In this document: positions 1 to 29,871 of the stretch, piece by piece | Layout: every line of letters starts with the position of its first letter | Numbering within the stretch: the first letter of the stretch is position 1 | Assembly (NCBI GenBank): GCA_002009975.1 | Contig: MTLP01000014.1 | Span: forward strand, 1 to 29,871 | DNA: 29,871 nt | Reading direction: 5' to 3' | Origin: Thermococcus sp. JdFR-02 | Lineage (GTDB): Archaea > Methanobacteriota_B > Thermococci > Thermococcales > Thermococcaceae | Notes under the pieces: model-generated | Database searches by the model: none | Told to the model about the DNA's origin: nothing | The model's input: only the letters and a program-made list of their open reading frames with translations | Translations under genes and position numbers: made by a program

Positions 1-63
1 TGGCTCCCCTCGACGCCGCCGTTTTTTACCCGGGCTTGGGCCCTCTGTTTGAGGGCTTCACCC
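1..63 (-). ncRNA. 5' part of a GC-rich structured transcript (ncRNA or long leader) running off the left edge
   Basis: GC-rich island in AT-rich DNA. The minus strand reads GGGTGAAGCCCTC-AAACA-GAGGGC... (6-bp hairpin), about 22 nt downstream of a TATA-like TTTTTATT (83-90). No supported ORF; identity unknown. Confidence 0.3.
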
Positions 64-209
64 AATAGTTGGCAACCCTCCCAATAAAAAATTTTTGCAA
101 AGCTGAGAGAAAAGTTATACAAAAATGAGGTAAATTTGTAATACTAATAATGAAAAATAAACATTTTCATGCCAATAATTTAGTATGGCTCTCTCAAAGA
201 ATTAAAAGA

Positions 210-929
210 TTAGATCTTTGGTTCAACAGCATAAACCGTCTTATCTTCCCCAATACCATCAATTAACCCCTTATGTCTTCTTACACAGCTCTCACATTCG
301 CCACAGTGAATTGGTTTCCCATCATCAGTGAATCCTTTTGGCATATAGCACGAGTTTGAATATTCATACTTAGCGTTTAAATCTTTCAAAAGCTTTGCAA
401 TTCCTTTTTTGTTCAATTTTATAAGAGGAGCAACTACTTTAACTTCACTTAATGCTCCAAGTTTCAACATTTCGTTCATTTTCTCCACAAACTCTAATGT
501 GTTGTCAGGAAAAGTGGTTCCTTCTTCAGCATTAAATCCGACGATAATATCTCCTCCACCCATAGCATCCAAAAGTGAAGCTGCTATTGATATTAAAACC
601 ACATTCCTAGCTGGAACCCAAACGCTCTTTGCAGTTTCTTGTGCAAATTCTATGCTTTCAAGGTCTTTAGCTGTAACCTTTGGAGTTTCTCCACCGACTA
701 AAGTTGTTCCTCTTAGCTTTGAGAACTCCTCTAAAAAATCTAAGCGAATTATTCTGAGTGGAATGTTAAGTTCTTTTGAAAAAAACTCTGCAACTTTATT
801 AGTTGCCCTCTCTTCATTGCTCCCATAGTTTATTGTAAGCATGATAACATCGTCATAGTTCTTCTTTGCCCAATAGAGACAAGCTGTTGAGTCTAATCCA
901 CCACTAAACAAAACCACAGCCCTCTTCAT
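210..929 (-). CDS. queC: 7-cyano-7-deazaguanine synthase (preQ0 synthase; archaeosine pathway)
   Basis: SGGLDS PP-loop, VPARN motif, SCY...HCGECESC zinc motif. GGTGA SD precedes ATG at 929 (ORF open to 938). Confidence 0.93.
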
Positions 930-938
930 TCTTCTCAC

Positions 939-1835
939 CTACTCCAAAGCTATTCCAATAATATCTTTGACACTCTTAAACCCTTCTTCTATTAAAAATC
1001 TCTCTATCCCTCCATTTATCTCCTTAAAAACATTAAACCCCTTCAAATAAACAGCTGTTCCAATTTGTAACGCTTTTGCACCAGCCATTAGAAACTCAAT
1101 AGCGTCCTGCCAAGTCGTTATTCCCCCCACTCCAATAATATCAATATCCAAAACCCTAGCCAAGTCATAAACCGCTCTTAGAGCAATAGGCTTGACACCT
1201 TGTCCAGAATAGCCGCCAACTTTGTTGCTTAAAATTGGCTTTCTCGCATATATATCAATTGCTATCGCTTTTAGTGTGTTTATAGCAGAAACTGCATCTG
1301 CATCTGCTTTTTCAGCAGCTAACCCAATTTTCGTTATATCATCAATGTTAGGAGTTAGCTTTGCAATTATCGGCTTATCAGTTGCATCCTTAACTGCTCT
1401 AACTATTTTATAAACCATCTCTGGGTTTTGACCTATCTCCATCCCATACCCTTTTGCATGAGGACAGCTTAGGTTAAGTTCAAAAGCATCTGCTATTTCA
1501 TTAAGCTTTTCCACTAAAAAGGCAAACTCTTTTTCATCTCTACCAAAAATCGAGACAATAATAGGAAAGTCGAACTTCTCTTTGCTAAACTCGTCGTAAA
1601 ATGCCTCCCAGCCAGGATTTGGAAGTCCCATAGCGTTGATTAAACCATAAGGCAATTCTACTATCGTTGGATTTTCATAACCTTTTCTTGGTTCTTTTCC
1701 TATTGATTTTGTAACAACTGCCCCAGCTCCTTCATCATGAGCTCTTCTCAGTAAAGCAGGTGTCATATCACTCACACCAGAAGCAAGAATGAGAGGATTT
1801 TCAAGCTTTAGTTTAGCAACTTCAATACTCAACAT
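939..1835 (-). CDS. pyrD: Dihydroorotate dehydrogenase family 1, catalytic subunit
   Basis: NPLILASG, NAMGLPNPG, ELNLSCPH active-site motif, AKLTPN, GGYSG, IGVGGI. SD AGGTG before ATG at 1835. Confidence 0.93.
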   Translation of the reverse strand: MLSIEVAKLKLENPLILASGVSDMTPALLRRAHDEGAGAVVTKSIGKEPRKGYENPTIVELPYGLINAMGLPNPGWEAFYDEFSKEKFDFPIIVSIFGRDEKEFAFLVEKLNEIADAFELNLSCPHAKGYGMEIGQNPEMVYKIVRAVKDATDKPIIAKLTPNIDDITKIGLAAEKADADAVSAINTLKAIAIDIYARKPILSNKVGGYSGQGVKPIALRAVYDLARVLDIDIIGVGGITTWQDAIEFLMAGAKALQIGTAVYLKGFNVFKEINGGIERFLIEEGFKSVKDIIGIALE

Positions 1836-1926
1836 TTTCCACACCTAAAAAGCAAAAGAAGTGGAGAGTTATTAAGGTTTTGCTCGTTATTTGCATAATA
1901 AATACTTTCGATTAAAGCTTTTATAC

Positions 1927-2245
1927 GGCGGCGGACGCGCCCGAGGGTGGGAACCCTCCACCGCCCAGTCTTGCTCGGGACTTGTTCCTCCCCGCTACCC
2001 CACGAGCGCCGCGCGTCCCGCCTACCGCTGCTCCCTTCCGGGCCTTGCGGGGTTTGGCGGGCAAAGGGCTTCAGCGGAACCCTTCAGCTCCGCCTTGCCC
2101 ACCGCCAGCCCCGTGGGACGAGGAGTCATCACTCCTCCCGGGTTCGACTGGACGGCTTTAGGAACCGCCCCTCGGGCTTCGGCCCCCGCATATCGACGGT
2201 TTCGGGTTCCAGGGGACGCCGAACCCCCCAGCCTAGTCCGCCGCC
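1927..2245 (-). ncRNA. ffs: Archaeal signal recognition particle (7S/SRP) RNA
   Basis: About 320-nt GC-rich island. Terminal helix GGCGGCGGAC/GTCCGCCGCC; Alu-domain start CTAGGCTGGGGGGTTCGGCGTCCCC; helix 8 CAAGGCCCGGAAGGGAGCAGC with GGAA tetraloop; TATA box about 23 nt upstream. Confidence 0.97.
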
Positions 2246-2267
2246 ATAATTCTCTATACTGAGAGTA

Positions 2268-2281
2268 TATATAAAGGTTTG
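2268..2281 (-). promoter_or_regulatory. BRE/TATA promoter of SRP RNA
   Basis: Minus strand CAAACC-TTTATATA at canonical spacing from the SRP RNA 5' end. Confidence 0.75.
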
Positions 2282-2284
2282 GTA

Positions 2285-2953
2285 TTAAATTAAAGAAAGC
2301 ACAAAGGCAACCCCTAGAGGCACAGTGAAATTATCAAAAGAGCGAAGCTTTCCAATACTTAAAAGCTCAATAATCGAGCCAGAAGCTGCCGATATTAATG
2401 CTATTCTTAAGGTTTTCTCAATTAAAGCTCCACCTAAGTATGCCCAGAAATAATATCCAAACAAAGCACCAGCTAAGGCAAAGAGAAACATTGCCAGACT
2501 CCCTTCCAGGGTTTTTCCATTTATTAGTCTATGCTTTCCAAAGCGTTTTCCTATTAATGCTGCAAATCCATCTCCCCATGCCATAACAAAAGTTGCCACT
2601 ATCGGAATGTAGCTTTTTATCCCAAAGAGGGCTATAAGAAGGGCTATGCTTATGATGTAATAAACTGGTCCGTATGCATGAACTGGATCATCTTCCTTAG
2701 GAACCAAGCTTTCCCTTATAGGTAAACCAAAAGCAATCCCAACTGCTACAATTATTGCTAAACCTACAGGGATTATTATAACCCATTTAAGAGAGGCAAA
2801 AAGGGGAAGAACGATTATTATATCGCTTGCTAATATGTGGACGATTCTCCTTGTAGTTTCAGCAGAATAGTGTTTTCTAAGATAGTGACTAACCCCCATA
2901 ACTGTGAAAACATAAAGATAAACAAGTAAAACTAAATCCCATGTCCCCCTCAT
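2285..2953 (-). CDS. Dolichol/phytol kinase-like CTP-dependent membrane kinase (CTP_transf_1-like)
   Basis: Multi-TM protein with TRRIVH, AWGDGFAALIGKRFG, KTLEGS and DNFTVP motifs. Confidence 0.8.
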   Translation of the reverse strand: MRGTWDLVLLVYLYVFTVMGVSHYLRKHYSAETTRRIVHILASDIIIVLPLFASLKWVIIIPVGLAIIVAVGIAFGLPIRESLVPKEDDPVHAYGPVYYIISIALLIALFGIKSYIPIVATFVMAWGDGFAALIGKRFGKHRLINGKTLEGSLAMFLFALAGALFGYYFWAYLGGALIEKTLRIALISAASGSIIELLSIGKLRSFDNFTVPLGVAFVLSLI

Positions 2954-2958
2954 CTTGA

Positions 2959-3549
2959 CTACTCCCTTTTGCTTTCTCCAGTCATCACAGCACTTGCAAT
3001 TATGTGGGCTAATCTCAAAGGCTCTGGTATCAATGAATTTCTCTGAGTTATCTTTATTATCTCTTCTGCCTCTTCATTTTCAAGGTTTACTGTTTGATAG
3101 TAGAGTTTCCCAGGTATTAACTCTCTAATCTCCCCAGCTTCATTTAGCAGCTTAATTCTCTCTTCCGCGTCATCAAAATGATTTATTAGCGCCTTTTTCA
3201 TCGCTTGTATATCTGGCTTCTTCCTAATAACAATTATCACAGGTAACTCCGTTTCTTCACTTAGTCTTTTAACATTCACAATGTTAAACCCAGCATAGGT
3301 TATCCCTTTAAGCATAATTACCCTTAAATCCTTAAAACGGCTTTTATTTATTGAATCTATCATTTTATCTGTGGCATCTTTACCATCAATTTCAATCCAT
3401 CTCGTAACAACACCTAAAACATCGCTTCCCCCTTTCATGACAACTCCAACAAGAATGGTCTTATCCTTACCCTTAAAGCGAAAAGTGCCATCATCAAAGC
3501 CAATCACGCGAATTTGAGGCTTTATCTTGTAAAATTTCATTTTTATCAC
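2959..3549 (-). CDS. DUF99/UPF0215 family protein (endonuclease V-like fold; endonuclease dU family)
   Basis: [39 protein letters not shown] motifs. Alternative start ATG at 3540. Confidence 0.85.
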
Positions 3550-3565
3550 TTAAAAAGTGAATAGG

Positions 3566-3880
3566 TTATTTGGTTACTTCAAAAAGCCATGCTAAGTATT
3601 CCTTATTTACGCTATCTACATCGATTCTAATGATTGCGGGCACTGAATAAGGGTGAAGTCTTTTCAAAGCATCTTTAAGTTCTCCCCACAATTCTACTTT
3701 TGTTTTTAAAACAGCCCCAATCTCTTGCCCTTCTTCAATTTTCCCTTCCCACCAGTAGAAGGCTTTGTGTTCTCTTAAGTTTGCACAGGCAATTAACCTC
3801 TGTTCTAAGAGTTCCCTAACAATCTTCTCAGCACTCTCCCTGTCTGGGAAAGTTGTGTAAATTAATATCATATCTGTCAT
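3566..3880 (-). CDS. cutA: Divalent-cation tolerance protein CutA
   Basis: YTTFPD, RLIACAN, YWWEGKIE, HPYSVPAII, YLAWL. Confidence 0.93.
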   Translation of the reverse strand: MTDMILIYTTFPDRESAEKIVRELLEQRLIACANLREHKAFYWWEGKIEEGQEIGAVLKTKVELWGELKDALKRLHPYSVPAIIRIDVDSVNKEYLAWLFEVTK

Positions 3881-4019
3881 TGTACTCCCCCCTATTTCCT
3901 ACAACATCGACAGCTTAAGTAGTTTATCCCCCCTTAGCTTATTTTGTAAACTCCTTATAAGGACATAATTCAAGATTATCAACCTTTAGTTTAATGCTTA
4001 TAGTTAAAAATGCCTCTCA

Positions 4020-4036
4020 GTTTTTAACTTTTGGTT
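4020..4036 (+). promoter_or_regulatory. SurR binding site (GTTn3AACn5GTT) upstream of the hypF promoter
   Basis: GTT-TTT-AAC-TTTTG-GTT is an exact match, directly upstream of BRE/TATA AGAAATATATAAAT (4039-4052). A second one-mismatch copy, ATT-ATC-AAC-CTTTA-GTT, lies at 3975-3991. Confidence 0.75.
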
Positions 4037-4085
4037 TTAGAAATATATAAATGCTTTTTTTAGGATTTTACATTAGGTGAGAGTG

Positions 4086-6401
4086 GTGAAGGCATATCAC
4101 GTTCATGTAGAAGGCATTGTTCAAGGTGTTGGTTTTAGACCTTTTGTGTATAGAATTGCTCATGAGCACGACTTGAGAGGTTTTGTAAAAAATCTCGGAG
4201 ATGCAGGTGTGGAAATTGTTATCGAGGGTCATGAAGGGAGTATTAAGTCATTTTTACATGACTTAAAAAACAAAGCCCCCCCATTAGCTAAGGTTGAGAA
4301 AATAAAAATAAAGGAAATACCATTTCAAGGCTTTGATAGGTTTTACATAGAAAAAAGCTCAAATAGCGGCGGAGGAGAAGGAGATTCTGTAATTCCTCCA
4401 GATGTCAGTATTTGTGAGGACTGTATAAGAGAGCTATTTGATCCAAAGGATAAACGTTATCTTTATCCCTTTATTGTATGTACTAACTGTGGACCAAGAT
4501 TTACAATAATCAGTGACCTACCCTATGACAGACCAAATACGACTATGAAGGATTTTGATATGTGTGACTTCTGTAGAAGTGAGTATGAGGATCCATTGAA
4601 CAGAAGATACCATGCTCAACCTGTTTGTTGTCCCGTTTGTGGACCAAGATACATGCTCTTTGATAAAAATGGAGTAGAACTTAGTGGTGATCCAATTAAA
4701 AAGGCTGCTAAACTTTTGGATGAGGGGCACATATTAGCAATAAAGGGAGTTGGTGGAATTCACATAGCCTGTGATGCAACAAACGAGGGTGCTGTTAGAG
4801 AGCTTAGAAAGAGGATTTTAAGACCTCAACAGCCATTTGCCATAATGGCAAAAGATCTGAACACCATAGAAAGCTTTGCCCACGTTAGTGAATTAGAAAA
4901 AGAGGAGCTCTTAAGCTATAGAAAGCCCATATTGACTTTAAGGAAAAAAGAACCTTTTCCCCTTCCTGAAGACCTTGCCCCCGGTCTCCATACCATTGGA
5001 GTTATGCTACCTTACTCAGGAATTCACTATTTGCTCTTTCACTACTCAAAAAGCCCAGTTTATGTAATGACCTCTGCAAATTACCCAGGATTGCCAATGG
5101 TTAAGGAGAATGAGAAAGCGTTTAAAGAACTCAAAGATTTAGCTGATTATTTCCTCCTTCACAATAGAAAGATACTTAACAGAACCGACGACAGTGTAAT
5201 CAGATTTGTAGATGGAAAAAGAGCAATTATAAGGAGAAGCAGAGGATTTGTTCCTCTACCTATTGAGATACCATTTGAATACAAAGGAATAGCAGTAGGA
5301 GCCGAGCTTTTGAACTCGTTTAGTATAGCCAAAAATGGAAAGGTTTACCCAAGTCAATATATCGGAAACACGTCAAAATTAGAAGTTTTGGAGTTCATGA
5401 GAGAAGCAATACGTCATTTTAAGAAAATTCTGAGGGTTAAGGACATTGAGTTAGTTATAGCTGATCTTCATCCTCTCTATAATACAACAAAATTGGCAAT
5501 GGAGTTGGCAAATGAGCATGATGTTGAATTTCTACAAGTGCAGCATCATTATGCTCACGCAGCTACCCTAATGGTCGAGAACAATATCGAGGAAATAATA
5601 GCTATCACCCTCGATGGGGTAGGTTACGGTGTAGATGGAAAAACCTGGGGAGGAGAAGTGCTTTACTTAAGCTACGAGGATATTGAAAGATTAGCTCATA
5701 TTGACTATTATCCACTGCCTGGTGGAGATTTGGCAAGTTATTATCCATTAAGGACTTTAATAGGAATTTTGAGCAAAGTTTACACTTTGGATGAGGTCAG
5801 AGAGATAATTGAGAAACACTGCCCAAGAGCTATTGAAAGCTTAAAATACGGCAAAGTTGAGTTTAATGTCGTGTTAAACCAACTTTCAAGAGAAATAAAC
5901 GTTGGTTATGCGTCCTCAACAGGTAGAGTGTTAGATGCTATGAGTGTTTTATTGAACATTGCCTATAGGAGAACCTATGAAGGAGAACCAGCTATGAAGT
6001 TAGAAAGCTTTGCCCTGAAAGGAAAAAATGACCTAAAATTTGTTGTCCCAGTCGAGGGAGAAGAAATAAAAATTGAAAATCTCTTTATCCAAGCTCTTGA
6101 GAGCAATGCAAATCCAGTTGACATAGCTTACTCCACCCATTTAGCATTAGCAAGGGCTTTTGGAGAAATTGCAGTCGAGAATGCCAAGGAATTCGGTGTA
6201 AAAGCCATTGGAGTTAGCGGTGGAGTTGCATATAATGAGCTGATAGTGAAAACTCTAAGAAAAATCGTTGAAACCAACAACCTGAAATTCTATATTACAC
6301 AGGAAATTCCAAGAGGGGATAACGGAATAAGCGTTGGGCAAGCCTTTCTTGGTGGACTTTACAATGAAGGCTACCTGAGTAAAGAGGATCTCACGCTTTA
6401 A
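4086..6401 (+). CDS. hypF: [NiFe]-hydrogenase maturation carbamoyltransferase HypF
   Basis: N-terminal acylphosphatase domain ([11 protein letters not shown]), two CxxC...CxxC zinc fingers, YrdC domain (KGVGGIH), Kae1-like domain ([24 protein letters not shown]). SD AGGTGA favours GTG at 4086 (ORF open from 4077). Confidence 0.97.
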
Positions 6402-6448
6402 TCTCAAAAGTTAAAAATCCCTTTAACTATGTTCTTATAGGGGGGAGT

Positions 6449-6724
6449 ATGGAAATAGTAAGAGCACATCTTAAAATCTACGGTAGGGTTCAAGGGGTAG
6501 GATTTAGGTGGAGCATGCAGAGAGAAGCAAGAAAGCTTGGATTAAGTGGATGGGTTAGAAATATGCCAGATGGAACAGTTGAAGCTGTTGTTGAAGGGGA
6601 AAGGGAAAGGGTAGAAGCTCTAATAGGATGGGCTTATCAAGGACCCCCTTTAGCAAGGGTAACAAGAATAGAAGTAAAATGGGGAATTCCCAAAGGAGAG
6701 AGAGGATTTAGGATTCTGCATTAA
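6449..6724 (+). CDS. acyP: Acylphosphatase
   Basis: [21 protein letters not shown]; 91 aa. Confidence 0.93.
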
Positions 6725-7302
6725 CTTTTTTCCACAACAACTTTTTTAGGACAGTAGCGAACTTCACAATAGGCACAAACGAAGTTTTCCTTCCTTTTCT
6801 CTGGTGTGTGGAGTATTAACTTTTTGAATCCCGGGGTGTCCTTTATTTTTATAAAGACCTCAACCGGGATAGTACCATCAATAACGATATATGCTTTGCT
6901 ATCCTCTTGTCTCAAATTCCTGCTAAATATCTCCATTATTGAAATATTATTTTTAGAGAGCAAATCCAAAACTTTTGCGACTGCTTGAGAATATAGGGAT
7001 TTCTCTATCTCTATCTCTAAAACTTCCCATCCCATGATTGGAGCAACCTCTATTAAGCTTGGCAGAGGAGTTAAACGCTCAAATATCAACTTTAGTGGAT
7101 ACGTTTTCTCTATGTATTCAATAGTATGATAGATTATCTTCCTGTTAACCCCAATAATCCTCGATAGCTCACTTATTGGAACCTCAACATTCCTAAGATA
7201 TATTTTGCCGTTTTTAACACTTAAACCATTTTCAAAAAGAAATTCAGCAACTTTCTTTCTTGCGGGGAAGTTTTTGAAATAAACCTCTAATATGAGCATC
7301 AT
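6721..7302 (-). CDS. Predicted transcriptional regulator with HTH and ACT domain (archaeal 'regulator of amino acid metabolism' family)
   Basis: [21 protein letters not shown]-like [19 protein letters not shown]-like C-terminal half, CxxCx4C tail. SD GAGGTGG before ATG at 7302. Confidence 0.75.
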
Positions 7303-7419
7303 TTTTGCCACCTCTTATACAAATGTGGGTAAGAATGTGTATTTAAGTCTTTCTATTAATCGGTAGGGAAAAGGTTAAATTCCAAGGAAGATTAAAAGCA
7401 AATTTTAGGAGGTGTGAGA

Positions 7420-8301
7420 ATGAAGTTTGATGTAATTGCAATAGGGAATCTAAATTATGACATAATAATGCTTATAGACAGATTCCCCGAGTTTCACGAG
7501 AAAATAAGTGCTAAAGATGCCTATTTTGGTTTAGGTGGAGCTGCGGGAAATACTGCATCCTGGTTAGCACATATGGGCTTAAAAGTAGGTTTTATTGGAG
7601 CAGTAGGGAACGATGAGATTGGAGAAGCACATATAAACTATTTCAAAAAAATTGGCGTTGATGCATCGAGGATAAAAACTGTAGATGTCCACTCTGGGGT
7701 TGCAATTGTCCTTATAAAAGGAGAAGATAAGAGGATTGTAAAATTTAGAGGTGCAAATGACTACAGAGAACTTGATTTTGATTATCTAACAAAAACAAGA
7801 CACATTCACTTAACATCAAATCCAGAAAAATTAATCGTTGATGCGGTGAATTTTGCCTATGAGAACGGTATTAGCGTTTCTCTCGACATAGGTGAGGCTA
7901 AGCTTCCCAAGGGAATAGAGGAAAAAATAACATACTTAATGATGAATGAAGATGAGTTTAAGAGAAAATTTGGAAGTTTGGAAAAGATTAGGGAAGTTAC
8001 AGCAAAGAATGTTATAATAACCCTAAATGGTGGAGGAGCATTAATAAGAAATGAAAAGGGAGAAATTGCCGAGATTAGAGGATTAAGTGCCCAAGTGGTT
8101 GACTCAACTGGAGCTGGAGACTCATTTGCAGCTGGAGTTATTTATGGAGTTTTAAGAGGATGGAGCTTAGAGGATGCAAGTAAACTTGGCATGTTTTTAG
8201 CATATCTAACTGTTCAAAAAGTTGGTGCAAGGAGCGCGATAATACCTTTAGAAGATATAAAAAAGAGAGCAAGTGAGATCAATTTAAAATTACCTCTCTA
8301 A
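7420..8301 (+). CDS. PfkB/ribokinase-family kinase, probably ADP-dependent ribose-1-phosphate kinase (TK2029-like)
   Basis: GGAAGN and DSTGAGDSF PfkB signatures. Closely resembles the recalled T. kodakarensis TK2029 sequence ([32 protein letters not shown]); near tfe. Confidence 0.8.
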
Positions 8302-9119
8302 TAGCTCTTCAACCCAACTATCTTTGCCTGCCTTTCACTCCACCTATATACTAAATATCCTATCAAAGCATAAACGGCAGAGATGAATAGAACATAAGAG
8401 ATTTCACCTTTAGCGGCTGTATAACCAAAGGCAACCACTTTTCTAACTGCATCTGTCGTTGGAGCATAAGGCAAAGCTTTAGCTAAATATTGAAGACCTT
8501 TTGGGAGGATTTTTATAGGGTACATTGCACCACTTAAAGCAAAGACGAGCATTTCCAAAACGTTTACGAAAGGTCCTGGGTCTCTTAAGTATAAAACTAT
8601 TCCTGCAGCTGTTAATCCAACTCCTACCATCCCAATTGAGCCGAGAAAGAGAACTGGTAAAGCTTTAAGGAAGTTGACCCAATTGAGGCTCAAACCAAAT
8701 AAAAGCACAAACAGGATTACATAAATTCCAAGATAGAGGAGCGTTAAGATGATCCTAAGCAAAACATTGCCCAAGAAAAAGGTTATTCTTCTCATAGGAG
8801 CGGCAAAGCTATATTCTAAAGTTCCAGCGTAAAGTTCTTCTATTATGCTCCAAACAAAGCCACTTAGGAAAGTCAATGAGAAGCCAAGAACCATGAATCC
8901 AAGGATAGCAAAGGCTACATAATCGGAATAACCTGTGAGATTTTGAAGGGCTTTTGAATTTCTTTCTCCAGTTAATCCAATACCGATTAGCAAAGCCTGT
9001 CCAGCGAAGAAGAGACCAAAGGCTATATCAGAGATAAACCAAACTTTGTAGCTCAGAAAGATTCTCCAATTCTTAACAATCACGCCATAAAGAGCCCTAA
9101 GCTCCTTAGTAGCCTCCAT
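8298..9119 (-). CDS. ABC-2 type transporter permease
   Basis: About six TM helices, [28 protein letters not shown] before ATG at 9119; overlaps the upstream permease. Confidence 0.88.
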
Positions 9120-9909
9120 AACCAATCACCCTTGTTAACTTTTCAGCGTACTTGAACAATGCATAGCTAATGAGCCAATAAAAGAAAGTTAACACTAGAA
9201 GAATTTCTATCGTTGGTATTAGCTCAGCATAACTTTTTCCAATGAAAATTCCTCTAATTGCTTCAATTGCATGAGTTAAAGGTATCGCATTGCCGATTGC
9301 TTGGACGGTTTTTGGCATTACCGTTGTTGGAAAGAAAACTCCAGAGAGGAACATAACTCCAAATTCAAAGATCTGTGTTAAAGGTCCTATATGTTTAAAA
9401 AGCATGACTAATCCTGCAAAGATCATTCCAAAGCCAAGAAAAGCTATGAATGACAAGATTAATATCGGAACAGCTTTTAGGATTATTATAAAGCTAACTG
9501 GGATTTTAAAAACGATCACACCAAAAATAAAGACTATCCCCATCAAAACGTTGTCTATTAAGATCCAACCCAATGAAAGCCCAATCAGGAATTTAATCAT
9601 CCTTATAGGCGCTAAAACGTTAGTTTCTAACGTTCCTCTTTGCAATTCCCTTCTAACTCCCCAAACATAGGCTTCCATTGGGGAAGCAAAAAGCCACCAC
9701 AGAATGTAACCTATCAATGCGTAGGTTGGATAATCGCCTAATCCAGTCGAAGATGCAAGTATTTGAGAATACCTCCCACCTAAAACGGCTTCACCAAAGA
9801 AAACAAACTGCAATAAAAAAACTATACCAATTAATGTTACACTTATAACCCTAAGCGGATAGCGGAAAAACATTCTGAGTTCTTTTTCTATCACAGCTAA
9901 AAGGCTCAT
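9106..9909 (-). CDS. ABC-2 type transporter permease
   Basis: EKELRMFFRYP, ELQRGTLE, FLSGVFFP, PLTHAIEAIR. Confidence 0.88.
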   Translation of the reverse strand: MSLLAVIEKELRMFFRYPLRVISVTLIGIVFLLQFVFFGEAVLGGRYSQILASSTGLGDYPTYALIGYILWWLFASPMEAYVWGVRRELQRGTLETNVLAPIRMIKFLIGLSLGWILIDNVLMGIVFIFGVIVFKIPVSFIIILKAVPILILSFIAFLGFGMIFAGLVMLFKHIGPLTQIFEFGVMFLSGVFFPTTVMPKTVQAIGNAIPLTHAIEAIRGIFIGKSYAELIPTIEILLVLTFFYWLISYALFKYAEKLTRVIGYGGY

Positions 9910-9918
9910 ATTCTCACC

Positions 9919-10893
9919 CTAATCCCTTATCGCTCTTCCTGTTAACTTGATAAAAACATCCTCCAAAGTTGGTTCTTTCTCCTCAACGCTCAAAATCTTT
10001 GCATTGTTTTTCACAAGCCACTCAACAACCTTGGGTAAGTCCTCTTCATCTATCTGTCCTCTAAGTGTTGTGAGATTTGAAGTGGGGTCTTCTTTTACAA
10101 TTGCTAAGGCAAAGGGGGCATCTCTTAACTTTTCTGGATTGAAGTCTTTAACCTTAATTTCAACGGCATCTTCATCTTTTACAAGTCTTTTTAAACCCTC
10201 TGGAGTGTCTAAAGCTATTATCTTGCCATGATCAATAATAGCTATCCTATCACAGAGTTCTTCAGCTTCTGCCATGTAATGGGTAGTTAAAAGAACTGTC
10301 TTTTTATGCTCATCAACGAGCTTCCTAACGAACTCTCTAACGAATATAGCACTTTGAACATCTAAACCCAAGGTTGGCTCATCTAAAAATAGAACTTCTG
10401 GATCGTTTATTAGAGCTTTTGCTATAGCTAATCTCTGCTTCATACCCCTCGAAAAACCCATAACCAAGTCGTTTCTTCTTTCCCAAAGCCCCACAAGTTT
10501 TAAAAGCTCTTCAATCCTCTCTTTTTCCACACTTTTTGGAACGTAATAGATTCTCGCAAAATATTTCAAATTTTCATAAGCAGACAAACGCCAGTATAAA
10601 GTTCTTTCCCCTTCAGCAACTAAATTAATCCTCCTCCTTATCTCTCTAACGTCTCGTCTTATATCGTATCCCAATATTTTAGCATCACCTCCACTCGGCT
10701 CCAATAGAGTCGTTAGGATTTTAATCGTAGTTGTCTTTCCAGCTCCATTAGGTCCCAAGAGACCAAACAGCTCACCTTTCTTAACTTTAAAACTAATTCC
10801 ATTAACTGCATTAACCCACTCAACTTTGCGGAAAGGAAGAGGTATTTTCTTAGGATAGCTTTTTTTGAGATTTTCAGCTTCAATTGCATACAT
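9919..10893 (-). CDS. ABC-2 exporter ATP-binding subunit (DrrA-like)
   Basis: Walker A GPNGAGKT, signature FSRGMKQR, Walker B LFLDEPT, TTHYM, C-terminal EPTLEDVFIKLTG. Confidence 0.93.
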   Translation of the reverse strand: MYAIEAENLKKSYPKKIPLPFRKVEWVNAVNGISFKVKKGELFGLLGPNGAGKTTTIKILTTLLEPSGGDAKILGYDIRRDVREIRRRINLVAEGERTLYWRLSAYENLKYFARIYYVPKSVEKERIEELLKLVGLWERRNDLVMGFSRGMKQRLAIAKALINDPEVLFLDEPTLGLDVQSAIFVREFVRKLVDEHKKTVLLTTHYMAEAEELCDRIAIIDHGKIIALDTPEGLKRLVKDEDAVEIKVKDFNPEKLRDAPFALAIVKEDPTSNLTTLRGQIDEEDLPKVVEWLVKNNAKILSVEEKEPTLEDVFIKLTGRAIRD

Positions 10894-11100
10894 TTTTCTC
10901 CCTCAAGGTTAGAAGACATTGCAAAAGATATAAACTTAATGCTCAATGCTGACCAGGAAAAGCATAAAACTTAAATTCTCCCTCAAAAAATTTTGAAGAA
11001 ATAACAAAAGAAAGGCTTAAAAAGTGCCAAAGCTAAAACATTTAGAATGACCAAAATTTTTTAAAGAGTGATCTACGCGTGAATTGTGGAGGTGACTCCA

Positions 11101-11382
11101 TTGGAAATAATCCTTGATAAATTTAAGCCAAAAATAACACGTCCCTTTAAGAGAAAGAATGAATATTGGGTTAAGCTTATTGATGAAAACGGGGAATTTG
11201 TTATGAAGTTTAAGACACCCTTAGAAGCTGAAGATGCTATCTATGGTCTACTTGATCTGCAAGTTTATGGTGGAAAGGTTAAGTTAAAAATTAGAGAGGG
11301 AAATGTCATAGAGGACATTGAAATTTTAGAACTTTACAAACCCTCAGCAAAAGAGTTGGTTAATGAGTATTTTACAGACTAA
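11101..11382 (+). CDS. Small hypothetical protein
   Basis: Strong SD GGAGGTGA (11088-11095) before TTG at 11101; typical composition; T-rich tract after the stop. Confidence 0.7.
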   Translation: MEIILDKFKPKITRPFKRKNEYWVKLIDENGEFVMKFKTPLEAEDAIYGLLDLQVYGGKVKLKIREGNVIEDIEILELYKPSAKELVNEYFTD

Positions 11383-11541
11383 TCTCTTTTTGCATATTAT
11401 TGTACATTACTCCGCTCTTTCTAACAAAAACCTATATATATTGTATCAAAACATAAATATATATTAGACAAAATTAAGCAGAAATAAAAGGTATTTCCTA
11501 CTCAATTCTCGCTAAAATAATCTGTATAGGAGGTTACTTTC

Positions 11542-12057
11542 ATGCCAAAAAAGAGGAGCAAAGAGTTGCTTGAACTCGTAAGAGACATTGGGGGAGAGGA
11601 GGCTGTTGAGGTAATTAAGGCTTTAGAAAAGAAAGGAGAAGCCACAGATGAAGAAATCGCTGAAATCACGGAAATTAGAGTAAATACTGTGCGCAAGATT
11701 TTGTACATGCTCTATGACCACCAACTAGCAGAGTTTAGGAGGATCAGGGATAAAGAAACTGGATGGTATTACTACTACTGGCATCTTGAAACTAAACGCT
11801 TACCCGAGATTTTAAGGTCTAGGAAAATGAAAGAGCTGAAAAAGCTTAAGCAAATGCTCGAAGAAGAAACTCAAGAAATCTACTATCACTGTGGAATTCC
11901 AGGGCATCCAAAATTAACCTTTGATGAGGCATTGGAATATGAATTTCAGTGTCCAATTTGTGGACAAATGTTGCACCAATATGATAATACCAAAATCGTT
12001 GAAGAGCTGAAGAAAAGGATATCTGAACTGGAAAAAGAGCTAGGGATAAAAGCTTAG
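11542..12057 (+). CDS. tfe: Transcription factor E (TFE alpha)
   Basis: Winged helix ([28 protein letters not shown]) and zinc ribbon (C...H...LTFDEA...FQCPICG). Confidence 0.95.
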
Positions 12058-12098
12058 CTTTTTTAGATTCTTGTAATCTTGAATGGAAGGGGTATGCG

Positions 12099-12830
12099 AT
12101 GCAGGAAGTTATAATTTTGGAAAAAGTATATGGCGATAGAAGCGGCTTTGAAAAGCTAAATAGAAAGCTCAAAGCTTTAATTGGAGATTTAGACATTGAA
12201 TGGAAAATTGGGACAACCCAAAAGCAATGGGTTAAAATTAAGTTGGAAGGAGAAGATGAAGAGGTTTCCGCTAACCTGATAAGGGAAGAGTTTGGCGAAG
12301 TTCCTTATAAATTGAGCAAGATAAATGAAGGTGAAATTTACAGGGGGAGATTTATAGATCTGGGGAAAGTTGGATATGGGACCTATGTTGACATCGGAAT
12401 ATTCTCGCCCTCCCCAAAAGATGCTCTTATTCCTCTCTATTATCTAAAAGAGACTTTTGGAAATAGACCAGTGAGAGAGATGATAAGAAAGTTTGGTTGG
12501 GTTGATTTTCTGCCAGTAGAAATAGTGATAAACAGAGTAGAATTTGGAGCTAGGGAAGTTGAGGCATACTTCACTGATAAGCAGGTTAAAAAAATAAAAA
12601 CATGGATAAGTGATGGTTATGACAAACTTTTCGTCGTAGGAACAGTTAGCGAAAATATTGAGGAAGCTCTAGTAAAAACTGGACATTCGCGGGATGTTAG
12701 AAGAATTGAAGAACTTGGACTAATGGAAACTCTACTAATTCTAAAAAAAGGTACCCAAGCACCAGGAATAATTAAAGCCATTGGACCGTATATAAGGTCT
12801 GCAGTTATTGGAGCTATTAAATTCGAATAA
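12099..12830 (+). CDS. DUF2110 family protein (OB-fold-containing, commonly downstream of tfe)
   Basis: GKVGYGTYVDIG, GHSRDV, GTQAPGII motifs; position after tfe. Confidence 0.8.
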   Translation: MQEVIILEKVYGDRSGFEKLNRKLKALIGDLDIEWKIGTTQKQWVKIKLEGEDEEVSANLIREEFGEVPYKLSKINEGEIYRGRFIDLGKVGYGTYVDIGIFSPSPKDALIPLYYLKETFGNRPVREMIRKFGWVDFLPVEIVINRVEFGAREVEAYFTDKQVKKIKTWISDGYDKLFVVGTVSENIEEALVKTGHSRDVRRIEELGLMETLLILKKGTQAPGIIKAIGPYIRSAVIGAIKFE

Positions 12831-14204
12831 TTAAGTTTTAGTCACAATGCAGTACTGTATAAATCTAATAGAAAGTGCTGAGAGCACCAAAATTAAAGAG
12901 GCAAAAATAGTCTTATCAAGAGTTAAAATGAAAAAATAGGCAATACCAACTAATGTTAAGAAAGACTCCGCTTTAACAATCTTTCCTATTCTCTCTATAT
13001 TTTTAATTGCAATGTACGCTATTAATGCTATTTGGACAAAACCATCTTTTATCAGATTTAAAAACATAGCCCAAAACGTATATCCACTTAAAAACTTCTT
13101 GGGTGCTGGGACATCAAAGAATAAGAGAACCAACAAAGCTCCAAGTATCGTTAAGCCTAAGTGCATGTAATTGGGCTTGTATCTCTTAGAATGCGACAAA
13201 ATAAAGGCTATTGGGATAGTTATAGCATAAATATTGGAAGATATTGCAAGAAGTACAGAAATGGAAAGTAAGACATTTTCTAATTTTGCCTCTCTACTGC
13301 CTAGCTTGAAGGAAAAGTTCATCATTAAAGCGAAGGCCAATATGGATGTTAGTATGAAGAAAAGGGCAAAATCCATTGTTTTTACATACTCCCTAAAGAT
13401 TGGGGAAGAAAAAGCTAATCCAAAGATTAAAAATCCAAGCTCTCTCGAGGACTTAGGGGCTAAGAAAAAGGTAAGGGTTATTATTAGGAGTATCATTGTG
13501 ATCTGTAGAGAAAAAACAGCTTCTTCAGATGGGGAAAATATTCTAAACCATAGGTACATAATGTAGCTTATGAAAGGTGCGTTCCCCTGACCGAATTTAA
13601 TTTCCAAAGCCTTTTGAAAAGCCGATTTGATGAATCCCTGGCTCATTCCAAACTCGTTTGTATTGAGGATCCAGAGAATCAGCAAAAGCATTGAGAGCAA
13701 ATAGAGCCATTTCACATATGTATCATATTTTGAGAGGATATAGAAGAAAGAGAGAATAAGCAGGGCAGAGATTATTAACAACCCATAGATTTCTTTACTT
13801 GTAAATTCTCTGATCTCAGAAAAAGCTTCTTGAACTTTAAAGAGATTCTCCTCACTTCCAGTAACAAGAATAGCATTGTAAACGACGATTATATTTGGAT
13901 TTAAAGACTCCTCTGGAGGAAGATTTGTTAATTCCCAAACCTCTCTCATTTGAGGATTATCATAAACATTTCCAACAAGAATTACAGTTTCGTTCCCCTG
14001 AGCTTTTATTTTTGATAGCTTTCCCTCTATATACCAACTCCAGGATTTTGATGCAAGACTCTCACCAGGAATTACAACATAGGTTGAGTTAGAGCTTAAG
14101 AACTCAGCAAAAGCTTCTTTGTTTGGATAAAATCGCACATTAGAAGAGGCACTAGCTAAGGGAATGAAAAGTAGTAGGATAATAATCACAATAAACTTCC
14201 TCAT
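12831..14204 (-). CDS. Membrane protein: signal peptide, extracellular N-terminal domain and multi-TM domain (GT-C-like)
   Basis: Signal peptide MRKFIVIIILLLFIPLASA; about 120-aa soluble domain; roughly 10 hydrophobic segments; SD GGTGGTGA. Confidence 0.7.
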   Translation of the reverse strand: MRKFIVIIILLLFIPLASASSNVRFYPNKEAFAEFLSSNSTYVVIPGESLASKSWSWYIEGKLSKIKAQGNETVILVGNVYDNPQMREVWELTNLPPEESLNPNIIVVYNAILVTGSEENLFKVQEAFSEIREFTSKEIYGLLIISALLILSFFYILSKYDTYVKWLYLLSMLLLILWILNTNEFGMSQGFIKSAFQKALEIKFGQGNAPFISYIMYLWFRIFSPSEEAVFSLQITMILLIITLTFFLAPKSSRELGFLIFGLAFSSPIFREYVKTMDFALFFILTSILAFALMMNFSFKLGSREAKLENVLLSISVLLAISSNIYAITIPIAFILSHSKRYKPNYMHLGLTILGALLVLLFFDVPAPKKFLSGYTFWAMFLNLIKDGFVQIALIAYIAIKNIERIGKIVKAESFLTLVGIAYFFILTLDKTIFASLILVLSALSIRFIQYCIVTKT

Positions 14205-14246
14205 TTCACCACCTTAGTTAAGATTGAACGTAGGCATTAAAAAAGT

Positions 14247-14314
14247 TAGTGTAGCCCGGTCCAGCGCGGTGTCATCGTTAGGGCTTTTTGCCCATCTCCA
14301 CCGCGCATCCAGAA
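14247..14314 (-). ncRNA. Candidate single-hairpin H/ACA-like sRNA with K-turn
   Basis: Minus strand: TTCTGGAT-GCGCGGTG-GAGAT-GGGC-AAAAA-GCCC-TAACGATGA-CACCGCGC-TGGACCGGGCT-ACA-CT, then an oligo-T tract. 8-bp GC stem, GA/UGA K-turn elements, 3' ACA box; TTAAAT TATA-like box about 14335-14340. Confidence 0.6.
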
Positions 14315-14374
14315 TAGATTCTTTAAAGTTGACAATTTAAGATTTACTCTTCTAAAATAAGTTAAGAAAAAGAA

Positions 14375-15250
14375 TCATTCGGACTTTTCTTCAAGTCTTT
14401 GAAGAAGTTTTTCAGCTATCTTCATAATTGCTTCAGAGGCTAAGCTTTCACTATGAAGAACTATTGGAATTCCCAAATCACTCGCTTCCCTTGCTTTTAA
14501 GTCAATTGGAATCTTCCCCAAAAAATCAACTCCTTCTTTTTGAGCCAACTTCTCTCCTCCACCCTCTCCAAAGAGGTCAATCTTGTTTCCACAATGGGGA
14601 CAAATGAGGTAGCTCATGTTTTCTATAACAGCTATGTATGGGACGTTCATCTGCTTCATCATGTTTACTGCTTTTCCTGTATCAAGCAAAGCAACTTCTT
14701 GAGGAGTTGTCACTATAATTGCAGCATCGAGCTTTAATGTTTGAGTAACAGTTAGTATTTGATCTCCTGTTCCTGGAGGAAAGTCAATTATCATAAAATC
14801 CAGCTCTCCCCATTTAACGTCACCTAAAAGCTGCTTAATTGCCTTTGTAACGAGCGCGCCTCTCCACACAATCGGCTGATTTTCTGGAACCATCATGCCC
14901 ATACTCATAACCTTTATTGGCGTTACTTGACCCATAAAGTCATTTACTGGAGGTATCATTTCAAAATGTCCGTCTTCAAATTTCTCTGCTAAGATTTCCT
15001 CCTTCTCAACTCCAAGCATCTTAGCAACATTTGGACCATGAACATCCGCATCTAAGATTCCCACAAAATAGCCAAGCTTTGCAAAAGCTGTTGCAAGATT
15101 TACGGCAACTGTGGACTTTCCAACACCACCTTTACCACTTAAGACTGCTATTTTATATTTCCACTGCTTTTGTTTCTCATTAATTCTTTTGGTTAATGGA
15201 TCGACACCAAATCCCGGGACATTAATTGTTGGGGGAGTTTTGATAACCAT
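14375..15250 (-). CDS. mrp: Mrp/NBP35 (ApbC) Fe-S cluster carrier ATPase
   Basis: SGKGGVGKST, DADVHGP, WRG, DFPPGTGD, ENMSYLICPHCG. SD GAGGTGA favours ATG at 15250. Confidence 0.92.
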   Translation of the reverse strand: MVIKTPPTINVPGFGVDPLTKRINEKQKQWKYKIAVLSGKGGVGKSTVAVNLATAFAKLGYFVGILDADVHGPNVAKMLGVEKEEILAEKFEDGHFEMIPPVNDFMGQVTPIKVMSMGMMVPENQPIVWRGALVTKAIKQLLGDVKWGELDFMIIDFPPGTGDQILTVTQTLKLDAAIIVTTPQEVALLDTGKAVNMMKQMNVPYIAVIENMSYLICPHCGNKIDLFGEGGGEKLAQKEGVDFLGKIPIDLKAREASDLGIPIVLHSESLASEAIMKIAEKLLQRLEEKSE

Positions 15251-15377
15251 GACCATCACCTCATTAGGCTTTCCTAATAAACTCTTAAAAAGGGCTTATA
15301 AGCTTTGTCATAAATAAATGCAATATTACACAGAAATGTGTAATGAATAATAACCAAAAAGCAAGAAAAGAGAAAAC

Positions 15378-16325
15378 TCAAGGCAATTCAACTTCTTTTC
15401 CAAGGACCTTCCACATCTCTTTGATTTGCTCTTTAAGTTGTTGTATCGCCTCTGGATTCTTTAAGAGATGCTTAAATCTTCCTTGTAGCTTGAGGTATTC
15501 CTCAATTGGCTTTTTGAACTTTCCATCCTTGGGGAACCTTTGGAATTTGATGTTCCTAAAGTCACCGTTTTCAATCTCAAATAGTGGCCATACTCCAGTC
15601 TCAATAGCTAATCTAGCAACTTCGACACTCTTTTCTGGTGGAACTCTCCAACCAGGTACACATGTGCCTTGAACTTGGATGAATGCTGGTCCATCAACTT
15701 TAGCAGCTTTCTTAACTTTTCTATAGAAGTCATATGGATCAGCAATGCTTGCTGTTGCAACGTATGGAACCATGTGAGCTGCTGCTATTAAAGCTACCCA
15801 CTTCTTTGGCTTATCTTCACCTATTGAGTACTTTCCAGGTGGTGAAGTTGTTGTCCATGCTCCGTAGGGTGTTGATGAAGACCTCTGAATACCAGTATTC
15901 ATGTAAGCCTCATTATCATACATAATGTAAACCACATTGTGCCTTCTTTCGAGCATACCGCTCAAAGCTTGTAGACCGATATCCGCTGTACCACCATCTC
16001 CAGCAAATGCTAATATCTTTCCTTTGTATCCGAGCTTCTTCCATGCTGCTTCAACACCACTTGCAGCTGCGGCAGCGTTTTCAAAAGCTACATGGATCCA
16101 TGGGGCTTTCCAAGCTGTATATGGGAATACAGCAGAAACTACCTCCATACATCCTGTTGCGTGAGCAATTGCAAAGGCATCTGGATCTCCATACTTTTCC
16201 TCCATTGCCTCACTAAACGCCTTTGTAGCTAAGCGCATTACTATTGCACATCCACATCCAGCACATGCAGCATGACCAGGTGCCCAGTACTCGCGAGTTG
16301 TGATAGGAGGTTTTCTAACAGCCAT
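15378..16325 (-). CDS. porB: Pyruvate:ferredoxin oxidoreductase beta subunit
   Basis: [24 protein letters not shown] motif, [14 protein letters not shown]; last gene of the cluster. Confidence 0.93.
15848..15932. repeat. 85-bp exact repeat, copy 1 (porB); copy 2 at 18370-18454 (vorB)
   Basis: Base-by-base comparison shows TTGTTGTCCATGCTCC...CATAATGTAAAC identical at both loci. Confidence 0.9.
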
Positions 16326-16335
16326 TTAAATCACC

Positions 16336-17520
16336 TCACAAAATCTCCTTCCTCAAACCAATCCAAAATACATCCTCTTCTACTCCTTCCTTCATAGCCT
16401 TCTCTGAAATCTCAATGACTTCCTCTAAGTTTGCAAATGTGACATCTCTTCCACCTAAGCCAAGTATGAAGTCAAGGACTATTGGCTTCTCGCTCTCGTT
16501 GATTAATGTTCTACCAACGTCACCAAACACTGCACCGCCCAATCCAAAGCTTATGTCTTTCTCAAGAATAGCTAATACCTTTGTCTTCTTTGCTAATGCT
16601 TTAATCTCTTCAATTGGGAATGGTCTGTAAACTGTTATCTTTGCAGCGCCTATCTTTAATCCCTCTTCTCTCTTCTTATCTACAAATTCTTTAACTGTTC
16701 CAGCCAATGAGCCCATTGTAACCAGAATTATCTCAGCATCCTCTGTCTTGTACTCTTCAACCATCTGGTATTTTCTTCCAAATTTCTTCTCAAACTCCTC
16801 AAATGCTTCTTTAATTACTTCTCTCGCATTCTCCATTGCTTCCCAAACTGTATAGCGAGCTTCCATATAGTGGGCTGGGAATCCTAAAGCACCTTGTGTA
16901 ATTGGTCTCTTTGGATCGAGATAGGCATGTTTTGGAACGTATTCTCCCAAGAACTCGTCAACAACTTCTTGATCTGGAATCTCAACTGGCTCAACTGTGT
17001 GTGTTAAAATGAATGCATCGAATCCAGTCATTGCTGGGAGTAAAACTCTTTCATCTTCAGCAACTTTAAAAGCTATTAATATCAAGTCCAAAGCTTCTTG
17101 GTTGTTCTCAGCATAGAATTGCAACCATCCAGTGTCTCTTTCACTTATAGTGTCTTGCCAGTCATTCCAAATATTAATTGGAGCTGATAATGCTCTGTTA
17201 CCAATTGCCATAACTATTGGCAATCTCATTCCGGCTGCGATAAATAAAATCTCATGCATCAAAGCTAAACCTTGTGAAGCTGTAGCAGTGAAAACTCTAA
17301 CTCCCGCCGCTGAAGCACCTACACAAGCAGATATAGCTGAGTGCTCACTTTCAACTTTGATAAATTCGGCATCCATTTCACCATTTGCAACAAACTCACT
17401 AATTTTTTCTGGAACAAGTGTTGATGGTGTAATTGGGAATGCAGCAACTACCTTTGGCTTTGCAAGCTTAGCAGCCCAAGCTGCGGCTTCATTACCCTTC
17501 ATAACTTTCCATGTGGGCAT
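16336..17520 (-). CDS. porA: Pyruvate:ferredoxin oxidoreductase alpha subunit
   Basis: AAFPITPS, VESEHSA, NRALSAPINIWND. Confidence 0.93.
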   Translation of the reverse strand: MPTWKVMKGNEAAAWAAKLAKPKVVAAFPITPSTLVPEKISEFVANGEMDAEFIKVESEHSAISACVGASAAGVRVFTATASQGLALMHEILFIAAGMRLPIVMAIGNRALSAPINIWNDWQDTISERDTGWLQFYAENNQEALDLILIAFKVAEDERVLLPAMTGFDAFILTHTVEPVEIPDQEVVDEFLGEYVPKHAYLDPKRPITQGALGFPAHYMEARYTVWEAMENAREVIKEAFEEFEKKFGRKYQMVEEYKTEDAEIILVTMGSLAGTVKEFVDKKREEGLKIGAAKITVYRPFPIEEIKALAKKTKVLAILEKDISFGLGGAVFGDVGRTLINESEKPIVLDFILGLGGRDVTFANLEEVIEISEKAMKEGVEEDVFWIGLRKEIL

Positions 17521-17530
17521 TCATATCACC

Positions 17531-17848
17531 TCACTTAACTTCTCTAACCATTACAATAGCTTTAGTTGGACATTCGTTCGCACAAATTCCACAACCCTTA
17601 CAATAATCATAGTCAAACACTGGGTAGCTCTCATCGTCTAAGTAAATAGCTGGTTCTGGACAGTAAGTGTAACAGAGAAAACATCTAACACATTTGTCCT
17701 TGTTAAATTCTGGTATGAAGACTCTCCAAGAACCTGTTTTGTTTATCACGCTGCTCCCTGGGAGATACACAACGGCTCCAGGTGTCATTTTTTCACTATA
17801 CTCTTTTTTTACTCTTTCAATATCAGCCTTAAATGGGCTTTCAGCCAT
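17531..17848 (-). CDS. porD: Pyruvate:ferredoxin oxidoreductase delta subunit (2x[4Fe-4S])
   Basis: MAESPFKADIER start, TGSWR, two CxxCxxCxxxCP motifs; SD GAGGTGG. Confidence 0.92.
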   Translation of the reverse strand: MAESPFKADIERVKKEYSEKMTPGAVVYLPGSSVINKTGSWRVFIPEFNKDKCVRCFLCYTYCPEPAIYLDDESYPVFDYDYCKGCGICANECPTKAIVMVREVK

Positions 17849-17883
17849 ATATACCACCTCAAGTGAATCATATCCACTTACAA

Positions 17884-17897
17884 ACTTAAACTTTTCT
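17884..17897 (-). promoter_or_regulatory. Probable internal BRE/TATA promoter for porDAB
   Basis: Minus strand AGAAAAGTTTAAGT in the 66-bp vorB-porD gap, after T-rich tracts following the vorB stop. Confidence 0.5.
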
Positions 17898-17914
17898 TAT
17901 AAAAAATTTAAAAA

Positions 17915-18850
17915 TCAACCGAAGATCTCGGCTTTCTTCTTAAGCAATTCCCATCTCTTTAACACCCATTCTTGCAAGATTTCAATGTCTTCCTTTGTCA
18001 TGTACTTGAACCTTCCTTGCAACTTAAGGAACTCAATAAGTGGCTTTGGTTCCTTCTTTGTTGATGGCATGTTTATTTTGTACTTTCCGTTTTCATACTC
18101 GTATAGTGGGAAGTAAGCCGTTTGAACCGCTAAGCGAGCAAGCTCAATGCTCTTATCTGTTGGGCTTCTCCATCCAGTTGGACATGATGCATATAGCTGA
18201 ATAAAGCTTGGTCCCTTAATCTTTTGTGCCTTCTTAAGTTTTCTAATGAAATCTTCCGGATAAGCAATGCTTGCCGTTGCGGCATAAGGAATGTCATGGG
18301 CTATTACGATATCAATAACGCTCTTTTTGTGCCTCTTCTCAAGGAAGTGCTTCTTTCCACCAGGTGTGTTTGTTGTCCATGCTCCGTAGGGTGTTGATGA
18401 AGACCTCTGAATACCAGTATTCATGTAAGCCTCATTATCATACATAATGTAAACTGCATCGTGACCTCTCTCAAGGAATCCACTTAATGCTTGCAAACCA
18501 ATATCTGCTGTACCACCATCTCCAGCCCAGCCAACGACCATTATTCCATCTTCACCCTTAACCTTGTATCCCTTAGCCTTTAATGCGGCTTCAATACCAC
18601 CAATTACTGCACCAGTTGTTTCAAAGGCTGTGTGGAATAATGGTGCCCCAAATGCTGAATAGGGCCATGGACCTGCTATGATTGTTGAACAACAAGCGGG
18701 AATTGAGAATATGGTTTTCTTTCCATAGGCTTTTAAGACGTACCTTAATCCTAAGGCTGCTCCACATCCTTGACAAGCTGTGTGTCCAGCATAAAAGTGC
18801 TCCTCAAAGGGAATTGAGACTCTTTTCTTAACACTCTCAGGAATTTCCAT
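17915..18850 (-). CDS. vorB: 2-ketoisovalerate:ferredoxin oxidoreductase beta subunit
   Basis: GHTACQGCG, PACCSTIIAG, GDGG, CPTGW. SD GAGGTGA before ATG at 18850. Confidence 0.92.
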   Translation of the reverse strand: MEIPESVKKRVSIPFEEHFYAGHTACQGCGAALGLRYVLKAYGKKTIFSIPACCSTIIAGPWPYSAFGAPLFHTAFETTGAVIGGIEAALKAKGYKVKGEDGIMVVGWAGDGGTADIGLQALSGFLERGHDAVYIMYDNEAYMNTGIQRSSSTPYGAWTTNTPGGKKHFLEKRHKKSVIDIVIAHDIPYAATASIAYPEDFIRKLKKAQKIKGPSFIQLYASCPTGWRSPTDKSIELARLAVQTAYFPLYEYENGKYKINMPSTKKEPKPLIEFLKLQGRFKYMTKEDIEILQEWVLKRWELLKKKAEIFG

Positions 18851-18855
18851 TATTT

Positions 18856-20034
18856 TCACCTCTTCAAGTGGAACCAGTCAACTTCTTCATCTAATTTTCC
18901 ACTCTCAACAATCTTGAGCATGTCATTAGCTATTTTCTTCACATCTTCAACTGTAAAGTCTCTTCCACCAATTCCTACTATGTAATCTTTCATTATTGGT
19001 TTTGCATCTGTGTTGTATAGAACTCCCTTAGCTTCATTGAAGAGTATTCCTTCCTGTCCAAATGAGAAGTTCCTGTCTAAAACAGCTATTCCTTGAACGT
19101 TTTTAGCCAATTCATATAATTCCTCACTTGGGAATGGTCTGAACCATCTTACCTTAGCTGCTCCAACTTTATAACCCTCTCTTCTCAAAACATCAACAGC
19201 TTCCTTAACTGTTCCCATTAATGATCCCATGCCCATGAAAACAATGTCAGCATCCTCAGTTTTGTAAAGCTCGATCATTTGAGAATAATCTCTTCCAAAG
19301 CGCTCACCAAATTCTTTACCAACTTCTTTTATTACCTCTTTAGCCTTCTCCATCGCCTTTGCTATCTTGTATCTGAATTCGTAATAGTCAGCAGGTGTTG
19401 CCAATGCACCAACTGCAATTGGATTATCAAAGTCTGTTAAGGTATATAATGGCTTTCTTGGTGGTAAAAATTCATCTATTTCCTCTTGTGGTGGCATGTC
19501 AACAATTGCGTATGTATGGCTCAATATGAATGCACTCTCAATAATCATTGCTGGTAGTTGAACATCTTTGTGTTCAGCGACCTTAAATGCCATTAAAACG
19601 CCATCATAAACCTCTTGGTTGTTCTCAGCATAGAATTGCATCCAACCAGTATCTCTTTGAGCCAGAGAATCAGTTTGATCATCCCAAACGCTCCATGGTG
19701 GTGCCATTGCTCTGTTGACATCAACCATGACTATTGGTAATCTTGCTCCACTTGCCCAGTGAAGCATCTCATGCATCAAAGCCAAACCTTGAGCAGATGT
19801 AGCTGTAAAAGCCCTTGCACCGGTAGCTGAGGCACCTATACAAGCAGCCATAGCCGAGTGCTCACTTTCAACTGGAACGTATTGTATGTCACTCTCACCA
19901 TTAGCTATGAACTCGGCAATCTTTTCAATGATTGATGTTTGGGGAGTAATGGGATATGCAGCAACGACTTCAACTCTTGCATGCTTTGCAGCATAAGCAG
20001 CAGCGTAATTACCACTTACGACTTTTTTAACCAT
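18856..20034 (-). CDS. vorA: 2-ketoisovalerate:ferredoxin oxidoreductase alpha subunit
   Basis: AAYPITPQT, VESEHSA, NRAMAPPWSVWDD. Confidence 0.92.
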   Translation of the reverse strand: MVKKVVSGNYAAAYAAKHARVEVVAAYPITPQTSIIEKIAEFIANGESDIQYVPVESEHSAMAACIGASATGARAFTATSAQGLALMHEMLHWASGARLPIVMVDVNRAMAPPWSVWDDQTDSLAQRDTGWMQFYAENNQEVYDGVLMAFKVAEHKDVQLPAMIIESAFILSHTYAIVDMPPQEEIDEFLPPRKPLYTLTDFDNPIAVGALATPADYYEFRYKIAKAMEKAKEVIKEVGKEFGERFGRDYSQMIELYKTEDADIVFMGMGSLMGTVKEAVDVLRREGYKVGAAKVRWFRPFPSEELYELAKNVQGIAVLDRNFSFGQEGILFNEAKGVLYNTDAKPIMKDYIVGIGGRDFTVEDVKKIANDMLKIVESGKLDEEVDWFHLKR

Positions 20035-20043
20035 TTTACCACC

Positions 20044-20364
20044 TCACTTCTCTTCCCTTATCATTTCAATAGCCTTAGTTGGACATTCGTTCGCACAAAT
20101 TCCACAACCCTTACAAAAGTCGTAGTCAACTGCTGGATAGCCATCTGGTTTTATGTAAATTGAAGGTTCTGGACAGAACTTCCAACAAATATAACATTTC
20201 ACACACTTTTCTTCATTGATAACTGGCATAAAAGTTCTCCAATCACCTGTTTTATTCACTAATGTAGTTCCTAGGGAAATTGGAAGCTCTGGATACTCTT
20301 CAACCTTTTTAAACACAATTGGTTTAGCCTCTTCTAACTTCTCGCCAAACAGTGTATTTTTCAA
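20044..20364 (-). CDS. vorD: 2-ketoisovalerate:ferredoxin oxidoreductase delta subunit
   Basis: NTLFGEK N-terminus, TGDWR, two ferredoxin motifs. SD GAGGTG before TTG at 20364 (ORF open to 20373). Confidence 0.9.
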   Translation of the reverse strand: MKNTLFGEKLEEAKPIVFKKVEEYPELPISLGTTLVNKTGDWRTFMPVINEEKCVKCYICWKFCPEPSIYIKPDGYPAVDYDFCKGCGICANECPTKAIEMIREEK

Positions 20365-20397
20365 TTTTAACACCTCTAAAATGTTTTAAAAGGAAGA

Positions 20398-20955
20398 TTA
20401 GATCTCATAGACAACAGTGTCTTCAAAAGCTTTTCTTGCAGCCTTTGCGTTCTTTTCACCAAGCTCACCAGAGAAAGTCTCCTTAATTGCACCCTCAACA
20501 CTATCGATTTTAACAACACCTGTTGCCTTTGCCACTGCACCAAGGATAGATGTATTTGTAATTGGCAGTCCAAGGACTTCCAAAGCTATTGATGTAGCAT
20601 CAACTAATGCTAACTTCTTTGGTTTCTTCTTTAGTGATGCTAAGACCTCCTCTTTGCTCTTCTCTGTGTTAACGACAACAATTCCATCCTCTTTTAAACC
20701 TGCTGTAACATCAACACTTTCTAATAATGAAGGATCCAAAACAACTACAACATCTGGTTCATAGATTTGGGTCTTAATTCTAATTGGCTTCTCGTCAATT
20801 CTTGTAAATGCTGTAACTGGAGCACCTCTTCTTTCGACACCGAAGAATGGGAATGCTTGGACATATTTTCCTTCTGAAAAGGCTGCTTCAGCTAAAATGT
20901 TCGCAGCAGTAACTGCACCTTGTCCACCTCTACCGTGAAAACGAATTTCTATCAT
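20398..20955 (-). CDS. porG: Shared pyruvate/ketoisovalerate oxidoreductase gamma subunit
   Basis: [26 protein letters not shown]; single gamma gene heading the vorDAB-porDAB cluster. Confidence 0.94.
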
Positions 20956-20971
20956 CCTCTTATCCCCCTAA

Positions 20972-21020
20972 AGTTTTTCGGTATTAGGTTTGCGGTAATG
21001 CATTTATTTAGTTTTCGGTA
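20972..21020 (-). repeat. Three imperfect direct repeats TACCG(A/C)AAA around the porG promoter
   Basis: Plus strand AGTTTTTCGGTA (20972-20983), AGGTTTGCGGTA (20986-20997) and AGTTTTCGGTA (21010-21020), flanking a minus-strand TAAATAAAT box. Confidence 0.55.
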
Positions 21021-21144
21021 TAGAAAGAAAAGGCTTTCGTCAAGTGTCTTTGGGTAAAAGTGAACATAATGTATGTTTAGTGTCTACATAGGGACATCAA
21101 GTATCATGAAATTTTTGGTTTACAAAAGTAAAGGGCTAAGAAAA

Positions 21145-21630
21145 TCAAACCTTAATAAAAATTTCTTTTAGTAACTTTACAACTGCCTCAGCACTTTCCT
21201 TTACTCTATCGCTCATTGGTGCAAATAGTGTCGTTTGTTCTGGCTGACAACCTAAGAGGATAAACTTGGCATTTATTTGTGTCTTTAAAAATTGAACAAG
21301 CAATCTTAATGGCATTTTGTGAGTTGATAAAGCTTCACCCAATGTTTCCTCTGGATCAGCTAATGTTACTTCACCTGGTTTTCCTTCAAAATGAATCGCA
21401 TCTATAAATATAATATGGCTTGGATTTTCTTTGATTATTTTACTCACAAAACTCTCTGGGGCTTCATAACAGATAAACACAACAACTCTCTTGCTTTTAA
21501 TCTCCTCCCTAAGTCTTTCAGCAATATAAATTCCAAAGGCATCATCACCCCTATTTTCATTTCCAATTCCACAAATCAATACCTTATCCATATCTCTCAG
21601 GAATTTCCTTAACTCAGAGATTAGCTCCAT
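21145..21630 (-). CDS. hycI: Hydrogenase maturation endopeptidase (HycI-like)
   Basis: GIGNENRGDDAFG, APE, FIDA, STHKMPL, GCQP. Confidence 0.88.
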   Translation of the reverse strand: MELISELRKFLRDMDKVLICGIGNENRGDDAFGIYIAERLREEIKSKRVVVFICYEAPESFVSKIIKENPSHIIFIDAIHFEGKPGEVTLADPEETLGEALSTHKMPLRLLVQFLKTQINAKFILLGCQPEQTTLFAPMSDRVKESAEAVVKLLKEIFIKV

Positions 21631-21723
21631 TTTGACCCCCTATTTTGCAATATTTAAAGAAAAGTTAAAGAGTAAATCCTTTAAAGTCTTATTGTCTATA
21701 TAGACTATATACTCTATAGAGGG

Positions 21724-22695
21724 ATGGAAATGAACATCATACTACTGATCTCAGCACTTGCAGTGGGGTTTTATATAGCATGGAACATAGGGGCAAATGA
21801 TAGCGCAAATGCTATGGGAACAGCAGTGGGAGCTGGAGTATTAAGTTTTAGGCAAGCAACATTCACGATAACCGTTTTTGTTCTTATAGGCGCTTACCTT
21901 AGGGGATACAAAGTCATGAAAACTATTGGAAAAGGGATAGTCCCGGAGGGTTATTTAACCTTGGAAATAGCGATAATTGCTTTATTGGCTGCTGGTGTTT
22001 GGGTTACTATAGCAACGATAAAAGGATTACCAGTTTCAACAACTCAAGCAATCGTTGGAGGGGTTGTAGGGGTTGGATTGGCAATTAATGCACCCATAAG
22101 ATGGTTTACCCTAACTAAAATCCTCGGAGCCTGGATTATTTCTCCTATGATTGCGGCATTGGTTTCTATGCTACTTTTCAAATTTTATGGGTATGTCATC
22201 AATCAAATTAGGAGCCTTGAGAGGATCGAAGTTCTTTATAAGTGGATGGCAGTTTTAGGTGGATCTTACATGGCTTTTAACTTTGGAGCAAATGAAGTTG
22301 CAAACGCTACTGGTCCACTAGTTGGAGCTGGTCTTCTGGAACCAAAAGTTGCTGGAATCTTTGGCGCTATAAGTCTATCCTTAGGGGCATTAACATTTAG
22401 CTATGCCGTTATGTACACCGTTGGAAAGAAAATCACTGCTTTAGGTCCAATTTCTGCCTTTGCAGCACAGTTTGGCTCAGCAATTGCCGTTAGCTTAGCA
22501 AATATTGTTGGTTTACCCGTAAGCTCGAGTCAAGCAATTGTTGGCGGTGTCATTGGAGTCGGATTAGCGACAGGAGAAGGTGTTGATAAAGAAACCATAA
22601 AAGACATAATTTTTGGATGGATTGCAACACCGCTAACGGCTATACTGCTATCTTTGGGAACATTCAAGATGTTTTTGTTGTTTGGTTTAATTTAA
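21724..22695 (+). CDS. pitA: Inorganic phosphate transporter, PiT family
   Basis: GANDSANAMGT and GANEVANATG repeats, GLPVSTTQ/GLPVSSSQ; multi-TM. Confidence 0.9.
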   Translation: MEMNIILLISALAVGFYIAWNIGANDSANAMGTAVGAGVLSFRQATFTITVFVLIGAYLRGYKVMKTIGKGIVPEGYLTLEIAIIALLAAGVWVTIATIKGLPVSTTQAIVGGVVGVGLAINAPIRWFTLTKILGAWIISPMIAALVSMLLFKFYGYVINQIRSLERIEVLYKWMAVLGGSYMAFNFGANEVANATGPLVGAGLLEPKVAGIFGAISLSLGALTFSYAVMYTVGKKITALGPISAFAAQFGSAIAVSLANIVGLPVSSSQAIVGGVIGVGLATGEGVDKETIKDIIFGWIATPLTAILLSLGTFKMFLLFGLI

Positions 22696-22890
22696 GCTTT
22701 TTCAGGCTGCTATTTAATAAAATCTTATCTAACTTCTTGAAAAAGATACAAAATTGTCCCCAGATAGACATTTTTTCAAAGTATTATAAATATTGACTGC
22801 TTTTACATAAATTACGTAACATAGATAAACAAAAACATAGCATACTTAATTAAATTCGCTTTGATATTCTTAATATTGACCACAAAAAAT

Positions 22891-24282
<1,392 letters not shown>

Positions 24283-24308
24283 TTGTCTTTTTCTTTTATT
24301 ATTTGTTA
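24283..24308 (+). terminator. Oligo-T tract after malE (possible partial terminator)
   Basis: TTGTCTTTTTCTTTTATTATTTGTT directly after the stop codon. Confidence 0.45.
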
Positions 24309-24334
24309 TCAGAGCTTTTTAAGGGTGAGAAAGA

Positions 24335-25213
24335 ATGCACAGAATTGAATACCATGAAGAGAAGTTTGCTTATTCTATGCTCATTCCACTTTTAGCCTTT
24401 GTTATAATATTCATAATTGTGCCGGTTCTTGGAACTTTTTGGATAAGCCTCCATAGAGATGTAACATTTTTCCCCACAAAGCCTTATGTTGGATTTAAAA
24501 ACTATCTGTTTGTTCTGACAAAAAGAGATTTTTGGTACTCTGTTTTTGTAACGGTTTCTTTTGCTTTAATAAGTGTTGCCCTTGAAACTCTTCTAGGTTT
24601 AAGTTTTGCTTTAATCTTAAATGAGAAGCTTAAGGTCAGGGGAATTCTAAGAGCAATTGTTCTGATTCCTTGGGCAATTCCAACCATAATCTCAGCGAGA
24701 ACTTGGGAATTAATGTATAATTACACATACGGTCTTTTTAATTACATTTTTACTAAACTTGGAATTGGAGCTATCAACTGGCTTGGAACTCCTGTGAGTG
24801 CATTTTTTGCCATTGTACTTGCAGATGTATGGAAGACAACACCATTTATGACCCTACTCCTCTTAGCAGGTTTACAAGCAATCCCAAATGATATCTATGA
24901 AGCAGCAATTATAGACGGTGCTAACATGTTCTATAGATTTAGGAGTATAACGATTCCTTTATTGAAACCCGTTCTAGTTGTTGCTGTGATTCTTAGAACT
25001 ATTGATGCCTTGAGAGTTTTTGATATCATTTATGTACTAACCGGAGGGGGACCTGGAGGAGCTACAACATCCATTTCCCTCCTAGCGTTTAATTACTACA
25101 ATCTGGGAGATTACGGCGTGGGCTCCACAATTTCAATATTAACGTTCGTGCTTGTGCTTAGTTTTACAATTTTGTACCTTAAAATTGGAAAATTTAAGGA
25201 GGGATTAAGATGA
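24335..25213 (+). CDS. malF: Trehalose/maltose ABC transporter permease MalF
   Basis: EAA loop (YEAAIIDGA), DVWKTTPF, FDIIYVLTGGGPGGAT. Confidence 0.9.
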   Translation: MHRIEYHEEKFAYSMLIPLLAFVIIFIIVPVLGTFWISLHRDVTFFPTKPYVGFKNYLFVLTKRDFWYSVFVTVSFALISVALETLLGLSFALILNEKLKVRGILRAIVLIPWAIPTIISARTWELMYNYTYGLFNYIFTKLGIGAINWLGTPVSAFFAIVLADVWKTTPFMTLLLLAGLQAIPNDIYEAAIIDGANMFYRFRSITIPLLKPVLVVAVILRTIDALRVFDIIYVLTGGGPGGATTSISLLAFNYYNLGDYGVGSTISILTFVLVLSFTILYLKIGKFKEGLR

Positions 25214-26046
25214 ACGAAGAAACACTTAAGAAAATTCTTCTCATAATCGGAGCTACTCTTATGACAGTTATATGTCTATTTCCCTTTACATGGATGATAG
25301 TTATATCGTTCACCAGAGATGCAACTTTTCTGGGATCAACTTCAATTAAATTTGAAACCACTATTCAGAATTATATCACAGTTTTAACCGAGCCAACACT
25401 TCATTTCTTAAGTTACCTAAAAAATAGTATTGTAATCGCCACACTTGTTACACTAATCACGGTTAGTATCTCAGCTTTAGGTGCTTATGCAATTTCAAGG
25501 ATTAAATTTAGAGGCAGACTAACGATTCCCATATTTGTATTGGGTGTTTCGATGTTTCCTCAGATAAGTTTGATTGGGTATCTCTTTAAATTCATAGAAA
25601 AATTGGGCTGGATAAATACCTACAAAGCACTGTTCTTCCCTTATGTCGCATGGACACTCCCCCTGGCTCTCTGGATACTTTTAAGTTACTTCCTACAATT
25701 GCCAAAAGATTTGGATGAGGCTGCTCTAATAGATGGAGCTTCCAGAGTTCAAACCCTGTATAAAGTAATAATTCCACTCTCAGCGCCCGCATTGTTTTCA
25801 ACAGCCCTATTAGTCTTTATTGCAGCATTCAATGAATTCATGTTTGCCCTACTGTTTACAACCGATTACAGGGCAAGAACAGTTCCTGTAGGAATCGCAC
25901 TTTTCCAAGGCGTTCACGGAGAAGTTCCTTGGGGGAACATTATGGCAGCTTCAGTTATTTCAACAATTCCTCTTGTGATATTAGCATTAGTCTTTCAACG
26001 GTACATCATAAGCGGTTTAACCGCTGGAGCCCTCAAGGGGGAATAA
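25210..26046 (+). CDS. malG: Trehalose/maltose ABC transporter permease MalG
   Basis: LDEAALIDGAS EAA loop, NEFMFA, GLTAGALKG; ATGA overlap with malF. Confidence 0.9.
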   Translation: MNEETLKKILLIIGATLMTVICLFPFTWMIVISFTRDATFLGSTSIKFETTIQNYITVLTEPTLHFLSYLKNSIVIATLVTLITVSISALGAYAISRIKFRGRLTIPIFVLGVSMFPQISLIGYLFKFIEKLGWINTYKALFFPYVAWTLPLALWILLSYFLQLPKDLDEAALIDGASRVQTLYKVIIPLSAPALFSTALLVFIAAFNEFMFALLFTTDYRARTVPVGIALFQGVHGEVPWGNIMAASVISTIPLVILALVFQRYIISGLTAGALKGE

Positions 26047-26082
26047 TTTCCCCCAAATTTTTTAATTTACTTGAAAAAGAAA

Positions 26083-27369
26083 TCATCCTTCTATTTGTGG
26101 ATGATACCTAATCTCAACTCCAAATTTTGTCAGGCTTTTAATCATGCCTACTTGAATATAAGCCAAAATTTTTGTCTTTTCTCCATATTCAATGTTTAAA
26201 ATTTCCCCAATTGAATTTAAGAGGGCAACAATTTTGGGGACTATTTCTTTTTCCTCCACAACGATCTCAAATGCCCTAAACTTAGGCAGTGTTAGCAAAA
26301 CATTCTCGAGAGCATCATAAAGCTCTTCCAATTGATTATGCTTTGCTGAAACACTAACTACCCCTGATAACGCTATTCCCCTCTCATTAGCAATTTCAAT
26401 CAATGCCCTTTTCTTGTACTCAACATCTTCTTCGATTGCAAGGTCTTTTTTGTTTAAAACAACTATCAATGGCTTATCAAGGGCTTTAAGCTCCCTTAAT
26501 ACCCTTATAGATGCTAAAAACTTTCTTCTAATTTCTCTCCAAGGTTCACTTACATCCAGCACAAGCAATACAATATCAGCCTTTGTTATCTCCTCTAAAG
26601 TTGAATGAAAGGCTTCAACTATAAATGGAGGCAAATCATCGATGAATCCAACTGTATCGGTAACAAGAACTTTCTTTTGTCCAACTTTAAATCCTCGGGT
26701 AGTTGTAGCTAATGTTGTGAACATTTGATTTTTAGCTGGAATCTCTTCCCTAGCCAAAACATTTAGCAATGTTGACTTTCCAACATTTGTGTATCCCGCT
26801 AAAGCTACTAAAATGAACCCAACTTCCTCTCTTCTCTTCCTCTTTACTTCCCTATCCTCTTTTACTTTTCTAAGCTCTTCCCTTATTTTGCTCATTCTAT
26901 AACGGATGTGCTTCAAGTATTGGTTGATTTGATACTCACCCATGCCCTTAAAACCTGGATTCTCACCCATCTTAGCCCTTCTAATTGCCTCCTTAACAAG
27001 GGGGAGTTCGTATTGAAGATTCGCCAACTCAACTTGAAGCTTAGCTTCCTTAGAGTTTGCTCTCTTTTCAAAGATCTCTAAAACAAGCTGCCATTTATCC
27101 ATTACATCAACTTTAAGTTCCCTCACTATGTTAAAAGCTTGAGAAGGCGTTAACTTGTTTGCAAAAATAATTTTGTCTGGTTTAAGCTCTTTAACCTTCT
27201 CCTTTAATTCCTCAAGCTTTCCCTTTCCTATGTTATATCTTGGATGTTCTTTCCTAACTTGCTCAATTATTTCCAAAACTTCGTAGTCGGCACTACGTAA
27301 AAGCTCTTCAAATTCATCTCTGTTTATCCTTTTATTTGGGGAATGTCTAATAACTCCTATTACCTTCAT
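26083..27369 (-). CDS. hflX: GTPase HflX
   Basis: LEIFEKRA..KEAKLQVELA, GYTNVGKS, DTVGFI, AFHSTLEE, NKKD, VSA. Confidence 0.95.
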   Translation of the reverse strand: MKVIGVIRHSPNKRINRDEFEELLRSADYEVLEIIEQVRKEHPRYNIGKGKLEELKEKVKELKPDKIIFANKLTPSQAFNIVRELKVDVMDKWQLVLEIFEKRANSKEAKLQVELANLQYELPLVKEAIRRAKMGENPGFKGMGEYQINQYLKHIRYRMSKIREELRKVKEDREVKRKRREEVGFILVALAGYTNVGKSTLLNVLAREEIPAKNQMFTTLATTTRGFKVGQKKVLVTDTVGFIDDLPPFIVEAFHSTLEEITKADIVLLVLDVSEPWREIRRKFLASIRVLRELKALDKPLIVVLNKKDLAIEEDVEYKKRALIEIANERGIALSGVVSVSAKHNQLEELYDALENVLLTLPKFRAFEIVVEEKEIVPKIVALLNSIGEILNIEYGEKTKILAYIQVGMIKSLTKFGVEIRYHPQIEG

Positions 27370-27492
27370 CGGAATGAGCTAAAGTTTTAGGGTTTATATC
27401 ATTTTGGTTTTATATAAAAGGGATTTACACTGCTACGCAAGAAATTCCGATTACAAAAACAAGAAACAGCAGAGAATCCAGCAATTTTTGCT

Positions 27493-28638
27493 TCAGCACC
27501 CAGTACCCTCTTGCCAGACACAAACCCTATCCGGATTAACTTCCTCCGCAATCACCCATCCCCTCCAAAGTAAAAGTTTGGAAACACGCCCTCTTGTTTT
27601 CCAGCAGTTAAAATCGTTAAAATCATAGACGCAGATGCCCGTTGATTCCCGAAATACTCCGGAGGTTTTTATGTCAAGGTATGCAAAAGCGAACACATCA
27701 TCTTTTGCTATCTCAATACCCTTTATCAGGGATGGTGTTTTCAGCCTCTTGTAAACTGGAGAGTTTATGATCCTTTCAATCTTTCCGCCGAAGTCAAAAA
27801 CATATATCCTCCCCGTGTAACCAACAGCATAAAGACGACCTCCGTAGATCTTCAATCCCGCAATAGCCCAATCATAGAACCCACTATCGTAGTGCCTTAA
27901 GCTGACATGCCATTTAAGAGAACCATTGAGAGAGAACGCGTAGATGTTCCCACCAGCTATGAGCGTTCCACCGGGCTCTGTTCCACCAGTTGAAAAGAAC
28001 AGTGTCCCATTGCAGTACTCAAAATCGCTGATTGCATACTCTGTACTCAGATTTCCCATCAAACTTCCATTCCTACCGAGGACTATGGCAGAACCTTTAG
28101 TAAAGGCATCGTTCGTTTCAAACGTCAGGAGGTAGCCCTCTGGAAAGATGTAAACCCATGGATACGAACCGGGAGGGGCTTTAAGAGAGTATGCAGTGCA
28201 GTTCCTGGCACAGACATAGTACGTTATGACATCAAAATTATATCTTTCCCTAACGGGATGTCTCGTTGAGTATAGCGAAAAATTACCGAGATTAACGCCG
28301 AATATCAGTTCATTTAAGTTAACACCTTCAGGCACATCAAGTTTAGTAATCGCGAAATTCTCCAAGTTGAAGTTAATTACAACACCATCTTCAACCATCG
28401 AGAGCTTATTCCCTATCAAAAAAGCCACCCTAATGTTCCGAAATTTCTTGAGAATGTTTCCATCTGAGATGTTAAGAATTAAGAGAGTGTTATTCCTAAG
28501 AGTTATGGCTTTTCCATTCCCAACACCTACCAAAGAAACGTTCTCGTATTCCCACTCGCAGTGCCTATATTCATGTGAAAGGTAAAGAATCAAAAATAGG
28601 AAGAGAAGAAAAACCGCAAATATTCTCGAAGTTCTCAT
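27493..28638 (-). CDS. Secreted or membrane-anchored protein with PQQ/WD40-like beta-propeller repeats
   Basis: N-terminal hydrophobic helix, repeats such as GNIYAFSLNGSLKW and GRIYVFDFGG, many NxS/T sequons, 8 Cys. SD GGTGGGG before ATG at 28638 (ORF open to 28659). Confidence 0.7.
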   Translation of the reverse strand: MRTSRIFAVFLLFLFLILYLSHEYRHCEWEYENVSLVGVGNGKAITLRNNTLLILNISDGNILKKFRNIRVAFLIGNKLSMVEDGVVINFNLENFAITKLDVPEGVNLNELIFGVNLGNFSLYSTRHPVRERYNFDVITYYVCARNCTAYSLKAPPGSYPWVYIFPEGYLLTFETNDAFTKGSAIVLGRNGSLMGNLSTEYAISDFEYCNGTLFFSTGGTEPGGTLIAGGNIYAFSLNGSLKWHVSLRHYDSGFYDWAIAGLKIYGGRLYAVGYTGRIYVFDFGGKIERIINSPVYKRLKTPSLIKGIEIAKDDVFAFAYLDIKTSGVFRESTGICVYDFNDFNCWKTRGRVSKLLLWRGWVIAEEVNPDRVCVWQEGTGC

Positions 28639-28649
28639 ATCTTCCCCAC

Positions 28650-29871
28650 CTATGGCCATATTGTTCTGTTTGGTTTATCCTCATGCACAAAGTTCTGTGC
28701 TCTGCTGGGATCGCATGCAAAGCATCCACCACAATGTGTGTTGCACCAGTGACACTGGCATCCAATTAAACACCCTCTACAACAAGCCAGATAATTTTCA
28801 AATATATCCAGCTCATAAGTCCCCCAAGGGACTAAGTCTGGATTTGGAAGATCCGCTCTTCCTGTTGTTAACCAACAATGAGTAGCATCACATTCAAATT
28901 GCCAAATTATATCATGTTTTACGTTACTACTATCATATGCACTGAAAAACCACTTAACTTGAATAGAATTTACAGGAGAATCTCCTAAAATTGGATCGTA
29001 AGTTAGCTCCATGGCAGTTTCCCAGTATTCATGGATATTTGAAGTTGAAGTAAACTCATATGTACAGTACTCATCGTAGAAATAGTTTATATTTGGAGTA
29101 GGAGATGTGTACATACCAACCCAAACTGCTACTTTCTGAAAGCTGTGTAAATAAGCTTGTGTTGGTAGTACAGGAGCAGATTCGCCAAAACAATAATGTA
29201 ATGAACATCCCCATCCGTTACTTATACCAACATCGATTGCTAATGGTTCTATTCCTATTGTTGTTTTCATGATTGTTTGTTGTTTTCCGATTTCTTTAAG
29301 TCTTTTGATTGTTTCTAACTTGACTCTTTCCTCTAAGTAAGCATAAATCTCATTCCAAATCCGCTTTCTCTTCTGAATAAGCTTTAACGCCTCTTCAACC
29401 GTAGCATTACCACTTCTTATCTCCTTAAGTATCTCCCTAAGCCTCATGTCAGTCTCAACGTACTCATCAAACGTTAACTCACCAGCCTGCCGGTAATATG
29501 CAATAAACCAGTCCAAGTCAACGTCTTTTCTCACTGGATGAACCTTCTCAACATACTCTCTGACCAACACATCCTCCTTAGGAAGCCTGTAATAAAGAAC
29601 TTCAACACCATGGGGAGTTTTCCTTGTATATTTTTTGACAAACTCCAAGCTTAACCTCTGCCGTTTATATGCTTCCCTTTCACTCTTTAAACCCCGTACC
29701 TCATCCTCAAGCTTAACAATCTTCTCGAGAGTCCCAACACTCTTAGTCTTGTTTAATTCTACATAAAGCTCCTGTAATTCTGCCTCTTTCTGGTTAATTA
29801 CTCTTGTTAAGTTCTCAATTTTTGCATTTACCTCACTCAAAGCCTTGTCGATGTCAAAATCTTGGCAGGAA
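28650..29871 (-). CDS. Hypothetical precursor-like protein with coiled-coil N-terminal region and Cys-rich C-terminal domain (5' end outside window)
   Basis: Frame stays open from TTG 29840 to the window edge (SCQDFDIDKAL...). E/K/R-rich helical half, then about 195 aa with 14 Cys. Confidence 0.75.
   Translation of the reverse strand, partial: SCQDFDIDKALSEVNAKIENLTRVINQKEAELQELYVELNKTKSVGTLEKIVKLEDEVRGLKSEREAYKRQRLSLEFVKKYTRKTPHGVEVLYYRLPKEDVLVREYVEKVHPVRKDVDLDWFIAYYRQAGELTFDEYVETDMRLREILKEIRSGNATVEEALKLIQKRKRIWNEIYAYLEERVKLETIKRLKEIGKQQTIMKTTIGIEPLAIDVGISNGWGCSLHYCFGESAPVLPTQAYLHSFQKVAVWVGMYTSPTPNINYFYDEYCTYEFTSTSNIHEYWETAMELTYDPILGDSPVNSIQVKWFFSAYDSSNVKHDIIWQFECDATHCWLTTGRADLPNPDLVPWGTYELDIFENYLACCRGCLIGCQCHWCNTHCGGCFACDPSRAQNFVHEDKPNRTIWP

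Follow-up and report, generated by a model that had tools for sequence, protein, structure and literature searches.

The window analyzed in this study, 29,871 nt in length, corresponds to one whole contig, and its minus strand carries two adjacent genes, here designated A and B, beside hflX. The 5' end of gene A falls outside the window. The features of the locus are as follows:

26083-27369, hflX (Pfam GTP-bdg_N, GTP-bdg_M and MMR_HSR1)
27493-28659, minus strand, ORF of gene B as given in the ORF listing
27493-28638, minus strand, gene B, 381 aa from its ATG, with an anchored, beta-propeller-like ectodomain; candidate immunity or receptor partner
28636-28652, minus strand, region from the A stop to the B start (TAG 28650-28652, Shine-Dalgarno-like GGTGGGG, 11-nt spacer, ATG 28636-28638)
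28650-29870, minus strand, gene A, 406 aa within the window, open at the 5' end
28653-29198, minus strand, C-terminal beta-rich 14-Cys domain of A (alignments and AF2 model)
29199-29255, minus strand, junction of A, a conserved motif ending in GIEPL plus a flexible, highly variable linker (residues 250-268)
29256-29870, minus strand, N-terminal helical domain of A (residues 45-249 of 450)

The 5' end of gene A was recovered from contig C5 through a 96-nt exact overlap, which gave a full length of 450 aa, and a second assembly has a contig of 400,618 nt that encodes an identical protein. The first 44 codons, located on C5, encode a signal peptide and a CxxCxxC motif. An earlier note on this DNA had taken the product to be secreted, and the completed product does carry a Sec-type signal; a hydrophobic Sec-type N-terminus was found in 30 of the 32 A family entries. 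Pfam analysis detected no trafficking domain in A, the Sec-type signal alone being present. The two-domain anatomy described in the same note, with a charged part joined at IEPL to a Cys-rich part, agrees with our coordinates and counts (ORF 28650-29870, IEPL 29241-29252). Among the 210 residues before the junction, E, K and R account for 13.8%, 11.4% and 8.1%, respectively, and their single Cys is residue 2, upstream of 29840, so that the stretch from 29840 to the junction is Cys-free, as had been claimed. The 196 residues after the junction contain 14 Cys (7.1%), and W, Y and F are abundant. In the AF2 model, the N-terminal domain comprises helices at residues 51-86, 89-125, 143-154, 163-196 and 202-249 and a hairpin at 126-135, with pLDDT mostly >90, and linker residues 249-268 fall below 50. 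Modeled alone, the C-domain is a folded domain of 196 aa (pLDDT 81, pTM 0.82).

The 11 nt between the A stop codon and the B ATG read gtggggaagat, and TAGGTGGGG overlaps the Shine-Dalgarno-like run; homologs of B begin at the equivalent Met. Gene B encodes 8 Cys, 9 N-x-S/T sequons and one hydrophobic segment, an N-terminal anchor at about 28579-28623. The previous description of B as a sequon-rich, membrane-anchored protein adjoining hflX, which was identified here by Pfam, agrees with these features. Its likeness to a beta-propeller was supported indirectly, since the profile of its close relatives matches designed propellers via one blade motif (8prj, E 2e-15; about 27895-27969 in B) and partners of other A copies score 41.1, 31.8 and 56.0 bits with PQQ_2 (PF13360), for which the cut-off is 27.6. 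B itself had no Pfam match above the cut-off, the top one being the KIB1-4 propeller with 17.4 bits vs 27.4 needed. The partner classes are joined by weak BLAST links, and one of them carries a PEGA surface domain.

In the alignments and the variability profile, the C-domain of A was found to contain a conserved core (SIQxKxF, NxHC, D and QxF) besides variable patches at residues 256-285, 331-345 and 376-405. Even in short, Cys-poor relatives, the polar core residues (Q348, K350, N421, H423, D431 and Q436) show little or no variation, which suggests a putative active or binding site; C313 and C424 are further candidate residues of such a site. Some short relatives lack a signal peptide, and the domain is therefore not intrinsically extracellular. 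A scan of genome contigs with one such signal-less relative (P0070) found nothing, and a metagenome scan with another (P0091) yielded one 2.6-kb contig, which was little informative.

No family match to A, and no toxin family among them, was obtained in Pfam, NCBIfam, PHROGs or PADLOC. At E <= 0.001, Foldseek returned no match for the whole A model in the PDB or for the C-domain alone in the PDB and BFVD, and the ESM Atlas gave no usable match for the C-domain, a lack of structural matches that is compatible with a known fold. The A profile searched against PDB sequences gave coiled-coil noise only (top E 0.0046). In the wide VIA search, the helical domain had generic helical-bundle matches only (Z up to 9.5) and the C-domain reached a top Z of 4.7; OB-fold proteins scored Z 3-4, i.e. 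the domain is weakly OB-like, and an OB fold was not assigned on scores so weak. Three further candidates were rejected: a papain-like Cys-His-Asp arrangement (C313, H423 and D431 are conserved), which was without any structural match; a ClyA/XaxA-like pore-former as the helical domain, for which the sole trace was an NCBIfam hit at E 0.47 and none appeared among the top 50 VIA matches; and a prophage or mobile-element origin, for which no notable PHROG match was found and the neighbors are core genes. The earlier note had recognized no core function in the pair, and the structure searches likewise matched A to no housekeeping enzyme. A literature search with the locus tags TON_0229 or OCC_03172 found no paper. 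The available passages of the VARTIG paper (PMC8416519) and of a 2026 preprint on subtilosin/halocin homologs do not cover the A family, and Makarova et al. 2019 or its supplements may list it.

The earlier note had likened A to the precursor of a halocin C8-type archaeocin. On such a reading, a protease cut after IEPL would free a disulfide-knotted antimicrobial. The C-terminal part is Cys-rich and follows a disordered linker, and a conserved motif immediately precedes it, but that motif is equally explicable as a recombination junction. The architecture also differs, in that the C-terminal part is a 196-aa folded domain rather than a peptide of ~76 aa and the partner is a separate gene instead of the precursor N-part. 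Pfam and NCBIfam, which may lack a HalC8 model, gave no match to a halocin family at E <= 1. The proposed kinship was not supported, and we consider such a precursor very improbable.

The N- and C-halves of A form a mosaic. Across the 465 pairs formed by 31 full-length A genes, N- and C-half identities were discordant, with examples of N 92% / C 51% and N 89% / C 45% and the opposite case of N 64% / C 90%. When identity is followed in a sliding window along such a mosaic pair, it drops steeply at IEPL, within residues 245-265 (e.g. from 95% to 15%). The two A copies of this genome share 79% identity in the N-half and 44% in the C-half, and the DNA similarity between contigs C21 and C41, on which these copies lie, reaches no further than position 29238 of the window. 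The IEPL junction described in the earlier note is, on these comparisons, a real module and recombination boundary. The note had named a conserved N-half fused to unrelated C-domains, each followed by a different gene, as support for its model. Mosaic halves and distinct partner classes were indeed found, but in the alignments all C-domains proved homologous and shared an invariant core, so they are not unrelated toxins. Within an A type, dN/dS was 0.02-0.15, estimates in which dS was saturated, and selection is, as measured in this way, purifying.

An N-anchored partner gene, often encoding a PQQ-type beta-propeller, lies directly downstream of A in 31 of the 31 full-length A genes examined, 4 of these partners being disrupted or truncated where the contig ends, and each A is followed by one to three partners. 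The co-occurrence of the downstream gene with A that the earlier note had assumed is therefore a strict adjacency, and the partner class tracks the A clade: 8 changes of class were counted on the A tree, where the minimum is 7 and the shuffled mean 18.1, and 0 of 200 shuffles were as low. Since linked genes share their history, this class-to-clade match is no proof of co-evolution. Outside Thermococcaceae, the gene after A is unrelated to these partners and encodes either a polytopic membrane protein, an A-like paralog or a product resembling a lipoprotein, which is a pattern typical of non-homologous immunity genes.

A search of 1.84 billion representative proteins found only 64 relatives of A. 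The distribution is patchy within one archaeal class: 40 of 133 genomes have the family, many of them with more than one copy, and complete single-contig genomes contain up to 4. The source genome is a metagenome bin, so some of its paralogous loci, on contigs C21, C41, C33 and C23, are possibly strain variants; those on C41, C33 and C23 have B classes that are not cognate to the A of the window. Many complete genomes are among the 65 of 97 genomes of the taxonomic family from which A is absent, the neighbors of A are core genes, and its insertion sites vary between genomes. Pseudogenes and remnants of A are frequent. Contig C33 of this genome carries an internally deleted A piece together with a B copy, genomes G094 and G076 contain arrays of A remnants and partner genes, and several unlike partner genes may stand in an array after one A. 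At further loci where only the tail of A is left, a partner gene comes next in 6 of 7 and is intact in 4. Partner genes were also found alone: the complete genome G075 has two of them adjoining hflX, and no A was found in it with either of two queries. In a contig of a relative that is ~95% identical, hflX and B are present and divergence begins exactly at the A stop codon. Metatranscriptome contigs of a ~95% identical relative include hflX and B; because DNA carry-over is possible, no claim of transcription is made from these contigs.

It is conceivable that A works outside the cell in envelope or nutrient metabolism, as an enzyme or a binding protein, seated on a propeller partner and evolving fast under attack by viruses or competitors. 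Such a role would accord with the strong purifying selection and with a polar core kept in relatives with and without a signal, and PQQ-type propellers often serve as scaffolds (Pfam PQQ_2 is named after BamB). Against it stand the absence of A from about two thirds of the genomes of the taxonomic family and its multiple copies elsewhere, its frequent decay into pseudogenes and remnants, its shifting insertion sites and the lack of a recognized enzyme fold in the structure search, and we regard a metabolic role as rather doubtful.

The reading that we prefer, and to which we give an even chance, is that A and B constitute a cassette of a Thermococci-specific polymorphic secreted-effector/surface-immunity system. 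A would be exported through the Sec pathway, its helical N-domain being the conserved carrier and its Cys-rich C-domain, on the flexible linker after GIEPL, the active part. The active C-domains would fall into discrete, anciently diverged types, and homologous recombination at the conserved junction would carry a C-domain type together with its downstream gene or genes. The B classes are predicted to be N-anchored ectodomains, mostly PQQ-type propellers, outside the membrane. The C-domain may harm other cells through a target outside the membrane, and B would neutralize the matching C-domain by binding and blocking it. B would thus protect cells from their neighbors, and therefore cells would retain B genes after the loss of A. 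Several observations run against the effector reading. Family and structure searches recognized neither a toxin domain nor an enzyme fold nor a pore-former in A. All C-domains are homologous, whereas classic polymorphic toxins carry unrelated folds. With 300-500 aa, the propeller ectodomains exceed what is usual for an immunity protein, and B diverges more between genomes (about 62% identity) than the cognate C-domain (87%).

The main rival to the effector/immunity reading is an allorecognition or adhesion pair, in which A would be a polymorphic ligand, either secreted or held by B, and the propellers would be receptors on kin, with no killing involved; we consider this possible though unlikely, as we do the proposal that such a pair gates aggregation, fusion, and vesicle or nanotube exchange. 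The polymorphism, mosaicism and adjacency of A and B fit it equally well, both products are predicted to be extracytoplasmic, and one partner class has the PEGA surface domain. The failure to find a toxin fold in A would also be expected, and A occurs in discrete types of old standing on which purifying selection acts. The same alternative has been raised for VARTIG, another Thermococcales module (PMC8416519). However, partner genes outlast a decayed A or stand without it, as in G075, and arrays of several unlike partners follow one A; both would be natural in a collection of immunity genes, and less so in pairs of receptor and ligand. Moreover, the polytopic or lipoprotein-like partners outside Thermococcaceae are not receptor-like ectodomains. 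In a more specific form, which we judge unlikely, the cassette would serve self/non-self recognition, the head of A docking on matching propeller receptors and gating adhesion, fusion and the exchange of vesicles or DNA.

To our knowledge, archaeal conflict and recognition systems are almost all predicted and untested, and we know of no characterized protein toxin of this sort from hyperthermophiles. The A-B cassette bears the genetic signature of such a system: modules are swapped at one fixed junction, some modules are orphans, and partners are kept without A. It comprises two genes, is present in cultivated, genetically tractable Thermococcus (homologs occur in the cultivable T. litoralis and T. 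onnurineus) and has a C-domain whose fold was not recognized; being small and tractable, it makes the idea directly testable by co-culture and expression. If the effector reading is true, the cassette would represent a new effector fold and surface immunity proteins of a new kind, and it would be a marker of strain-level competition at hydrothermal vents. A recognition system would instead bear on partner choice of Thermococcales for cell fusion and DNA exchange, and in the self/non-self case it would be an archaeal counterpart of kin-recognition loci made from two folds without known relatives.

In polymorphic toxins, the C-terminal part is a recognizable toxin domain, and as a rule the folds are several and unrelated, nucleases and deaminases among them. 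The bacterial systems (CDI CdiA-CT/CdiI, Rhs, MafB and LXG) are summarized in passages of PMC8416519 and, reportedly, by Zhang et al. 2012. Like them, A has a conserved N-terminal part and a variable C-terminal part after a conserved junction motif, a partner directly downstream that changes with the C-terminal part, orphan C-terminal pieces downstream with partner genes, and a patchy, multi-copy distribution. Unlike them, its C-domains form one homologous domain of no recognized toxin family, its export would use a plain Sec signal without a T5, T6 or T7 apparatus, and large anchored ectodomains serve as its partners. Bacteriocins of the colicin E type and S-pyocins have homologous effector domains, discrete specificity types and an immunity gene right after the toxin, the immunity protein being small and soluble or an integral membrane protein. 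A resembles them in having a helical carrier part before the C-domain and discrete types with their own partner gene, and it differs in that profile and structure searches gave no sequence or fold relation and the locus shows no lysis gene or SOS control.

VARTIG is a Thermococcales-specific hypervariable module with a large multi-Ig-domain protein, arCOG07710, and in the passages of its description that were searched, propellers and coiled coils are not mentioned (PMC8416519). The A-B pair is similarly a Thermococcales-specific variable module without known function, as far as those passages describe VARTIG (PMC8416519). It differs in that A has 450 aa and no Ig domain and belongs with another partner family; Pfam gave no Ig-type match in A or B. 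Halocin C8 (ProC8) of haloarchaea is a small Cys-rich peptide from a secreted precursor whose N-part provides immunity. A shares with it a Cys-rich C-terminal part within a larger secreted protein, but this part is a 196-aa domain, the signal is of Sec type and the candidate immunity function would reside in a separate downstream gene. Finally, kin-recognition pairs are represented by TgrB1/TgrC1 of Dictyostelium and IdsD/IdsE of Proteus, with which we know of no homology of A or B. The A-B pair resembles these in being adjacent, co-inherited and highly polymorphic, in its predicted surface or extracellular location and in its discrete types, and is unlike them in that its partner genes outlive A and pile up in arrays.

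Genes A and B lie at the end of the window on the reverse strand and encode a secreted two-domain protein and an N-anchored, propeller-like partner, respectively. The pair is read here as a polymorphic effector/immunity locus, an interpretation to which we give an even chance of being correct.

28650-29870 (-): A, open reading frame with an open 5' end
27493-28659 (-): B, 388-aa open reading frame, next after A
26083-27369 (-): hflX, next after B

The details that the earlier note had read from this pair, namely the position of IEPL, the Cys counts and the 11-nt gap, were reproduced from the ORFs and residue counts. IEPL (29241-29252) divides 210 E/K/R-rich residues, whose only Cys is sited upstream of 29840, from 196 aromatic-rich residues containing 14 Cys. 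The TAG stop of A (28650-28652) is followed after an 11-nt spacer by an ATG at 28636-28638, equivalent to the Met at which B homologues begin, and from this codon B comprises 381 aa, among them 8 Cys, and has 9 sequons and a single hydrophobic N-terminal segment. The remaining window consists of ordinary core genes (queC, pyrD, endonuclease dU, hypF, pfkB, an ABC-2 transporter, TFE, two 2-oxoacid:ferredoxin oxidoreductase sets, hycI, PHO4, and a sugar-type ABC binding protein with permeases), and ORFs with no Pfam match at E <= 1e-5 are found at 12831-14204 (-, 457 aa), 2285-2953 (-, 222 aa) and 6721-7311 (-, 196 aa).

The window is one of 44 contigs of a metagenome bin, so contig joins and "paralogues" are provisional. 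The assembly breaks within the A family, and window positions 1 and 29871 are both contig ends. The end of contig C41 has 28 nt in common with the window. Contigs C33 and C23 end in a common stretch of 101 nt, and each overlaps the C41 start by 49 nt. These overlaps indicate that repeats of the family fragment the assembly. The end of contig C5 overlaps the window by 96 identical bases and adds 44 codons to A, and another assembly encodes an identical 450-aa protein (P0001) on a contig of 400,618 nt. The completed N-terminus begins with a short basic n-region, continues through a hydrophobic core of 19 residues to V-F-A, and is followed by a CxxCxxC motif; judged by eye this is a Sec signal, and the signal peptide expected of the exported protein in the earlier note came to light once the 5' end had been recovered from C5. 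A hydrophobic N-terminus was present in 30 of 32 aligned family members, the exceptions being one truncated protein and one with a twin-arginine-like leader.

Pfam, NCBIfam, PHROGs and PADLOC gave no significant match to A. Among 1.84 billion representative proteins, a profile search retrieved just 64 relatives at E <= 0.001, and all named relatives were annotated as "hypothetical protein", each from a Thermococcus. Genome searches confined the family to one archaeal class: the window protein matched in 32 of 97 genomes of its taxonomic family, and the C-domain profile in 40 of 133 genomes at phylum scope (by family, 32 of 96 besides JdFR-02, 3 of 6, 2 of 7 and 2 of 4, with 0 of 17 and 0 of 2 in two families). 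Complete genomes carry 0 to 4 copies. A confident AlphaFold2 model of A has two domains:

residues 51-249: helical bundle of long helices with a small hairpin
residues 249-268: disordered linker
residues 282-449: beta-rich C-domain

Only generic bundles were matched structurally by the helical part. The C-domain folded alone reached pLDDT 81 and pTM 0.82, and Foldseek searches of PDB and BFVD gave no match to it; its best VIA-align comparison (Z 4.7, rmsd 3.8 Å, 104 residues; OB-fold proteins Z 3-4) does not suffice to assign a fold. Its core of SIQxKxF, NxHC, D, QxF and the Cys of ExC is invariant or nearly so and is kept in short relatives (174-193 aa) that are Cys-poor and lack a signal peptide, which hints at a putative active or binding site. 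Such stand-alone relatives come from metagenomes (P0073, P0078, P0080, P0084, P0091, and locus L047 at 931-1596), and one adjoins a methyltransferase-like ORF on a 2.6-kb contig. A surface enzyme complex would agree with the conserved polar core but is at odds with the patchy distribution and with the decay of copies, and we regard it as quite unlikely.

The two halves of A were compared separately for identity in 31 full-length genes (465 pairs), comprising near-full-length matches to the window protein with loci retrieved and both JdFR-02 copies. As a check of its model, the earlier note had asked whether a conserved N-half carries unrelated C-domains and is followed by a correspondingly different gene, and the outcome is mixed. 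The C-domains are related, since all align and W294, G296, C313, Q348, K350, I366 and C407 are invariant in 32 sequences; the histories of the two halves nevertheless differ. Identity is discordant in both directions, with pairs closer in the N-half (N 92%/C 51%; N 89%/C 45%) and pairs closer in the C-half (N 64%/C 90%; N 65%/C 92%). In sliding windows the switch falls at residues 245-265, at IEPL (residues 251-254), and in one pair identity drops from 0.95 to 0.42 to 0.15 across three consecutive windows. The second JdFR-02 copy, on C41, is 79% identical to the window copy in the N-half and 44% in the C-half, and their DNA similarity (83%) stops at 29238, one codon beyond IEPL. The discordance and the position of the switch indicate that recombination takes place at the conserved motif preceding the linker and that C-domain types are exchanged as modules. 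Kinship with halocin C8 is unsupported, and we consider a halocin C8-type precursor, with the C-domain released by cleavage after IEPL as suggested in the earlier note, to be very improbable. Against the closest genome, dN/dS came to 0.06 (C-half) and 0.13 (N-half), with dS saturated in these estimates; judged from these ratios, sequence within a C-domain type is under purifying selection.

The earlier note had also tied the downstream gene to A, and this held in all 31 full-length genes: each is followed directly by a same-strand gene whose product has a hydrophobic N-terminus. Among these partners, 27 are intact neighbours detected automatically; of the other four, one overlaps A in another frame, one is split, one lies behind an A with a frameshift and one is truncated where its contig stops. 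Each A has 1 to 3 partner genes, which form about ten sequence classes linked by weak similarities. On a quick tree of A, first-partner class required 8 changes against a minimum of 7 (shuffled mean 18.1; 0 of 200 shuffles as low), which shows co-inheritance rather than co-evolution because linked genes share history. A profile of close relatives of B matches designed beta-propellers via one blade motif, and partners of other A copies exceed the Pfam PQQ_2 (BamB-like) threshold, one also having a PEGA domain. On C41 (118-3307), the second A copy is followed by three unlike anchored partners (322, 346 and 325 aa); a fourth class comes next by the assembly graph, and C23 begins with that class. 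In the closest complete genome (G079), whose A is 81% identical (source name OCC_03172 of T. litoralis), B is read in two frames at L007 2716-3870 (matches to residues 7-80 and 75-386), either a frameshift or a sequencing error. Outside Thermococcaceae, the gene after A encodes in two genomes a polytopic membrane protein of 260 aa, in one genome a helical protein of lipoprotein-like character, and in two genomes of another family of the class a second A-like paralogue without the Cys-rich tail:

L053 3237-4277 (G101): shorter A-like paralogue behind an A-like gene
L054 2456-3568 (G100): shorter A-like paralogue behind an A-like gene

These paralogues have an N-anchor and a coiled coil, but their C-domain stops after its first two thirds; they may be decoys or antidotes derived from the effector itself.

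Remnants of A are frequently accompanied by partners. On C33, a piece of A with an internal deletion, 95% identical to the final 75 residues of the window's A, is followed by a frameshifted B copy (65% identical); in public run contigs the C33 form has a depth of 14.7 versus 20.3 for the window form. The order in G094 is a frameshifted A, a partner, a 5'-truncated A from residue 184 and a window-class B, and in G076 it is A, a partner, an ORF that terminates in the final 30 residues of A, a window-class B and another partner. A partner is directly next in six of seven loci with a short A tail only (four intact, one split, one broken), and the seventh stops at a contig end. A or its partner genes recur near hflX:

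G095 (L038): hflX, A, partner
G075 (L026): two partners, hflX
Window: A, B, hflX

The two partners of G075, a complete genome, lie right beside hflX, in the window's position, and no A was found there with the window-protein query or the C-domain profile. A relative's contig (about 95% identical) spans hflX and B and diverges precisely at the stop codon of A. In G077, a 442-aa ORF (L039 5087-6412) about 1.3 kb beyond an A-partner cassette resembles, by eye, an IS200/IS605-type transposase accessory protein. The main rival, a recognition or adhesion pair, agrees with polymorphism and surface location but fits B-only loci and partner arrays more poorly, and we consider it unlikely.

The effector/immunity reading draws on features typical of polymorphic loci of that kind: the secreted product has an end domain that can be exchanged, a cognate gene lies right behind its gene, unlike partners form arrays and may outlive A, and occurrence is patchy and multi-copy with frequent pseudogenes. 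On this reading the C-domain would harm other cells and B would block it; we infer the harm, the block and the site of action alike. Against this reading, however, neither a toxin nor an enzyme fold can be recognised, one family comprises all C-domains, the partners are large propellers, and B is more divergent than its cognate C-domain.

No paper naming the A family was found in the literature, and Makarova et al. 2019 or its supplements may already catalogue it. Among modules described from these organisms, VARTIG (PMC8416519) comes closest. As far as the accessible part of that paper describes it, VARTIG resembles A/B in being Thermococcales-specific and hypervariable with a polymorphic-toxin-like organisation, whereas it differs in resting on Ig-domain proteins.
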